From Methanomassiliicoccales archaeon (GTDB lineage Archaea; Thermoplasmatota; Thermoplasmata; Methanomassiliicoccales; JACIVX01), in the NCBI GenBank assembly GCA_029907465.1, contig JARYLV010000003.1:3871-67870 (forward strand): 64,000 nucleotides of DNA, in the 5' to 3' direction. Made by a program: the position numbers and the translations under genes. Below are positions 1 through 64,000 of this stretch, piece after piece. Position 1 is the first letter of the stretch, and every line of letters begins with the position of its first letter. The notes beneath the pieces were generated by a model that made no database searches, was not told where the DNA came from, and saw nothing but the letters and a program-made list of their open reading frames with translations.

Positions 1-1
1 G

Positions 2-166
2 GGCAAGAGATGGATTTACGACCCTGAGGATCACGTTCGATTAAAAGCTGGCGATGTTCTCATCGTCAGAGGAACAGAGGACGGTTACGAGACTCTCAAC
101 AAATATGCAAGCGGTGAAAAAAAGTGGCCTGTGGATTCGAGCGAAGAATATCCCGAGGGCGAATAA
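2..166 (+). CDS. 3' fragment of a TrkA-C/RCK_C-domain protein; the 5' end lies outside the window
   Basis: Frame 2 is open from the window edge and reads GKRWIYDPEDHVRLKAGDVLIVRGTEDGYETLNKYASGEKKWPVDSSEEYPEGE*. The GDxLxVxG..e..l pattern is typical of the end of an RCK_C domain. The TAA stop at 164-166 lies one nt before the next ATG. Confidence 0.5.
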   Translation, partial: GKRWIYDPEDHVRLKAGDVLIVRGTEDGYETLNKYASGEKKWPVDSSEEYPEGE

Positions 167-167
167 T

Positions 168-749
168 ATGCAAGACATAGAGAAAATGTTCCTCGAAGTA
201 AAGGACACTTCGGAGCTGATGATCGACCTTGCGTATTCCTCCTTGATTTACAACAACAAAGACATTGCAGAAGAAGTCTTCATCATGGAAGAAATGATTG
301 ATGAATTGACAAGCCAGCTGCAGGAAGAGGCGATAAAACGAGCAATCGAGGACAAAAACGTCCACAAAGCGCTCGCTGTAATCAGGTTAGCTACTTCGAT
401 CGAAGAGATTTCCGATGCGGCAATGCAGATCGCGGATGTTGTCCTCCGAGACGTTCGACCGCATCCAGTCATTCAGATGAGCATGAGGGAATCTGATGTG
501 ATTATCACAACGGCCAAGGTCAGCGAGAATTCCGAATTGGCAAATAAGTCGCTTGGTGATATAAAACTCCCATCAAAATGCGGTATGTGGCTCGTCGCAA
601 TAAAAAGGGGGAAGAAGTATATTTACGGCCCGGACAAACATACCATTGTCTTGCCTCAAGACGTTCTCATAGCGAGAGGCCCTCCAGACGGTGAGGAATA
701 TTTTAAGTGTTTAGCTGCTGGAACAAACGAAGGAACAAACGAAGATTGA
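168..749 (+). CDS. PhoU-like helical domain plus TrkA-C (RCK_C) domain protein, a putative transport regulator
   Basis: This is part of track ORF 54-749. The upstream gene stops at 166, so ATG 168 (MQDIEKMFLEVKDTSELMIDLAYSS...) is the likely start. The N-terminal helical region resembles PhoU. The C-terminal part (SLGDIKLPSKCGMWLVAIKRGKKYIYGPDKHTIVLPQDVLIARG) resembles RCK_C. Confidence 0.6.
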   Translation: MQDIEKMFLEVKDTSELMIDLAYSSLIYNNKDIAEEVFIMEEMIDELTSQLQEEAIKRAIEDKNVHKALAVIRLATSIEEISDAAMQIADVVLRDVRPHPVIQMSMRESDVIITTAKVSENSELANKSLGDIKLPSKCGMWLVAIKRGKKYIYGPDKHTIVLPQDVLIARGPPDGEEYFKCLAAGTNEGTNED

Positions 750-829
750 CGAGAATTTGGAAGCATGACGGAAGTTCATGGTAAGAGAGGAAAGTGACTC
801 ATTGGATTCACTGGAAAAAGAATGTATAG

Positions 830-902
830 TAGCCCCGGGCAGATTCGAACTGCCGTCGCAGGATCCAGAGTCCCGCATGATTGACCGCTACACCACGGGG
901 CT
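830..902 (-). tRNA. tRNA-Gln (anticodon CUG), no encoded CCA
   Basis: The reverse complement reads AGCCCCGTGGTGTAGCGGTCAATCATGCGGGACTCTGGATCCTGCGACGGCAGTTCGAATCTGCCCGGGGCTA (73 nt). The acceptor stem pairs AGCCCCG with CGGGGCT. The anticodon loop is CTCTGGA with CTG central. The T arm is GGCAG-TTCGAATC-CTGCC. Confidence 0.9.
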
Positions 903-1034
903 ATGCATTCTCTCGAAAAGTTTGCTTGAATTTAATTTTTTTGCAGTATCTCTCAACCGAATAATTATCAACATGTCATGAACGGTTCTTTAATATATTA
1001 TTTGTAAAAAAATATGTTACTTAGATAACTGCCT

Positions 1035-1670
1035 TCAGATCACACCTTTCAATTCCTTTCTTATCCTCTCAAACACTTCATCGATACTTCCATCGCCATT
1101 AACCTCGAAAAGGACACCTTTCTTTCGATAGTACTCAATCAGCGGCAATGTCGCCTCTTTATAAATGCGTAATCGCTGTCGGACAACACCTTCTGTGTCA
1201 TCAGAGCGCTGGTAAAGTTCTCCTCCACATTTATCGCATTTCCCTGGGATAGCTGGTGGATTAGTTTCAAGATTGTAGACTGCACCGCATTGCTTGCATG
1301 TTCTTCGTTTTGTTAAACGCTCTACGATCTTATTCTCATCCACATCCAGATTAATTGCAGCTTTTACGAGAACGATCTCGTCGAGCATTTTTGCTTGAAC
1401 CAAATTCCTTGGATACCCATCAAACAGCAAGACGCCACTCATACCTGAGATTTTTTCACGAATTAATTCGGTGACAACTTCATCAGGGACGAGCTCTCCC
1501 CTATCGACGTAGTTCTTTGCTTTTAGCCCGATGGTTGTGCCTTTCCGAATCGCCTCTCTAAGCATATCACCAGTCGAGATATGGATGAGCTTTAATTCCT
1601 CAGCGAGTCTTGCGGCCTGAGTCCCCTTTCCAGACCCCGGAGGGCCAAGTAAGACCAGTGCGTGCATCAC
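1035..1670 (-). CDS. adk: adenylate kinase with a zinc-binding lid
   Basis: It has the P-loop GPPGSGKGTQA and a CxxC...CxxC lid (CKQCGAVY...CDKCGGELYQRSDD). Similarity to Adk runs the full length. Confidence 0.95.
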   Translation of the reverse strand: MMHALVLLGPPGSGKGTQAARLAEELKLIHISTGDMLREAIRKGTTIGLKAKNYVDRGELVPDEVVTELIREKISGMSGVLLFDGYPRNLVQAKMLDEIVLVKAAINLDVDENKIVERLTKRRTCKQCGAVYNLETNPPAIPGKCDKCGGELYQRSDDTEGVVRQRLRIYKEATLPLIEYYRKKGVLFEVNGDGSIDEVFERIRKELKGVI

Positions 1671-1814
1671 GAACCGCCAAATGCTCTTTCTACTTATACA
1701 ATTTTCCTAGTCGCTTCTAATTACGCAGAAGATTTTCGTTCCCAGATTGCTTCCGGGATTGACGGAGCACAAGTATTTTTAGGATGAGCCATTATTCCCA
1801 ATTTCGGTGACAGT

Positions 1815-3245
1815 TTGGAAGAGAAATTGCTGGCACAGATAAAATCCATCGTCGGTGAGGAGAACTTTTCCACAAGAATCGCTGATCTCTACACCTACGG
1901 CTTCGACGCATCAATACATCATAGAACACCCGACGTTGTTGTTCAACCGAAAACGACAGAACAGGTGTCCCAGATCCTAAGGCTTGCAAATGAGAACCGT
2001 ATACCCGTTCTTGCAAGAGGGGGCGGAACGGGACTATGCGGGAGCGCTGTCCCGATCAAGGGCGGGATCGTCATGGACATGACGAAGATGAACCAGATCA
2101 AAGAAATACGCGTCGAAGACCTCTATTGCGTTGTGGGACCAGGCGTTGTCTACGATAAACTAAACGAGGCGCTCGCACCCTACGGGTTTTTCTTTCCGCC
2201 GACACCTGGAAGCGGTGAGGCATGCACTATTGGAGGAATGGTTGCGACGAACGCCTCGGGCATGCGCGCGATAAAATATGGAGCAACGAGAGATTACGTC
2301 CTTGGACTCGAAGTCGTTCTCGCAAATGGCGATGTGATCAGAACTGGGACGAGGACGATTAAGAATTCATCGGGGTATCAATTAGAGAGATTGTTCGTTG
2401 GGAGCGAGGGCACATTAGGTGTTATAACAGAGGTGACATTGAGAATAGCGCCGAAGCCAAAAAAGTCCGCAATGGCGGTGGCCGCATTCGATTCTTTAGA
2501 AAAAGCTGGGAGATGTGTCTCTGCAATCATCGCCAAACCGCTCATACCCTCAGCTATAGAATTGATGGATCGCATCTGCATCAAGGCGGTAAACAAGACG
2601 ATGCACGTCGGATTTCCGGATTGCGAGGCACTTTGCCTCATCGAAGTCGATGGTGATCCAAAGGTCGTTGAGGATGAAGTGAAAGAAGTTCATGCAATCT
2701 GCAAAGAAGTCGGTGCAATCGGCGTTGAATTCTCAACCGACCCTAAGCAGATGGCAAAATGGACGGCGGGCAGAAAAGCCGTTCTTCCAGCACTCAGCAG
2801 GTATGGAGATGAATACGTTTCTGTTTCCCTTGCAGATGACATGTCAGTGCCGATTTCCAAAATACCAGAAACTGTTGTAGCATTCCAGAAGATTGCTGAA
2901 CGTAACAATGTGATTGTTGGCACTTACGGTCATGCAGCCGATGGGAATCTTCATACGAAGATGTTGCTAAATCCGCTTTCAGAGGAATCTTGGAAGAATG
3001 GAGAGAGAGCGGTGGGAGAGATTTTCGATGCGGTCATCGCTGTTGGTGGAACGGTTACAGGGGAGCACGGTGTTGGGATTTCAAAGGCGCCGTATATGCA
3101 AAAGGAGCGGGAAAACGTTTTGGGTGTGATGAAGGCGATCAAGAGGGCTCTTGATCCGAACAACATCTTGAACCCAGGAAAACTGATGGAATGGGAAGGA
3201 TCAATCATCAAATACCTTCGCTATCCGTGCAGGGATTTCGCTTGA
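1815..3245 (+). CDS. FAD-linked oxidase of the GlcD / D-lactate dehydrogenase family
   Basis: FAD-binding PCMH-type motifs are present (RGGGTGLCGSAVP, GEACTIGGMVATNASG). The C-terminal region (GTVTGEHGVGISK...DPNNILNPGK) is typical of this family. The start appears to be TTG. Confidence 0.85.
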   Translation: MEEKLLAQIKSIVGEENFSTRIADLYTYGFDASIHHRTPDVVVQPKTTEQVSQILRLANENRIPVLARGGGTGLCGSAVPIKGGIVMDMTKMNQIKEIRVEDLYCVVGPGVVYDKLNEALAPYGFFFPPTPGSGEACTIGGMVATNASGMRAIKYGATRDYVLGLEVVLANGDVIRTGTRTIKNSSGYQLERLFVGSEGTLGVITEVTLRIAPKPKKSAMAVAAFDSLEKAGRCVSAIIAKPLIPSAIELMDRICIKAVNKTMHVGFPDCEALCLIEVDGDPKVVEDEVKEVHAICKEVGAIGVEFSTDPKQMAKWTAGRKAVLPALSRYGDEYVSVSLADDMSVPISKIPETVVAFQKIAERNNVIVGTYGHAADGNLHTKMLLNPLSEESWKNGERAVGEIFDAVIAVGGTVTGEHGVGISKAPYMQKERENVLGVMKAIKRALDPNNILNPGKLMEWEGSIIKYLRYPCRDFA

Positions 3246-3296
3246 GCTCCTAGTCCGTTCCATATCGTCTTATGGACATTTCCAGGACTCAACATT

Positions 3297-3953
3297 TCAC
3301 ACAACAATAACTTCCAAACCAACTAGAAGAAGCGCGATAGTGATTACAAAGACGACGACGAAAATTGGCACGCTCCACCTGATCACTTTTGAGCCGTCAA
3401 GTGGCGGCACGGAGATCAGATTGAAAGCAGCGAGCAATAAATTAATTGTACCAATCCAGCGTAAGATGAACGCAAAGATCGATGAGGGCGGCGCCAAAAA
3501 CCAGAATGCAAGAAACATCGCACCTACCACAAGATTTGTCAATGGTCCGGAGATACTAATAATGCCGTTCTGCCGTCTTGAGATATGGCCTTGGATATAT
3601 ACCGCACCTGGTGCAGCAAATACAAAACCTAGGAACGCGAATGCTAGTGCAAGGATTAGACCAAAAGGGTAGACTCTGAATTCGGCCCACGCTCCATTTC
3701 TCTGGGCAACGAATTTGTGAGCGAGTTCGTGGAGAAGGAACCCAGTCAGGACTATCAGAAACGAAATGCCAATCGAATAACCAAAAGCATCCAAATAAGG
3801 GAGGTCCAGTTGCGCGGCTGTTGAAGCCGTCAATACGATGGCAAAAGCGAAGGTCAAAACAATGACTGCGAGCAGAATATGAAGCGTTTCCAGCTTTCCA
3901 AATCTGATCCTACGATATCCGCGGTAGAGATAGATAGTGTGATCTTCGATCAT
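3297..3953 (-). CDS. M50 (site-2 protease) family membrane metalloprotease
   Basis: The protein is polytopic and hydrophobic. It carries an HExxH motif (LHELAHKF) and a downstream LDG motif (PPLDGSKV). Confidence 0.7.
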   Translation of the reverse strand: MIEDHTIYLYRGYRRIRFGKLETLHILLAVIVLTFAFAIVLTASTAAQLDLPYLDAFGYSIGISFLIVLTGFLLHELAHKFVAQRNGAWAEFRVYPFGLILALAFAFLGFVFAAPGAVYIQGHISRRQNGIISISGPLTNLVVGAMFLAFWFLAPPSSIFAFILRWIGTINLLLAAFNLISVPPLDGSKVIRWSVPIFVVVFVITIALLLVGLEVIVV

Positions 3954-4142
3954 GGCAAGGTCGCTCTACCTACTGAAAAACAATTTAATATACCTTAGCT
4001 TTCGATTACGCACGAAATGATAGTTGAATATGCAGACGAGATTTCAATTGACAGTCGAAATGGATGCGGCGCATATTTTGCAATGACCGACCAACTAGTA
4101 GTTCAAGTCATTGATCCGGTTCCAATGGAGGCGAGTTAGGAT

Positions 4143-6065
4143 TTGCAGGAAAAGGCGGTGAGGATTTCGAAAAAAGGAGCTTCATTTAGGCATGGTAAGG
4201 TCGTTTTCAAATGGTGCGAAGATTGTGGAACGGTCGTACTCGGCGAGAAATGTGATGTTTGTGGAAGCATGGGAAGACCTTTTTGCGTCACTGCCCCTGG
4301 GGATCTCAGACCGTGCCTCCAAGCAGATGCCGACCTCCTAAAGAAAATCTTCAACAAATATTTCGGAGTCTCAGATTTTCTCGAGGGGGTTCAGATATTT
4401 CTAAATAAGATACCAGGAGAGGACAGGGCAGACGAGATCATTGTCGACGGCCGAGTCCTCGGCGTTCTCGCATTCGATGTCCTTTCCAATGATTTCAGAC
4501 TCGAGTTGAGAATTGATGGTGCGCGGGCCCTTGCGGACATCGCGAAGAAAGGAGTCGTCGAAATTGAGATGCCGAAAGGCCATCTTAAAGGAAAAAATGT
4601 CTCAGGTGCGTTGATAAAGCATATCGCAGATTCCTTCAATGTCAATGATCCACTTATCGTCCTTGCCGGTGATCTTGTTTGCAATGGCATAGCAAGAGTC
4701 CCAAGCGACCAAGCAAAGAATTCAGACAAGGCGATTGGCATCAGAGACGTAGGGAAAGGACCTTTTAGAATTTCTAGAAAAAAGAGATGCTGGTCAAGAT
4801 TTGTAGAGGCTAATATCAGCCATTTCAAATCACTTGAAGCAAAAGCAGTGAGCGATGTGAAATCATACGTCAACAGCAGAAGAGATCTGCCAGTGACGCT
4901 TTCTTTCAGTGGTGGCAAGGACTCCCTTGTTTGTTTTGGCATTTTGGAGAAGGCCACCAAGAATTTCTCAATGATTTTCGTTAACACAGGTCTCGAATTT
5001 CCTGAGACGACTGACTATGTCCAACGCTTCGCAGAAAAGCGTGGACTTGAATTACTAGTGGCTGATGCAAATGACGGATTCTGGAACAATGTCGACTTTT
5101 TTGGTCCACCAGCCAAGGATTTCAGATGGTGCTGTAAGGTCTGCAAGCTTGGGCCCCTCACCGCTCTAATAGAAGATCGTTTCCCAAAAGGGACGATAAC
5201 GATCGAAGGGAACAGAACATTCGAATCATTTACTAGGGCCCACATTGCATTTGTTGAGAACAATCCATTTGTTCCAAACCAGGTCATTCTTAATCCTATC
5301 AGAGAATGGAGATCGGTCGAAGTGTGGGGATATCTCTGGTGGAAGAATTTCGAATACAACCCACTATATGAGGAGGGGTATGAGAGGATCGGATGTTATC
5401 TATGCCCAGCATGCCTTGCAAGTGAGTGGAAGAGAACAAAAATCCTTCATCCAAAACTCAGTAATAGATGGGAAGAATACCTTCACAACTGGGCAAATAA
5501 AATGAATCTGCCTGAAGAATTCGTCAGATATGGATTCTGGAGATGGAAAGTTCTTCCGAAGAAGATGAGAAAGCTCGCAGCGAACATTAGACTGAGCATT
5601 CCAATGGTCAGACTAGATGGCATCCAGATGAAAATGGTCAAAGGAGCAACTCCCTGCGCTGCAGGAGGGTATTCGCTAGAAGGAGTCGTATCAGTTCCCA
5701 GGAGGAGGAGTTTCTCAAAGGTCGCCGAAATGATGAAGACGATTGGATCAGTTAAACATTCAGAAGAGTATGAAATCGCAATGGTGAAGACGAAGGGCGG
5801 GACTGTAAAAGTGTTTGGTGGCGGCCAAATTGTTGTGACTAGCCCAACCCCTGATGTTGCAGAGCGATTGTTCGAAATGGCTGTTAAAGCCCTTCTCCGA
5901 TCACAACTTTGCACCGAATGCGGAATCTGCATTAAAAATTGTCAGAAAAAGGCGATCAAGCTAGACAATGGCCCGATAATAATTGAAGATAAATGCAGCC
6001 ACTGCGGCAAATGCGCCGATGCGTGCGTCATTGCACACTACTATGACAAGCTTGTCTCTCAATAA
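4143..6065 (+). CDS. PAPS-reductase-like PP-loop protein with an N-terminal zinc ribbon and a C-terminal 2x[4Fe-4S] ferredoxin domain
   Basis: It has an N-terminal CEDCG...CDVCG zinc ribbon and the PP-loop SFSGGKDS. The C-terminus reads CTECGICIKNC...CSHCGKCADAC. The start appears to be TTG. Confidence 0.75.
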   Translation: MQEKAVRISKKGASFRHGKVVFKWCEDCGTVVLGEKCDVCGSMGRPFCVTAPGDLRPCLQADADLLKKIFNKYFGVSDFLEGVQIFLNKIPGEDRADEIIVDGRVLGVLAFDVLSNDFRLELRIDGARALADIAKKGVVEIEMPKGHLKGKNVSGALIKHIADSFNVNDPLIVLAGDLVCNGIARVPSDQAKNSDKAIGIRDVGKGPFRISRKKRCWSRFVEANISHFKSLEAKAVSDVKSYVNSRRDLPVTLSFSGGKDSLVCFGILEKATKNFSMIFVNTGLEFPETTDYVQRFAEKRGLELLVADANDGFWNNVDFFGPPAKDFRWCCKVCKLGPLTALIEDRFPKGTITIEGNRTFESFTRAHIAFVENNPFVPNQVILNPIREWRSVEVWGYLWWKNFEYNPLYEEGYERIGCYLCPACLASEWKRTKILHPKLSNRWEEYLHNWANKMNLPEEFVRYGFWRWKVLPKKMRKLAANIRLSIPMVRLDGIQMKMVKGATPCAAGGYSLEGVVSVPRRRSFSKVAEMMKTIGSVKHSEEYEIAMVKTKGGTVKVFGGGQIVVTSPTPDVAERLFEMAVKALLRSQLCTECGICIKNCQKKAIKLDNGPIIIEDKCSHCGKCADACVIAHYYDKLVSQ

Positions 6066-6190
6066 GCGATTATTTTGCTTATTGATAATTGAGTAGATCA
6101 ACAACGGTTGCCAGGCGATTCCACTCAACGCTGCGAATTTTCCTGAAAGCCCTATTTTTAAATAGTTATAATAAATCCCTCAAAACGATC

Positions 6191-6886
6191 ATGAACACGA
6201 ACTTACTGATTGCAGGTGCAATTGGATTTGCTTCATCAATGGCCCTGATGTTCTGGACTTTGAGAGACTATACCTATCCAAGAATTGAGAAACCTTTTTT
6301 TGACGACAGAAAAGTTTTCGGCTTATTCGCTCTTGGGCTCGTCCTTGGCATCGTGATCTTTAGCGCTCAAACCTATTTCCCACTTGCTGTTGTTGTCGTT
6401 GCGCTAGCCTTCGCTCTTGTTGAGGAACTCATCAAATTGATAATCCTCAATATTCCAAAATTTCAGAAGAAACCTGATACTGGTTTCTACGGACTTGCAC
6501 TTGGTTTTGGTATCGGAAGCACGATAGCATTTGGAGCGGTTTATCTCACTTTATCTTTTATCGACGAGATCAACATATGGGCCGCTAGCACAACAATGAT
6601 TCTCGCCTTGCAGATTGTTTTCCTTCACGGTTCAACGGGCGCGACGATCGGCATTGGTGTTGCGAGGGGTACGCCATGGGGCCTGTTCGCGCAGGCTGCA
6701 CTCGTACATCTCGTATACAACTTAATGATGATCCCATTTTATATGTCTGAATTCACTTTCGGTGCCTTACTTTTCATTATCGCCTTCATCTTTCTTGTTT
6801 CTTATTACTTATATGTCCACTATCGCCTTATACCAGATTTCGTCTTCGAACTGATTTCAAAGTTCGAATCGAGATCAAAACATTAA
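6191..6886 (+). CDS. PrsW-like intramembrane protease family membrane protein
   Basis: This is a multi-pass membrane protein. It carries EExxK (VEELIKL) and HxxxN (HLVYNLMM) motifs reminiscent of PrsW. The internal ATG at 6191 (MNTNLLIAGAIGF) is preferred over the track start at 6089. Confidence 0.5.
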   Translation: MNTNLLIAGAIGFASSMALMFWTLRDYTYPRIEKPFFDDRKVFGLFALGLVLGIVIFSAQTYFPLAVVVVALAFALVEELIKLIILNIPKFQKKPDTGFYGLALGFGIGSTIAFGAVYLTLSFIDEINIWAASTTMILALQIVFLHGSTGATIGIGVARGTPWGLFAQAALVHLVYNLMMIPFYMSEFTFGALLFIIAFIFLVSYYLYVHYRLIPDFVFELISKFESRSKH

Positions 6887-7539
6887 TTTGTGTTCATCTT
6901 CCGAATTATGAAAACCAATTCAGAGACGCAGAATCGTTGTATACAAATGTTGATTTAAACAGGTGCACCTGGGGGAGGGGACAACCAGAAAGGCACGCTA
7001 ACAATTCTTACACTTATGAGTAAATATAAGATAGACTGAACTTTACCTTAGATCCTCTCGCAAATGAGCGGAGATGCGAATGGATATTGAAGCACTTCCT
7101 TGAGATTGCGTGATTGTGAATGTTAGACAGTATTGGTCCTCACTTCACCGCATGCTCTGGCATGTTTTCGTAGTCACAACAAAATGCACTTTATTGTAGA
7201 GAGCTGGATTAGTGTATGGGTATATGCATAGATTGGGATTACTCCATTGTGAGGGGGTCGAATTATTTCGGCCTCGCTATTGTTGAATCCGAAGCAAATG
7301 GACACGAGGTATTCTCATCGACTTCTATACCGTATGGCCAATACGATTGAGCATCAGATATGAGATCAATTCGTCCTTTCGATCGCTTTTGCATTCTCAA
7401 AGGTAATCCCATCAATGAATAGTCTGGACACATGAAAAAATTCAGCAAATTGAATAAAATCTGTCCGTCGAAAATTCCGATGAGTTCTTATGCAGTTCCC
7501 CGCCATTACACATTCGTTAGCTTCCGCTCATTATTAGTA

Positions 7540-7995
7540 TCACACGGGTCGATATCTGCCGGGCCGGGGTTCAAAAATGATTCCAGCCGATAACAATTTC
7601 TCAAGTAGGTTCATCGCCTCTTCCTCATCACCGATGATTCGACACAAGTCCTCAAGTGTGAATTCGCCAGTTTTCGTAGATAGCTCCTTCACGAGGGTCC
7701 TCGCTTGATCTTCGTCATCACTTGCTTTCAAAGGTTTGAGAATTGAAGTGAATTGCGAGTCATCGCGCCTCTTCCCTTTTCTTGTGACGGAATCTGTAAA
7801 ACCATCACCAGCTGATGTCTGTTCCCCGAGCTTTCGAACGGCTTCTGCGAGCTCGGATTCAGAATCAGTTTCGAAATAGATTCTCGCCCTTTTGAGATCA
7901 ATATGTTTTCCGCAGGCTGGACACATCACTTTTTTTGCGGAGAGATTAACCCCGCGAGGCCGGTTGCAATTCGGACAGATAACGACGCCAAACAT
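7540..7995 (-). CDS. zinc-ribbon protein (DUF1922-like) with an acidic linker and a helical C-terminal domain
   Basis: The sequence MFGVVICPNCNRPRG...MCPACGKHIDL contains a CPxC...CPxC ribbon. Its ATG at 7995-7993 overlaps the pdaD stop in TGATG. Confidence 0.5.
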   Translation of the reverse strand: MFGVVICPNCNRPRGVNLSAKKVMCPACGKHIDLKRARIYFETDSESELAEAVRKLGEQTSAGDGFTDSVTRKGKRRDDSQFTSILKPLKASDDEDQARTLVKELSTKTGEFTLEDLCRIIGDEEEAMNLLEKLLSAGIIFEPRPGRYRPV

Positions 7996-8465
7996 CAGTA
8001 TTCTACGAATACGAGGGCGGCAATGCAAGCACCATAGTGATCCATCGGAACGGACAATTCCTCGATTTTATAACGGATTGACTTAAATTCGACGCCTCTC
8101 AACTTAGCCATCTCGTGCATTTTCCATTCGAGGACTTCTCTCAGCGCTTTCTTTGTGCCGTGCATATGTCCCTCTGCCACATATCCACCTTTCCCATCCT
8201 TCCGGAAGCCATAGGCAATGCCAGCTGAGATCATTTCTCCCTCTCCGCCCCTCATCTGTGCGAGGACGCAGTGAGTGATTGCCCCCATCGGCAATGCCCT
8301 CTGCGGGACTTGCTTCGCCCCGATTGGGAGGATAGAAGAGACGGACACGAGGTTCTGTTCCCCGATTTTCGCTTTCAAAAGAGCCTCATCGAACGCGTTA
8401 AGGTCAGATACTTTGCTGACCGCGCAACCTGATGTTACGAAGAATTTCTTTGGAATGATTTGCAT
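7995..8465 (-). CDS. pdaD: pyruvoyl-dependent arginine decarboxylase
   Basis: The sequence MQIIPKKFFVTSG...NLVSVSSILP contains the self-cleavage serine motif. The rest shows family-typical similarity. Confidence 0.9.
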   Translation of the reverse strand: MQIIPKKFFVTSGCAVSKVSDLNAFDEALLKAKIGEQNLVSVSSILPIGAKQVPQRALPMGAITHCVLAQMRGGEGEMISAGIAYGFRKDGKGGYVAEGHMHGTKKALREVLEWKMHEMAKLRGVEFKSIRYKIEELSVPMDHYGACIAALVFVEY

Positions 8466-8502
8466 TAAGCGTCGTATTACAAACAACAGAATTTAAGGAT
8501 TT

Positions 8503-9453
8503 CTATTGTCCCCTACGACACTCTTCGGGGTTTAAGACACGGAGTTCCCTCTCCAGCAACTTAAGATCGCGGGATGTCAACGTTTGAGGGCTTACAGGAA
8601 GCAAAAGAATCGAATTGGTAATAGCAACGTTCTCGTTGAGCAATTGAACAAACTTGAGGACTTTAACGAAGTTACTCTGGCTGATCATATATTCAAGACC
8701 GGAAATCAGTACGATTCCGCACTTGGCCGAGTCAAAGAAATTCTTGATTTCGCTGTATATGAGTGGGATATTCGTCGGCTCCCGTGCGTACTTGATATCC
8801 CTTTCATAGGAAAGCCAGAGGATTGTTGAATTCCCGAGATCATATCGACTTCGTAGCTTCTCTGGATATTCCCTTACGACGCACATACCTGGCTTTCCGT
8901 GAGTGATCTGATCAACATAGATTTCGAACGCAATTGAGGGATCCTCTGATTCGATCAGATACGAATAACCCTCCTCAAGAACATACTTGCTTGCTTCCCC
9001 AGTAGTTCTTATTTCCTGTGGTGTGACCACCTCTTCGACCGGTGTGAGGACGTGGACACAGCACGGACTTCCAGTTGATATGCACGCCCTTTCCTTCGCT
9101 CGATAGCGAGTCTTCAAAAGAGCGCTGACGATCCCAGCGAGGTAGCCACGCGTGAAATCGCAGCCTCGGCCGTGTGATGCTTCGATCGACTCTTCGAACG
9201 TAATAACGATCTCGCTTTCAGTTATCTCTTCCATGACCATTCGGCTCAATCCTGTTTCTGACCAGAGTTGCGGCAGAATCTCAGAAAAGTCATAGAGGTC
9301 CTTTGCCGCAACATCCAGTTCTCGCACAAGACTCATTCCCGCCCTGAATCCAAAGCGTTCTAATGTCTCACCTGCAACGTCGCCCTCAATAAGCTCTAAT
9401 TCCTCCCTTAGATCTAATAACGAAGAACCCGGCAACACATAAAAAGGCTTCAA
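8503..9453 (-). CDS. V4R (4-vinyl reductase-like) domain plus DUF835 domain protein
   Basis: The N-terminal half resembles V4R (ERFGFRAGMSLV...GRGCDFTRGYLAGIVSALL). The C-terminal half resembles DUF835 (GMCVVREYPEKLRSRY...LISGLEYMISQSNFVKVLKFVQLLNE...). A TTG start overlaps the stop of the upstream GTPase gene. Confidence 0.7.
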   Translation of the reverse strand: MKPFYVLPGSSLLDLREELELIEGDVAGETLERFGFRAGMSLVRELDVAAKDLYDFSEILPQLWSETGLSRMVMEEITESEIVITFEESIEASHGRGCDFTRGYLAGIVSALLKTRYRAKERACISTGSPCCVHVLTPVEEVVTPQEIRTTGEASKYVLEEGYSYLIESEDPSIAFEIYVDQITHGKPGMCVVREYPEKLRSRYDLGNSTILWLSYERDIKYAREPTNIPLIYSEIKNFFDSAKCGIVLISGLEYMISQSNFVKVLKFVQLLNENVAITNSILLLPVSPQTLTSRDLKLLERELRVLNPEECRRGQ

Positions 9454-9965
9454 CTCTCCCCCTCCATCAGTGCTTTGCCCAGGCGAATGAATGCTTCTTG
9501 AACGCCCTCGCCAGTTTTCGCACTCGTTTTTACAAATCCCTGGCCAAGCACATTCGCAATTTCAGCAAGCGTCACATCAGAAACCTGATTCTCAAGATCA
9601 TTCTTGTTCGCAATTGCCAAAACTGGAACAGATCCAACCACTCTGAAAAAATCGTCTCGCCATTCGACTAAATTCCTTATCGTTTCCTCTCTCGTCAAAT
9701 CGCAAACGAGTAATGCCCCGTTTGCACCCTTATAGTAGGCATGATGGAGCGTCCGATGCGTCTTTTGACCAAGAATATCCCATATCATCAAGGTGAGCTC
9801 GACTTCCCCAAGGTCAAGGACTTTCTTCGTTACCTTTGTGCCGAAGCTCGTGATATATTCATCGCTGAAGAAATCATACACGAATCTGCGGACTAGACTT
9901 GTCTTTCCTACGCCACCATCGCCAAGCAAGCAAATTTTACGGATGAATTTCTTCTTTTTCATCAC
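9450..9965 (-). CDS. small Ras/Rab-like GTPase
   Basis: All five G motifs are present: G1 GDGGVGKTS, a switch I T, G3 WDILGQ, G4 NKND and G5 SAKTGEGV. Confidence 0.85.
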   Translation of the reverse strand: MMKKKKFIRKICLLGDGGVGKTSLVRRFVYDFFSDEYITSFGTKVTKKVLDLGEVELTLMIWDILGQKTHRTLHHAYYKGANGALLVCDLTREETIRNLVEWRDDFFRVVGSVPVLAIANKNDLENQVSDVTLAEIANVLGQGFVKTSAKTGEGVQEAFIRLGKALMEGES

Positions 9966-10076
9966 ACTTGAGTCGATATCAGTACCACTCTATTTAATGA
10001 TTGACCGTCAATCGAAGGCTCCAGATCAAACATCGATGTACTACAATACACATGGAAGTCAGTCAATATTTAGTCC

Positions 10077-10844
10077 TCAACCATAAATAAGAGACTCATC
10101 TCCAATCCTTCTCGGCTGTCTTACACTCTCGAGCGCCGCTTTCATTTGTTGTTCGATCTGCTCCGCCTCCTTATATAATGGTTCGGGATCGAGTTTCAGT
10201 TCTGGGAGCATTTTTGCAACTATCTCGAGAAGCCGTGCCGCTCCTCTCGCATCAGGATAATCAAGCCGCGCTGGACCGAGCAGACATATTACATCGATCC
10301 CGAGGCGTTCTCCCTCATACAGCAGGACACCGGAGATCCCAGAAACCATTCCCTCCTTCATCTCTTTGACACCATACTTCTCCAGCATCTCGCGAGTTCG
10401 TGGCGTACTTGCGACTCCATAAATCGGGACTTCCCCCTCTACCTCCCCAATATTTATACCCTCAAGAGTGAGAATCGTGCCGATTTCCTTTTCCTTACAC
10501 CATTGGAGTATTAGGTCCGCAACGGGCTTGATGAGGTCAGGTCGTGGAATAAACTCGGACATAATCACAACGAGCTGGTCGCATCGAATTCCATCATCGC
10601 ACGCCCTCTCTCCTGCATAAATGCGGACAGGGGAGGAGGGAATACCATCATGGACGATCGTATATGGAGGGAAATCTTTGGAAATCATTGTGGCGATCCT
10701 CTCGAGCTTCATCGTTCTCGAAACAAAATTCGCAGCGATCGAGCCAACAAGCCCGACACTTGGAAATCCGATAACCGCCATTGCCTTCGGATATTTTCCG
10801 TATTTATATTCATTGATGAAAGGATCTGGTTCCATAATCTTCAT
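10077..10844 (-). CDS. PAC2-family proteasome assembly chaperone (COG1938-type)
   Basis: The N-terminal AVIGFPSVGLVGSIAANF and the overall pattern are typical of archaeal PAC2 proteins. Confidence 0.75.
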   Translation of the reverse strand: MKIMEPDPFINEYKYGKYPKAMAVIGFPSVGLVGSIAANFVSRTMKLERIATMISKDFPPYTIVHDGIPSSPVRIYAGERACDDGIRCDQLVVIMSEFIPRPDLIKPVADLILQWCKEKEIGTILTLEGINIGEVEGEVPIYGVASTPRTREMLEKYGVKEMKEGMVSGISGVLLYEGERLGIDVICLLGPARLDYPDARGAARLLEIVAKMLPELKLDPEPLYKEAEQIEQQMKAALESVRQPRRIGDESLIYG

Positions 10845-11126
10845 TCCCTTATCCGAATAAGAGTTGCGTTCCTACTTAATTCTTGCCTTTATCAAATTGA
10901 GATCGATCGTTCATAAAACTCTTGGGAATAGATCACCAGCGGCTTAATAGACGACGACGGCCCGTCGTCTTTTTCTTGAAGAGGAATGTCCACTTCGGGA
11001 ATTGCACACACAGGATTCGTACGGGAAGAGACATCTCTTCAGAGTTGCTAAATTGAGTTGATGCAATCATTTCGAATGACCAAGCTTTCGAAAAGTCTAA
11101 ACGGTGGTTGATGCACTTCCATTCCC

Positions 11127-12404
11127 GTGTACGGAAAAAAGGTATCGCTTCATTACACGCCCGCAAGGATTCCCGTCGTTATCGAAGAAAGACCTTATGC
11201 AAGGACGGTGGCACTCTCAATCTATATCACGGTAGGATCCAGAGATGAGCCAAGAGGACGAGAAGGCATTGCCCATCTACTGGAACATGTGATATTCAAA
11301 GGAACTAAGAACATGACATCGAAAGAAACTTCAGAGCTCATTGAGGCGGCTGGCGGGGAACTCAACGGATATACGGGTAAAGAGATGACTTGTTATTATA
11401 CAGTGACTTTATCTGAAACTGTTGAAACAGCGCAGAGAATTCTCGCAGACACCGTTCTTAATCCACTGTTGGAAAAGGATGCTATTGAAATTGAGAAAGA
11501 TGTTGTCGCCGATGAAATCAGAATGCTTCAAGATGAGCCAGACGATTATATTCACTACCTGCTGACACGCGCGATCTGGGATGGACATCCTATGGCGTTT
11601 TCAGAAGCGGGCGAAATAGACGGTGTAAACCTTATTTCAGATAGAGAACTCAGAGAGTTTTATGAAAGATTCTATCGGCCGTCTAATTTTGTCATTACCG
11701 CATGTGGAAGAGTAAATAGCCAAAAAATCTTGGAGTGGGCTGCGGAAAGTTTTGATGAAGGGGCTACGAAAACTACGACAAAAAATCGCATACCTCCAAC
11801 TCCTAGATCGTGCGTCGAACTATTTCCTCGAAAGGGCGAACAAACGTACGTTGGAATTGGCTTCCCAGGATATTTTGCCGGGCATCCTGATAGATTTGCA
11901 CAGACCCTTCTTAGCGCTATTCTCGGTGGAGGTACAAGCTCGAGGCTCTACCAGAACATCAGAGAGAAAAGAGGTCTCGTATACTCAATTTACACAACTT
12001 CGCAACCTTATAGTGATTGTGGACTCTTTGGAATTTTTTTCTCAGCGAAATCATCGAGAACAGAAACCGTTTGCAGAGCTGTTGGCGAAGAGATAGGCAA
12101 ACTCAAGAATGATGGCCTGGAGGGCGATGAATTAACGAGGGCAAAGCGCTTTATCAAAGGAATGCTCGTGAGGAAGCTCGAATCAACTGAGTCGAGAATG
12201 TTCCATTTGGGAGAATTCTTCGTACTTACAGGTAAAATCCCGACCGAAGCTGAGATTTTATCCAATCTCGAAAGGATTACGGAAGAAGACATTGCACGAG
12301 CAGCAGAAAAACTGCTCGACCGGAACAAAACCTGCGTTGCAATTTACGGATCACCTGATGGTAACAACAGTACTCGGGAAGGAATCGATTGTCTTGACTT
12401 CTAG
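11127..12404 (+). CDS. M16 (pitrilysin/insulinase) family zinc peptidase
   Basis: It carries the inverted zinc motif HxxEH (HLLEHVIFKGT). The length and fold pattern fit M16. The start appears to be GTG. Confidence 0.85.
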   Translation: MYGKKVSLHYTPARIPVVIEERPYARTVALSIYITVGSRDEPRGREGIAHLLEHVIFKGTKNMTSKETSELIEAAGGELNGYTGKEMTCYYTVTLSETVETAQRILADTVLNPLLEKDAIEIEKDVVADEIRMLQDEPDDYIHYLLTRAIWDGHPMAFSEAGEIDGVNLISDRELREFYERFYRPSNFVITACGRVNSQKILEWAAESFDEGATKTTTKNRIPPTPRSCVELFPRKGEQTYVGIGFPGYFAGHPDRFAQTLLSAILGGGTSSRLYQNIREKRGLVYSIYTTSQPYSDCGLFGIFFSAKSSRTETVCRAVGEEIGKLKNDGLEGDELTRAKRFIKGMLVRKLESTESRMFHLGEFFVLTGKIPTEAEILSNLERITEEDIARAAEKLLDRNKTCVAIYGSPDGNNSTREGIDCLDF

Positions 12405-12422
12405 ATTTGAATTTCTATCCAC

Positions 12423-12905
12423 TTATCTGCGCTTGCCCACGAGCCGCAGAACAACCTCAATCGCCTCAGGTATTGCCCTCTCCACCTCTGGCGAGATCTC
12501 TTCACTTATCGTTCTCGTGTCTATGACTTCAATTGCGACAAATGATATTCGCTTCGGCATTCTAAGGGGTTCTAGCATTCTTCCCAGTTCAATTGCTGTT
12601 GCGATGTTGACGTCATGAGGGTTCGTGCCATGGATCGTCGACACAAAATTCTCTTCTGAAAGGATGAAAATCGATCCTGGTGGTTTCATATTTGTCACGA
12701 TGCCGTCGATAATGACCACCACTTCATGATCTAACATCATTTCAATAAGATCCAATCCACTTGTGCTTACTTCCTTCACTTCAACGTCATCAAATTGAAA
12801 AGACTCAATCTGTTCAGCGACACGCAGACCAACAGAATCATCAGAAACGATAGGACTCCCGATACCGAGAACAAGAATCGGCTTTTTCCTTTCACTTGAA
12901 ACCAT
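12423..12905 (-). CDS. hydrogenase maturation endopeptidase (A31; HycI/FrhD/HyaD family)
   Basis: Family motifs present are ILVLGIGSPIVSDDSVGLRVAEQI, IIDGI and HGTNPHDV. The internal ATG at 12905 (MVSSERKKPILVLG) is preferred over the track start at 13028. Confidence 0.8.
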   Translation of the reverse strand: MVSSERKKPILVLGIGSPIVSDDSVGLRVAEQIESFQFDDVEVKEVSTSGLDLIEMMLDHEVVVIIDGIVTNMKPPGSIFILSEENFVSTIHGTNPHDVNIATAIELGRMLEPLRMPKRISFVAIEVIDTRTISEEISPEVERAIPEAIEVVLRLVGKRR

Positions 12906-13171
12906 TTCGTTCGGACATGAATTCCGATCGTGCACTTTTAGCTTACGGTCGAAAGACCCGTGATGATTAAGGATAAGACGCCATTTGACAGACAACCGAA
13001 AGGGGGTTGACCGACTATCCAAGAACAACGAAGAATTGGACTCCGCCCCAGCCCCTTTACCTCAGAAGTTCTTCACTCACTGATTTGAGATGTATCGGTA
13101 TATGGGATTTTTTAAGAAAGGTGGGTCTAAGGGGGACATCTATATGCTCTCCTATATCAATAAGAAGGCTT

Positions 13172-13999
13172 ATGAAAATCGAGCCCCAGGTGTCGCTCAT
13201 TGTAGACGGTGCACATGTTACAACAAGAACCATTGAGGTTCTCATGGCGATATTAAAGGAGGGGAGTCAAAAAGGAGCAGCCAAGATGCTAAACATCTCC
13301 ATACCTGTTTTGCATCGCTACCTCAAGAAGCTCGAGAAGAACCTCGGCACAGCTATTATGAAGACCACCCACATCGGAACGGAGCTAACCGACGAGGGAA
13401 AACAGATAGTGATGGAGTATATAGCTCTAAAATCAAAACTGGCGCGTCCGAACCGCCTTGTCGTCGGTGGGACAATTATCACTGAAGACTTGCTGCTATG
13501 GGCACTAACAAATTTTGATAAAGAAGGTGATATTGATCTTATTATTTCCAATGATGAACGAAACATCCAGGACTTCAAAGCGGGACTGATGGACCTCGTC
13601 GTCCTTGACGATCCTCTTTATGTCTACGACTTGGAAAACGTCAAATGGGAAGAAATAGGAGAAGACAGATTAATCCATGTCGACCGTGGTAGCCGTTACA
13701 TGAAATTCATGTACGGCGCACAACGGATCGGCTTCAAACACCTTGAGAGCAGTGGAGTACCATATGAGGTCAAGGGAGTTACAAGGTATCTTCCAGCACT
13801 CGTCCAATCGCCGTTTAGCTTCTTTATTAATGAAAGCCTACTTGCGAGAAGGGGATTGAAGATCAAAAGCGCAACACCACCGAATTTACTCAAGCACAAA
13901 ATCATTGCGATCTACCGGGAAGAAAAAGACGAAATTCTCCGGTTTGTCAAGGAGTTGTCGATGCAAAAAATACGGTTAGGGATTGACCAAAAAGGGTAA
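13172..13999 (+). CDS. LysR/ModE-type HTH regulator with a substrate-binding-like C-terminal domain
   Basis: The HTH reads GSQKGAAKMLNISIPVLHRYLKKLEKNLG. ATG 13172 (MKIEPQ...) is preferred over the track start at 13007, which would overlap the divergent gene. Confidence 0.6.
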   Translation: MKIEPQVSLIVDGAHVTTRTIEVLMAILKEGSQKGAAKMLNISIPVLHRYLKKLEKNLGTAIMKTTHIGTELTDEGKQIVMEYIALKSKLARPNRLVVGGTIITEDLLLWALTNFDKEGDIDLIISNDERNIQDFKAGLMDLVVLDDPLYVYDLENVKWEEIGEDRLIHVDRGSRYMKFMYGAQRIGFKHLESSGVPYEVKGVTRYLPALVQSPFSFFINESLLARRGLKIKSATPPNLLKHKIIAIYREEKDEILRFVKELSMQKIRLGIDQKG

Positions 14000-14573
14000 A
14001 TGCCGAACGATTTTTCCATATCCATTATATAAGAAAAAGAACATCAATTCGTCAGGTGATAAATTGGCCACCGTTAAAGAGCCCAATCCAGCTTTTGCCG
14101 AAAGCATAATTAAGGCCGGCGGAAAGACGCTGAACCTCTGTTATCAATGTGGGACATGTACGGCGAGCTGCCCATCTGGCAGACAGACAGCATTCAGAAC
14201 GAGGAAGCTCATCAGAAAGGCGCAACTCGGACTCAAGGAAGACATACTTCCCTCTGATGATCTCTGGATGTGCACGACCTGTTACACATGCGTGGAGCGG
14301 TGCCCTCGTCAAGTCGACATCACGGACATCATCATGATACTAAGGAATTTTGCAGTTAAAGAGGGGTACATGGCAGAGACTCATAAGAAAACTGCTTCAT
14401 CGATGATGAACACCGGTCATACGATTCCACTGACCAGCGATTACAAGGAAATGAGGCAACGCCTTGGCTTATCTGAACAACCTCCGACTGTTCTGAGCGA
14501 TCCTAAGGCGCTCGAGGATTGGAAAAAGATCATGCGGATTACGGGTTTTGATAAGCTCATAGGAGGTAACTAG
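13983..14573 (+). CDS. hdrC: heterodisulfide reductase subunit C-like 2x[4Fe-4S] protein
   Basis: Cluster motifs are CYQCGTCTASCP and CTTCYTCVERCP. The start is uncertain: TTG 13983 or in-frame TTG 14064. No in-frame ATG precedes the conserved region. Confidence 0.8.
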   Translation: MTKKGKCRTIFPYPLYKKKNINSSGDKLATVKEPNPAFAESIIKAGGKTLNLCYQCGTCTASCPSGRQTAFRTRKLIRKAQLGLKEDILPSDDLWMCTTCYTCVERCPRQVDITDIIMILRNFAVKEGYMAETHKKTASSMMNTGHTIPLTSDYKEMRQRLGLSEQPPTVLSDPKALEDWKKIMRITGFDKLIGGN

Positions 14574-15428
14574 ATGACAGAAAAATACGCGCTCTTTCTT
14601 GGCTGTATCGCCCCTTTGAGATATCCTGGGATTGAGAAAGCGACAAGGGAAGTCTTCAAAGCCCTCGATGTTGAGCTCGTCGATCTCGAAGGTGCAGGGT
14701 GCTGTCCCGCACCAGGTGTCATAAGATCTTTTGACCAAAAGACGTGGCTCGCACTTGCGGCAAGGAACCTGGCCCTTGCTGAAAAGAAAGGACTGGACAT
14801 CATCACAATATGCAACGGTTGCTTCGGTTCGCTCTTCGATGCGGCTCATTTACTTCATGAAGACAAAGAAAAGGCCAAGGAAGTTAACAGAATTCTGAAA
14901 GAAGTCAATCTTGAGTATGTCGGCGATAAGATCAGGGTACGCCATTTTGCGGATGTCCTCCATAAAGATATCGGGATCGAGAGAATCAAGTCGAAAGTTG
15001 TCAATCCATTGAATTTCAAGGCTGCAGTGCACTACGGTTGCCATTTTGCAAAACCCAGCAAGATCAAGCAGCTCGATGATCCAGAGAGGCCGAGCATTCT
15101 AGACGAATTAGTCGAAGCTGTCGGCCCAAAGAGCATCAACTACCGTGACAAAATGATGTGTTGCGGCGCTGGTGGCGGTTTGAGATCTAGGGCGAACGAG
15201 ATAGCCATGAAAATGACCGAGGAAAAGCTCGCAAACATCAAGAAGGCAGGTGGACAGTTTATCATTGATGTGTGTCCTTTCTGTCATCTGCAATACGACA
15301 GAACACAGAAGGATGTTCCCGGTTACAACATACCAGTTGTCCATCTTTCACAGCTTTATGGAATGGCATTTGGGCTTCCAAGGGAGAATATGGGATTCGA
15401 GTCGCACATCGTGCCAGTTAATCTCTGA
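14574..15428 (+). CDS. hdrB: heterodisulfide reductase subunit B-like protein with two CCG domains
   Basis: CCG motifs are present (GAGCCPAPG, MMCCGAGGG, CPFCHLQ). The ATG directly abuts the hdrC stop. Confidence 0.85.
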   Translation: MTEKYALFLGCIAPLRYPGIEKATREVFKALDVELVDLEGAGCCPAPGVIRSFDQKTWLALAARNLALAEKKGLDIITICNGCFGSLFDAAHLLHEDKEKAKEVNRILKEVNLEYVGDKIRVRHFADVLHKDIGIERIKSKVVNPLNFKAAVHYGCHFAKPSKIKQLDDPERPSILDELVEAVGPKSINYRDKMMCCGAGGGLRSRANEIAMKMTEEKLANIKKAGGQFIIDVCPFCHLQYDRTQKDVPGYNIPVVHLSQLYGMAFGLPRENMGFESHIVPVNL

Positions 15429-15437
15429 GGTGCCGAT

Positions 15438-15719
15438 TTGTACAGGGCACACCTCGTATCAATCACGACGGCAGGCAGCGTCCCAGATAATTTGAAGGGA
15501 TTCATTAACTTCCAAGCAGCCTACGAAGGCCACGATGTTAATGAGAACGAGAAGGTTGCACTCCTGGTCATTGAAGGTACGGCTTCATACGTCGTAATAT
15601 TCCTTGACCGAGAAAGAAGCCTTGAAGAAATTGAAGATCGACTTGCACGCCAAAAAGCCGAAATGACCTCAGACACAAGAAATGCGATCTCGAAAAACAT
15701 CAGCGCAAGACCAGAGTAG
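15438..15719 (+). CDS. small hypothetical protein (93 aa, TTG start) downstream of hdrB
   Basis: The ORF begins 10 nt after the hdrB stop and is followed by a strong oligo-T tract. I recognise no domain. Confidence 0.35.
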   Translation: MYRAHLVSITTAGSVPDNLKGFINFQAAYEGHDVNENEKVALLVIEGTASYVVIFLDRERSLEEIEDRLARQKAEMTSDTRNAISKNISARPE

Positions 15720-15729
15720 GCACTGGGTC

Positions 15730-15762
15730 TTTTTTCTCTCCCCTTTTTTCCACATTTTTTTC
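15730..15762 (+). terminator. archaeal-type oligo-T terminator region
   Basis: Three T runs (T6 at 15730-15735, T6 at 15745-15750, T7 at 15756-15762) lie immediately after the last ORF of the hdr cluster. Confidence 0.6.
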
Positions 15763-15915
15763 ATCTCTGGAAAATTCGAACTATTTCAATCAAGAATGCA
15801 CCCCGAACGTGCTAAAAAGGAGTCGATAATCGAGACTGAAACGGACCGTAAGTAATCGATGAAACGACGAGATTAAGGGAAATTATTAACAGGCCCTCAT
15901 ACTGATATCACGCCG

Positions 15916-16875
15916 ATGACTTCTCTCGCACATCTCGGAGAAAAAGAGGTTGTCAGGCGCCTGATAAATGAGATTAGTAGCACGGCCGCCGTTGGTCCAG
16001 GCGATGACGCTGCTGCGATCGATATGGGCGATTATTACCTCGTCATAAGCACTGATCTACTCTCTGAGAAGACACACAAACCTAAGGAAATGACATATCG
16101 ACAGTTCGGTTGGTCAGTAGCTGCCGTAAACTTCAGCGATATTGCGGCGATGGGGGCTAAACCGATTGGTATCCTCCTTTCATTTGGAGTACCGAAGAGA
16201 TTAAGATACGAGAACTTGAGAGAAATGATGAGAGGCGCCATGGAGTGCTGCAACTTAGTGGGCGCAACAATCCTAGGTGGGGATACAAAAGAAACATCGG
16301 AGATCACAGTGGTAGGCACCGCAATCGGTATTGTCGGAAAGGATGAGATTCTATTGAGGAAGGGCGCCAAATTGGGAGATCTGGTCGCTGTCACTGGTAC
16401 CCTAGGACTGGCAGCAGCAGGGTACTTCGCTTTGAAGAACGGTTTGAGGTGTGCCAAATGTCTAAAAGCGCTATTCGAACCGTTGCCGAGAGTTGAAGAG
16501 GGATTAACACTATCGTCATCTGGATTTGTGACCTCTTGCATCGATATTTCTGACGGACTTGCGTTCTCATTGAAGCACTTGTCGGAGGCAAGTGGCGTCT
16601 CGTTCCAGGTAGAGTGGGAGAAAATCCCTGTTGATTCCCATGTCTATAAGATCGCGAAAGCTTCGAAAATCAATGAGGAGGAACTGGTACTCTATTTCGG
16701 TGGCGATTACCAACTTCTATTCACGATCAATCCAGATGGCTGGAGAATATTGGAGAAGCGCCTCAATTCTAAAATATCAGTCATTGGGAAAGTCATTGAT
16801 GCAGATGAGAATATATTAATAAGAAACAACACAAAAGTTAAACTCGAGGACCGCGGATATGAACATTTCAGGTGA
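15916..16875 (+). CDS. thiL: thiamine-monophosphate kinase
   Basis: The protein has an AIR-synthase-related fold. Motifs include GPGDDAAAI and GGDT. Similarity to ThiL runs the full length. Confidence 0.85.
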   Translation: MTSLAHLGEKEVVRRLINEISSTAAVGPGDDAAAIDMGDYYLVISTDLLSEKTHKPKEMTYRQFGWSVAAVNFSDIAAMGAKPIGILLSFGVPKRLRYENLREMMRGAMECCNLVGATILGGDTKETSEITVVGTAIGIVGKDEILLRKGAKLGDLVAVTGTLGLAAAGYFALKNGLRCAKCLKALFEPLPRVEEGLTLSSSGFVTSCIDISDGLAFSLKHLSEASGVSFQVEWEKIPVDSHVYKIAKASKINEEELVLYFGGDYQLLFTINPDGWRILEKRLNSKISVIGKVIDADENILIRNNTKVKLEDRGYEHFR

Positions 16876-17884
16876 CCCCTTATTGAAGGAAGCCCGGTTT
16901 TGGAAATCACTGGATGGTAAAGTGCAGTGCAGCCTTTGTCCCCATTCGTGCGTTATTGCTCCAGGAAAAAAGGGTATTTGTGGTGTCAGGCAGAACCGCG
17001 ATGGGAGACTCTATTCCTTGATTTATGGAAAAGCGTCGTCAATTCATGTTGATCCGATCGAGAAGAAACCATTTTTCCATTACAGACCAGGCGACAAAGT
17101 GCTCTCACTTGGCTCCGTTGGGTGTACATTCAGGTGTCAACATTGTCAAAACTTCACCATTTCTCAGGCAAGTCCAGATGCTTTTCCACTCGAACCAATT
17201 GAGCCTGAAGAAGTTGCAATCATGTGTCGCAACACAGGGAGCCGGGGCATCTCCTGGACCTATAATGAACCGATCATCTGGCATGAGTTTGCATATGATG
17301 CCTCTAGAATTGCAAAGCAACATGGATTCTATATTCTCTATGTTACCAACGGATATATTCAGGAAGAACCATTAAAGGAGCTCTCTCAGTGTGTCGATGG
17401 AATGAATATCGATATTAAGGGATTTTCCGAGGAATTTTATAAGAAAATTTGCAAGGCGTCTCTTGGGCCAGTTCTCACGGCAACCAAATTGGCGGTCGAC
17501 CTTGGCATTCATGTGGAACTTACATATCTCATTATTCCAGGGAAGAACGATTCAGACGTCGAGATTAGGAATTTTGCGAAATGGGTGAGGGACTCGCTCA
17601 AGCCGGAAATTCCTGTTCATTTCACACGATTTCATCCTGATTATATGATGACGGACGTGCCGACTACACCAATGAGAACAATGGAGATGGCACTAAAGAT
17701 CGGCAAAGAAGAGGGGTTGAAGTTCGTTTATCTCGGCAATGTACCACGCCACAGGGGTGAAAACACATATTGCCCAAAATGTGGACAGCTTGCCATTGAG
17801 CGGGAGGGGTTTTACATCTTACGAATCGAGGTTGAGAACGGACGATGTAAAAATTGCGGAGAACCGCTTAATATCGTGATGTGA
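16859..17884 (+). CDS. AmmeMemoRadiSam-system radical SAM enzyme (PFL-activase-like)
   Basis: It has the radical SAM CxxxCxxC motif (GCTFRCQHCQN) and an N-terminal Cys cluster (CSLCPHSCVIAPGKKGICGVR). It overlaps the thiL 3' end by 17 nt. Confidence 0.8.
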   Translation: MNISGDPLLKEARFWKSLDGKVQCSLCPHSCVIAPGKKGICGVRQNRDGRLYSLIYGKASSIHVDPIEKKPFFHYRPGDKVLSLGSVGCTFRCQHCQNFTISQASPDAFPLEPIEPEEVAIMCRNTGSRGISWTYNEPIIWHEFAYDASRIAKQHGFYILYVTNGYIQEEPLKELSQCVDGMNIDIKGFSEEFYKKICKASLGPVLTATKLAVDLGIHVELTYLIIPGKNDSDVEIRNFAKWVRDSLKPEIPVHFTRFHPDYMMTDVPTTPMRTMEMALKIGKEEGLKFVYLGNVPRHRGENTYCPKCGQLAIEREGFYILRIEVENGRCKNCGEPLNIVM

Positions 17885-17967
17885 TCGCCGCTACTCCACC
17901 CGATCCGATCCTCCTAAAATTTGTTTCATGAACATCAATTTCTTAAACCTCGTTGCCTGATCAGCGA

Positions 17968-18615
17968 ATGATGGACCTCCAGAAGATTTACGACAGATTG
18001 CTATCAAAATTCGCCGTCGACAATTGGTGGCCTGCAGACTCTCAATTCGAAATCATGGTGGGAGCGATCCTCACGCAGCAGACGACGTGGGAGAAGGTTG
18101 AAGAAGTTATTAGGGAGATGAAGGCGCAAGGCCTTCTGGATGTAGTAACACTTGCGAGTATCGATCAAGAGAAGCTAGAGAAGATAATTATGCCGCTGGG
18201 ATTCTACCGACAAAAGGCTGAACGGATTAAATCCCTAGCTAGGTATATCCAAAATCATTATGGATCAGACCCATCTTTGCTCTTGACTAAACCTCTTGAG
18301 GAGGCAAGAAACGAGCTTTTGACGATAAAGGGGATCGGCAAAGAGACGGCGGATGCAATTCTTCTCTACGCTGGCCACAAAGAAACGTTTGTTGCTGCAA
18401 AATATTGTTGCAGGATTCTCATGAGAGTAGGCTTGGTCAAAACGGATAGATATGATGATGTAAAGCGATTCGTCGAGCAAAGCATCCCTCCAGATCCAAA
18501 GATCTACGCGAGACTCTATGCCCTTCTCGTCCAGCTTTCGAAGACCCATTGCCGCAACAAGCCCAAATGCAAAGATTGTCCACTTGAAGACATTTGTTCC
18601 TTTAAGCAATCATAA
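17968..18615 (+). CDS. endonuclease III-related HhH-GPD protein with an Fe-S cluster loop
   Basis: The HhH motif reads LLTIKGIGKETADAILLYA. The C-terminal Cys cluster reads CRNKPKCKDCPLEDIC. ATG 17968 is preferred over TTG 17953. Confidence 0.8.
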   Translation: MMDLQKIYDRLLSKFAVDNWWPADSQFEIMVGAILTQQTTWEKVEEVIREMKAQGLLDVVTLASIDQEKLEKIIMPLGFYRQKAERIKSLARYIQNHYGSDPSLLLTKPLEEARNELLTIKGIGKETADAILLYAGHKETFVAAKYCCRILMRVGLVKTDRYDDVKRFVEQSIPPDPKIYARLYALLVQLSKTHCRNKPKCKDCPLEDICSFKQS

Positions 18616-19498
18616 GGAAAATGAGATTCCCAACCACGACCGAAAAAAGCAATGAGATGGTAATAGGTATCAGAAATGGAATCTTTGGCGTGACCCATAT
18701 TTTCTCAAAGCCCAATTGCTTGAGGTTCCTGAGTTGAGTTTCAACAGAATCGTCACTTCTAGGAAAGATTGTCAGTCTGATCTTTTCGCCATCGAAATAT
18801 TCCAGCGGCCAGACAAATTTTAACTGGACCTCATTGATATTCACACGATAACCAAAAAACATCACGGGAATTCTTTTGTCTCCCCGAAAAAAATTGAAAA
18901 AGAAGAGGGCGATGGGCACGGCGACAGACAACAGAGCGGCGTTGAAAAGGATCAATAACGAAAAAGGAAACAGAAGCTCATTCAATGTGCTTGGGATGTC
19001 GATAATTGGGAATTGACCGATAACTGGATAATGCGGGAAGGATATAGAGAGGGCCAGGAGCGCTTTTGCGTCAGCACCACCTTTAATAATATTCAAATTA
19101 TAGAATAAAATAATAATTCCAAACATGATGATAATCGTCATCAATTCCCAATAAAGAAGCTGATCCCAGAAGTTGATAGCAAGAAATATGAGAACAGCCA
19201 ATGCAATCAAGTAGAGAAAAAGTGGTATGATATTGATTCCGTCTTCCAAGATCCCCTTTCGATCCCAAAAGATGTCAAAAAAAATAATCGCAATGGGGAT
19301 GATAAATAAATAGTAAATAGGTGAGGCCCCGGAAAGATAGAGATCAATCACAAGAATGGCGAGGCCGATGATCCCAAGCAATATCCAGTGCATATCTGCC
19401 GCCAACCTAGCTTTCCAATCAGAGATTGATGCAGATAAAAGTATGAAAAAAGAGGCAAAGACTCGAATGTATTCCATTTCCTCCATATATTGGAGCAT
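18602..19498 (-). CDS. A24-family prepilin/preflagellin peptidase (FlaK/PibD-like)
   Basis: This is a polytopic membrane protein with the GGADAKAL catalytic Asp motif and an N-terminal Asp-containing region (SISDWK). Confidence 0.75.
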   Translation of the reverse strand: MLQYMEEMEYIRVFASFFILLSASISDWKARLAADMHWILLGIIGLAILVIDLYLSGASPIYYLFIIPIAIIFFDIFWDRKGILEDGINIIPLFLYLIALAVLIFLAINFWDQLLYWELMTIIIMFGIIILFYNLNIIKGGADAKALLALSISFPHYPVIGQFPIIDIPSTLNELLFPFSLLILFNAALLSVAVPIALFFFNFFRGDKRIPVMFFGYRVNINEVQLKFVWPLEYFDGEKIRLTIFPRSDDSVETQLRNLKQLGFEKIWVTPKIPFLIPITISLLFSVVVGNLIFLMIA

Positions 19499-19651
19499 TC
19501 ATATAAAGAAATAAAACCTTTGTCCACTTGATTTTGGAGATTTTCGGAGAAAAGCCAGAATCAGTGGGATAGAATTTTATACCACGAATCAATGCATGGT
19601 AGCGTGGAGTGGAGAGAACAGAAGACGAAATCAAAATCGATAGGGACTTTC

Positions 19652-21190
19652 ATGAGACACGTGCTTGTAACGATCTTCAGTATTGCAATCATTACCTTCT
19701 TGCCCTGCGGCTTTTTGCATGCATCGGCATCTCAGCCGATCAATATCTTTTCAATGGATCCGCATGATCAGCAGATCAACGCTGGCGAAATTGCAAGCTA
19801 TAGGTGGGTCCTGTTCAATAACGCTTCTTCTGCGTATCTTATTCACGTTTCTGTCAACCCATTGTCGGATAAGGACTGGCATGCAGCATTTGACGAGGAT
19901 GTTATCACATTGAGTCCAGGCCAAGACGAAACTATCATCCTGAATATTACGACGTCACGAACAATGGGGACTAAAGACCTCTCTTTAGTCGTTGTTTTCA
20001 ATGTCACGGAAATGAGCGAACCAACAAACACTTATCAAATTACGCAGAACATTCATTTGAAAATTGTATCCCTTTTTGGATCAAGAGCTGGAGAGAACAA
20101 GTTGTTCGGAATATGGGACAACTTTCTTCCATCGCCTTTTGATACAAACTACGGCGCATTTATCTTTACACTCATTGGATGGATAGCAATCGCATTGGTT
20201 GTCGCTTTCGTCATTGATCCAATCGTTCACAGATTTACAAGAAAAACGAAGACAGAACTCGATGATCGCCTTCTGAAGATTATCCACGGCCCGCTCTTTG
20301 CCATCATCGTCCTCTATGGAATCGTCAATTCGCTCGAGATCCTAAATATACCAATAGATATCATTGCAACAATTGAACTCATCTATAGCATTTCAATGGT
20401 TATCATCATTGTCTGGCTGGCATACAGAATATACGATAATATTCTCATCTATTACGCGAAATCCTTTGCCAAGAAAACGGAAATGGAGATCGACGATGTA
20501 CTCGTCCCTCTTTTTGAAAAGATAGGGATGATTATCATACCTTTGCTGGGATTTACCGCCATTTTACACATTCTGGGCTTTGATGTGACGGTGATCATTG
20601 CTGGCGTTGGAGTGCTCGGTCTCGTAATTGGTCTTGCGGCTCAATCCACTTTATCAAACCTCTTTGCGGGATTGCAGCTACTGGTGGACAGACCATTCAA
20701 GGTTGGTGACCTGATTTTGATGGAGGACGGGGAAGTTTGTGAGGTTCGTAAGATTGGGATGAGAAGCATCACGCTCTATGATATTTTCAAGCACTCAAAT
20801 GTTATCATACCGAATAATGAGATCGCGAATAAGAAGATCATCAACATTGTTCAGCCGGATAGAAAGTACAAGAAAAGCGTCACTGTTGGCGTCGCCTACG
20901 GCTCAGACGTCAAAAAAGTGGAATCGATCCTTTTGCAAGCGGCGCTCGAACACCCCAACGTGTTGAAGGACGAGGAACATGCGCCAGTTGTGAGATTTGA
21001 AGATTTCGGGGACTCCGCTCTTATTTTCACCATTTACTTCTGGGTCGACGATGTACGCAACCAATGGAAGGCCACTTCCGATATTAGAAAGAAAATCGAT
21101 GAGAAATTCCGTGAGGAGGGCATCGAGATCCCATTCCCACAGAGAACTGTATGGCTGAGGCAACTTGAGAAGGACGCTCAAACCAAATGA
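19652..21190 (+). CDS. MscS-family mechanosensitive channel with an N-terminal extracellular beta-rich domain
   Basis: The MscS core reads LSNLFAGLQLLVDRPFKVGDLI...GEVCEVRKIGMRSITL. A signal-peptide-like start is present at ATG 19652 (MRHVLVTIFSIAIITF). Confidence 0.85.
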   Translation: MRHVLVTIFSIAIITFLPCGFLHASASQPINIFSMDPHDQQINAGEIASYRWVLFNNASSAYLIHVSVNPLSDKDWHAAFDEDVITLSPGQDETIILNITTSRTMGTKDLSLVVVFNVTEMSEPTNTYQITQNIHLKIVSLFGSRAGENKLFGIWDNFLPSPFDTNYGAFIFTLIGWIAIALVVAFVIDPIVHRFTRKTKTELDDRLLKIIHGPLFAIIVLYGIVNSLEILNIPIDIIATIELIYSISMVIIIVWLAYRIYDNILIYYAKSFAKKTEMEIDDVLVPLFEKIGMIIIPLLGFTAILHILGFDVTVIIAGVGVLGLVIGLAAQSTLSNLFAGLQLLVDRPFKVGDLILMEDGEVCEVRKIGMRSITLYDIFKHSNVIIPNNEIANKKIINIVQPDRKYKKSVTVGVAYGSDVKKVESILLQAALEHPNVLKDEEHAPVVRFEDFGDSALIFTIYFWVDDVRNQWKATSDIRKKIDEKFREEGIEIPFPQRTVWLRQLEKDAQTK

Positions 21191-22434
21191 AGATTCAGTT
21201 CCTGGGCGAGGTCATAAGCTTCCTGAAATTCCGACGGCTTCAGGGGCCGATTGATATCACGATGCTCAAATGCCCTGTGCACCGGCCTATATTGATCCAT
21301 TACATTGACCAAAGCCGATGGTATATTCTCGGCAATCCACTTCAATACTGGTTTCGTGCAGCATTCGATGTGATTTGGGAGCACGAGGTGGCGCACGATG
21401 ACCTCAGCCTGTTTTGCGGCGAGTAAGTGGTTGCGGGAAACAATCTCGAAATAGTTTTGTACACCTGATAGACGCTTGGCACACGAATTGTTTCCATATT
21501 TGAAATCAGTCAGGTAAACATCGATAATTCCGTCCAAAAGCTCCATTGACTTTTCAGTTAGGAACATATTCGAATTCCAAATCTGTGGAATGTTAACAAC
21601 CGAATACTTGAGAACATCGAGAACATAATGCAGATTTGGTGTCGGGTCTCCCCCGACCCAATTGACATTGACAGCGGACGTGGGGGTCCAGACCCTCATC
21701 GCAGAAATTACTTTGGAACAAGCTCTCCCGCCGAATCTATCGGCGATCTTTGCTGCCAAACGCTGCGGGGGTACACAGATGCCTTCATCTGGATGCGTAC
21801 TGATGTCATAATTCTGGCAAAAGACACACTTGAAATTGCATCCGCTGAAGAAAATTGTATAAGAAGGAATAAGAGGAGGTTCTTCCCCGTAATGCAGAAA
21901 TTCACTCGCTATCCGCGGATCAAGAACACCGCACCTGCCCTTAACACCTTTGTTTCTATTGACCTGACACCGCCATTCACAGATCTCACACCGACTTAGC
22001 ATCCTTTTTGCAAGTTCTAACTTTAGATCGAGCAATGATGTTGCTGGTGCGCTCAAGCCCTCTTTGCTTCCTCGTTTGAACTCTTCAACATCTACATGCG
22101 AGTGAAAGGCGGCAATTTGATCCGCGTGCAATTTCCAGAGTTCCTCGTCCGTTAGCGACGGAGAAAAATCTGTATGCATGTCCTTCGCGAGGAGATAATA
22201 AGCCTTGCTCCTACCGTCTAGGATAGAATGATATCTCGCCAATGGCTCCTTCATCTGATTATACTTACAGCGATATCGTTTAAGGCTTTTTTCTCTGACT
22301 TCCCGGTTATCGCTTCTTTTTCTGATTGGTGGGCAGGTCGTTGCATTGAATTCGATCCAGCGCGAAGATATGTACAGAACGCCATTTACTAAGACATGGA
22401 TCTCTGTAGAACTTGGACCAGTGGGAAGAATCAT
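21178..22434 (-). CDS. radical SAM protein, PflX-like (COG1313 type)
   Basis: The CxxxCxxC motif reads GCNFKCVFCQN. The start is uncertain; internal ATG 22254 (MKEPLARYHSIL) is plausible. The 3' end overlaps the mscS 3' end by 13 nt (convergent). Confidence 0.75.
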   Translation of the reverse strand: MILPTGPSSTEIHVLVNGVLYISSRWIEFNATTCPPIRKRSDNREVREKSLKRYRCKYNQMKEPLARYHSILDGRSKAYYLLAKDMHTDFSPSLTDEELWKLHADQIAAFHSHVDVEEFKRGSKEGLSAPATSLLDLKLELAKRMLSRCEICEWRCQVNRNKGVKGRCGVLDPRIASEFLHYGEEPPLIPSYTIFFSGCNFKCVFCQNYDISTHPDEGICVPPQRLAAKIADRFGGRACSKVISAMRVWTPTSAVNVNWVGGDPTPNLHYVLDVLKYSVVNIPQIWNSNMFLTEKSMELLDGIIDVYLTDFKYGNNSCAKRLSGVQNYFEIVSRNHLLAAKQAEVIVRHLVLPNHIECCTKPVLKWIAENIPSALVNVMDQYRPVHRAFEHRDINRPLKPSEFQEAYDLAQELNLHLV

Positions 22435-22551
22435 TTAACGGAAGAGATTTTTTCATGCAATAGGGGGTTAAAAATTATTTTATAAGGCGGACTCTCATTT
22501 TACAAAAAGGACTCAAAGTCCATTGTGATTGGAGGTGTAGGCTTGGGAGTA

Positions 22552-23043
22552 ATGGAGGTAATCAGGGGTAGACGAAGTATTAGAAAATATAAGAAAAAAC
22601 CGATTCCAGAGGACTTATTGATAGAGATATTAGAGGCAGCTCGTCTTGCACCCTCAGGAGCTAACAGACAATTTTGGAAATTGATTGTTGTCCGCGATGA
22701 GGAGAGGAAAAAAGGACTGGTTCCCCTATGTAGGGATCAAAAATTCATAGAAGACTGCTCGGCATTCATCGCTGCTGTCGATGATCCGAGTCAGAAGTGG
22801 TATAGAGTCGATGTCGCCATCGCCCTCGACCACCTATCTCTTGCAGCAGCTGAAAAGGGCTTAGGAACTTGCTGGATCGGCGCATTTGACCCTGAGAAGG
22901 TTGCTGAGTATCTGGGTGTACCGAAGGGGTTGGTAATTACGGTTTGCATGACGCTAGGATATCCAGCGGAATCTCCAGAGCCAAGACCAAGGAAATCACT
23001 TGAAGAATTGGTATTCTGGGAAAAATATGGAGAGAAAGCATGA
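22552..23043 (+). CDS. nitroreductase family protein
   Basis: The N-terminus reads MEVIRGRRSIRKYKKKPIPEDLL. LEAARLAPSGANRQ is typical of the family. ATG 22552 is preferred over the track start. Confidence 0.85.
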   Translation: MEVIRGRRSIRKYKKKPIPEDLLIEILEAARLAPSGANRQFWKLIVVRDEERKKGLVPLCRDQKFIEDCSAFIAAVDDPSQKWYRVDVAIALDHLSLAAAEKGLGTCWIGAFDPEKVAEYLGVPKGLVITVCMTLGYPAESPEPRPRKSLEELVFWEKYGEKA

Positions 23044-23363
23044 AAGTCATTAATGTGAGTGGTCTGAACGAAGTCGCCACACCCGGCGAACGAGGTCAAG
23101 TTTTTATCACTGATTGCATAAACGAAAGGGACATCGTATTTGGTTTAAGAGAGATTGAACCGAATTCGATTGCTCCAAAGCGCCCGCATCATCATCCGCT
23201 ACGCCAGGCGATGTTTGTAATTGATGGGACAGGGGTTGTCACCAATGGCATTGAAAGACACCGATTTAAGCCGGGTGATTTTATCATGATTGATGCTGAT
23301 GAAGAGCATTATTTTGAATCCGAAGGAGAGAGAGTAAGGATGATTGAGTTGCGTTTCCCTTGA
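23040..23363 (+). CDS. cupin domain protein
   Basis: The protein is small and beta-barrel-like, with His-rich motif 1 (PHHHPLRQAMFVIDGTG) and motif 2 (GDFIMIDADEEHYF). Its start forms an ATGA overlap with the upstream gene. Confidence 0.7.
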   Translation: MKVINVSGLNEVATPGERGQVFITDCINERDIVFGLREIEPNSIAPKRPHHHPLRQAMFVIDGTGVVTNGIERHRFKPGDFIMIDADEEHYFESEGERVRMIELRFP

Positions 23364-23637
23364 GAAATTTCACCTAGAAAAGTGAGATCGTCTTGATCGT
23401 TCGCCTCATTGGGTGCAAGAGGAGATACACCTAATACTCAGGAATTCCAATGTAGAGCTTAAAGCGTGTTTGGATTCGTAATATGTAAATTGCTGCAGGT
23501 GATAAAGTGCACCCTTTAGATGCAATTAAGAAATCTTTTGCATACATGATCTACACAGGCATTGGCAGAAACACACTTCCAATTCATTAGGGACAAAGTT
23601 TATAATTGGTTGTTATATTTTTAACGATAGTGAAATC

Positions 23638-24144
23638 ATGAACGCAGGAATTGGACGATATCTCAAGCAAGAATACATATGGGCGACGGCAAGAATAGCC
23701 CTCGGATGGATGTTGTTCTGGGCCTTTATCGATAAAGTGTTTGGGCTCGGGTTTAGCACGACACCGCAGCAATCGTGGCTTTCTGGAGCTTCACCAACTT
23801 CAGGGTTTCTGAAATTTGGCGTCTCAGGGCTTTTTGCAGATTTGTTCAAAGCGATGGCAGGCAATATATTAGTCGATGTTCTGTTCATGGCAGGCCTATT
23901 GCTAATCGGAATTGCTCTTTTGCTAGGCATCGGAACGAAAATTGCTGGTTACGCTGGCGCACTTCTCATGTTCATTCTCTATCTTACAAATGTACCTCCT
24001 CTGCACAATCCGCTGATCGACGAACACATCATCTATCTGATCGTGCTCATAGGGATTGCAAACGTCAAAGCGGGCCATACTTGGGGACTAGGGAAGTGGT
24101 GGTCAAATACATCCCTAGTGAAGAGGTTCCCAATCCTCGAGTAA
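23638..24144 (+). CDS. DoxX/DoxD-like membrane protein
   Basis: It has four predicted TM helices. The N-terminal RIALGWMLFWAFIDKVFG resembles DoxX-family proteins. Confidence 0.55.
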   Translation: MNAGIGRYLKQEYIWATARIALGWMLFWAFIDKVFGLGFSTTPQQSWLSGASPTSGFLKFGVSGLFADLFKAMAGNILVDVLFMAGLLLIGIALLLGIGTKIAGYAGALLMFILYLTNVPPLHNPLIDEHIIYLIVLIGIANVKAGHTWGLGKWWSNTSLVKRFPILE

Positions 24145-24175
24145 ACCCCATTAAGGAAGCAATCTAACATGCGTC

Positions 24176-24208
24176 AAAAAAAAGGCTCGATCGAGCCTTT
24201 TTATTTTT
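24176..24208. terminator. symmetric hairpin flanked by A and T runs; bidirectional terminator-like element
   Basis: The element is A8 (24176-24183), the perfect 14-nt palindrome GGCTCGATCGAGCC (24184-24197), then TTTTTATTTTT (24198-24208). It lies between convergent ORFs. Confidence 0.6.
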
Positions 24209-24209
24209 A

Positions 24210-24404
24210 CTACTCTCGACTGGAGCCAGAAATAAAATTATCAAATGGCACATATTCATCAATAGTGAGATCTTTGAGAAGATAGGGAACAGGGGATGGA
24301 GAATTGTTTTGCGTCGATTCCTGCCCATTGACTTGAGAGATAGTTCGTAAACTATGAAACCGAATTCTTGACTTCATCATTTGGTTAGCCAGCAGCATCG
24401 TCAT
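24210..24404 (-). CDS. small hypothetical ORF (64 aa)
   Basis: The only support is that the ORF ends exactly at the symmetric terminator-like hairpin. I recognise no domain. Confidence 0.25.
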   Translation of the reverse strand: MTMLLANQMMKSRIRFHSLRTISQVNGQESTQNNSPSPVPYLLKDLTIDEYVPFDNFISGSSRE

Positions 24405-24727
24405 AATCCGAGATGTTCTTTATTCTTAGCGCAAGCATTCTGGCATACCATTGCCGTTTGTGGTGGTGCGATGATTCGTATGCCATTTAAGTAACATTTC
24501 GATCCAAAGACTGATACCCAGAACTCAGAAATGTGGAACCTCGTAGCAAAAGACCATGCAGCCATATCGAGAACTTTTTGTCACTAGAATTTCCTAATGC
24601 GATTGAATACTGACCGTCGTCTTTGGTGATTTTTCTTTCCGTAAATCCCTATTATTTCTTTTAAAAAAATGAAAATTTTATACAAGAGAGACTACTCTAT
24701 CGCTATCGCAAAGGGCAATGCGAGAAG

Positions 24728-25441
24728 ATGAAGATCGGAGCGGTTGGCGACCTGCACGGCAAGAAATACATTGAATTCTTGGAGAATAAACCTGAATACG
24801 CTGATCTAGATCTCTTGCTGCTGGCCGGTGATATCACTGAAAACAATAGCGTTGAAGAGTTTGATCTCGTTCTTGAAAAGCTCAAAGGATTGACGCATGC
24901 GAAACTAGTCGCTGTTTTTGGAAACGAAGAATATGAAGATACACACACTGAATACAAAAAGAGAAGTGAGGTTATTTTCTTGAGCGATAGCGCGACAACA
25001 TTCAAAATCAGGGATGCGAATGTTAAAGTTGTTGGGACAACGGGTTCCCTTGATAGACCAACTTGGTGGCAGAGAATGAATCTGCCCGATATTTGGAAAA
25101 GATATCAGCAACGCATCGAAAAGGTTTCCCAATTGCTAATACGCGATGGTTCAGATTTTCTCATCTTGTTAATGCATTATGCACCAACCTATAAAACCCT
25201 CATGGGAGAGAGACCAGAAAGATACCCAGAAATGGCCTCGGAAAAGTATGAAACAATCATAAAAGAAAAGAGACCCGACATCGTTTTTCATGCACATGCT
25301 CACAAGGGAACGAGACATGCGGTGTTGAAAAGGGAACAGAGAAGATTGGATGAAATTGAGAATGAGTTCAAACCCGTTCCAATTTACAATGTTTCGTTAC
25401 CCCTTAATAAGTCTATCACAATCGTTGAGTTGCAGGAATGA
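24728..25441 (+). CDS. calcineurin-like metallophosphoesterase
   Basis: Metallophosphoesterase motifs are present: GDLHG, GDITEN, GNEE and HAHAH. Confidence 0.8.
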   Translation: MKIGAVGDLHGKKYIEFLENKPEYADLDLLLLAGDITENNSVEEFDLVLEKLKGLTHAKLVAVFGNEEYEDTHTEYKKRSEVIFLSDSATTFKIRDANVKVVGTTGSLDRPTWWQRMNLPDIWKRYQQRIEKVSQLLIRDGSDFLILLMHYAPTYKTLMGERPERYPEMASEKYETIIKEKRPDIVFHAHAHKGTRHAVLKREQRRLDEIENEFKPVPIYNVSLPLNKSITIVELQE

Positions 25442-25445
25442 AAGT

Positions 25446-26444
25446 ATGCCTGAGGACATGGAAATCGAGTCATTATTGCCGTGTGGGTCGATCAATGATC
25501 TGATCTACGGGATGTTGCGTCAGATTCCGAAAGGAATGGTCACGACTTATGGCGATATAGCTGAAGCACTAGGAGATATTCGCGCCGCGAGGGCTATCGG
25601 TGAGATTGTTTCGGGAAATCCGATGCCTATTGTTACCCCCTGCCACCGTGTGGTTTATTCAAATGGAGATATCGGATGGTATGGAGGAAAAAACAAGGGG
25701 AAAGAAGAGAAGAAGGAACTCTTGCGGAGTGAAGGGGTAGAGATCGTCGGGGATAGGGTTGCTAATTTCGAACAGATACGCTTTTCTGATTTCAATGTGG
25801 TACCAGTACTCAGTATATTGAAAAAGGAACAAGAGAGGATGAGATCGAAAGTGGTCGATTTCGATGATTTCAGGTCTGTGAGATTCGTTGCGGGAGTCGA
25901 TGTTTCATATCATAACGATCGAGCTTTCGCTGCCATTGCCGTTTCCGACTTTGAAACAGGAAATATTGTTGAAGAGCGAGTGATTCAGAAATGCGCAGAC
26001 TTTCCTTATATCCCGACGTATCTAGCATTTAGAGAGATTCCAGTAATTAGTGATCTGATCGATAGGAAGAATGATACAATATACATGATAGATGGTCACG
26101 GGATTCTTCATCCGCGTGGCTTTGGAATAGCATCGCAGATAGGTGTGCAGTTTGATATACCGACCATCGGTGTCGCCAAGAAGTTGCTCGTCGGCGAGGT
26201 GAAGAATAGTGACGCAATGATATCCCCGATCACCGTCGATGGCGAAGTGAAAGGATACTTAATAAAAAAGAGTGTAAAAAAGAGCCTTTTCGTATCCGTT
26301 GGACATAGAATTTCACTAAAAACAGCTTGTCGTATCTGCAGAAGATTTATTGATTGCGGTATCCAGGATCCATTAAGTCGAGCACACGAACTCGCCAATC
26401 GGCACAGAAAGAAAAGCATGAAAGAGGAAAAGGATTCCGTATGA
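25446..26444 (+). CDS. bifunctional O6-alkylguanine-DNA alkyltransferase-like / endonuclease V fusion protein
   Basis: The N-terminal MGMT-type domain carries the PCHRVV active site. The C-terminal part shows endonuclease V motifs (GVDVSY, PYIPTYLAFRE, DGHGILHPRGFGIASQIG, IGVAKK). ATG 25446 is preferred over the track start at 25350. Confidence 0.85.
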   Translation: MPEDMEIESLLPCGSINDLIYGMLRQIPKGMVTTYGDIAEALGDIRAARAIGEIVSGNPMPIVTPCHRVVYSNGDIGWYGGKNKGKEEKKELLRSEGVEIVGDRVANFEQIRFSDFNVVPVLSILKKEQERMRSKVVDFDDFRSVRFVAGVDVSYHNDRAFAAIAVSDFETGNIVEERVIQKCADFPYIPTYLAFREIPVISDLIDRKNDTIYMIDGHGILHPRGFGIASQIGVQFDIPTIGVAKKLLVGEVKNSDAMISPITVDGEVKGYLIKKSVKKSLFVSVGHRISLKTACRICRRFIDCGIQDPLSRAHELANRHRKKSMKEEKDSV

Positions 26445-27337
26445 AAATTGCAGTCTACGGAGCTGGCGCAATCGGCAGTTTCCTCGGTGGGTTGCTGGCG
26501 GACAGAAATGAGGTTACCCTCGTCGGACGGGGCCCACATGTTAAGGCGATTAACCGATCTGGATTGAAAATCTCGGGAATGCTTGAGAAAGTTGTTTATC
26601 CTCGCGCTGCCACAGATTTGTCAGACCTCAAAGAACAGGATGTCGTAATCATCACGGTTAAAGCGTATGATACTGAGAAGGCAAAGGAAGCGGTGTCCGT
26701 GATCGTTGGGGAAAAGACGACCGTTGTGACGATCCAGAACGGCCTCAATAATTTGCATTCCCTCGATAAAAAGTTTGGAGATCGGGTCGTAGGCGGTGTC
26801 ACATCGATCGGCGTGACACACGTCTCGCCAGGACATATTCGCCTCGCTGGTAAAGGTGACACTGTATTTGGTTCACTAAGAGGATATCACGAAAGAGTGA
26901 AAGCGATCGTTGAACTCTTCAACCGCTCAGGAATCGAGAGCCGTTACACCGAGAATATCATTGGCGAGATCTGGCTAAAGGCTATCGTGAATTCCTCAAT
27001 AAACCCCATCACCGCAATCCTCAGGAGGAAAAACGAATGCATTGTGACTGAGCCAGAATTGAGAGATCTTGCAAGGAAGATCTGTGAGGAGGCGACGGGT
27101 GTTGCGCAAGCCGCTGGGATCGTGCTTCCGCTTGCCGATCCGTTTCAACGAGTCATGGAGGTGGCCTCGTCGACAAAAGAAAATTATTCGAGCATGTTGC
27201 AGGACATTGAGCGAGGGAAAAAAACGGAAATCGACGAAATCACAGGAGCGATCGTTGCCCAGGCTAGAAAACTCGGCATCGACGTCCCAGTTAACGAGAC
27301 TATTTGGAAGCTTGTGCGGGCATTGAGCGTGAAATAA
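26441..27337 (+). CDS. panE: 2-dehydropantoate 2-reductase (ketopantoate reductase)
   Basis: The Rossmann start reads MKIAVYGAGAIGSFLGG. Similarity to ApbA/PanE runs the full length. Its start forms an ATGA overlap with the upstream stop. Confidence 0.8.
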   Translation: MKIAVYGAGAIGSFLGGLLADRNEVTLVGRGPHVKAINRSGLKISGMLEKVVYPRAATDLSDLKEQDVVIITVKAYDTEKAKEAVSVIVGEKTTVVTIQNGLNNLHSLDKKFGDRVVGGVTSIGVTHVSPGHIRLAGKGDTVFGSLRGYHERVKAIVELFNRSGIESRYTENIIGEIWLKAIVNSSINPITAILRRKNECIVTEPELRDLARKICEEATGVAQAAGIVLPLADPFQRVMEVASSTKENYSSMLQDIERGKKTEIDEITGAIVAQARKLGIDVPVNETIWKLVRALSVK

Positions 27338-27425
27338 AATCCCCCTCTGGAAGTGCGATCCATCCAGACTGACACCTTTAGAAAGATTAATATCATGGCA
27401 GCCTGATTTTCTTGCGTGATCTTCC

Positions 27426-28067
27426 ATGGTAGATGTCAGGGAGCTAGCTGAGAAAGCGCTCGCATATAAGGAAAAGGGCTTGAGTGAAAGGGAAATCGCT
27501 GATGAATTGCATCTTTCGATCGATACTGTCAAGTATTTAATTGAAGAAGGTGGGGCGGGTGTTCTTCCTCCTTCGGATGTCAAAATCGGCTGGAGGAGTA
27601 TCGGAGTATATGGAAGCCGTATTAGCATGATGAGTGATATCCTTGCGGATATCATTATCGAAGAGCTTGACAAGAGAAATCTCAGTGCTGATGTCGTGCT
27701 TGGAATTGCGATTAACGGTGTCTCATTCGCGACTGTGATTTCAGACATACTTGGAATGGAGCTTGCAGTATATAAGCCACCAGCAGAAAGAGGAAAGAAA
27801 GGCGGGGCTTTCAGCTCCAATTATGCATCTGTGGAGAACAAGAATGTGATCATCGTTGATGATGTCATCTCGACAGGCGCAACTCTTCAAGAAGCAATCA
27901 AGGACATCAGAGAAAATGGTGGAAACCCCGTTCTGGCGGTTGTCATTGTCAATAAAAGCAGCCTGAACGAGATTGACGGAGTACCGCTGAGAGGTGTGAT
28001 TAGAGCGAGGTCTATGGGCGGAACGATCCTTGGTGGTGGCCCATTGCATTCGTTCCCGTACGGATAG
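27426..28067 (+). CDS. orotate phosphoribosyltransferase-like regulator (GfcR-type: HTH plus PRTase domain)
   Basis: The N-terminal HTH reads LSEREIADELHLSIDTVKYL. The PRPP-binding motif reads VIIVDDVISTGATL. Confidence 0.8.
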   Translation: MVDVRELAEKALAYKEKGLSEREIADELHLSIDTVKYLIEEGGAGVLPPSDVKIGWRSIGVYGSRISMMSDILADIIIEELDKRNLSADVVLGIAINGVSFATVISDILGMELAVYKPPAERGKKGGAFSSNYASVENKNVIIVDDVISTGATLQEAIKDIRENGGNPVLAVVIVNKSSLNEIDGVPLRGVIRARSMGGTILGGGPLHSFPYG

Positions 28068-28085
28068 TTGTTCTAGGCTCTTAAC

Positions 28086-28523
28086 ATGGATGAGAGAAAA
28101 GATGAGAGACTGACTCCTGAAGAACGTTCGAGGATCTTGGCTCGATTGCATAGCCTGCTCTATTGGGTCGGTGTCCTCATTCCTGATGAGGAAGTGATCG
28201 ATGATCACAAAATTCCCCTTCGAGATATCGTCTTTGACTTTATTTCAAAGGAGGAGCCAACAGACGAGGAGGTGATGGGGGCCCTTGCTCTCGCGCATTC
28301 ACTTGAGAAAAAGGCGAAGGGACTTGAAGAGGAATTGGAAGTGGGAAGATTGACAAAATCAAGAGCGCGAGAATTATATGAAGAGATAGCCGGTTTGCTA
28401 AGAGCGGTTGATGATCTTCGACATTCAAAAGGTCAAGATTTTGAAATCAAGGCTAGGGCATTGATGTCAAAAGTCGATGATGAGAAAAGATGGCTTGAAT
28501 TCATAGAGAGAATAAAGCACTGA
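28086..28523 (+). CDS. hypothetical helical acidic protein
   Basis: The ORF is clean and non-overlapping, with its start 18 nt after the upstream stop. I cannot assign a domain with confidence. Confidence 0.5.
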   Translation: MDERKDERLTPEERSRILARLHSLLYWVGVLIPDEEVIDDHKIPLRDIVFDFISKEEPTDEEVMGALALAHSLEKKAKGLEEELEVGRLTKSRARELYEEIAGLLRAVDDLRHSKGQDFEIKARALMSKVDDEKRWLEFIERIKH

Positions 28524-28635
28524 TACTTTCCTACTTTTTCCCTTGTGTTTTTTCCAATTTTCGGAAGAATTAAATAATTTATTTCCATTTATTGGTCATT
28601 GACTTACGAAAAACGGAAAACCAGAAGGGAGAAAG

Positions 28636-29058
28636 ATGTTAGATCACCTAGATGAGAAAATCATTGAGATCCTGAAAAAGGATTCTAGAAGGCCCTTTGT
28701 CGATATCGCGAATCAGCTCAAGGTATCGGAAGGAACTGTGAGAAGCAGGGTCAGGCGGCTCGTCGATGATGGAATAATCAAAAGCTTTACAATCAAGACA
28801 AGCAACAAGAACGTTAAAGCAATCATCGAGATAAAGATCAATGTTAATGTCAACACATCAGTTGTGGCCAGCGAAATCTCAAAATTTGAAGGTGTCTCTG
28901 AGGTTTTTGAGGTAACGGGCGATGAGGATATTGTTGTTATCGTTGACGTCAATTCATCACCCCAGCTAAACGATATCATCGAAAGAATAAGACAATTTGA
29001 AAACGTCCAGTCAACGAGAACAAGACTCATCCTTAAGGATCATTTTGGAGGATCGTAA
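28636..29058 (+). CDS. Lrp/AsnC family transcriptional regulator
   Basis: The HTH reads LDEKIIEILKKDSRRPFVDIANQLKVSEGTVRSRVRRL. A RAM/ACT-like C-terminal domain follows. Confidence 0.9.
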   Translation: MLDHLDEKIIEILKKDSRRPFVDIANQLKVSEGTVRSRVRRLVDDGIIKSFTIKTSNKNVKAIIEIKINVNVNTSVVASEISKFEGVSEVFEVTGDEDIVVIVDVNSSPQLNDIIERIRQFENVQSTRTRLILKDHFGGS

Positions 29059-29937
29059 ATGTTTTATGGTTGTGCAACGGCGATCATCACACCTTTTAAG
29101 GAAAATGGCGAAATCGATGAGGAAGGACTGAGAGAACTCGTGTCATTTCAAGAAGAACAGGGGATCGATGCTATCGTGCCCTGTGGCACAACCGGTGAAT
29201 CCGCGACTTTGACGCATGAAGAGCACATTAAGGTCATCAAGATTGTTGTCGATCAAGCGCGAAGAGCAAAGGTCATCGCTGGCGCTGGCAGCAATGCAAC
29301 ACATGAGGCAATTTTTCTGAGTCGAGCTGCGAAGGACTTAGGAGTCGACGGAATCCTTTCTATTTCGCCATATTATAATAAACCGACACAGAAGGGGATT
29401 TTTGAACACTACGAAAAAATTGCTCAGGCCGTCGATTTGCCAATTATCATCTACAATGTGCCGAGCAGGACTGGTTCAAATATTGAGGTATCGACTGTCG
29501 TTAAGCTTGCGGAAATCCCAAACATCGTCGGCATCAAAGAAGCGAGCGGCAATATTGTTCAGGTGATGAACATACTGGCTCAAGCCCCAAAAGGGTTCGT
29601 CGTTCTATCGGGAGATGATGTTCTTACATATCCAATGATGACTCTTGGCGCGAAGGGCGTTGTTTCAGTCGCTTCAAATGTTGTTCCATCAATGGTCAAA
29701 TCAATGGTTGATCTCCTCCTAAATGGCAATTGGGAAGATGCCAGGAGACTGCACTTCAAACTCCTCCCCCTTTTTAAGAACCTCTTCATCGAAACGAATC
29801 CGATCCCTGTCAAGACCTCGCTTAGGCTGATGGGAAAACCAGCTGGTTCGTTTCGATTGCCTCTCTGTGAAATGAGCCAGTCTAATCTTGAGATTCTTAG
29901 GAAGACGCTTCTTGATCTCGGCGTGATCTCAAAGTAA
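29059..29937 (+). CDS. dapA: 4-hydroxy-tetrahydrodipicolinate synthase
   Basis: Motifs include GTTGES, YNVPSRTG and the catalytic Lys region VGIKEASG. Confidence 0.95.
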   Translation: MFYGCATAIITPFKENGEIDEEGLRELVSFQEEQGIDAIVPCGTTGESATLTHEEHIKVIKIVVDQARRAKVIAGAGSNATHEAIFLSRAAKDLGVDGILSISPYYNKPTQKGIFEHYEKIAQAVDLPIIIYNVPSRTGSNIEVSTVVKLAEIPNIVGIKEASGNIVQVMNILAQAPKGFVVLSGDDVLTYPMMTLGAKGVVSVASNVVPSMVKSMVDLLLNGNWEDARRLHFKLLPLFKNLFIETNPIPVKTSLRLMGKPAGSFRLPLCEMSQSNLEILRKTLLDLGVISK

Positions 29938-29968
29938 TTAATGATCACAGCGTAAGAATGGTGGGATC

Positions 29969-30748
29969 ATGATCAGGGTTGTAGTTGGTGGTGCAACAGG
30001 GAAAATGGGGAGTGCAATTTGCAGATTGCTGACAAAGCAGAAAGACATGGAACTCCACGGCGCCGTCGTATCCAGGGGCGGAGGCAATGTTGGAAAGAGA
30101 ATTGAAGGTGGCGTGGTCGCGCTTGGCGATGATCAACTTGATAAAGCATTGGAAGGTGCGGATGTCTATGTTGATGTCACTACGCCCGCGGCCGCAGAAA
30201 AAAATCTCATAAGAGTACCGCCGCTGGGCGTTAATATCGTCGTCGGGACAACTGGAATATCATCAGATACGATGGCCAAATTCGCCGCCTCGGTGAGACG
30301 ACACGGTGTTTCGGCTGTCGTCACTCCGAATTTCTCAATCGGTGTGAATGCGTTCTGGAAATTATGCGGTGAGATGGCGGCAGTTCTCAAAGATTATGAT
30401 GTGGAGATCATCGAATTTCACCACAATCAGAAGAAAGACGCACCTTCTGGAACCGCCATGAAAGCAGCTGAAATCATCGGCGAGAAGATTGGTATCAATA
30501 AATTCGTCAAAGGGAGAGACGGGATCACGGGTGTGCGAAACAAGGAAATCGGCATTCATTCATTGAGGGGGGGCGATGTCGTCGGCGAACATACAGTTGT
30601 ATTCGCTGGGAACAGGGAGAGACTTGAACTAACCCATCGCGCCCATTCGAGGGATGCATTTGCCGAAGGGGCACTTGCTGCGATCAGGTGGATATGGCAG
30701 AGGAAGGATGGGAAGATACACACGATGAGCGAGGTGTTGGGGCTTTGA
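29969..30748 (+). CDS. dapB: 4-hydroxy-tetrahydrodipicolinate reductase
   Basis: The EFHHNQKKDAPSGTA motif is present. The N-terminal Rossmann motif reads GATGKMG. Confidence 0.95.
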   Translation: MIRVVVGGATGKMGSAICRLLTKQKDMELHGAVVSRGGGNVGKRIEGGVVALGDDQLDKALEGADVYVDVTTPAAAEKNLIRVPPLGVNIVVGTTGISSDTMAKFAASVRRHGVSAVVTPNFSIGVNAFWKLCGEMAAVLKDYDVEIIEFHHNQKKDAPSGTAMKAAEIIGEKIGINKFVKGRDGITGVRNKEIGIHSLRGGDVVGEHTVVFAGNRERLELTHRAHSRDAFAEGALAAIRWIWQRKDGKIHTMSEVLGL

Positions 30749-30756
30749 TCAAAGTA

Positions 30757-32100
30757 ATGAAGTTTGGCGGGACAAGTGTGGGCTCTCAACAAGCGCTCGA
30801 CCAAGTAATCGAGATTATAGCAAACGAATGTTCAAAAAAGGCTGTCGTCGTTTCTGCGCAATCAGGCGTGACGAATTCTTTGATCGCATGGATGAAAGAC
30901 GATACCCAAGGAATCGATTCGATCATCTCGTTCCTCGAAACGAAATATTTCGAACCTGTAATAAATAAGCTGGATGAGGCGGGGATGCAGAAATATGAAA
31001 ATCACATTAGAGAATCGCTTCTTCAGCTAAGAAAAATCCTCGAGCGATATAGAAATAATCTCGAAAACTCCTTGCAGGACACGATTGCGAGTTGGGGAGA
31101 ACGATTGTCAGCGATCATGCTCTCGTATTTGTTGAATGCACGGGGTGTTGATTCTGTCCCGATGAGTGCTGAGGACGCTGGGATCGTTGCTTTAGGTATT
31201 CACGGCAATGGGTCAGCCGACCTCGATGCAACAGCTAAGAATTTCAAGAAAACAATCCTGCCCCTAATCAATAGCGGAAAGATCCCTGTTATAACTGGAT
31301 ATTACGGTTGCGACAAAAACGGAAGGCCGATAACCTTTGGGCGCGGTGGTTCAGATTATTCAGCGGCTGTCGTTGCCTATGGAATATCAGCTGACTGTCT
31401 TGAAATCTGGACGGACGTCGATGGGTTTATGACGGCTGATCCGAGAATAGTGCCAAACGCAAAGACAATCAAAGAAATGGATTACGGAGAGGCCGGCGAA
31501 CTCGCATATTTTGGCGCCAAAGTTCTACATCCGAGAACGATCGAACCTGTGAGAAGAAAGAAGATCAGATTGGTCGTCAAGAACACCTTCAACCCCAATG
31601 GTAGTGGCACTCTCATACATAGTCTCCGATCACCAGGAAAAACGCTACTAAGGAGCGTGGCCATCAAATCGGATCTCTCAATCGTAAAGATCTATTCATC
31701 GGAAATCGCGTACCAACCAGGGTTCGTATCGGATCTCTTGGCCGCGATTGGCGAGGATGGCGTAACGACTTATGCGATCTCAACATCACTTTCCACCCTT
31801 GCCGTTGTAATCCCTACTTCAGAAGTCCCACAGGCGCTCAAGAAAATCAATGAACTGAAAGAATCGCGCATGGAAAAACTGATGGTCAAGAACAACATGT
31901 CCCTGATCTGTGCAGTTGGTGATAACATGATCGACACGATGGGCGTCGCCGCACGGATATTCCAGGTCGTCGAAGAGGCGCAGGCGAACGTCGAATTGAT
32001 CTCCGAAGGGGCATCAGATATCGCACTGAATTTCGTTGTCCCGAGTGATAGGGCCCCAGACGTTGTGAGAATGCTCCACGATCGGTACATAGGTGGTTAA
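30757..32100 (+). CDS. lysC: aspartate kinase
   Basis: The N-terminus reads MKFGGTSVGS. The kinase core is followed by two C-terminal ACT domains. ATG 30757 is preferred over the track start at 30688, which would overlap dapB. Confidence 0.9.
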   Translation: MKFGGTSVGSQQALDQVIEIIANECSKKAVVVSAQSGVTNSLIAWMKDDTQGIDSIISFLETKYFEPVINKLDEAGMQKYENHIRESLLQLRKILERYRNNLENSLQDTIASWGERLSAIMLSYLLNARGVDSVPMSAEDAGIVALGIHGNGSADLDATAKNFKKTILPLINSGKIPVITGYYGCDKNGRPITFGRGGSDYSAAVVAYGISADCLEIWTDVDGFMTADPRIVPNAKTIKEMDYGEAGELAYFGAKVLHPRTIEPVRRKKIRLVVKNTFNPNGSGTLIHSLRSPGKTLLRSVAIKSDLSIVKIYSSEIAYQPGFVSDLLAAIGEDGVTTYAISTSLSTLAVVIPTSEVPQALKKINELKESRMEKLMVKNNMSLICAVGDNMIDTMGVAARIFQVVEEAQANVELISEGASDIALNFVVPSDRAPDVVRMLHDRYIGG

Positions 32101-33361
32101 TTTGAGGCAATTTGAGTGCGTCAACGGGGAGATGGTAATCGGGGGAATCCCTGCGACAAAGATCGCAGACAGGTTCGGTACCCCAGTGTACGTAACAGAT
32201 GAACTGGCACTCCGGGAAAACTTCAGAAGGATTAACAAGGCCTTTTCCTGCCACATGCCGACTCACATTCATTACGCCTGCAAGGCGAACACTAACATTG
32301 CTATCCTGAGAATACTCAAACAAGAGGGGAGTTACATCGATGCGGTGTCGATTGGTGAAGTTGAAACATGCCTGAGAGCTGGTTTCCCACCCGAGAGAAT
32401 CATGTTCACGGGTGTGTGCGTCTCGACGAAAGAGCTGGAGGCTGTGGCTTCGAAGGGAGTTCTCATCAATATTGATTCATTCTCGGAAATGAAAAGATTG
32501 GCAGCTCTCAAGTCTCGCATTCCGATTTCGATCAGGGTCAATCCAGACGTAGGAGCTGGACATCATGATCACGTTGTCACGGGAAGCAGGAAATCCAAGT
32601 TTGGAATCCCCTTGACAAGCATCATGGAAGCGTATTCACAGGCTCTCGATCTCGGGTTGATCCCAGTAGGCCTTCATGCGCATATCGGCGCGGGAGTGCA
32701 GGAAATCGATCCATTCGTCAAGGTCACCGATGTTCTCGTGTCAATCGCGAAGGAACTTGAGGAAAAACTCAAAATTGAACTCGAATTCATTGACATTGGG
32801 GGCGGCATCGGTATCCCATACAGACCAGACGAAAAATCGATGGACGTCGATCTGCTCGCGCGGGAAGTCACATCGAGAATTAAAGCGGGATGTTCTGTTA
32901 GAACAGTGGCAATTGAGCCAGGAAGATACATTGTGGCCGACACTACCGTACTGCTCACGAGGGTGGTCGACATAAAAGAGACACCTGAGAAGAACTTCGC
33001 TTGCGTGGACGCGGGATTTAATATCCTCATCAGGCCTTCATTCTATGGTTCATACCACCATATCGCTGTTGCTAATAAGTTTGAGGCGCCAGGGGAAGTG
33101 GTCTACGATATCGTTGGACCTATTTGTGAATCTGGTGATTTTCTGGCAAGGGACAGGCTTCTGCCGAAACTGGACGAGGGGGACTTACTCGCTGTATATG
33201 ACGCAGGTGCATACGGTTTTTCAATGAGCTCCCAATATAACTCAAGGCCGAGGTGCCGTGAATTACTGATCTACAACGGAACCGTGAACATAATTCGAGA
33301 AATGGAGACTATTGATGACATATTGCGGCATCAGAAGGTACCCTCGAGGCTGATGGTTTGA
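32093..33361 (+). CDS. lysA: diaminopimelate decarboxylase
   Basis: It has the PLP-Lys motif YACKAN, plus GGGIGIPY and CESGD. A GTG start overlaps the lysC stop. Confidence 0.95.
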   Translation: MVNLRQFECVNGEMVIGGIPATKIADRFGTPVYVTDELALRENFRRINKAFSCHMPTHIHYACKANTNIAILRILKQEGSYIDAVSIGEVETCLRAGFPPERIMFTGVCVSTKELEAVASKGVLINIDSFSEMKRLAALKSRIPISIRVNPDVGAGHHDHVVTGSRKSKFGIPLTSIMEAYSQALDLGLIPVGLHAHIGAGVQEIDPFVKVTDVLVSIAKELEEKLKIELEFIDIGGGIGIPYRPDEKSMDVDLLAREVTSRIKAGCSVRTVAIEPGRYIVADTTVLLTRVVDIKETPEKNFACVDAGFNILIRPSFYGSYHHIAVANKFEAPGEVVYDIVGPICESGDFLARDRLLPKLDEGDLLAVYDAGAYGFSMSSQYNSRPRCRELLIYNGTVNIIREMETIDDILRHQKVPSRLMV

Positions 33362-34191
33362 AGTTTTGGAAGTATCATGGGATAGGCAACGATTTCATAC
33401 TATTCGACGATTCTCAGTGTCGGCTACAACTCTCGAAAAAGAAAATTGTAGACCTATGCGACAGACACTATGGAATCGGTGCAGATGGGATCCTTGTCCT
33501 CGAGCAGTCACGTGATGCCGATGCCAAAATGAGGGTTTTCAACGCAGATGGCAGTGAGGCAGAAATGTGTGGCAACGGGATCAGATGTATGGCAAAGCAC
33601 CTCTATGATTTTTCGATTGTCAGGAAGGAAAAAATGAGAATTGCAACATTAAGCGGTATTAAAGAAGTGCGATGCATCGTCCAAAATGATGAGGTTGACG
33701 AGGTCATTGTAGATATGGGCAGACCCTCTCTTGACTGCTCGTCAATTCCAATGAAATGTGAGGGTCAATTTATTCAGAAGGTTATCGATGTGGGTGGACG
33801 GCAGATCCAAGGGACAGCAGTATCGATGGGTAATCCTCATTTCGTGACTTTTGAGGATTTTAGTCCCGATGAAATGAGAATTTTAGGTCCTTTGATTGAA
33901 AAACATCCCGTTTTTCCGAGAAGAACGAACGTGGAGTTCGCGAGAATCGATGCGAAGAGAATCGTCGTCGACGTCTTTGAACGGGGTGCTGGGTGGACAC
34001 TTGCTTGCGGTACTGGGGCATGCGCGGCTGCCGTCGCGGCTGCGATCGCTGGACTTGTCAAATTCGATGAAGAGACTGAGGTGCGGTTGCCAGGAGGAGG
34101 TCTCTGGGTGACTGTCCCAAAGGACCTATCATCGGTCACAATGCGTGGTCCAGCTGTCCGAGTTTTTTCTGGGGAGATTGAGTTGGAGTGA
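33358..34191 (+). CDS. dapF: diaminopimelate epimerase
   Basis: Motifs include GIGNDF and the catalytic cysteines in MCGNG and ACGTGA. A TTG start overlaps the lysA stop. Confidence 0.9.
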   Translation: MKFWKYHGIGNDFILFDDSQCRLQLSKKKIVDLCDRHYGIGADGILVLEQSRDADAKMRVFNADGSEAEMCGNGIRCMAKHLYDFSIVRKEKMRIATLSGIKEVRCIVQNDEVDEVIVDMGRPSLDCSSIPMKCEGQFIQKVIDVGGRQIQGTAVSMGNPHFVTFEDFSPDEMRILGPLIEKHPVFPRRTNVEFARIDAKRIVVDVFERGAGWTLACGTGACAAAVAAAIAGLVKFDEETEVRLPGGGLWVTVPKDLSSVTMRGPAVRVFSGEIELE

Positions 34192-34196
34192 TCAAT

Positions 34197-35348
34197 ATGG
34201 CACATGAGGTTGCAGAAAGACTGAAAAAGATTCCTCCGTATTTGTTCGCTGATATCGAAGCAAAGGTCAGAGCGAAGAAAGCCGAAGGAGTTGACATCAT
34301 CGACTTTGGAATTGGAGACCCAGATATTCCGACACCAAATGAGATTGTGGAAGAGATGATCAGACAGGCGCGGGATCCCGTCAATCATCAGTATTCAACG
34401 AGTGCTGGTGAAATTGAGACAAGGAGAGCCGTTGCTGAGTGGTACATGAGGAGGTTCGGCGTCGATGTCGATCCTGAGAAAGAAGTCGTCATCACGATGG
34501 GAAGCAAAGAGGGCCTCGTGAATATCTGTAGAGCATTTGTTAACCCCGGTGATGTGGTGCTCGTTCCTGACCCCGCATATCCAGTCTACGCTCAAGGAGG
34601 TACCCTACTCTCAGAGGGCATTCCCATGAGAATCCCGTTGCTCGCTGAGAATAACTTTCTTGTTGATATTGAGAGTCTGCCTAGAAACGGAAAAATGCTT
34701 TTTATCAACTATCCCAACAATCCAACCGGTGCTGTCGCTACAAAAGAGTTTTTGAAAAGGATCGTGGAATGGGGGAGAGATACGGGGACGATCATCTGCT
34801 ATGATAACGCTTACTCGGAGATCACCTTCGATGGCTACACCGCACCAAGCATTTTGGAATTTGGAAGAGATTGCATTGAATTTGGATCGTTTTCGAAGAC
34901 CTTCAATATGACGGGGTACCGGATCGGATACGCTGTCGGTAGCGAGGATCTTATCGCTGGCTTGAAAAAAGTGAAATCCCAAGTCGACTCTGGCGTTCCA
35001 AAATTCATCCAAAAGGCGGCGATCAAAGCCCTGAAAGAGTACGAGTGTATCGGAAGACCAGCCTCTGTTGAGAAGAATTGTGAGATCTACAGGGGCAGGA
35101 GGGATGCATTCGTCACAGGTCTTCGGAAACTGGGATTCAACGTGGAGCCACCGCTCGGAACCTTTTATCTCTGGTTCCCAGTCGAAGGAAAATCGATGGA
35201 GTTTTCGAAAAAGCTTCTAGACGTGGGGGTCGTCGTAACCCCGGGAGTCGGATTTGGTGAATACGGCGAAGGATATGTTCGTGTTGCTCTCACACAACCA
35301 GTAAGTCGCATAAAAGAAGCGCTTGAACGGATGGAACGGGTTTTATAG
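34197..35348 (+). CDS. dapL: LL-diaminopimelate aminotransferase (DapL-type class I aminotransferase)
   Basis: Motifs include KIPPYLFADIE and the PLP-Lys motif SFSKTFNMTGYRIGY. A GGAG Shine-Dalgarno lies 6-8 nt before ATG 34197. GTG 34188 is an alternative start. Confidence 0.8.
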   Translation: MAHEVAERLKKIPPYLFADIEAKVRAKKAEGVDIIDFGIGDPDIPTPNEIVEEMIRQARDPVNHQYSTSAGEIETRRAVAEWYMRRFGVDVDPEKEVVITMGSKEGLVNICRAFVNPGDVVLVPDPAYPVYAQGGTLLSEGIPMRIPLLAENNFLVDIESLPRNGKMLFINYPNNPTGAVATKEFLKRIVEWGRDTGTIICYDNAYSEITFDGYTAPSILEFGRDCIEFGSFSKTFNMTGYRIGYAVGSEDLIAGLKKVKSQVDSGVPKFIQKAAIKALKEYECIGRPASVEKNCEIYRGRRDAFVTGLRKLGFNVEPPLGTFYLWFPVEGKSMEFSKKLLDVGVVVTPGVGFGEYGEGYVRVALTQPVSRIKEALERMERVL

Positions 35349-36575
35349 TTTCCTGTTCACAGCTGCTTTTAGCGCTTCGACAGCTGGAAGCGGTTTCCCC
35401 ATTAGAAATGTCTCGAGTGCTCCCCCACCTGTGCTCACATAAGAAAGCCGATCGACGAGTTTCAGAGATTCAGCAACCCCCACCGTATGTCCACCTCCGA
35501 TGACCGTGTAAGCATGTGATGCGGCCATCGCTGTCAGAAGTTCCTTCGTCCCGATCAAGAATTCTTTTTTTTCGATCATGCCAGCAGGTCCTGACATGAA
35601 GACGGTCTTTGCATTGTAAATCACCTTGACAAACTTCTCGATCGATGCTCTCCCAATATCCCGTATTGGGTATTCCGATGGGAGGTCTCCGACAAATAGT
35701 TCTCTACGTCTACCGTCGACCTCAATTGCAACATCGTGAGGCAGTAGGATATACTCGCCCTTTTCCTCTAGGAGTTTCTTCGCCGCTTCAAGATCTTCCT
35801 GAGTCAAGTTACTAGAAAGGGGGGCATCATTTACCTCCCCAAGATCGACTCCTCTTGCTTTTAAGAAAGCATTCGCAGATAGACCGACGAGGATAACCAT
35901 AGTCGCAATCTTTTTGCTAACCAGTCGAGTGACGACGGGGACAATATCGGACACTTTTGCCCCACCAAGCACGAAGACAGATGGCTTCATGGGATTCTCG
36001 AATAATTTCTTCAGTGCAGAAAGTTCCTTTTCCATTAATCGTCCTGCCGCAGACGGGAGAACCGCTGGGAAACCAACGAGCGAACAATGAGCCCTGTGAG
36101 ATGCGGCAAACGCATCGTTAACGTAAAGATCTACGAGCGGCGCGAGGACACTCACAAGTTCTGATTTTGAGTGCTCCTCCTGCGATTTTTTTTCCTGTTC
36201 ATACGGCAATTCTCTCACGTTCTTCAAAATGATCGCTTCACCTGGCTGGAGTTCTCTAATCGCCTTAATCGCCTTCTCGCCGATGAGATCGTCTACATAA
36301 CGGACCTCTTTGCCGAGATGTTTGCTGAGGACAGCAGCATGTTTATCGAGGGGGGCAAAGTCCCAGTCACCAGGTCGCCCCTGATGAGCCAGTATGACCA
36401 CTTTGGCATGCTTACTCAGCAACTCTCCCACCGTCGGAACAATCTGTCTGATGCGGTTGTCGTCCTCGATCTCTAGCGTATCTCTCTTAAGCGGGCAGTT
36501 GATGTCGACCCTAAGCAACACAGTCTTGTGCCTTACATCGAAGTCATCGAGAGTGTTGTACTCTTTCATAGCCAT
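35343..36575 (-). CDS. pgk: phosphoglycerate kinase
   Basis: RVDINCPL is present and similarity runs the full length. The 3' end overlaps the dapL 3' end by 6 nt (convergent). Confidence 0.95.
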   Translation of the reverse strand: MAMKEYNTLDDFDVRHKTVLLRVDINCPLKRDTLEIEDDNRIRQIVPTVGELLSKHAKVVILAHQGRPGDWDFAPLDKHAAVLSKHLGKEVRYVDDLIGEKAIKAIRELQPGEAIILKNVRELPYEQEKKSQEEHSKSELVSVLAPLVDLYVNDAFAASHRAHCSLVGFPAVLPSAAGRLMEKELSALKKLFENPMKPSVFVLGGAKVSDIVPVVTRLVSKKIATMVILVGLSANAFLKARGVDLGEVNDAPLSSNLTQEDLEAAKKLLEEKGEYILLPHDVAIEVDGRRRELFVGDLPSEYPIRDIGRASIEKFVKVIYNAKTVFMSGPAGMIEKKEFLIGTKELLTAMAASHAYTVIGGGHTVGVAESLKLVDRLSYVSTGGGALETFLMGKPLPAVEALKAAVNRKL

Positions 36576-36578
36576 ACC

Positions 36579-37598
36579 TCAGAGGATATACGAAAGGAAA
36601 TCGACAAGTCGACTTGAGTATCCCCATTCATTGTCGTACCAGCATAGCACCTTGACTAAATTACCTTTTTCCTTCACAACCATCGTACTTGGAGCGTCGA
36701 CAACTGATGAGCGGGGATCACCTACAACATCGACGGAGACGATCGGTTCCTCAGAATACCCTAGTAGACCCTTCATGGAACCTTCGGCAGCCGTTCGCAA
36801 CGCCTCGTTCACCGTGTCTCTATCAACACTTTCCATGACCATGACAGTAAGATCCGTAATTGAACCGTCGGGGACGGGCACCCGAAGAGCAACGCCGTTG
36901 AGTTTTCCTTCGAGCTCTGGCAAGACTTGAGAGACAGCTCTAGCAGCACCAGTTGTTGTGGGGACGATAGAAAGCGGGGCTGCCCTCGCCCTTCTCAGAT
37001 CAGTATGCGGGAAGTCCAGTAGCCTCTGATCACTTGTGTAAGCGTGAACCGTCGTCATGAGGCCAGAGACTATTCCAAAGTTGTCGTTCAAGACTTTTGC
37101 AGGGAGTGCAACACTGTTCGTTGTGCATGATGCCATTGAAATGATGTGATGTTCGCCTTTATCATAATCCTCCAAATTTGCACCGAGAACGACAGTAATA
37201 TCCGGATTGGTTGCTGGTGCGGTGATAAGAACTTTCCTTGCACCAGCATCTAGATGGAGTTTGCACATTTTCCTGTCTGTAAAGAAACCTGTCGATTCAA
37301 TAACAACATCGACCTCCTCACGCGCCCATGGTAGTTTCGAAGGGTCTTTTTCAGAAGTGAACTTGACGATTTGGTCATTGATTACTAGATTGCCACCACT
37401 TGGCCGAATTACTGCATCAAGCATCCCATGCACGCTGTCGTATTTCAATAAATACGCAAGTGTCTTAGCATCGGCAAGATCATTCACCGCAACAATTTCA
37501 AAATCCCTGAGATAATTCTCTCGCTGGATAGCACATCTGAAGAATGACCGACCAATTCTGCCGAAACCATTTATAGCGACTCTAATCGTCATACGCAA
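36579..37598 (-). CDS. gapA: type I (bacterial/eukaryal-type) glyceraldehyde-3-phosphate dehydrogenase
   Basis: Motifs include INGFGRIGR, the active site SCTTNS, and the WYDNEWGYS C-terminus. Confidence 0.95.
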   Translation of the reverse strand: MRMTIRVAINGFGRIGRSFFRCAIQRENYLRDFEIVAVNDLADAKTLAYLLKYDSVHGMLDAVIRPSGGNLVINDQIVKFTSEKDPSKLPWAREEVDVVIESTGFFTDRKMCKLHLDAGARKVLITAPATNPDITVVLGANLEDYDKGEHHIISMASCTTNSVALPAKVLNDNFGIVSGLMTTVHAYTSDQRLLDFPHTDLRRARAAPLSIVPTTTGAARAVSQVLPELEGKLNGVALRVPVPDGSITDLTVMVMESVDRDTVNEALRTAAEGSMKGLLGYSEEPIVSVDVVGDPRSSVVDAPSTMVVKEKGNLVKVLCWYDNEWGYSSRLVDFLSYIL

Positions 37599-37650
37599 AT
37601 AAAAGGGAGGTAAAAGGGTAAAAAGGGTTGCCCCTTATTGATTAGCTTAT

Positions 37651-38667
37651 TCATTTGCCTATACCAAGGGTCTTATCAGTTTTCCTGATTGATCTCAATG
37701 GATCTTTTTCGAGCTTCATCATGGCTCTGATGCAGTCAATATTTTCTGGTATCACATCGCTTTCTTGGTGCACCGCTTGATAGTAGTAAAGCGTGCTGTT
37801 AACCACTTTGACCCCGTCTTCCCAAACGATGATCTCCATGAAATCTCCACGGGGCCGATTGAGATCCCTAGCTAGTTCCATGATCTGCGCGGATGATTTA
37901 ATCCCGTGTTTGCCGCTCACAAATTTAATTCTAGGAACCTTGTCCCAAACCGACAGGATATCTTCGTCTTTTGCTTTTTTCTTCAGGTCGACGGCGAGGC
38001 AATGGACATGCATTTGTGTTGTCGGCGTCACTACCGCCATTGTCTGGATATTAAGCCAAGGCATAATGGTCTGTACGTCTGGTCCGTGATGCGTTGGCAG
38101 TTTCAGAGTAGGTTCGATTGCATTGAGAGCTGCTCCTTTGCGATCTGCGGGATCCGCGCCTCTTCGTATGAGGGCGGCGAATGCTCTTTCAATGCCAAAG
38201 ACCTTGTCGATCGGGTAAAGTGTCCGTATTAGACCAGTGGTATTGCAGCTGACGACGCGAACGAAGCGCGCACCCCAGGCTTCGTGATAATTTGCGAAGG
38301 AATTGAATGAAATACCAGCAACACCGTGCTTCTCACCGCCTTGGAAAATTGCCTTAACACCAGCTTTTTCATACATCGGCTTGTAGACGGCACCGACATC
38401 GCCTGGTGTCGCGTCAACGATGATATCCACCTTTGAGAGAAGGTCTTCTAGAGTCCCCGCGACCTTTATGCCATCTTTCTCAAATGCTTCAATATGCTCG
38501 GGTCTGGCGGCATATAAGGGGATTCCTTCCTTGATCGCAAGCCGTGCCTCATAGCTCGGTTTCGTTTTTGTAACACCCACGACTTCCATGTCGTCCTGTT
38601 TGGCAATGGCGAAGGCTATTCTCTTGCCGATTGTTCCATAACCATTGATGCCAACTTTCACCTTCAT
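37651..38667 (-). CDS. gap: type II (archaeal-type) glyceraldehyde-3-phosphate dehydrogenase
   Basis: The N-terminus reads MKVKVGINGYGTIGKR. The active site reads VSCNTTGL. ATG 38667 is preferred over the track start at 38748. Confidence 0.9.
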   Translation of the reverse strand: MKVKVGINGYGTIGKRIAFAIAKQDDMEVVGVTKTKPSYEARLAIKEGIPLYAARPEHIEAFEKDGIKVAGTLEDLLSKVDIIVDATPGDVGAVYKPMYEKAGVKAIFQGGEKHGVAGISFNSFANYHEAWGARFVRVVSCNTTGLIRTLYPIDKVFGIERAFAALIRRGADPADRKGAALNAIEPTLKLPTHHGPDVQTIMPWLNIQTMAVVTPTTQMHVHCLAVDLKKKAKDEDILSVWDKVPRIKFVSGKHGIKSSAQIMELARDLNRPRGDFMEIIVWEDGVKVVNSTLYYYQAVHQESDVIPENIDCIRAMMKLEKDPLRSIRKTDKTLGIGK

Positions 38668-38785
38668 GTTTCTCTTCCTCGCCGTTCTTGAAACTGCTGG
38701 GGACCAATATTCTGATACGATCTCCCGTTTTCGGAATCTAAATCGCAATATTTGAATCTGCGCGGTTCTAGCAATTTAGTACAAC

Positions 38786-39778
38786 TTAAAGATCCCAGTA
38801 CTTTCTCTGAATGTTAATGACCCTCTCGACAGATTCTCTGTTGATCGTCTCGACATTCTTGGGCTGTTCTCTATTCATAGGAATCTCTTTATTACAAATT
38901 AAACCACCGAGGCCTGCGAGTACCTCCGCTGTTGCCTCAAGATCATAACCTCCCTCGAGAATGAATGCAATCTTACGATCAGGAGATATATCGATCAATT
39001 TGCGACAAAGTTCGAGGTAACCAATCGTTGATAGCCTCAGCGAAGCAATTGGGTCGGCATAATGGGCATCAATTCCGATACTGACGAGCAGGCATTCAGG
39101 ATCGTACTGTTCGATTACGGGCTTGATAATCCTATCAAACGCGAAAAGATAGGTTTCGTCTCCGACGCCACTTCTCAATGGAATGTTGATTGTATACCCT
39201 TCACCTGTCCCTGTGCCGACATCTTCAGCGGCACCAGTGCCAGGATAAATCCCATACTGGTGAGTTGAGATGAAAAGTACCTTGTCATCGTCAAAGAAAA
39301 TATCTTCGGTACCATTTCCGTGGTGCACATCGATGTCAACGATCGCGATTCTATCGAGGGAGAGTTTTCTGGCCGCGATCGCTATATTATTGAAGTAACA
39401 GAATCCCCCACAGAAGTCCTTCCCCGCATGATGTCCAGGCGGCCTTACCAAGGCAAGAGCTGGTCGACAGGAATCGTAGGCAATCCTTGCAGCGGCAATC
39501 GCACCTCCTGCAGCAAGCAGGGCAATCTCATATGTTTCCTTACGGATATAAGTATCTGGATCGAGAAATCCTTCTTTCGCCGTTTTAATTCTTTCGATAT
39601 GGTCTTTCGTATGGACAAGCAGAAGGTCTGTGTCGGAGGCTGGTTCGGGTCTGATGACATCCTTCCACACGCTTGTATCCAACATCTTCCTTACTGCAAA
39701 AACAAGTCTGTCTGGACATTCAGGATGGCCACTATATTGAAAATGATCAAGATATCTTTCGTGAAAGACGATCGTCAT
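38786..39778 (-). CDS. histone deacetylase / acetoin-utilisation (AcuC-like) family deacetylase
   Basis: Motifs include RPPGHHA and DIDVHHGNGT, with a downstream GGY. Confidence 0.9.
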   Translation of the reverse strand: MTIVFHERYLDHFQYSGHPECPDRLVFAVRKMLDTSVWKDVIRPEPASDTDLLLVHTKDHIERIKTAKEGFLDPDTYIRKETYEIALLAAGGAIAAARIAYDSCRPALALVRPPGHHAGKDFCGGFCYFNNIAIAARKLSLDRIAIVDIDVHHGNGTEDIFFDDDKVLFISTHQYGIYPGTGAAEDVGTGTGEGYTINIPLRSGVGDETYLFAFDRIIKPVIEQYDPECLLVSIGIDAHYADPIASLRLSTIGYLELCRKLIDISPDRKIAFILEGGYDLEATAEVLAGLGGLICNKEIPMNREQPKNVETINRESVERVINIQRKYWDL

Positions 39779-39966
39779 CTAGACAGTATAAGAGAATTAT
39801 CCATTAAAAACACTCTCTTGACTGCGTGTGGTTAGATTGCCTCAAGAACAAATAAACGGGTAAAGAGCATCCTTGAACTTTCTCGAATCCATTACACCGC
39901 ATCATTGTGTGAATCACTAGCAAGCGTTAAATACTCGGCCTGAGATAAAGGTTGACTGTGTTTAGA

Positions 39967-40032
39967 ATGACCACGCGCTTTGATATTTCGGTGATTTCTC
40001 GTATTAGCGCAGTGGTGATCATAATTAGTTAG
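39967..40032 (+). promoter_or_regulatory. candidate branched-chain amino-acid leader peptide ORF (21 codons, MTTRFDISVISRISAVVIIIS)
   Basis: Hand translation runs from ATG 39967 to TAG 40030-40032. It contains 6 Ile and 3 Val codons out of 21, ending in GTG GTG ATC ATA ATT. It lies 55 nt upstream of ilvB. A TATA-like TTAAATA lies at 39927-39933. Confidence 0.45.
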
Positions 40033-40058
40033 AGGCATCCTCGTTGAAGGATGTCCTC
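40032..40058 (+). promoter_or_regulatory. stem-loop abutting the leader ORF stop codon
   Basis: GAGGCATCCT (40032-40041) pairs with AGGATG(T)CCTC (40048-58). This gives 10 bp with one bulged T, and the loop is CGTTGA. The first stem base is the G of the TAG stop. Confidence 0.35.
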
Positions 40059-40087
40059 ACCCATTGTTGGAGTATGGAGGGTAGCTT

Positions 40088-41758
40088 TTGAGAGGATCAA
40101 AGGCAGTTTTAGAATTACTTGAACGACACGGCGTCGAGGTCATGTTTGGATTACCGGGAGGCACCACAATTCCCCTGTACGATGACCTCCTGGATTCAAA
40201 AATACGTCACGTGCTAGTCCGTCACGAGCAATGCGCGGCACATATGGCCGACGGATACGCAAGAGCAACAGGAAGACCTGGCGTATGCACCTCAACTTCG
40301 GGACCGGGCGTGACGAATCTCATGACAGGCGTAGCCACAGCGTTTGTCGATTCCTCCCCGATGCTTGTGATCACAGGTCAAGTAGCCACCCACCTTATTG
40401 GTAATGATGCTTTTCAGGAGGCTGATTCCTTCAGCCTAATGATGCCGATCACCAAACACAACTTCAGAGTTCTCGATCCAAAAGACATCCCCGAGGCGAT
40501 CAAACGGGGGTTCAAGATCGCAACAACGGGGCGATATGGTCCGGTACACGTTGATTTGCCTGTTGATGTGATGCGCGGTGACGTACCGGATGAATTACTC
40601 GAAAGAGAGTTTCATGTGGCAAAGCCGTTAGAGGATCTATCCGATCTCCCTGAAGCGCTTAGGATGTTGCATGAGGCCGAGAGACCACTGTTGCTTGTGG
40701 GCGGAGGTGTCATTTGGGCTAATGCTTCTCCTGAGGTGCTTGAACTCGCAGAGACTCTCATGGCACCGATTGTGACGACGATCATGGGCAAAGGGGCGGT
40801 TCCGGAGAACCACCCTCTCTGCCTCGGCGTCATAGGCATGCACGGTCGAGAAGCTGCTAGAAGGGCATTCCTTGATTGCGACGTCCTCCTCGCCATCGGC
40901 ACACGATTTTCTGACAGGAGCGCAGGCAATCAGAGCATCCTTTCTGATAAAGTTAAAATCATTCATATCGATATTGACGCTGGCGAAGTTGGAAAGGGCA
41001 TGCATACGAGAGTTAAACTGATTGGCGATGCAAAAAAGATACTGAGGACAGTAATCGATCGGCTCAATGCCTCCAGAGAGGAAACGCCCTGGTCTCTTCG
41101 TATAAAAGCACTACGAGAGGAGTGCGAATGCTGTATCGATCTTGGTGGCAACCCGATCAAGCCACAGAAAGTCATTCATGAGCTCAACAAGATTTTGCCA
41201 GACGACGCGATTGTTACTACAGAGGTTGGACAGAACCAAATGTGGGCCGCACACTTCCTCAAAGTGAGACATCCGCGACAATTCATAACATCCGGTGGAT
41301 TTGGGACAATGGGATTTGGATTCCCTGCTGCTCTGGGAGTTAAGGTCGCCTTTCCAAATAGGCCCGTTATCGACATCGCAGGTGATGGGAGTTTGCAGAT
41401 GGTTTTCCAAGAGTTCGCGACAGCGGTCTGCGAGAATCTTCCCGTCATGGTCTGCCTCATGAACAACGGGTGGCTCGGGATGGTCAAGCAGTGGCAGAAG
41501 CTGTTTTGGGGGAAGCGTTATAGTGGCACAGAGTTAAGGAATAATCCCGATTTTGTGAAACTTGCCCAGGCCTTCGGAGCTGATGGTGTCGTAGTGGAGA
41601 AGCCATCAGAATTGAGGGAAGCACTGGAACGAGGTTTGAGATCTGATGTGCCATTCATCGTCGACATCCACGTCGATCCAGAAGAAGATGTTCTTCCGAT
41701 GATTCCGCCTGGTGGCGGTAAGGATCTTGTGAGGGGGCGCTGCAAATGGAGGTCATAA
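40088..41758 (+). CDS. ilvB: acetolactate synthase (biosynthetic), large subunit
   Basis: The protein is a ThDP enzyme with the motif GDGSLQM...NNG. The start is TTG, because an in-frame TAG at 40082-84 excludes earlier starts. A GGAGGG Shine-Dalgarno lies at 40076-40081. Confidence 0.95.
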   Translation: MRGSKAVLELLERHGVEVMFGLPGGTTIPLYDDLLDSKIRHVLVRHEQCAAHMADGYARATGRPGVCTSTSGPGVTNLMTGVATAFVDSSPMLVITGQVATHLIGNDAFQEADSFSLMMPITKHNFRVLDPKDIPEAIKRGFKIATTGRYGPVHVDLPVDVMRGDVPDELLEREFHVAKPLEDLSDLPEALRMLHEAERPLLLVGGGVIWANASPEVLELAETLMAPIVTTIMGKGAVPENHPLCLGVIGMHGREAARRAFLDCDVLLAIGTRFSDRSAGNQSILSDKVKIIHIDIDAGEVGKGMHTRVKLIGDAKKILRTVIDRLNASREETPWSLRIKALREECECCIDLGGNPIKPQKVIHELNKILPDDAIVTTEVGQNQMWAAHFLKVRHPRQFITSGGFGTMGFGFPAALGVKVAFPNRPVIDIAGDGSLQMVFQEFATAVCENLPVMVCLMNNGWLGMVKQWQKLFWGKRYSGTELRNNPDFVKLAQAFGADGVVVEKPSELREALERGLRSDVPFIVDIHVDPEEDVLPMIPPGGGKDLVRGRCKWRS

Positions 41759-42048
41759 GAATTATTGGCGAGAATACTCAGGGAGTCCTTCCTAAGGTTC
41801 TCTCAGAGCTCGTGCGAAGAAAGGTCGAAGTGAACAGAGCATTCGTCGAAAGGAGCGATGGTAAGGTCGAAATGGTCTTCGAAATCAGGAATTCTTCTCT
41901 CAACGGGAAACTGCTTCACTCACTCCGGAACCTTCAGGACGTCATTTCCGTCGAGTACCTAAAGGAAAAGTGCATTTGTCGCCTAGAGCTTTCGCCTGAG
42001 GAGAATTGCCAAACGGCATTCGTGGCATCACTTCGCAAAGATAATTAA
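41746..42048 (+). CDS. ilvN: short ACT-domain protein, probable acetolactate synthase small (regulatory) subunit
   Basis: The 100-aa protein has an ACT-like beta-alpha-beta-beta-alpha-beta pattern (IRIIGENTQGVLPKVLSELVRRKVEVN...). It overlaps the ilvB 3' end by 13 nt and sits between ilvB and ilvC. Confidence 0.6.
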   Translation: MEVIRIIGENTQGVLPKVLSELVRRKVEVNRAFVERSDGKVEMVFEIRNSSLNGKLLHSLRNLQDVISVEYLKEKCICRLELSPEENCQTAFVASLRKDN

Positions 42049-42125
42049 CGAGAAAGTTGAAGCGAATCTTGTTTATATTTGACATACTTTAAGGTCGCAA
42101 ATCAAATTGGATAGGTGAGATGTGT

Positions 42126-43124
42126 ATGGCGAAAATCTATCACGATAAAGATGCGGATCTAAATGTACTGAAGGGCAAGAAAATCGCTGTCCTTGGCTAC
42201 GGCAGCCAGGGTAGAGCCCAAGCCCTATGCCTAAAAGACAGCGGGTTAAATGTAGTCGTAGGTGTGAGAAAAGGTGGGAATTCCTGGGAGCAAGCTAAAA
42301 AGGATGGCGTTGCCGTCGCCGAGATTCCGGACGCTGTCAAGAACGCGGATGTTGTTATGATGCTCCTTCCAGATGAAGTTCAGGAAGAAGTTTACAACAA
42401 ATATGTGCTCCCGAACCTGAAGGAAGGTTGTGCACTCGATTTTGCGCATGGGTTTACCGTTGTTTACGGCCAGGTCAAACCGCCGAAAAATGTTGATGTC
42501 ATCATGGTCGCGCCAAAGTCACCTGGTAAGAGAGAGCGAGAGGTCTTCCTAGAGGGATTTGGCGTACCTGCACTCATCGCAGTAGAGCAGGACTACACTG
42601 GGCACGCGAAGGAGATCGTTCTTGCGCTCGCGAAGGGCATTGGGTCGACAAGAGCAGGCGTCATCGAGACTACATTCCATGAAGAGGTCACTTCTGATCT
42701 CTTCGGAGAGCAGGCGGTTCTTTGCGGCGGCGTCACTGCGCTGATTCTCGCTGGTTTCGATACACTTGTGAAAAGAGGGTATCAGCCAGAACTGGCGTAT
42801 TTCGAATGCCTTCACGAGCTAAAACTCATCGTGGATCTAATCCAAGCAGGTGGACTCGTACACATGTGGAAGAACGTCAGCAACACGGCCGAATTCGGTG
42901 GACTCACGCAGAGAGATTACATTATTACCGAGGAGACGAGAAAGGCGATGGACAGGATGCTCGATAAGATTCTCTCTGGCGAGTTTTCCAAAGAATGGAT
43001 TGCTGACTGGAAGAACGGTCTCAAGAGAATGAAAGAGTTGGAGAAACAAGAGTCGGAAAGGCTGATCGAGGTTGTTGGCAGAGAAATCAGATCACTCTTT
43101 GAAATGAAGAAAACAAACGATTGA
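42126..43124 (+). CDS. ilvC: ketol-acid reductoisomerase
   Basis: The GYGSQG NADP motif is present and similarity runs the full length. ATG 42126 (MAKIYHDKDADL) is the likely start. Confidence 0.95.
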   Translation: MAKIYHDKDADLNVLKGKKIAVLGYGSQGRAQALCLKDSGLNVVVGVRKGGNSWEQAKKDGVAVAEIPDAVKNADVVMMLLPDEVQEEVYNKYVLPNLKEGCALDFAHGFTVVYGQVKPPKNVDVIMVAPKSPGKREREVFLEGFGVPALIAVEQDYTGHAKEIVLALAKGIGSTRAGVIETTFHEEVTSDLFGEQAVLCGGVTALILAGFDTLVKRGYQPELAYFECLHELKLIVDLIQAGGLVHMWKNVSNTAEFGGLTQRDYIITEETRKAMDRMLDKILSGEFSKEWIADWKNGLKRMKELEKQESERLIEVVGREIRSLFEMKKTND

Positions 43125-43239
43125 TTTTTTTGCCACATTTCTTAGAAACAATCCCCTTTCCTTATTTTTTGGTCGTAATAAATAATATTTAATCCGTAAC
43201 TTTATAACGGTCGGTGATAAAGTGACGAGACGGGTGAGA

Positions 43240-43593
43240 ATGACCACGCCACACGATGAATTCCTTATTGAGTTAAACGATACGAATACGGCTGAAGCTA
43301 TCTGGAACGCCCTTCCTTTCGATGCCTACACAAATATATGGGGTGAAGAGATTTACTTTGAGATTCCAGTAAAAATGAAACTGGAGCGCGGCAAGAAGGT
43401 AATGGAAATCGGCGAGGTTGCGTACTGGCCTGATGGAAACGCCCTCTGCCTCTTTTATGGACCGACACCCATAAGCAGCGACGACTCTCCAGTTGCGATT
43501 TCGCCCGTCACACCAGTTGGTAGGGTATTAGGGGATCCAAAGAATCTGAGAAGAGTTGGTGACCGGATGAAGGTCACACTCGACCGGGCCTAA
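43240..43593 (+). CDS. cyclophilin-like fold protein (TM1367-like family)
   Basis: Family-typical stretches are present (IWNALPF...NIWGEEIYFEIP...EIGEVAYWPDGNALCLFYGPTP). ATG 43240 is preferred over GTG 43222. Confidence 0.65.
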   Translation: MTTPHDEFLIELNDTNTAEAIWNALPFDAYTNIWGEEIYFEIPVKMKLERGKKVMEIGEVAYWPDGNALCLFYGPTPISSDDSPVAISPVTPVGRVLGDPKNLRRVGDRMKVTLDRA

Positions 43594-43615
43594 TCATCAA
43601 AAAATTGTTAAAGAT

Positions 43616-44980
43616 CTATTTTCCGCCGATTAGTTCCAGGGACTCAATACTCACTGTTGGGACAATGCATGACTTGACTACGGTTGAATCATTGGCGATG
43701 TCCCCAATTTTACGCAGTGCTTCAAACATATTACCAACAAGTAGCGCATGATTGATCCTCTGGATGATCTCCCCCTGCTTGATAACGGACGCGCATCTCA
43801 CTTCCATTGCAAATGCGCCATTGATCGGATTAACTTCTGGAGCCGCGACCCGTTCGATCAGTATGCCATCATCGACCGAAGAAATGAGAGATTCTCTACT
43901 CTTATTCCCTGGCACTAGGACAAGGTTGATAGGACTGATCGACACAGGTGTCCTGTAAATGCCATGAGCGTCCGTGGGATTTCTCCTCATCCCGTTGCCT
44001 GAAGACTTGACGCCTTCTAGTGTTGCAGTATAAAAGTCATAAATGAATTGCTTGAGAATTCCTTTCTCGACAATCGTTTTTTTCGATGTTGGTGTACCTT
44101 CATCATCAAACGGTGCCGAGAGAATTCCTTTTCCGTCACTTGGATCGTCAACAATTGTGACCTGCGAGGACGCCACTGCGTCGTTAATCTTGTTTGCCCA
44201 CGCGCTTCTTTTCCTGTGAACATTCTCACCATCAATCGCATGACCGACAGATGTTAGGAGCATTTCTGCGAAGTTGGCGGGGGTCAACACCGTTTCCCCA
44301 ATAAATCGCCCTTTAAAAGGCACCGCCCGGGCAGACGCCTTAGCTCCTTCTTTGAGAGATTTTCCGATCGAAAAGGGATCAACGTCGCTCAAATGCGTTG
44401 AATAAAATTCTTCGATGCCTTCTCCAGGAGCTTTGTCATTTGCCTTGGCGGTAAATCTTAGATAAAGCATCGTACTCTTGTGAGAAGCGTCGACACCATT
44501 TGAGTTCACGATCCTCAGTTCGATTGTAGAGATCCTCAGTAAACCGAGGGGCACCTCGACCTTTCCCTTCTCAGTACAGCAACCCACAATGGAACTTGCG
44601 ATCCCTGCTAGTTCTCTAGGAGTTGCCAATTCGATTTGTTCATCATAGACCTTTGGAGAAAAAACTGCCTGCCCTCCAGCAGAGAACTGTTCGAAATTTC
44701 TGTCCTCGGGAGAAACTGTCGCCAAATCACTAGCGAGGCGAACGCACCTCTCTGCATCTTTGATTCCATCACATGTTGATGCGGATTGGCCTATCCTCTT
44801 TCCCTTCGCAATTCTGACAGCTATCCCCCGATCGAACTTCTCCTCTACACTCTTGATCGATCCGTCGTCAACGTAGACACTCAGGATTTTTGCCTCTGTT
44901 CCGAATATTTCGAACTGATTTACTCCAATTTCCCCCCTTGCGGTTCTGCTCGCAATTTCGACAATCCTCTCGAGATTCAA
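43616..44980 (-). CDS. pmbA: TldD/PmbA family metalloprotease subunit (PmbA-like)
   Basis: Similarity is family-wide and the gene is paired with tldD. Its start abuts the tldD stop. Confidence 0.85.
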   Translation of the reverse strand: MNLERIVEIASRTARGEIGVNQFEIFGTEAKILSVYVDDGSIKSVEEKFDRGIAVRIAKGKRIGQSASTCDGIKDAERCVRLASDLATVSPEDRNFEQFSAGGQAVFSPKVYDEQIELATPRELAGIASSIVGCCTEKGKVEVPLGLLRISTIELRIVNSNGVDASHKSTMLYLRFTAKANDKAPGEGIEEFYSTHLSDVDPFSIGKSLKEGAKASARAVPFKGRFIGETVLTPANFAEMLLTSVGHAIDGENVHRKRSAWANKINDAVASSQVTIVDDPSDGKGILSAPFDDEGTPTSKKTIVEKGILKQFIYDFYTATLEGVKSSGNGMRRNPTDAHGIYRTPVSISPINLVLVPGNKSRESLISSVDDGILIERVAAPEVNPINGAFAMEVRCASVIKQGEIIQRINHALLVGNMFEALRKIGDIANDSTVVKSCIVPTVSIESLELIGGK

Positions 44981-46357
44981 TTAACCGCCTCCAACGATAA
45001 GCCTGGATCTACAATAAGGCCCTCCGGATGAGACGGGGACAAAATCCTCCGTCCCTTTACCACACGTACCACCATCCAGCTGAACCTCTGTGCCAACGGC
45101 GTCCATCGTTTTGAGTATCTGTAAAGCATTTCCAGTCAATGTAAACGATCTCAGTAAGTCCCGGATTTCACCCTTCTCAATGAGATATCCGCGGAGTGTC
45201 TTTGCCTCGAAACCTCCTCCGACAGGATCTTCCATACCGCTGATCATTTTCTCCGCGAGCACACCATAATCGATGTCCTCGATCATTTCCTCAAGAGTCC
45301 AGTCCCCACCTTCGATATACGTATTCGTCATTCGGGCCCAGATTCGCTTGCTGAAATCTTGAGCACGACCGTTCCCAGTAGGTCTCGCACCCATTTGAGA
45401 AGCGGTTTCAAGATTGTGCATATACCCTCGATAAATCCCTCTATCAATAATCAGTGTCCTCGAGCTCGGCACGCCTTCATCGTCCACAGGTATTGATCCA
45501 TAGGCGCCTTTGATCGTCCCATCATCCACCAAGGTGACAGCTTCGCTCGCAACTATTTCTCCGACGGCTTTTGTCAGGAAAGATCTCCTCTTGACGACCT
45601 CATCGGCTTCCGCTGCGTGACCGATCACTTCATGAGCGAGAAGGCCAGTTATCTGAGGATCAGAGATACATGTCAAATAACCAGATGGCGGCTTTTTCGC
45701 TTCGAGCATTCTAATGGCTTCCTCACCGCACTTTCTACCAATCGACTCGAGATCGCTACTTTTCGCGATTTCAAACCCTCCTGTTCCGTCCACGCTTTCG
45801 TAGTAGATCTCTTGTCGGCCAGCCTCAGAAGCAACTGAGTAAGCGATGAGACGGACTCTAACCTCCTCCCATTTGATCTGGGCGCCGAAAGAATTCATTA
45901 AAAAATTCGTTCTCACCTCGTCTCTATAATTCGCATTCGTATTGACGATGCGTTTATCGACTCGTTGAGACGATTCGAGCTCCTTTACCACCTTAATTTT
46001 TTCATCGATCGGTACATCGATAGGATGTATCCTGAGATCCGCTCTGATCTTCCTCTCGAGTGATGGCATTTCCATAATTTTTTGTCCAGCCGAACCACCT
46101 AATTTTGCATTCTTCACAGCATTAATACATGAAGCAATGGTGGAAGATCTGTCAAGGGCGACAGTAGAGGCGTACCCCCATGATCCTCCGATCCTCGCCC
46201 TGAAGCACAGTCCTCCAATCCTTTCCTCATTAAGTGCTCTAATCCCTCCGTCAACAATCCTGATCTGACACGAATGTATAGTTTGAAATCGGGTATCGCA
46301 AAACTCCGCACCTTCTCGTAACATGCGATCGACGGCTTCGCTCAGGATATCCTCCAT
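44981..46357 (-). CDS. tldD: TldD metalloprotease subunit
   Basis: The HExxxH motif (HEVIGHAAE) is present and similarity runs the full length. Confidence 0.9.
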   Translation of the reverse strand: MEDILSEAVDRMLREGAEFCDTRFQTIHSCQIRIVDGGIRALNEERIGGLCFRARIGGSWGYASTVALDRSSTIASCINAVKNAKLGGSAGQKIMEMPSLERKIRADLRIHPIDVPIDEKIKVVKELESSQRVDKRIVNTNANYRDEVRTNFLMNSFGAQIKWEEVRVRLIAYSVASEAGRQEIYYESVDGTGGFEIAKSSDLESIGRKCGEEAIRMLEAKKPPSGYLTCISDPQITGLLAHEVIGHAAEADEVVKRRSFLTKAVGEIVASEAVTLVDDGTIKGAYGSIPVDDEGVPSSRTLIIDRGIYRGYMHNLETASQMGARPTGNGRAQDFSKRIWARMTNTYIEGGDWTLEEMIEDIDYGVLAEKMISGMEDPVGGGFEAKTLRGYLIEKGEIRDLLRSFTLTGNALQILKTMDAVGTEVQLDGGTCGKGTEDFVPVSSGGPYCRSRLIVGGG

Positions 46358-47446
46358 TCAGATCACCATCAATTCTTTCGGAGCGGTCGTTAACAATTCG
46401 CATCCACTTGCCGTAACGAGCACATCATCTTCGATCCTGATCCCTCCAATGCCAGGAACATATATGCCTGGCTCGACCGTAAGGACCATGTTCTCTTCCA
46501 GAACGAAACCGTCCTCGGCCGCGATTCTACCCCCATCATGAACAGAGAGACCTATCGCATGGCCAATCGAGTGAATGAATCTTCCCTTGAATCGAGTCGC
46601 GTCTATGATATCTCTAGCACAGGCGTCGATGTCCTTTGCCCTAGCACCTGCACGCATCATCCTGATCGCAGCATCCTGGGCCTCAAGCACGATTGAGTAC
46701 ATTTCTTCAAGATCCGGATGCGGCTTACCAAAAAAGAAAGTGCGAGTGATGTCAGAGCAATAGCGCCGGTACTTTGCGCCAAAATCAAAGAGAGCGCATT
46801 CGCCTCTTGACAGTTTTTTATCCGTGGGTACATGATGAGGTTCAGCTGAATTTGCTCCAAAAGAGGCATTGGGATCGAACGACGGTGAAGTTGCCCCTTT
46901 CTTCTGCATCCGATATGCGATCTCAGCAGCGGCTTCGTATTCTGTTATTCCTTCTGTTAGAAAATGTGGGATCTCTTCTGCAACAACAGAAACGATCTTG
47001 CATGCTTTCCTAATCCTTTCAACCTCATTGCTATCTTTCACCAAACGGGCTTTCTCAATCGCTTTCCAAACATCGACTTCTTCAATCCCTGGCACGGCTT
47101 TCTTAATTTCGCGAAAGTTCCTCAACGTGATCGCTGCACCATTAATTCCCAGTCGTTTGACGCCTCGGAGAGAATCCTTCAACATCTGTTCCCTGTCAGC
47201 CCCCTTATTAAATACTCTCACGTTATCGAGAACTGATCTCGCACTGGTCTCTTCCAGCTTCGACGAAAAAAGATCCAAACCGCCATCTGGCCATAATATT
47301 ACAAAGCAACCTTCAAAAAGTCCTGATTCAAGTCCTGTCACATAAAAAAATGACTGATCGATATTTGGTTCAGCATCATTGATGAGCAAAATCGCGTCGA
47401 CTTCTTCGACAAGATTCGCAAAAACGCGCTTCACCCTTCCATTCAT
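46358..47446 (-). CDS. M24-family Xaa-Pro aminopeptidase/dipeptidase
   Basis: It has the pita-bread metal ligands (DFGAKYRRYCSDITRT, HSIGHAIGLSVHD, VEPGIY, IRIEDDVLV). ATG 47446 is preferred over the track start at 47557. Confidence 0.85.
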   Translation of the reverse strand: MNGRVKRVFANLVEEVDAILLINDAEPNIDQSFFYVTGLESGLFEGCFVILWPDGGLDLFSSKLEETSARSVLDNVRVFNKGADREQMLKDSLRGVKRLGINGAAITLRNFREIKKAVPGIEEVDVWKAIEKARLVKDSNEVERIRKACKIVSVVAEEIPHFLTEGITEYEAAAEIAYRMQKKGATSPSFDPNASFGANSAEPHHVPTDKKLSRGECALFDFGAKYRRYCSDITRTFFFGKPHPDLEEMYSIVLEAQDAAIRMMRAGARAKDIDACARDIIDATRFKGRFIHSIGHAIGLSVHDGGRIAAEDGFVLEENMVLTVEPGIYVPGIGGIRIEDDVLVTASGCELLTTAPKELMVI

Positions 47447-47541
47447 GGGACCACTCGGGGATGAGAAGTCACATAATCGCTTATAACTATTCCTACGAAT
47501 TGACTTTTTCTGTGCAGTCTGGAGCGCCAGGAAAAAGTGTT

Positions 47542-48360
47542 TCACACACCGATCCAAACATTGCTGATAATTCGTTTTAGGGCTGCAATCGCGGAAAGCG
47601 CAGCAAGATAACTTGTTGATGGATTTTGTGGGAATGGTATGTTGCTTGTCGTTGAGGTAATCTCACCAAACGGGCCTCTGACAATCAAAGTGTGCGTGTT
47701 CCTATCCCCGTTGGGATCGCACACGATTTTCACTCTGGTTCTGTCAAATCCTATACCCAATAAGCTCACTGTCGCGGCGACATTCATATTCCTCGGAAAA
47801 ATCTGAGCAGCCTCGCGTGCTGAGCCCTCAAAAACGACCGTCGGTTCCTTGATCTTGTCGATATCGATTCCTCTTTTTCTAAAGTATTCAATTGAGCGGA
47901 GACTCTTAGCTCCTTTTGTAGTTATCAGTGTCACTTCGTCGATTTGACCTGCAGAAGCTGATCGGAGACCGTCAGTGCCAGTTATCGCTCCTGAGGGGAC
48001 AAAAATACGGCTTCCCTTTTCCTTCGAGAGTCTGAAACATCTTTCTCTAAATTCATCGTCTACAAGGGCACCCACGCTCATCATCATTACGTCAACACCT
48101 TTCTCAAGGAAAAAGGGGACAAAGTCCCTTGCTGCTTCCTGGCTTGCAGCTTCAACAACTAAATCGAGATCGTTGACAATAGCAGAAAGACTTTCGTTGC
48201 TATTGTCGACATATTTGACTTTATGTAATCTTTCAACCAAATGGGCGGCACAGACCTTACTCTTGTCTGTGATGTAGATTGTATCGACCTCAGACATCTC
48301 GTCAACGGCTTTTGCCAATGTAGTGCCGATCGATCCACACCCGATGATGAGGAGCCGCAT
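47542..48360 (-). CDS. nadX: L-aspartate dehydrogenase
   Basis: The N-terminus reads MRLLIIGCGSIG. The core stretch VVFEGSAREAAQIFPRNMNVAATV...HTLIV...ENPSTS closely resembles Thermotoga-type NadX. Confidence 0.85.
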   Translation of the reverse strand: MRLLIIGCGSIGTTLAKAVDEMSEVDTIYITDKSKVCAAHLVERLHKVKYVDNSNESLSAIVNDLDLVVEAASQEAARDFVPFFLEKGVDVMMMSVGALVDDEFRERCFRLSKEKGSRIFVPSGAITGTDGLRSASAGQIDEVTLITTKGAKSLRSIEYFRKRGIDIDKIKEPTVVFEGSAREAAQIFPRNMNVAATVSLLGIGFDRTRVKIVCDPNGDRNTHTLIVRGPFGEITSTTSNIPFPQNPSTSYLAALSAIAALKRIISNVWIGV

Positions 48361-48570
48361 GCGAGTCGCTACCTATACGCAGCTCCGATATAATTTTATT
48401 GCACAAACGAAACCGGCGAAGGAAAGACCTCCTGGAAATTCGGAGAAAATTATCGAATTCCAATTCTATTACAAAACGAGTCTCACGGCATATTATAACT
48501 CGATCAGTAAATGACCAATGCAGTAGAAAAAGGTCTAATTCAACATTGTAGCCGGGTTACCACGCCATTT

Positions 48571-50949
48571 CTACAATCGATATTCTTTGATCCTGTCAGC
48601 CATTTCCGATAGTCGTTTCTGCACTAGGTCGTTGATCGACCCCTTTTCGAAAGTTCCATCTGGCATTCTTTGACCAGCCTTGACACCCGTCAGGATTTCT
48701 ATGCCCTCGTCAATTGTTTTGACTGGATAAATGTGGAACTTGCCTTCCTTTACGGCCTTGACAACTTCTTCCTTCAGCATGAGATTCTGAACATTGCTTT
48801 GAGGTATCACAACACCCTGCTTCCCAGTGAGACCTTTGAACCTGCACACTTCGAAGAATCCCTCAATTTTCTCATTGACGCCACCAATCGCTTGGACCTC
48901 TCCTTTCTGGTTGACTGATCCTGTGACAGCAAGGTACTGTTTAATCGGTTTTCCTGAAAGAGCTGAAAGAATAGCATAAAGCTCGGTGCTCGATGCACTG
49001 TCACCATCAACTCCACTGTAACTCTGTTCAAAAACAATCTTTGCGGTGAGACTTAGAGGTTTCTCACGTGCGTATCGATCATTGAGATAACCGCCCAGTA
49101 TCATCACGCCTTTCGTGTGCGTTGGCCCGCCCATTTGCGCTTCTCTTTCAATATCAACAATGCCTTCACGACCGACACCAATGCTTGCTGTGATTTTGCT
49201 CGGTCTGCCAAATGTATAGTCCCCAACAGACATCACCGCAAGACCATTCACCTGTCCGACCCTTTCACCATCAGTGTCTATCAAGAGGAGACCTTTCATA
49301 ATGGCCTCGCGTATCTTTTCCTGAATCATGTTTGAGCGATAGACCCTTTCCTCGAGGGCCTTATCAACATGTTCTTTGCCGATCAGTCTTGCATTGTCCT
49401 GGCGTGCATAGTAGTTCGCCTCTCGGATCACATCTGATATTTCAGAAAATCGAGTCGATAACTTGTTCTGATCCTCTGCTAGTCTCGAGCCGTATTCAAC
49501 AATAGCCGCAAGTCCACTTGGATTGAGGTGTAGGAGGTGTTCCTTTTCGCAGAGAGTGCATATGAACGACGCATACTTTCTAGTATTCTCGTCATTTCTC
49601 TCCATGGTCGTATCGAAATCTGCCTTTACCTTGAAAAGTTCCCGGAAATCTTTGTCCAAAGAATAGAGCAAATCGTAGAATATCGGATTGCCTATGAGAA
49701 TGACTTTTGTCCTAAAGGGGATCGGTCCTGGCCTAAGAGTTTTTGTGACCACATAGCCAAATTTCACAGCAGGCTCTTCGATTTCGAGAACTTCATTTGC
49801 CAATGATTGTTTAAGACTCTCCCAAATAAGAGGGTCCCTCAGGAGCTCCTCAACCGGTAACACGAGAAATCCGCCATTTGCCTTGTGCGCAGCGCCACCA
49901 CGGATCATCGTAAAATCAGTTACAAGAGCGCCAAATTTGGCCTCTTTTTCCGTGACGCCGAACAAACGGCCATATGAAGGATTGAGCTCAATCACCACGG
50001 GTGCGCCTTGAAGATTTGAATTGTCGACAATGAGATTGACGGCGTAATTCTTCATAGGGTCTGCCGGTGGCGTGAGAAAAGGAATTTGAGCTTCTTTCTG
50101 CTGGCCCTGAAGAATAACGGGGAGATTTTCGATTATGTTCTCCTGCACTTCCTCCAAGAATTCAAGCACGTCCTTTGAGTCACCAAATTCCTCACGAAAT
50201 GACGTAAGAAAGGGCTCCATAGCAAAATTCGCTACCTGCTTGTTTAAATCGCTAACAATCTCTTCTGCTCGTCTCTCCAAGTCTCTTAGAGACCTGAAGA
50301 CGGCGAAAATCTTGTTCTGAACTACCTCCCTTTTTTTCTGTATTCTTTGCTGCATCGCAGGTGGCAGATGAAGGAATTCTTCATCGGTGATCGGCCTCCC
50401 ATCGACAACTGGAATCAATATTAACCCAATCTGAGACTGTTGTATTACGAACCCGCCCTCTTCCGCGATTTTATTGACAGATTTGCTAAGCTCACTTCTC
50501 TCTTCCTCGATCGATCTAAGCAAGACTGTCCGCTTGTTAATATAATCATCACTCTCAAATGCTGATTTTAATGCAGTTGTGATTCCAGCAACGAATTTTT
50601 CCATTTCCTTCTTGAATTTGCTCCCCTTGCCTGGCGGGAGACCTATCGCTTTCGGTCTTGTTGGATCTTTAAAATTGTTGACGTAGCACCAATCATTCGG
50701 AACAGGTCTCGATCTCGCGACCTCTTTGACAAAATCAACGATTGCGGTGCGCCTACCCGTTCCAGGGATCCCAGAAACATAAATATTGAAGCCTTTGTTC
50801 TCGATATTGAGCCCGAATTGAAGCGCTTTAACTGCCCGTTCCTGACCAATAATCCCAACAAGAGGAGTGAGATCAGCCGAGGATTCACATTCAAAAAATA
50901 TTTCTGGACAAACATTTCTGCATTGGTCAAAAGATAATTCACTTGGCAT
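48571..50949 (-). CDS. Lon-like protease (COG1067/LonC-like): AAA-like domain plus Lon Ser-Lys protease domain, no TM insertion
   Basis: The P-loop-like sequence GIPGTGRRT has Arg at the Walker A Lys position. The C-terminal Lon protease domain carries GVDGDSASSTELYAILSAL and a downstream Lys region. Confidence 0.85.
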   Translation of the reverse strand: MPSELSFDQCRNVCPEIFFECESSADLTPLVGIIGQERAVKALQFGLNIENKGFNIYVSGIPGTGRRTAIVDFVKEVARSRPVPNDWCYVNNFKDPTRPKAIGLPPGKGSKFKKEMEKFVAGITTALKSAFESDDYINKRTVLLRSIEEERSELSKSVNKIAEEGGFVIQQSQIGLILIPVVDGRPITDEEFLHLPPAMQQRIQKKREVVQNKIFAVFRSLRDLERRAEEIVSDLNKQVANFAMEPFLTSFREEFGDSKDVLEFLEEVQENIIENLPVILQGQQKEAQIPFLTPPADPMKNYAVNLIVDNSNLQGAPVVIELNPSYGRLFGVTEKEAKFGALVTDFTMIRGGAAHKANGGFLVLPVEELLRDPLIWESLKQSLANEVLEIEEPAVKFGYVVTKTLRPGPIPFRTKVILIGNPIFYDLLYSLDKDFRELFKVKADFDTTMERNDENTRKYASFICTLCEKEHLLHLNPSGLAAIVEYGSRLAEDQNKLSTRFSEISDVIREANYYARQDNARLIGKEHVDKALEERVYRSNMIQEKIREAIMKGLLLIDTDGERVGQVNGLAVMSVGDYTFGRPSKITASIGVGREGIVDIEREAQMGGPTHTKGVMILGGYLNDRYAREKPLSLTAKIVFEQSYSGVDGDSASSTELYAILSALSGKPIKQYLAVTGSVNQKGEVQAIGGVNEKIEGFFEVCRFKGLTGKQGVVIPQSNVQNLMLKEEVVKAVKEGKFHIYPVKTIDEGIEILTGVKAGQRMPDGTFEKGSINDLVQKRLSEMADRIKEYRL

Positions 50950-51212
50950 TGTCTCAAGTGTCCATCAATGATTTTTATTTATTATTGGAGGTGCTCATAC
51001 TAAAGAATTGCTATGATCAAGCTAATAACGAAAAGCGTTGAAATTATACCATGATTCAACGATGTGAACAATAAGCATACGAAATGCCGCCAAATTTATT
51101 GCAAAATACCCTTTTTTTCGCAAAATTAACCCGAATATGTTGACAAGCTCCGAAGAAAGAGGGCAAGGTTTATTTAATATACCATGGTAAGGGGAAGGGA
51201 ATGCAAACGGGC

Positions 51213-52673
51213 ATGAAGATTCCAAGATGTATGAGCACTCAGCATCCCGACAACGTTAACGTCCCATTCTTCGCGGAGAGCGCGGAGTTGGGAGGGGAGG
51301 ACGAAATCCAGGAAGCCTATTACGTTTTCTCACATCTTGGATGCGATGAGCAGATGTGGGATTGTGAGGGAAAAGAAGTCGATAATTTCGTCGTGAAGAA
51401 ATTACTAACGAAATATGATCTTTACTTCAAGGATCACAGAATTGGAAAAGATGTTTTCATCACTCCGCGGGTGCCGAATCCGACTGTAGAAAAAGAAGAA
51501 GCAAAAATATTGCTGGAAACCCTAGAAAGCATACCCAGATCGTTCGACACGGCAAAACTTTTTTATGGCGATGACATCCCGCCGATTTTTGAAGTCATTT
51601 TGCCGATGACGGCATCTGCGAAATGCTTGGACAGGGTATATCGCTACTATAGGGATTTTGTTGTTGGAAAACAGGTAAAGGCATTCAAGAAAGGCGATAT
51701 CACAATTGCTGAGTGGATTGGAAGGTTCGAACCCGAACGGATTAACGTTATTCCGCTCTTTGAGGAACTTGACCACATGCTGAATGCACACAAAATCACA
51801 CGCGAATACCTCGAAGATAAGGAAATTCTTCACCAGAGGGTCTTCCTGGCGAGGTCAGACCCAGCAATGAACTATGGATTTATCAGTGCGGTGCTCATCA
51901 ACAAAGTGGCTCTATTTAGACTGCAACGTCTTGAGGAGGAGAGCACTGTCCGACTCTATCCAATTATTGGTATCGGCTCCGTTCCTTTCAGGGGGGGATT
52001 CAGACCTGAAACAGTGGAGAGAGTAATGGACGAATATCCTTCCGTGCATACATTTACAGTACAATCATCGTTCAAATACGATAATCCACCTGAAAAGGTC
52101 AAAAACGCGATTGAAAAGATCAAAGAGAGGAAACCCAACAAGGCTCACGAAGTTGACGAAAAGAAATGCCTTGAAATCGTCGAGAAATACTCGAAAGAAT
52201 ATAGGAATCAGGTCACACAGCTAGCGATGTTGATCAACGAAATGGCAAAATTCGTACCGAGTAGGAGAAAAAGGAAGCTCCACATCGGACTTTTCGGTTA
52301 TTCCCGCAGTATAGGGGGTGTGAAACTCCCGAGAGCGATCACATTTACCTCAGCACTATACTCGATAGGGCTACCTCCAGAAGTGCTCGGTCTTAACGCT
52401 CTTGACGACAGAGATCTAGAATTCATCCGCGAAGTCTTCGTTCATTTTGATGATAGTATGAGAGATGCTTTGCGCTATCTCAACCCTGATTCACTCGGTC
52501 TCGTGCACGCGGATTTGAAGAAGGCTATCGATAGACTTGATCTTGACTATGAAATTGATGAAACCCATCGAAAACTCACGCGTGAAATGGTGGATATCTT
52601 GAGACATCGATCGGGAAAAGATATGAGCGAGATTCTAGTACGCGCTGCCCATCTTCGCGGATTCCTTGGTTGA
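51213..52673 (+). CDS. ppcA: archaeal-type phosphoenolpyruvate carboxylase
   Basis: The N-terminal MKIPRCMSTQHPDNV signature is present. The length of about 486 aa is typical of archaeal-type PEPC. Confidence 0.9.
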   Translation: MKIPRCMSTQHPDNVNVPFFAESAELGGEDEIQEAYYVFSHLGCDEQMWDCEGKEVDNFVVKKLLTKYDLYFKDHRIGKDVFITPRVPNPTVEKEEAKILLETLESIPRSFDTAKLFYGDDIPPIFEVILPMTASAKCLDRVYRYYRDFVVGKQVKAFKKGDITIAEWIGRFEPERINVIPLFEELDHMLNAHKITREYLEDKEILHQRVFLARSDPAMNYGFISAVLINKVALFRLQRLEEESTVRLYPIIGIGSVPFRGGFRPETVERVMDEYPSVHTFTVQSSFKYDNPPEKVKNAIEKIKERKPNKAHEVDEKKCLEIVEKYSKEYRNQVTQLAMLINEMAKFVPSRRKRKLHIGLFGYSRSIGGVKLPRAITFTSALYSIGLPPEVLGLNALDDRDLEFIREVFVHFDDSMRDALRYLNPDSLGLVHADLKKAIDRLDLDYEIDETHRKLTREMVDILRHRSGKDMSEILVRAAHLRGFLG

Positions 52674-53093
52674 ATGGCCACAGAATCAAGAGAACGAAAC
52701 GATAGAAACGATGAAAGGTGGTCTCCTGCTCATGGATCTACACCTGATAGATATTATCGATTATTTTAGTTAAACCAAAGGGGAATTTTCAGTATTCATC
52801 AATTTTGACTGACCAATATAACTGGCAAAGGAATTCAACACGCACATTCTCCAACATCCCGATGACCGAGACGTCATGATGAACGCGCAAGATCGAGATC
52901 CTAAATGAAATCATTGAAACAGTCCTTCGTTCTTAACCGGGCCAGTGCTTGCTATAGGAGTGATTCTTGTTGAGGATAAAGTCCAATTTCTTGGCTTACC
53001 CCCCCCTGATTACCAACCTTTGGATTATAAAAATAAGAGATCAATATGGAACAATAGGGTGATCGGTATCTCTGGCAAGCCCTCAAGTAGGTC

Positions 53094-53579
53094 CTAGTCC
53101 TGTAGGTGCGAGTCTTTATTATTATAAGAACAAGTTTTCCCAGGGTCGAGTAGTTCAAAACCAGTATTCTGATCCTTCTTCCTGATCGCGTCCGCTTCTT
53201 TCAACTCGATCAAAATGACCTCGATCACTTTCCATGTCTCAACACCCTTTCTTAGGCAACCAACAACTGCGTCATTATTTCTCCCCAGGGCACCATGTAT
53301 GTGCGATATTGGATAACCGCTTTCATTAAGAAAGATGGTTCCAATGCCGAGCACTTCATGCACATTTGAAAAGGGTAACAACATCGGGACGATTGACTGG
53401 GTATCGGAATCAGAGGGGCCCACTACAATATTCCCGCGTTGCGCCCCTCCGACGAGGATGATAAATGCAGAAGAAATGCCGTGTTCCATAGCAAATTTTT
53501 CCAATGACTTGTGAACGATCTCGCCGTCTTCGAGTCGGATAACGAAGATACGCCCCTGCTTCGCTTCGCAATATTTCAT
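53094..53579 (-). CDS. PPC/DUF296 domain protein (COG1661-type)
   Basis: The sequence reads MKYCEAKQGRIFVIRLEDGEIVHKSLEKFAMEHGISSAFIILVGG...HIHGALG. An internal ATG is preferred over the track start at 53702. Confidence 0.7.
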   Translation of the reverse strand: MKYCEAKQGRIFVIRLEDGEIVHKSLEKFAMEHGISSAFIILVGGAQRGNIVVGPSDSDTQSIVPMLLPFSNVHEVLGIGTIFLNESGYPISHIHGALGRNNDAVVGCLRKGVETWKVIEVILIELKEADAIRKKDQNTGFELLDPGKTCSYNNKDSHLQD

Positions 53580-53781
53580 AAAATTCAACCCCATACCCGA
53601 TCCAATAATAGCCGAATTGAGAGCTAAAACATATGCATTCCTAAATGAACATTTGGGAAGATTCGTGAAACAGAGTAGTATATTGTATTGTAGACTTATC
53701 ATAAAAAACTGAAGACTTTCTGTGTTGTCTTTTCAATAAAGCACGCAAAATAATTAAAAAAAGAGAGGGTTATTTCAGTTC

Positions 53782-55425
53782 TCAGTCACCGAGGTCCTCC
53801 TCGCCGCCACCCTCTTTTCCTTTACCAGCTGTACCTGATTTGGTCTCACCCTTCGCAGCGATGACGTCATCGATCCTCAGGATCATGACCGCGGCATCGG
53901 TCGCAGAGTTGATCGCTTGTCTCCCAACACGCAAGGGTTCGATGACGTTTTCCTTGAGCATGTCAGTTATTTTGCCTGTGAAGACATTGACACCCGCGTG
54001 CTTCTCGCCACTCTTGTGAGCTTTTCTAAGCTCGATCAGTATGTCGATGGGATCCAGGCCGGCGTTTTCAGCGAGTGCGGTCGGGATGACCTCGAGCGCT
54101 GCCGCGAACGCATCGATCGCAATCTGCTCTCTACCGCTCACGGTGGCCGCGTATTCCCTCAGTTTCATTGCGAGCTCGACGGCTGTAGACCCGCCGCCAG
54201 TGATCATCTTGCCGTCTTCAATCGCAACCGCGACGACATTCAGCGCGTCATCGAGTGACCGCTCCATCTCATCGACGACGTGCTCGGTCCCACCGCGAAT
54301 GAGAATCGAGACAGCCTTCGGGTTCTTGCAGCCCGTGACGAAGGTCATCTCGTCCTCCTGGATCTTTCTGACTTCTACGAGATCAGCGGTACCGAGATCG
54401 GAGGGTTCTAGCTCACTGAACTTGTTAACAATGTTCGCGCCAGTCGCTTTCGCCAACTTTTCCATGTCCGACTCTTTCACCCTTCGGACCGCGAAGATCT
54501 TCTCCTTTGCAAGGAAGTGCTGAGCCAGGTCATCAATCCCTTTCTGACAGAACAGCACGTTTGCACCGGCTTTCTTGACGTATTCGACCATCTTCTTTAG
54601 CATGTTTTCTTCTTCGGCAAGGAATGCCTGCATCTGAGAAGGATCACTGATCTGAATCTTTGCCTCGACCTCTGTCTTTTTGATCTCCATCGCTCCGTTG
54701 ACGAGCGCGATCTTTGCCTTTTCGATCTTTCTTGGCATAGCAGGATGTACAGGCTCCTTGTCGACGATTATTCCCTTGATAATCTCTGTGTCCTCCATCG
54801 AACCGCCCTGTTTCTTAACGATCTGAACATTGTCCTTCAAATCGACAATCCACTTGCCGTCGCGCCGCTCTGCGACCGTTGCAACTGCCTCGACTGCGAG
54901 ATTTGCAAGGTGTTCTCTCGAGGCCGAAACGGCTTTACTGATCATCGCGGTCATTGCGATCTTCTTCAAAGTATCCTTATCATCAGGCCTCACTGGGATG
55001 GCAAGTGAATCGAGAATCTCCGTGGCTTTCTGTGCGGCCATCCTGTAACCCTGCGCAATGATCGTCGGATGGACATCAGCATCGATCAGGTCCAAGGCTT
55101 TCTTCAGAAGCTCACCGGCAAGAACCGCAGCCGTTGTCGTGCCATCGCCACACTCCTCGTCCTGGGCCTTCGAGACTTCAACTAGCATTTTTGCAGCTGG
55201 GTGCTGGACGTCCATCTCCTTGAGAATTGTCACACCATCATTTGTAATGACGACGTCCCCCATGCTGTCAACCAGCATCTTGTCCATTCCTCTCGGACCC
55301 AGGGAACTTCTCACAGCATCCGCAACGGCCCTTGCGGCCATAATGTTATTGTACTGAGCATCACGACCTCTTTCTCTCTTGGTACCCTCTTTCAATATAA
55401 GTATCGGTGTTCCAGCCATTCCCAT
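53782..55425 (-). CDS. ths: thermosome subunit (group II chaperonin)
   Basis: Motifs include GDGTTT and [21 protein letters not shown]. An AAGGAGGTGG Shine-Dalgarno lies at 55440-55431. The start is ATG 55425 or ATG 55419. Confidence 0.95.
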
Positions 55426-55551
55426 TAAACCCACCTCCTTAGGGAATTGCTTTCGAAAGATGCCCGAATGTCGTTACCCCTTATGTGTTTGTTCTTCTAT
55501 ATAAAAATTTCGTTTAATGGCCCATCTGTCGTTGTACTTGAGCCAGCAGAT

Positions 55552-56340
55552 TTAATTCTGGCGCCGATAAATGGTTTTCCATTCAGCATAGGCGTCGTCG
55601 AAAGTACGGCTCTTAATCAATAAATCGAGGAATTCAAGATGTTCCTTGATTCTCATTGAAATCGCATCATCTGGCATCTCACGTCCCTGCTTCATATGCC
55701 ATCTCATTTCCGATCTAAGAACATCAAGGGGGAGCACTGGCGAGTCGACAATAACCCTTTTCACCTCTATCCCCTCGGACCTCAGCATCTCTTCGAGGTC
55801 CCCAGAAGAATCGACACAAACCGAATGACCGGTTAATTCAGACTTCAATCTCCTTGCATCTGACTCCGACTCCTTTCGAGCCAGGTCTATTTCCTCGCAC
55901 AACAGCTCCTTCCATTTAGAGATCTCGATTCTTCCAGATCTTGCGCGGAGTGCCAATATCACGTACTCCATTGCAATCTGTCTTTCAGAATCGAAGGAAG
56001 CGATGTCCCTGTAACACCTAACTTTTCTTTCGGGAGGAGCATGAGAGATCCCTTTAATCAAAGGTTCCCAGGACGCCACGATCTGTCTATCCTCCGGCAA
56101 ATGGATAATACCTGAGCTCTCCATCTCCTCGATGACATACTGGAATTCAAATCCCTCCCTTAGCGCTGCAATCGCATCTTCCCACGCTCGAGGGAGCGGT
56201 AAAAAAATCGATTTCCAATCAATACTTTCCAGCACGTCAAGAACCTTTCTTCTCGACCATGTCGTCTGGACAGACGAAATAAGGGTAATATCCTTCTTCT
56301 TCACATCTTCCCTATCCTTTGCGATTTCGGCAGGCGTCAT
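55552..56340 (-). CDS. hypothetical protein (262 aa)
   Basis: The ORF is long, non-overlapping and has normal amino-acid composition. I recognise no domain. Confidence 0.5.
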   Translation of the reverse strand: MTPAEIAKDREDVKKKDITLISSVQTTWSRRKVLDVLESIDWKSIFLPLPRAWEDAIAALREGFEFQYVIEEMESSGIIHLPEDRQIVASWEPLIKGISHAPPERKVRCYRDIASFDSERQIAMEYVILALRARSGRIEISKWKELLCEEIDLARKESESDARRLKSELTGHSVCVDSSGDLEEMLRSEGIEVKRVIVDSPVLPLDVLRSEMRWHMKQGREMPDDAISMRIKEHLEFLDLLIKSRTFDDAYAEWKTIYRRQN

Positions 56341-56503
56341 CCATTCATCTCCACTTACATTATAATCTTAATTTAACACTACAAAATTTTTTCGTGGTCA
56401 CAAAAAATTCAGAAGATTTGAAATATATATGATCCAAGAAAATGGGTTAAACGAAAAGGGTAGACTCCTATCTGCTTGCGGATCCCCAGTAAGATCTTCT
56501 GCT

Positions 56504-57400
56504 CTAGACCTCCAAATGGAGAAGGTGTTTGATTACATATCCAAGAACGAAGGAAATTAGTGCGATACCAAGACTCACTAGAAGCATCTGCCCAAAGCGC
56601 CTACCGAGCTTCAAATCCTTAGCGACACAGAGGTGGTAGTTGAAAATAAAGATGAGGATAACAGCATTGACAATAATGATCGCAAGCGCACTGATCGGCG
56701 GGATTCCTATCAGAAGTGGCCATATCAATATGAGTATCGTGAGCATGTATGCGACAACGGTATACGCAGCGGAACCGATAGGCGTCTGATGCCCTTTCTC
56801 CCAAATCGCCGCCAGGTATTCAGAACTGGCCAGGCTCAATGAGCTGACGGAACCTGTGATCAGTGCTACGATGCCGATTATAAGACTTTCATTGAAAACG
56901 AAAGAGAGACCCGCTACTTCACCAGTTATTTCAACGATGCCATCATTCATTCCCCGCACAATGGATCCAGTATAATGAAGTCTCTTCTCGTCGATCAGAC
57001 CAATCAATTCTTCCTCATGGGACACCTCGTCTTCAACGAGCCGTTCGACTCCAGAGTAGTCCTTAGTAAGAGTACCATATACTTTCTGGGCTCGAGCCTC
57101 GTGCTGTTCCATCAACTTGATCGCGAAAATGATGCCAAACAACCTTGAAAGCAAAAGATAAAAGAGAATTCTTATTCTATCCGGCTTAACATCACGTCCA
57201 GACTTCTTTTTCCAGAACTCATAGTGAGCCAATTCATCATTAGAAATCTTGCGTAAAATTTCCTTATTTTCTTTTCCTCTGATAATATTAGCCAAACGAG
57301 CGTAGAACCGAGATAGCGTAATTTCATTCTTTTGATATGCAAGAATCTCTTTCAAATCGCCATTGGCACTCATCACAACCTCATATTTGGATGCCGACAT
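56504..57400 (-). CDS. VIT1/CCC1-family iron/manganese transporter with an N-terminal ferritin-like domain
   Basis: The N-terminal ferritin-like helices carry E..H pairs (ELAHYEFW, EVSHEEEL). The VIT membrane domain follows (GMNDGIVEITGEVAG...). Confidence 0.8.
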   Translation of the reverse strand: MSASKYEVVMSANGDLKEILAYQKNEITLSRFYARLANIIRGKENKEILRKISNDELAHYEFWKKKSGRDVKPDRIRILFYLLLSRLFGIIFAIKLMEQHEARAQKVYGTLTKDYSGVERLVEDEVSHEEELIGLIDEKRLHYTGSIVRGMNDGIVEITGEVAGLSFVFNESLIIGIVALITGSVSSLSLASSEYLAAIWEKGHQTPIGSAAYTVVAYMLTILILIWPLLIGIPPISALAIIIVNAVILIFIFNYHLCVAKDLKLGRRFGQMLLVSLGIALISFVLGYVIKHLLHLEV

Positions 57401-57715
57401 ATTTTAGTATTGGCAACAAATTCCGCTGATTCGTTGCGATTTCAAGAATATTCATTCAACACGATTTCCTAATCAATCAAGAGACGGCTATCAAGAATTC
57501 TTTTTCATTTTGACCTGATCTTCGGTATGCTGGATGCTAAATATTCACACGAGTGAGAACAATTGGGACGCAGTCTGATACTTGTGATACCACCAATAGC
57601 ATGGCGTCTTAAGTGATATACTTCCTTTTTCGGGCTCCTGTTTCCTAAAAGTGAACGAGAGAGCGTGAGAAATAAAAGATTAGGAAGTCTACCATCAGAA
57701 TTGGGTGTCCAATTG

Positions 57716-58498
57716 TCACAAATAAAGCATTGCTTCAGATATCCGTTTTCCGGAAAACCAGTATCCTTTCATCTCGAGACGATACACATTCGAGGGATCG
57801 ATGATGAGATGACCCGTTATCTCAGGATTATTGTTAAGTAGGTAGAAACCAGGCTCAGGCATTTTTTCGTTCTTATACATTCTCGATAGATGTTTTGATG
57901 CTGACGGATTCTTGATTCGACTCACTTTTACAACAATCTCAAGCCATTTCTCTAGTCCCTGCTTAGATTTTAGGAGGGAGAGCTCATTGAAAATAAAATC
58001 CTTATCCTCCTTTGTCAACCGCGTGTTCGTATTTGGATGCGAGTGGAAACCGCCGACGATCGCAAATCCAACTGCGCTCACAGTGCTGTGGAGCCTGTTC
58101 CTTGCTGCGAGGTTTCCATAAGTTACCGAAGTCCTCGCGCGCTCTGCAGTTTGAATTGGATAAGCGAGATCAATCGCCACGCACGACCTGAATTTATTGA
58201 CGATGAATCTCTTATCCTCATGTCCCAATAGCAAACCCATTGACTCAGTTCCAGGAATCTCGACGACTGACATCAAAAGTGAAGAGAACGCATTGGCCTC
58301 AAGCACGGCGGGAAGCTGAATCCTATATGTCATATTACCCACCCGCATCAGAATAATCTGCAACCTCACAATCAGCCGAACCTGTTCAAATATTTTTATG
58401 ATATCAAATCTCAAACAATAAACACAGTACTGAGTTGTCTCTGACCCTATGAGGAAATCCTTCCGTTTGAGATTAATAGACTCCAAATCCTCGCACAT
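57716..58498 (-). CDS. JAMM/MPN+ family metalloprotease-like protein with a roughly 100-aa C-terminal extension
   Basis: The Glu motif reads TESMGLLLG. The metal motif HSHPNTNTRLTKED fits HxHx7(S/T)xxD with Thr in place of Ser. The start is uncertain; ATG 58333 is plausible. Confidence 0.65.
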   Translation of the reverse strand: MCEDLESINLKRKDFLIGSETTQYCVYCLRFDIIKIFEQVRLIVRLQIILMRVGNMTYRIQLPAVLEANAFSSLLMSVVEIPGTESMGLLLGHEDKRFIVNKFRSCVAIDLAYPIQTAERARTSVTYGNLAARNRLHSTVSAVGFAIVGGFHSHPNTNTRLTKEDKDFIFNELSLLKSKQGLEKWLEIVVKVSRIKNPSASKHLSRMYKNEKMPEPGFYLLNNNPEITGHLIIDPSNVYRLEMKGYWFSGKRISEAMLYL

Positions 58499-58594
58499 GG
58501 CTGGGAAGTTTTATCTCAGTTGAAGTTGCCAGTTCATATCCCAAGCAATGCGTCAAAATTATTTTTAATACAGCACCCATTATTGATCATACAC

Positions 58595-58999
58595 ATGAGA
58601 TACACGGTTATCGGCCATACAGCAGATACGATGATAAAGGCATTTGGCTCAAATATCGAGGAGTGCTTCGCGAACGCAGCCTACGGAATGTTCGACCAGA
58701 TAGTTGATGCTGAAAAGATTGAGCCGAAAATTCAATACACGTTCAGCGTCGATGGCGAAGACAAAGAATCGCTTCTCTATAATTTCTTATCAGAATTGCT
58801 CTACCTTTTTGACGCAAAGAGGTTACTGTTCTCAAAATTCGATATTTCGATCGAAGGGAACGTCCTAAGATGTACGGCATGGGGGGAGGCATTTGACCCG
58901 AAGAAACATTCACCAAAAAAGGAGATTAAAGCCGTCACTTATCACATGCTGAAGGTCGATGAAGTTGAGCACTCAGCCACAGTATTATTTGACATATAA
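58595..58999 (+). CDS. archease
   Basis: The N-terminus reads MRYTVIGHTADTMIKAFG. The C-terminus contains IKAVTYHML. ATG 58595 is preferred over the track start. Confidence 0.9.
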   Translation: MRYTVIGHTADTMIKAFGSNIEECFANAAYGMFDQIVDAEKIEPKIQYTFSVDGEDKESLLYNFLSELLYLFDAKRLLFSKFDISIEGNVLRCTAWGEAFDPKKHSPKKEIKAVTYHMLKVDEVEHSATVLFDI

Positions 59000-59268
59000 C
59001 TAAAAGAAGGGGCCTCTTGAAACGCAAATTCTGAATTTCTCGACTCTATACATTGTAAGAAGTTAATGGCTCAATAAATGACTGGAGAAACGATATAGTA
59101 TGGAAAAAACGAAAAGAGGAGCTGGAGCTGACAAGATATACCCTTGCCTCGAGGTATGAAGAAGTCTTTGAGATGACCTTTTCCTATCTTCCAGAAAAGA
59201 AACGAAGTGGATGATTTCGATGCAACAAATTCGGTTCCTGAGGCAAGCATTCGAGATTAAGTGCAGGA

Positions 59269-59706
59269 TCACAAGCGCTTTGAAATTGCGATGAAAGTGA
59301 GTCGAGTTGCCTCCCTAACAAACTCTGTACATCTGCGTTTGTGCTGACTTGTAATGAAATCACTGAAATTGAGCTCGCGGCATTGAGTTCCGCCGAAACG
59401 CTTCGAAAATTCATCGTGAAGCTCTCTCGCAGCCATATAACTCCTGAACTTGTCATCGAAATGTTCAGTTCTCCCTAGTATTGCACCAATCGCAATGACA
59501 CCACCAGACAACGCTCCGCAAACATTTTCTGCACGACCCATGCCTCCTCCGAGGGGGGTTGCCATCATTTTTGCAATGGGCGGAAGATCGATTCCAAATC
59601 CGAAACAAACTCCTCTCAACACAGACTCAGCGCAATTAAATCCCTTTGACCAACAGTCCATCGCATGATTCACGCTTGCGTTTTCATCCAGCAATAAGAT
59701 CACCAA
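59269..59706 (-). CDS. C_GCAxxG_C_C family protein
   Basis: Family motifs NCAES, VCGALSGG and C..L are present. The start is TTG 59706 or ATG 59661. Confidence 0.8.
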   Translation of the reverse strand: MVILLLDENASVNHAMDCWSKGFNCAESVLRGVCFGFGIDLPPIAKMMATPLGGGMGRAENVCGALSGGVIAIGAILGRTEHFDDKFRSYMAARELHDEFSKRFGGTQCRELNFSDFITSQHKRRCTEFVREATRLTFIAISKRL

Positions 59707-60115
59707 TCCGGTTGGCCTAGAAAATACTTCTTCATATATCCATTTGATGCCGTTTCATTGATTTTCATCATGTAGTCGATTCCTATTTGGTGCAGTTTGA
59801 GGACGGTGGATTTCTGCCACGTGAACTTCCTTCTATGAGAAAATCAACCACCAAGTATCAAATCTTCCCAGACGGTATATTGTACTGTTTAAATGAGACG
59901 GCGCTTGAAGACAATTTTCAATTTGAATTCCAAAAAGACAACTACAGCACTATTAACTTAAACCTCAATTCATATTTCCTTTGTAGGTCATTCACGCATG
60001 GTAATCCGAGGCGGAAATGCTAGATAACGCAAAACTCTCAGAACATGGGGATTGACATGACTTAATACTCATCATACCGCTGGGCTTGAACTCGCGCTAG
60101 GGGGAGAGCGGGACA

Positions 60116-60586
60116 ATGCAATCGGAAAGTTTTGCTTTAGAAAAGGGATGCACATATATCATCAAGGAGAAGGTGCCGAATAAAGCGTACAGCATCTTCT
60201 CTGACGCAATCAATCGAGGAGCGCGTGGACTAATCGTCACTAGATCCTATCCTCCAAAGCTTAAGAAAAAATATGAAATTCGCAACTCAATGATTTACTG
60301 GCTTACAAATGTCGGAATGGATAATGCAATTAGACCGAAAGATCTTGAAGAACTGAGCTTCAAGCTCGAGAAATTCATATCGACGAATGAGAGCGCTCTC
60401 GTTATCATAGATGGCCTCGAATATATGATTACAAACAATGATTTCACAACAGTTCTCAAATTCGTCCAATCGCTGAGGGATCAGGTCGCCATAAAAAACG
60501 CAGTTCTACTCATCTCCTTTAATCCGTTAACGGTTGAGCCACATAACCTCAAACTCCTCGAGGAAGAGGCGGATTATGTCATCTAA
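60116..60586 (+). CDS. stand-alone DUF835 domain protein
   Basis: The sequence reads GARGLIVTRSYPPKLKKKY...IIDGLEYMITNNDFTTVLKFVQSLRDQVAIKNAVLL. It is a close paralogue of the C-terminal half of the 8503-9453 protein. Confidence 0.75.
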   Translation: MQSESFALEKGCTYIIKEKVPNKAYSIFSDAINRGARGLIVTRSYPPKLKKKYEIRNSMIYWLTNVGMDNAIRPKDLEELSFKLEKFISTNESALVIIDGLEYMITNNDFTTVLKFVQSLRDQVAIKNAVLLISFNPLTVEPHNLKLLEEEADYVI

Positions 60587-60737
60587 ATCCTCAGTCTAAA
60601 AATACATGTGGACTTAGAATTTGAAAAGAAAATAATGAGACTTTTTGGACATCTAGAGGTCCCTTAAGTATATCTCAATTCATTTGTGACCGACATGAGA
60701 ATTCCTTCTTAAGCGTGAAAGATTTTTGTGAGGATTC

Positions 60738-61412
60738 TCAATCAATGCCCAATATTATTCTATGTAGAATGTCGATAGTGATGCCGAGCGTTCTCCCTGC
60801 GTCTTTCAGATGATGATAAATTTCTCGCTTTTTCAGAATCGTAATCGGATCGTTTAAGGCAAAGATGTGCCTCATCGATTCAATGTATATCGATTCAATC
60901 TCACGTTCTCTTTTTCTTATTTCCTGTATCATCGATTCGGATGCTTTCTTGTCGAACTTCATACTATCGATCGCAGCTGAAAGGATTGTTGTACCCTCGC
61001 AGAGAGCCCCTGCCATCTTCATAATCGGTTCATCAACCTTCACACCAAATGCCTTCATTTCCAGGGCTGTCGATAGAGAATAATTTAGTATGTAATCCAT
61101 CTGTCTGGAAATACTATATATATCCTGTCTATCGAATGGTGTCACAAAGGCCTCAAGCAGCTTGCTTTCCATAGCATACCTCATCTGATCGGCCTCCTCT
61201 TCTATGGCTATAAGCGCTTGAGGTTCACGGAGATCGTTTGTTTTAAGCCATTCGAGGAGCGCTTTGACACCCCTTGCTGTTATTTTCGCTTGATCTTGGA
61301 GCATTCCATAAAAGTCGTATCGAGGTGGAAAGATGATGTCAATAAGGCGGGTAGTTCTCGCTTTCTTCCTCTCGCCAACCTTGTTCCTATCAGAGCGATC
61401 GATTGATTTCAT
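60738..61412 (-). CDS. DUF47 (PhoU_div / Pit-accessory) family protein
   Basis: The helical protein contains EEEADQMRY and DRQDIY-type motifs. It lies immediately downstream of the PiT gene. Confidence 0.8.
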   Translation of the reverse strand: MKSIDRSDRNKVGERKKARTTRLIDIIFPPRYDFYGMLQDQAKITARGVKALLEWLKTNDLREPQALIAIEEEADQMRYAMESKLLEAFVTPFDRQDIYSISRQMDYILNYSLSTALEMKAFGVKVDEPIMKMAGALCEGTTILSAAIDSMKFDKKASESMIQEIRKREREIESIYIESMRHIFALNDPITILKKREIYHHLKDAGRTLGITIDILHRIILGID

Positions 61413-61472
61413 GACAGATTCCCCATTTCTGCGCTAATTCGAATCGTTTTCCAGTCTCAAGTATCAGCGTCA

Positions 61473-62513
61473 CTATTTCAAAATGATTGAAAGGATATAA
61501 TAAAGGAATCCTGAGATGAACATTGTGAAGGGCAATGTTATCATCCATGAAACGAAGATTTCCTTCCCAAGGGTCCAGTCGATCATTTTCACATTTTCAG
61601 CAGCTCCGATGCCGATGATACTTGATGAGACGACGTGTGTCGAGGATACGGGAGCTCCCGCGGCCGTCGAAAAAAGGACGGAGGCTGTTGACACCACTTG
61701 GGCATTGAGACTATGAATCGGTTGCAGACGGTAGAGTTTTCCGGCAAGCGTCCTCATGACCTTCCAACCGCCCAGCAGTGTACCGAGGGCCATCGCAGCA
61801 GCGCATGAGATTCTCACAACAAGTGGCAAATCAAAGGCCGTTGCGGTTCCACTCGCCACTAGCACGATCATGATGACAGCGATCTGCTTCTGGGTATCAT
61901 TCGCACCATGACTGAATGATAATAGGCCGGCCGTGACAATCTGAATCTTATTAATGGGCTTGTTGATAACACGCCTCGCATTTCGCAAAAAGATCTTTGA
62001 AGACTTCGTGAGAAGATATCCGCCGATGAGACCGATAAACACGGAAATGGCCATCAAGACAATAATTTTGAGAAGACCAACAACCTCGGGTTGAGGGGCA
62101 AGGACTGTACTCACCCCCCAGTTCACGCTATTTAAGCCTTCGGCAACGACCGCCGCACCAACAAGTCCTCCGATTAAGGCGTGGGTCGACGAAGAGGGAA
62201 GCCCGTATCGAGAGGTTATAAGATTCCATATGAGAGCGCTCAATACTGCAGTAAACGATGAAAGAATGATTGCTTCTGTCGATCTGATGAAAATGAGAGA
62301 TTGAATCGTGTATGCGACTGCGCTACCACCGAGGAGCGCACCAAGAAAATTAGCGATTGATGCGATAATGACCGCTTTAAGTGGAGTGGCAGCCCTGCAC
62401 CCAATCAGCGTTGCGACAGCTGAGCTCACGTCATTGACGCCGTTAGAAAATGCGAAAACGATTGCCGCGATGATGGTAAACGCGATGATCGCTTCAAATG
62501 TTAAGGGATCCAC
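61473..62513 (-). CDS. pit: inorganic phosphate transporter, PiT family
   Basis: Both PHO4 signature repeats are present (NGVNDVSSAVATLIG and HGANDTQK). The protein is polytopic. Confidence 0.9.
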   Translation of the reverse strand: MDPLTFEAIIAFTIIAAIVFAFSNGVNDVSSAVATLIGCRAATPLKAVIIASIANFLGALLGGSAVAYTIQSLIFIRSTEAIILSSFTAVLSALIWNLITSRYGLPSSSTHALIGGLVGAAVVAEGLNSVNWGVSTVLAPQPEVVGLLKIIVLMAISVFIGLIGGYLLTKSSKIFLRNARRVINKPINKIQIVTAGLLSFSHGANDTQKQIAVIMIVLVASGTATAFDLPLVVRISCAAAMALGTLLGGWKVMRTLAGKLYRLQPIHSLNAQVVSTASVLFSTAAGAPVSSTHVVSSSIIGIGAAENVKMIDWTLGKEIFVSWMITLPFTMFISGFLYYILSIILK

Positions 62514-63106
62514 AATAAGCTAAGATACAGAATCAATTATTTCATTGTGAGTCAGTAGATCTTGAATTTTCATATGAACGTGTGGCTAGATAAATTTTCG
62601 CAACCCGATTGGACATTAAACCCCATACGACTCAACGCGGACAACTCTTGATCGCCGATTTTGGATGCGCAAAAATCTTGGCTTGTGGTTCAACAGAGAG
62701 ATGACTTGAGGTCGCCAGAAGAGAGACATTAGCGCCATGATCTAAACATGGCAATTCGAGAACTTACGCGAATCTTTGTTTAATGCAAGAGGAAGAATTA
62801 CGGCCTCACTCCCTCCACGGGCGAAAAATACGACTCAATCAATCAGTTCCAGGCTTTGCCTAATGTTGAGATTAAGTATATACATCATTTTTAGAGCTTC
62901 AGAAATTTTGATTGAGTATTTCCCATCGTTTGATACGATGTTTTTTGGTGCACATTGAATCGAGTTAAAGATTCGTTCTCTGCTAGCTGAGATCAAATAA
63001 CTCGATCCATTTTCTCGATTTGATTATTTGCTTTCCTCGGAATTTGTATCATATGCTCGAACCGGAATACAAATCGACTGGGATTTTTGAATCGTTTATC
63101 CGTTTT

Positions 63107-63122
63107 GGAATCATTTGATTCC
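63107..63122. promoter_or_regulatory. palindromic candidate operator GGAATCA-TT-TGATTCC upstream of amt
   Basis: A perfect 7-bp inverted repeat with a 2-nt spacer lies about 140 nt upstream of the amt start region. Additional GGAAT motifs lie at 63039 and 63064. Confidence 0.3.
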
Positions 63123-63249
63123 GATTGTACAAATGTCTTAAAAATGTTTCTAATATCGATGATTAGTCTATTTACGCAAAGTTATTCTAGTTATTTGTAT
63201 ATCAATATGCAAAATAATGATACAATTGTAGCGAATAAACATTGAAGAG

Positions 63250-64000
63250 GTGAACGAAAGAGATGTTGAAAAGTTCGTTGGGAATCAAATTGGGGTTCCT
63301 TGTCCCCGTGGTCTTGCTTCTATTCACATTGACCTCGGTCAGGTTAGTGCGACGGATGGAAATCAGATTGACAGCGGTGACACGACATGGGTTATCGTAT
63401 CGACTGGTCTTGTTTTCATTATGACCCCCGCAGTTGCGTTCTTCTACGGTGGCATGTTGCGCAAGGCCAACTTTCTCTCGATGCTCGGACAAAGTTTGAT
63501 AATTGTTGGAATCGTGACCTTAATCTGGGTCATTTGCGGGTATTCACTCAGTTTTGGTGCTGACAATTCTGGCTTGATTGGAAATCTGGATCACGCTTTC
63601 CTCAAAGGTGTCGGACTAACACCCAATGAAACAGCTCCGACGATCCCGAGTATCCTGTTCATGATGTTCCAGGGGATGTTCGCTGTAATTACTGTCGCCT
63701 TGATTATCGGTAGCGTAGCAGAAAGAATGAGACTGCTATCTCTAGTCATTTTCATCAGCGTGTGGACGGTCGCTGTCTATGTTCCGGTTGCACACTGGGT
63801 GTGGGGAGGAGGCTGGATATCTGATCTCGGGGCACTCGATTTCGCAGGAGGTACTGTTGTGCACATCACAGCGGGAGTTTCTTCCCTTGCGGCCGTTTTA
63901 GTCCTTGGAAAAAGGATTACAGTTGAAAAAGGATTCCAGTCGCCACCCCACAACATCCCCATGACAGTTCTCGGAGGCGCATTATTATGGATCGGTTGGT
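63250..64000 (+). CDS. amt: ammonium transporter (Amt family), 3'-truncated by the window end, with an unresolved 5' end
   Basis: Hand translation of frame 1 gives IDSGDTTWVIVSTGLVFIMTPAVAFFYGGMLRKAN...DFAGGTVVHITAGVSSLAAVLVLGKR...LLWIGW. It is absent from the ORF track because no stop occurs before the window end. The only in-frame start is GTG 63250. See the findings for the frame discrepancy. Confidence 0.85.
   Translation, partial: MNERDVEKFVGNQIGVPCPRGLASIHIDLGQVSATDGNQIDSGDTTWVIVSTGLVFIMTPAVAFFYGGMLRKANFLSMLGQSLIIVGIVTLIWVICGYSLSFGADNSGLIGNLDHAFLKGVGLTPNETAPTIPSILFMMFQGMFAVITVALIIGSVAERMRLLSLVIFISVWTVAVYVPVAHWVWGGGWISDLGALDFAGGTVVHITAGVSSLAAVLVLGKRITVEKGFQSPPHNIPMTVLGGALLWIGW

Follow-up and report, generated by a model that had tools for sequence, protein, structure and literature searches.

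Here we describe a short open reading frame, uORF1, that precedes the ilvB-ilvN-ilvC operon of a Methanomassiliicoccales archaeon and ends in a run of Val and Ile codons, with a hairpin beginning at the last base of its stop codon. The analysis supports the view that this leader is a regulatory ORF in which the Ile/Val codons are coupled to the stop-codon hairpin, its function being untested experimentally. The best explanation, to which we assign a probability of roughly 0.6, is that the leader acts in cis to sense branched-chain amino acids through the ribosome on behalf of ilvB-ilvN-ilvC, probably with a translational output. Judged on its sequence, and in the absence of any experiment, uORF1 is a strong candidate for an unannotated amino-acid sensor conserved in dozens of relatives.

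The window, that is, the whole 64-kb stretch of DNA analysed, carries on its forward strand ilvB (40088-41758), encoding the acetolactate synthase large subunit, followed by a gene for an ilvN-like small subunit of 100 aa (41746-42048) and by ilvC, encoding ketol-acid reductoisomerase (42120-43124), a gene order common to the relatives. The ilvB product is 95% identical to its nearest public protein, P0001, a "biosynthetic-type acetolactate synthase large subunit" with Pfam TPP domains from a Methanomassiliicoccales archaeon. The start codon of ilvB is a TTG (40088-90) with an in-frame TAG just upstream (40082-84), and the gene has its own Shine-Dalgarno sequence, GGAGG at 40076-80, as expected of an internal cistron. 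The 309-nt gap before this TTG houses both the leader ORF and a 10-bp hairpin. Similar leaders were looked for in the rest of the window and in the sequence flanking the relatives' loci, without any convincing case. The window's lysine operon has an Lrp/AsnC regulator instead.

Direct reading of the sequence bears out an earlier note on this DNA, which had reported an Ile/Val-rich ORF from ATG 39967 to TAG 40032: the translation is MTTRFDISVISRISAVVIIIS, with six Ile and three Val making up 9 of 21 codons, and the terminal five-codon run GTG GTG ATC ATA ATT, the presumed ribosome-stalling sensor, is found at 40012-40026 of the forward strand. The frame of this ORF stands, but its length of 21 codons probably does not. 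A conserved in-frame GTG (39958-60) lies 23-24 nt past the TATA box, and therefore uORF1 probably comprises 24 codons and is leaderless, occupying 39958-40032 of the forward strand with its TAG at 40030-32. From this GTG the peptide would read M FRM TTRFDISVISRISAVVIIIS (MFRMTTRF...). The ORF is indeed unannotated, as had been claimed, with no gene call covering it in 10 public assemblies.

Short ORFs are plentiful here, 151 of them with 20 aa or more overlapping the surrounding 9 kb; might this one be a chance feature of AT-rich intergenic DNA? Runs of at least five Ile/Val codons occur four times in total in all six frames of the 64-kb window, and that of the leader is the sole one in a short ORF. 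When the 309-nt gap was dinucleotide-shuffled 20,000 times, 0.34% of the shuffles contained a run of five or more (p≈0.003), 0.2% had nine or more Ile/Val among the last 21 codons, and just 0.02% combined both features (p = 0.0002). The composition-matched shuffling that had been put forward as a possible refutation consequently speaks against a chance ORF, with p from 0.003 to 0.0002, and the features are conserved in all evaluable orthologs. On these grounds, which are those of sequence comparison, a chance origin is effectively refuted and is given almost no weight here.

An archaeal promoter was read directly at 39920-39934 of the forward strand, with a BRE-like AGCAAGCG ahead of the TATA box TTAAATAC; the TATA-like TTAAATA reported previously was found at its place, 39927-33. 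Clades A and B of the Thermoplasmata both retain the TATA column, and the box lies 22-24 nt ahead of an invariant GTG/ATG in 18/18 sequences of clade A and 9/9 of clade B, the TG of the start codon being invariant in all 18 aligned relatives. The predicted transcription start, at about 39958, would place the uORF1 start codon at the very 5' end of the mRNA. This leaderless start remains a prediction from promoter spacing without 5'-end data, and the expectation that transcription starts upstream of the ORF is met in the same predictive sense, the inferred start falling at or before the ORF. A bacterial promoter scan is not relevant to archaea.

The 171-nt leader region folds more strongly than its shuffles (z = -2.97), and the RNAalifold consensus contains two helices only, P1 and P2, both of which covary. 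P1 is a stem-loop inside uORF1 (39970-40016, forward strand) that is present in MFE structures and in the RNAalifold consensus of 8 and of 18 sequences. In P1, ACCACGCGCU (39970-79) pairs with AGCGC-A-GUGGU (40006-16), so that the first Val codons of the run constitute its 3' strand; 91% of its cells are paired in the alignment of relatives, with compensatory changes at two pairs. P2 (40032-40058, forward strand) is the 10-bp hairpin that the earlier note had begun at the G of the stop codon. Folding reproduces it with that G as its first base, and the hairpin is kept throughout clades A and B, with covariation in the relatives. Here GAGGCAUCCU pairs with AGGAUG-U-CCUC, i.e. 40032-41 with 40048-58, leaving U40054 bulged and a loop of 6 nt. 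Across clades A and B, 92% of the P2 cells are paired, versus 29-54% with the partner slid; its base pairs vary among GC/AU/GU and AU/UG/CG/UA, and the many G-U pairs point to an RNA of the forward strand. Two further local hairpins, P3 (40059-82) over the GGAGG Shine-Dalgarno sequence and P4 (40084-40104) over the TTG start codon, both on the forward strand, fold in the window and its nearest relatives and are absent from the clade consensus structure. Additionally, a CAUUGU motif situated 4 nt past P2 (40062-40067, forward strand) is conserved in the alignments, with no role assigned; locus L167 keeps AUUGUUGG after P2, but with the frame shifted.

The covariation of P1 and P2, together with a nucleotide conservation of the leader above that of ilvB, would also be compatible with a structured RNA or protein-binding element, e.g. 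a regulator operator or a metabolite-sensing RNA, to which the ORF is merely incidental. We regard this as quite unlikely. The frame, a start codon coinciding with the predicted transcription start, the placement of the stop and the in-frame enrichment of Ile/Val/Leu are all kept, and these ORF features persist in lineages with entirely different P1/P2 sequences. Furthermore, no Rfam family matches the element: at the gathering score the window gave no match except a tRNA, and at E up to 10 the region 39850-40150 gave chance-level snoRNA matches only.

The comparative set comprised those Thermoplasmata ilvB loci that could be evaluated and that reach 60% IlvB identity or more (n=27), and a short ORF was found at the leader position in all of them. 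In these orthologous leaders the C-terminal run stays Ile/Val/Leu while the nucleotides and the remaining peptide diverge, which is what had been anticipated for a genuine leader. Within a 17-locus subset, Ile/Val/Leu make up on average 7.3 of the 12 codons closest to the stop when read in frame, compared with 1.8 and 2.1 in the two alternative frames; across the proteome these residues average 25%. When the upstream regions of 156 ilvB genes were scanned without bias, 21 matches came from the forward strand and two from the reverse complement. At locus L161, 74 of the 75 nt of uORF1 are identical to those of the window, as are 268 of the first 300 nt of ilvB (89%) and 57% of the upstream gap. 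The ORF, its frame-specific Ile/Val/Leu tail, P1 and P2, and the promoter spacing are all there, and all are conserved. A branched-chain-rich ORF with a stop codon and a hairpin directly after it was also found in Archaeoglobi, DHVE2 and unassigned lineages. The hairpin adjoins the leader stop codon in at least five lineages; outside the clades above it mostly starts 0-4 nt past the first base of the stop, with exceptions at L126, L040 and L079.

This pattern bears on the idea that uORF1 encodes a functional small hydrophobic protein, such as a membrane peptide, or serves as a constitutive ribosome-loading uORF without sensing. Its C-terminus is hydrophobic enough for a membrane anchor, and among small ORFs of archaea, translation without a known function is common. 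Nevertheless, it is the composition of the tail that is conserved across clades and not a sequence motif, the ORF is tied to ilvB in several orders, and the residues enriched are precisely those that the pathway makes. Since such a peptide would also leave the stop-abutting, covarying hairpin without a role, we hold this explanation to be very unlikely.

An AUG/GUG is buried in the 3' arm of P2 (40051-40053, forward strand) and is present as RUG in 28/29 loci examined, the exception being L084. In the window, AUG 40051 opens a possible small ORF, uORF2 (40051-40122; MSSPIVGVW...), without evidence of translation, in whose frame CAUUGU encodes Ile-Val and which crosses the ilvB ribosome-binding site out of frame; AUG 40051 has no properly spaced Shine-Dalgarno sequence. 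At L001, L164 and L165 the codon in the P2 arm is in frame with ilvB, and IlvB is annotated there with 568-569 aa (P0012-14, P0027). Translational coupling between uORF2 and ilvB was considered and rejected. The stop codon of uORF2 fell within a few nt of the ilvB start in 9/16 loci, versus 3/16 and 6/16 in the control frames, a difference that is not significant; the control frames also score near the ilvB start because a second codon starting with A creates ATGA/TTGA.

According to the mechanism we propose, a scarcity of charged tRNA-Ile or tRNA-Val would make the ribosome pause on the Val-Val-Ile-Ile-Ile run, whose end is one codon short of the stop. A ribosome paused on the run would prevent P1, and on the last codons of the run it would invade the 5' arm of P2; with P2 kept open, ilvB expression would go up. 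When amino acids are plentiful the ribosome would finish and leave, P1 and P2 would refold, and expression would be low. The output is most likely translational, of the type known from ermC/cat and from mycobacterial leaderless short ORFs. In some relatives the AUG/GUG of the P2 arm lies in frame with ilvB, and elsewhere it begins a short ORF leading into the ilvB ribosome-binding site, which in the window is enclosed by local hairpins. The stalling, the direction of regulation and the translational nature of the output are inferred.

A ribosome reaches about 12 nt 3' of its A site. The last codon of the run (40024-26) is 8 nt ahead of the first base of P2 (40032), and a ribosome stalled there can overlap the P2 arm, which meets a criterion of translational attenuation. 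The assertion that a stalled ribosome occludes the 5' arm of P2 holds for the last one or two codons of the run, from which only the basal 4 bp are reached, and fails for the rest.

The ilvB Shine-Dalgarno sequence lies outside P2, and opening the ilvB ribosome-binding site costs ~10 kcal/mol. When a stall early in the run was compared with one at the stop codon by footprint masking, the ribosome-binding site opened more easily in 13/17 loci, and in 9/9 of clade B. With only the downstream RNA free to fold, the effect was small (clade B means 3.0 and 4.6 kcal/mol), and the change in accessibility was inconsistent in clade A, flat in the window and clear only in L021. Such accessibility calculations do not decide whether the ilvB initiation region is sequestered, and a thermodynamic switch of the ribosome-binding site was set aside on account of this small effect, flat in the window, despite the expected direction in most loci. 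Neither the P2 3' arm nor the ORF tail paired with the ilvB ribosome-binding site any better than shuffles did, and no other conserved partner emerged for the arms of P2. Also discarded was the pairing of ATCCTC (40037-42) with GAGGAT, which the earlier note had located at 40091-96 and which sits at 40092-97: the target consists of ilvB codons 2-3 and reads AATGGC/AAGGGC in L021 and L164, the closest relatives of another sub-lineage, and in L004, so the pairing is not a conserved element.

Mutually exclusive structures, for which folding had been suggested as a check, do not appear, the consensus holding only P1 and P2; RNAalifold revealed no mutually exclusive terminator and antiterminator, whether on the full alignment or with its 5' part removed. 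A classical four-region attenuator was likewise ruled out. Progressive 5' truncation with consensus folding exposed no alternative helix in clade A and, in clade B, only a weak anti-SD (GGUCCU)-SD (GAGGAG) helix that was not better than shuffles. The terminator scan gave no site after uORF1, no oligo-U or T-run is conserved in Thermoplasmata clades A or B, and at this site the window offers only a T4 (40086-89) overlapping the TTG start, in agreement with the previous observation that no strong oligo-T follows the hairpin. Neither folding nor the terminator scan produced a terminator or an antiterminator, so the leader is like a leader-peptide sensor, yet it is not a terminator attenuator of the "bacterial-style" kind that the earlier note had thought possible.

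The same sensor could instead act on transcription or RNA processing. Folded P2, with P1, would then promote premature 3'-end formation before ilvB, intrinsically at a U-rich stretch past P2 or via a factor such as aCPSF1/FttA, and a ribosome stalled at the end of uORF1 would block it. In E. coli, a TnaC-stalled ribosome blocks Rho and a tightly coupled ribosome blocks the pyrBI terminator, precedents to which this scheme may be compared. T6-T7, the archaeal termination signal, comes right after the post-stop hairpin of Archaeoglobi and DHVE2, and in the Thermoplasmata the conserved CAUUGU past P2 is U-rich; the conserved adjacency of run, stop and hairpin would fit the steric blocking of a hairpin or factor site, and a termination decision is irreversible, unlike a purely thermodynamic ribosome-binding-site switch. 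Against this stand the lack of conserved oligo-U in clades A and B, the position of the T4 over the TTG start, the blank terminator scan after the ORF and the failure to find an antiterminator alternative. To our knowledge, moreover, hairpins are not needed for archaeal intrinsic termination, and under factor-dependent polarity a stalled ribosome is expected to increase, not decrease, termination. A transcriptional output is accordingly retained as possible and judged doubtful.

Returning to the ribosome-mediated sensor, we consider it fairly probable that a family of leaderless, branched-chain-rich uORFs with stop-abutting hairpins controls archaeal ilvB operons, acting translationally in some lineages and through oligo-U termination elsewhere. 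The family would span Methanomassiliicoccales, other Thermoplasmata, Archaeoglobi, DHVE2 and further lineages. Leader-peptide attenuation, the classic demonstration of transcription-translation coupling as regulation, is regarded as bacterial. Archaea couple transcription and translation, and have a eukaryote-like polymerase, hairpin-independent termination and many leaderless mRNAs. In the literature searched we found no description of an archaeal leader-peptide amino-acid sensor, consistent with the earlier statement that no characterised archaeal example was known. If the proposal is true, archaea possess ribosome-mediated amino-acid sensing by leader peptides. The conserved family would be a concrete, mutable model for how the archaeal ribosome signals amino-acid supply and how leaderless short ORFs are used, and would also probe whether ribosome position controls archaeal termination or initiation. 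Many genomes would gain a regulatory gene that their annotation now lacks, and the IlvB N-terminal extensions (MSSIIV...) introduced by gene callers in some assemblies would be explained.

The E. coli ilvGMEDA and ilvBN operons, as well as trp, his, leu and thr, have leader-peptide transcription attenuators. Like the ilv leaders, uORF1 is short, is rich in Ile/Val(/Leu) codons and immediately precedes genes for branched-chain biosynthesis, with the speed of the ribosome on those codons as the presumed signal. The peptides are strikingly alike in composition, …ISAVVIIIS in the archaeal leader versus …ISVVVIIIPP in that of ilvGMEDA, the latter peptide being MTALLRVISLVVISVVVIIIPP.... Unlike the E. 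coli leaders, the archaeal one lacks both a terminator/antiterminator pair and a terminator made of a hairpin plus oligo-U, and it matches no leader family in Rfam; its run closes the ORF, next to just one hairpin, and its mRNA is predicted to be leaderless, with an archaeal TATA promoter and a differently terminating RNA polymerase.

The ilvBNC operon of Corynebacterium glutamicum has a leader-peptide attenuator which controls transcription through three hairpins, a terminator, an antiterminator and an anti-antiterminator (PMC11857589; Morbach et al. 2000 as cited there). Both systems combine an ilvB-ilvN-ilvC operon with a leader peptide, that of C. glutamicum being translated without a ribosome-binding site, in a leaderless-like manner; the archaeal leader differs in having only P1 and P2 conserved and no terminator. 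Ribosome-mediated leader sensors have been proven experimentally in bacteria, as in the mycobacterial polycysteine leaderless short-ORF attenuators, where an operon for amino-acid biosynthesis opens with the sensory short ORF and control is exerted on translation (bioRxiv 10.1101/834739). There, ribosomes stalled on the run of product codons block an mRNA structure, a duplex that sequesters the Shine-Dalgarno sequence of the next gene, as shown by mutation (bioRxiv 10.1101/834739). The archaeal leader is likewise a short ORF, putatively sensory and predicted to be leaderless, that forms the first cistron of a biosynthesis operon. In contrast to the mycobacterial system, its hairpin holds a start codon and not the ilvB Shine-Dalgarno sequence, no consistent anti-SD pairing could be shown, and the amino acids sensed and the domain of life are different.

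Translational attenuation of ermC and cat-86 relies on a ribosome that arrests late in a short leader ORF and invades the 5' arm of the adjacent hairpin, whose 3' arm hides the initiation signals of the following ORF. Arrest there depends on an antibiotic and the nascent peptide, not on uncharged tRNA, and serves resistance, not biosynthesis; the likeness lies in a ribosome presumed to stall near the end of a short leader ORF and an adjacent hairpin with a possible initiation codon in its 3' arm. The logic of the proposed archaeal family differs from that of the bacterial terminator/antiterminator switch because the stalled ribosome is itself the anti-hairpin element, and our verdict, untested experimentally, is that the leader represents a new archaeal variant of ribosome-mediated attenuation.

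The 309-nt gap before ilvB, bordered on its other side by a divergent histone-deacetylase-like gene (38786-39778, minus strand), contains an unannotated leader ORF, uORF1, which the earlier note had described together with its Ile/Val run, a TATA-like site and a hairpin at the stop codon; all of these were present in the gap. In that form, uORF1 (plus strand) opens at ATG 39967, closes at TAG 40030-32 and specifies the peptide MTTRFDISVISRISAVVIIIS, in which Ile occurs six times and Val three times; the terminal run of the ORF (GTG GTG ATC ATA ATT, 40012-26) is followed by AGT and then TAG. The TATA-like TTAAATA is at 39927-33, and folding gives a 10-bp hairpin, designated P2 (40032-41/40048-58), that begins with the stop-codon G. 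The ilvB start is TTG 40088, with an in-frame TAG directly 5' and GGAGG at 40076-80. The genes 3' of the leader were verified as ilvB, a 100-aa ilvN-like gene and ilvC, and the 171-nt leader region has a folding z of -2.97 versus shuffles. Two details required correction: GAGGAT lies at 40092-97, not 40091-96, and the T-run before ilvB is T4. A five-codon mini-ORF (ATG GAG GGT AGC TTT TGA, 40074-40091) is also present, its ATG overlapping the Shine-Dalgarno and its TGA the ilvB start (TTGA). The ilvN-like small subunit (41746-42048), only 100 aa long, overlaps the ilvB end by 13 nt and has no Pfam match recorded in relatives.

Chance occurrence of such an ORF was assessed in two ways. Only four Ile/Val runs of at least 5 occur when all six frames of the 64-kb window are counted, and that of uORF1 is the sole one within a short ORF. 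Shuffling at matched composition, which the earlier note had named as a way to refute its reading, found uORF1-like ORFs to be rare: when the gap was shuffled 20,000 times with dinucleotides preserved, 0.34% of the shuffles had an ORF bearing a run of at least 5, 0.2% had at least 9 Ile/Val among the last 21 codons, and 0.02% had both.

The window IlvB shares 95% identity with a protein encoded in a metagenome-assembled Methanomassiliicoccales genome and 60-85% with many others from Methanomassiliicoccales and related Thermoplasmata. The relatives have a common gene order (GAPDH-like, deacetylase, then ilvB-ilvN-ilvC and a cyclophilin-like gene), and none of 10 public assemblies has an annotated gene in the ilvB upstream gap. 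In the window, two adjacent GAPDH-like genes (36579-38748, minus strand), the second divergent with a DapB_N-like N-terminus, lie beside phosphoglycerate kinase (35343-36575). A lysine (diaminopimelate) biosynthesis operon (28636-35348; dapA, dapB, aspartate kinase, lysA, dapF, aminotransferase) begins with a gene for an Lrp/AsnC-type regulator, and no Lys-rich leader ORF is obvious there.

Alignment of related upstream regions, a check suggested earlier, revealed a short ORF with an Ile/Val/Leu-rich tail in every evaluable ilvB locus at 60% or more IlvB identity (10 loci from genomes, 7 from metagenomes and 10 via protein look-ups), ending 48-68 nt 5' of ilvB. Within clade A, one of two Thermoplasmata leader groups, the peptide is the same as the window's in locus L161, MSMTATRSNISDFSIIGAVVIIIS in L021, ...SLLGVVVVLIR in L001 and L168, ...SVSVVGIIIR in L004, ...AIVVLRLGVVVVI in L170 and ...RIILVILTLVL in L009; in clade B it is ...PILVVLGVLVDLRILRP. 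Only the tail composition is conserved, the remainder diverging. In a 17-locus subset, I/V/L averages 7.3 of the last 12 codons in the ORF frame; read in the two alternative frames, the same stretch contains stop codons and averages 1.8 and 2.1, and across the proteome the average is 25%. A comparison of the window with L161 gives identities of 74/75 in uORF1 and 268/300 in the first 300 nt of ilvB, versus 83/146 in the upstream gap and 3/6 in the P2 loop. An unbiased scan over 156 regions upstream of ilvB yielded 21 strong short ORFs of the branched-chain type on the coding strand versus 2 on the reverse complement, with additional matches in Archaeoglobi, one DHVE2 archaeon and unassigned metagenomic lineages. 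Such leader ORFs were absent where ilvB is not the first operon gene, and from Methanomethylophilaceae and Bathyarchaeia.

Both Thermoplasmata clades place a TATA box 22-24 nt 5' of the GTG/ATG opening the leader frame, and all 18 clade A sequences retain the TG of this codon. In the window the corresponding codon, and the probable start of the leader ORF, is the conserved GTG 39958, in frame with and three codons 5' of the earlier note's ATG 39967. The usual archaeal TATA-to-start spacing predicts a transcript 5' end at the leader start codon, so that the window transcript should begin at GTG 39958. This spacing would make uORF1 a leaderless first cistron and ilvB, always preceded by a Shine-Dalgarno, an internal one. 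Clade B (L005-L008, L083, L086, L087, L147) has a conserved CATTGCGA-like motif between TATA box and leader start, about 8-15 nt 5' of the ATG, and invariant CTAGGGGTCCT and CCTGCGG blocks inside the ORF, the former containing an anti-SD-like UCCU.

Consensus folds, computed from 8 and later from 18 clade A leaders, contained two helices only, P1 and P2. P1, within uORF1, pairs ACCAC (39970-74) with GUGGU (40012-16) and has an additional, variable extension; its 3' strand is thus formed by the first Val codons of the run. P2 adjoins the stop codon. Over the 18 sequences, 92% of cells pair, versus 39-54% with partners slid; six pairs have compensatory changes, and no shuffle reached the observed covariation. 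Aligned over both clades, P2 is 92% paired, its basal pairs alternating GC/AU/GU and AU/UG/CG/UA; the frequent G-U pairs suggest plus-strand RNA rather than a DNA palindrome. Clade B adds a basal helix in which the last two codons (CGCCCG) pair with downstream CGGGCG. In other lineages a hairpin of -5 to -29 kcal/mol again follows the stop codon, at 0-4 nt in most loci (exceptions L126, L040, L079). Taken together, uORF1, P1 and P2 are well supported as a conserved archaeal element of unproven function and mechanism. Four nucleotides 3' of P2, CAUUGU (40062-40067) is kept throughout clade A, out of frame in L167; no pairing partner was found for it.

The P2 3' arm carries AUG/GUG at one position (window 40051) in 28/29 loci examined, the exception being L084. 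The frame it opens reads MSSxIV in clade A, with synonymous-type variation (ATT/ATC/ATA, GTT/GTC/GTA), and MSVRA in clade B; in L167 the AUUGUUGG motif is retained out of frame. A start codon concealed in P2 is well supported. Translation of the resulting second small ORF is not: in the window (40051-40122, MSSPIVGVW...) it runs past the ilvB start in another frame; in L021 (2963-3004) and L004 (2963-3004) its TGA overlaps the ilvB start (TTGA/ATGA); another occurs in L002 (2971-3000); and outside L001, L164 and L165 an end at or near the ilvB start is no commoner than in control frames. In those three loci the frame runs continuously into ilvB, and public annotations begin IlvB there (MSSIIVSIRRAIL... 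in P0012-14). For L164 and L165 and the proteins P0012-P0014 and P0027, public annotations extend the IlvB N-terminus by 13 aa (MSSIIVSIRRAIL-LKGSK...; LWVSSLIVRDVLF-VRGSK... in the L001 type), and in these genomes ilvB shares its frame with the GTG inside P2.

A terminator scan of the window detected no terminator-like site 3' of uORF1. Oligo-U is not conserved in the Thermoplasmata clades, and a conserved alternative helix, of the mutually exclusive kind that the earlier note had proposed looking for, did not emerge from the leader consensus folds; the leader therefore does not fit the bacterial terminator/antiterminator design. The proposed ATCCTC/GAGGAT pairing was rejected as a conserved element, since relatives in the aligned leaders do not keep it. 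A translational switch was examined by masking ribosome footprints and computing the opening of the ilvB ribosome-binding site. In 13/17 loci this site opened more easily when the ribosome sat early in the run than when it had reached the stop. The effect is modest when just the downstream RNA may fold, and flat in the window, where local hairpins P3 and P4 always bury the site (~10 kcal/mol). Candidate anti-SD pairings scored no better than shuffles.

In the conserved geometry, the branched-chain codon run ends 1-2 codons before the stop and the hairpin starts at the stop, which points to a ribosome dwelling at the uORF1 end as the relevant event. Such a ribosome would prevent P2 (and P1) from forming; once P2 is open, the start codon buried in it would become accessible, as would single-stranded RNA 5' of the ilvB Shine-Dalgarno, and ribosomes entering there would then unfold P3 and P4. 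By analogy with ermC/cat or the mycobacterial leaderless sORFs, we favor an output at the level of translation, which is unproven. The main rival, in which the same sensor controls premature 3'-end formation, shares the sensor and differs in output; it is attractive for Archaeoglobi and DHVE2, where T6-T7 follows the post-stop hairpin. Branched-chain-rich leader ORFs there (tail, for example, ...GVVILVGIIVVLL) end 23-40 nt before ilvB in Archaeoglobi (L065, L126, L121, L111, L043) and 116 nt before it in DHVE2 L079; in L065, L126, L121 and L079 a small hairpin precedes the T6-T7, just 5' of the Shine-Dalgarno, an arrangement that looks like an archaeal-style terminator attenuator. In unassigned metagenomic lineages (L141, L150, L146, L099, L091), leader ORFs with I/V/L tails have hairpins of -13 to -29 kcal/mol within 0-4 nt of the stop, ending 2 nt 5' of GGAGGTG in L141 and L150.

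No Rfam model matched the leader, the sole match in the window being a tRNA gene (830-902, minus strand). A full-text literature search found leader-peptide attenuators solely in bacteria, and archaeal ribosome-profiling papers mention upstream ORFs just as 'reminiscent' of leader peptides. We interpret the leader, with function and mechanism unproven, as an archaeal variant of an already known type of regulation; the proven systems that come closest to it are the C. glutamicum ilvBNC attenuator (PMC11857589), where the leader peptide is leaderless too, and the mycobacterial polycysteine leaderless sORFs (bioRxiv 10.1101/834739).
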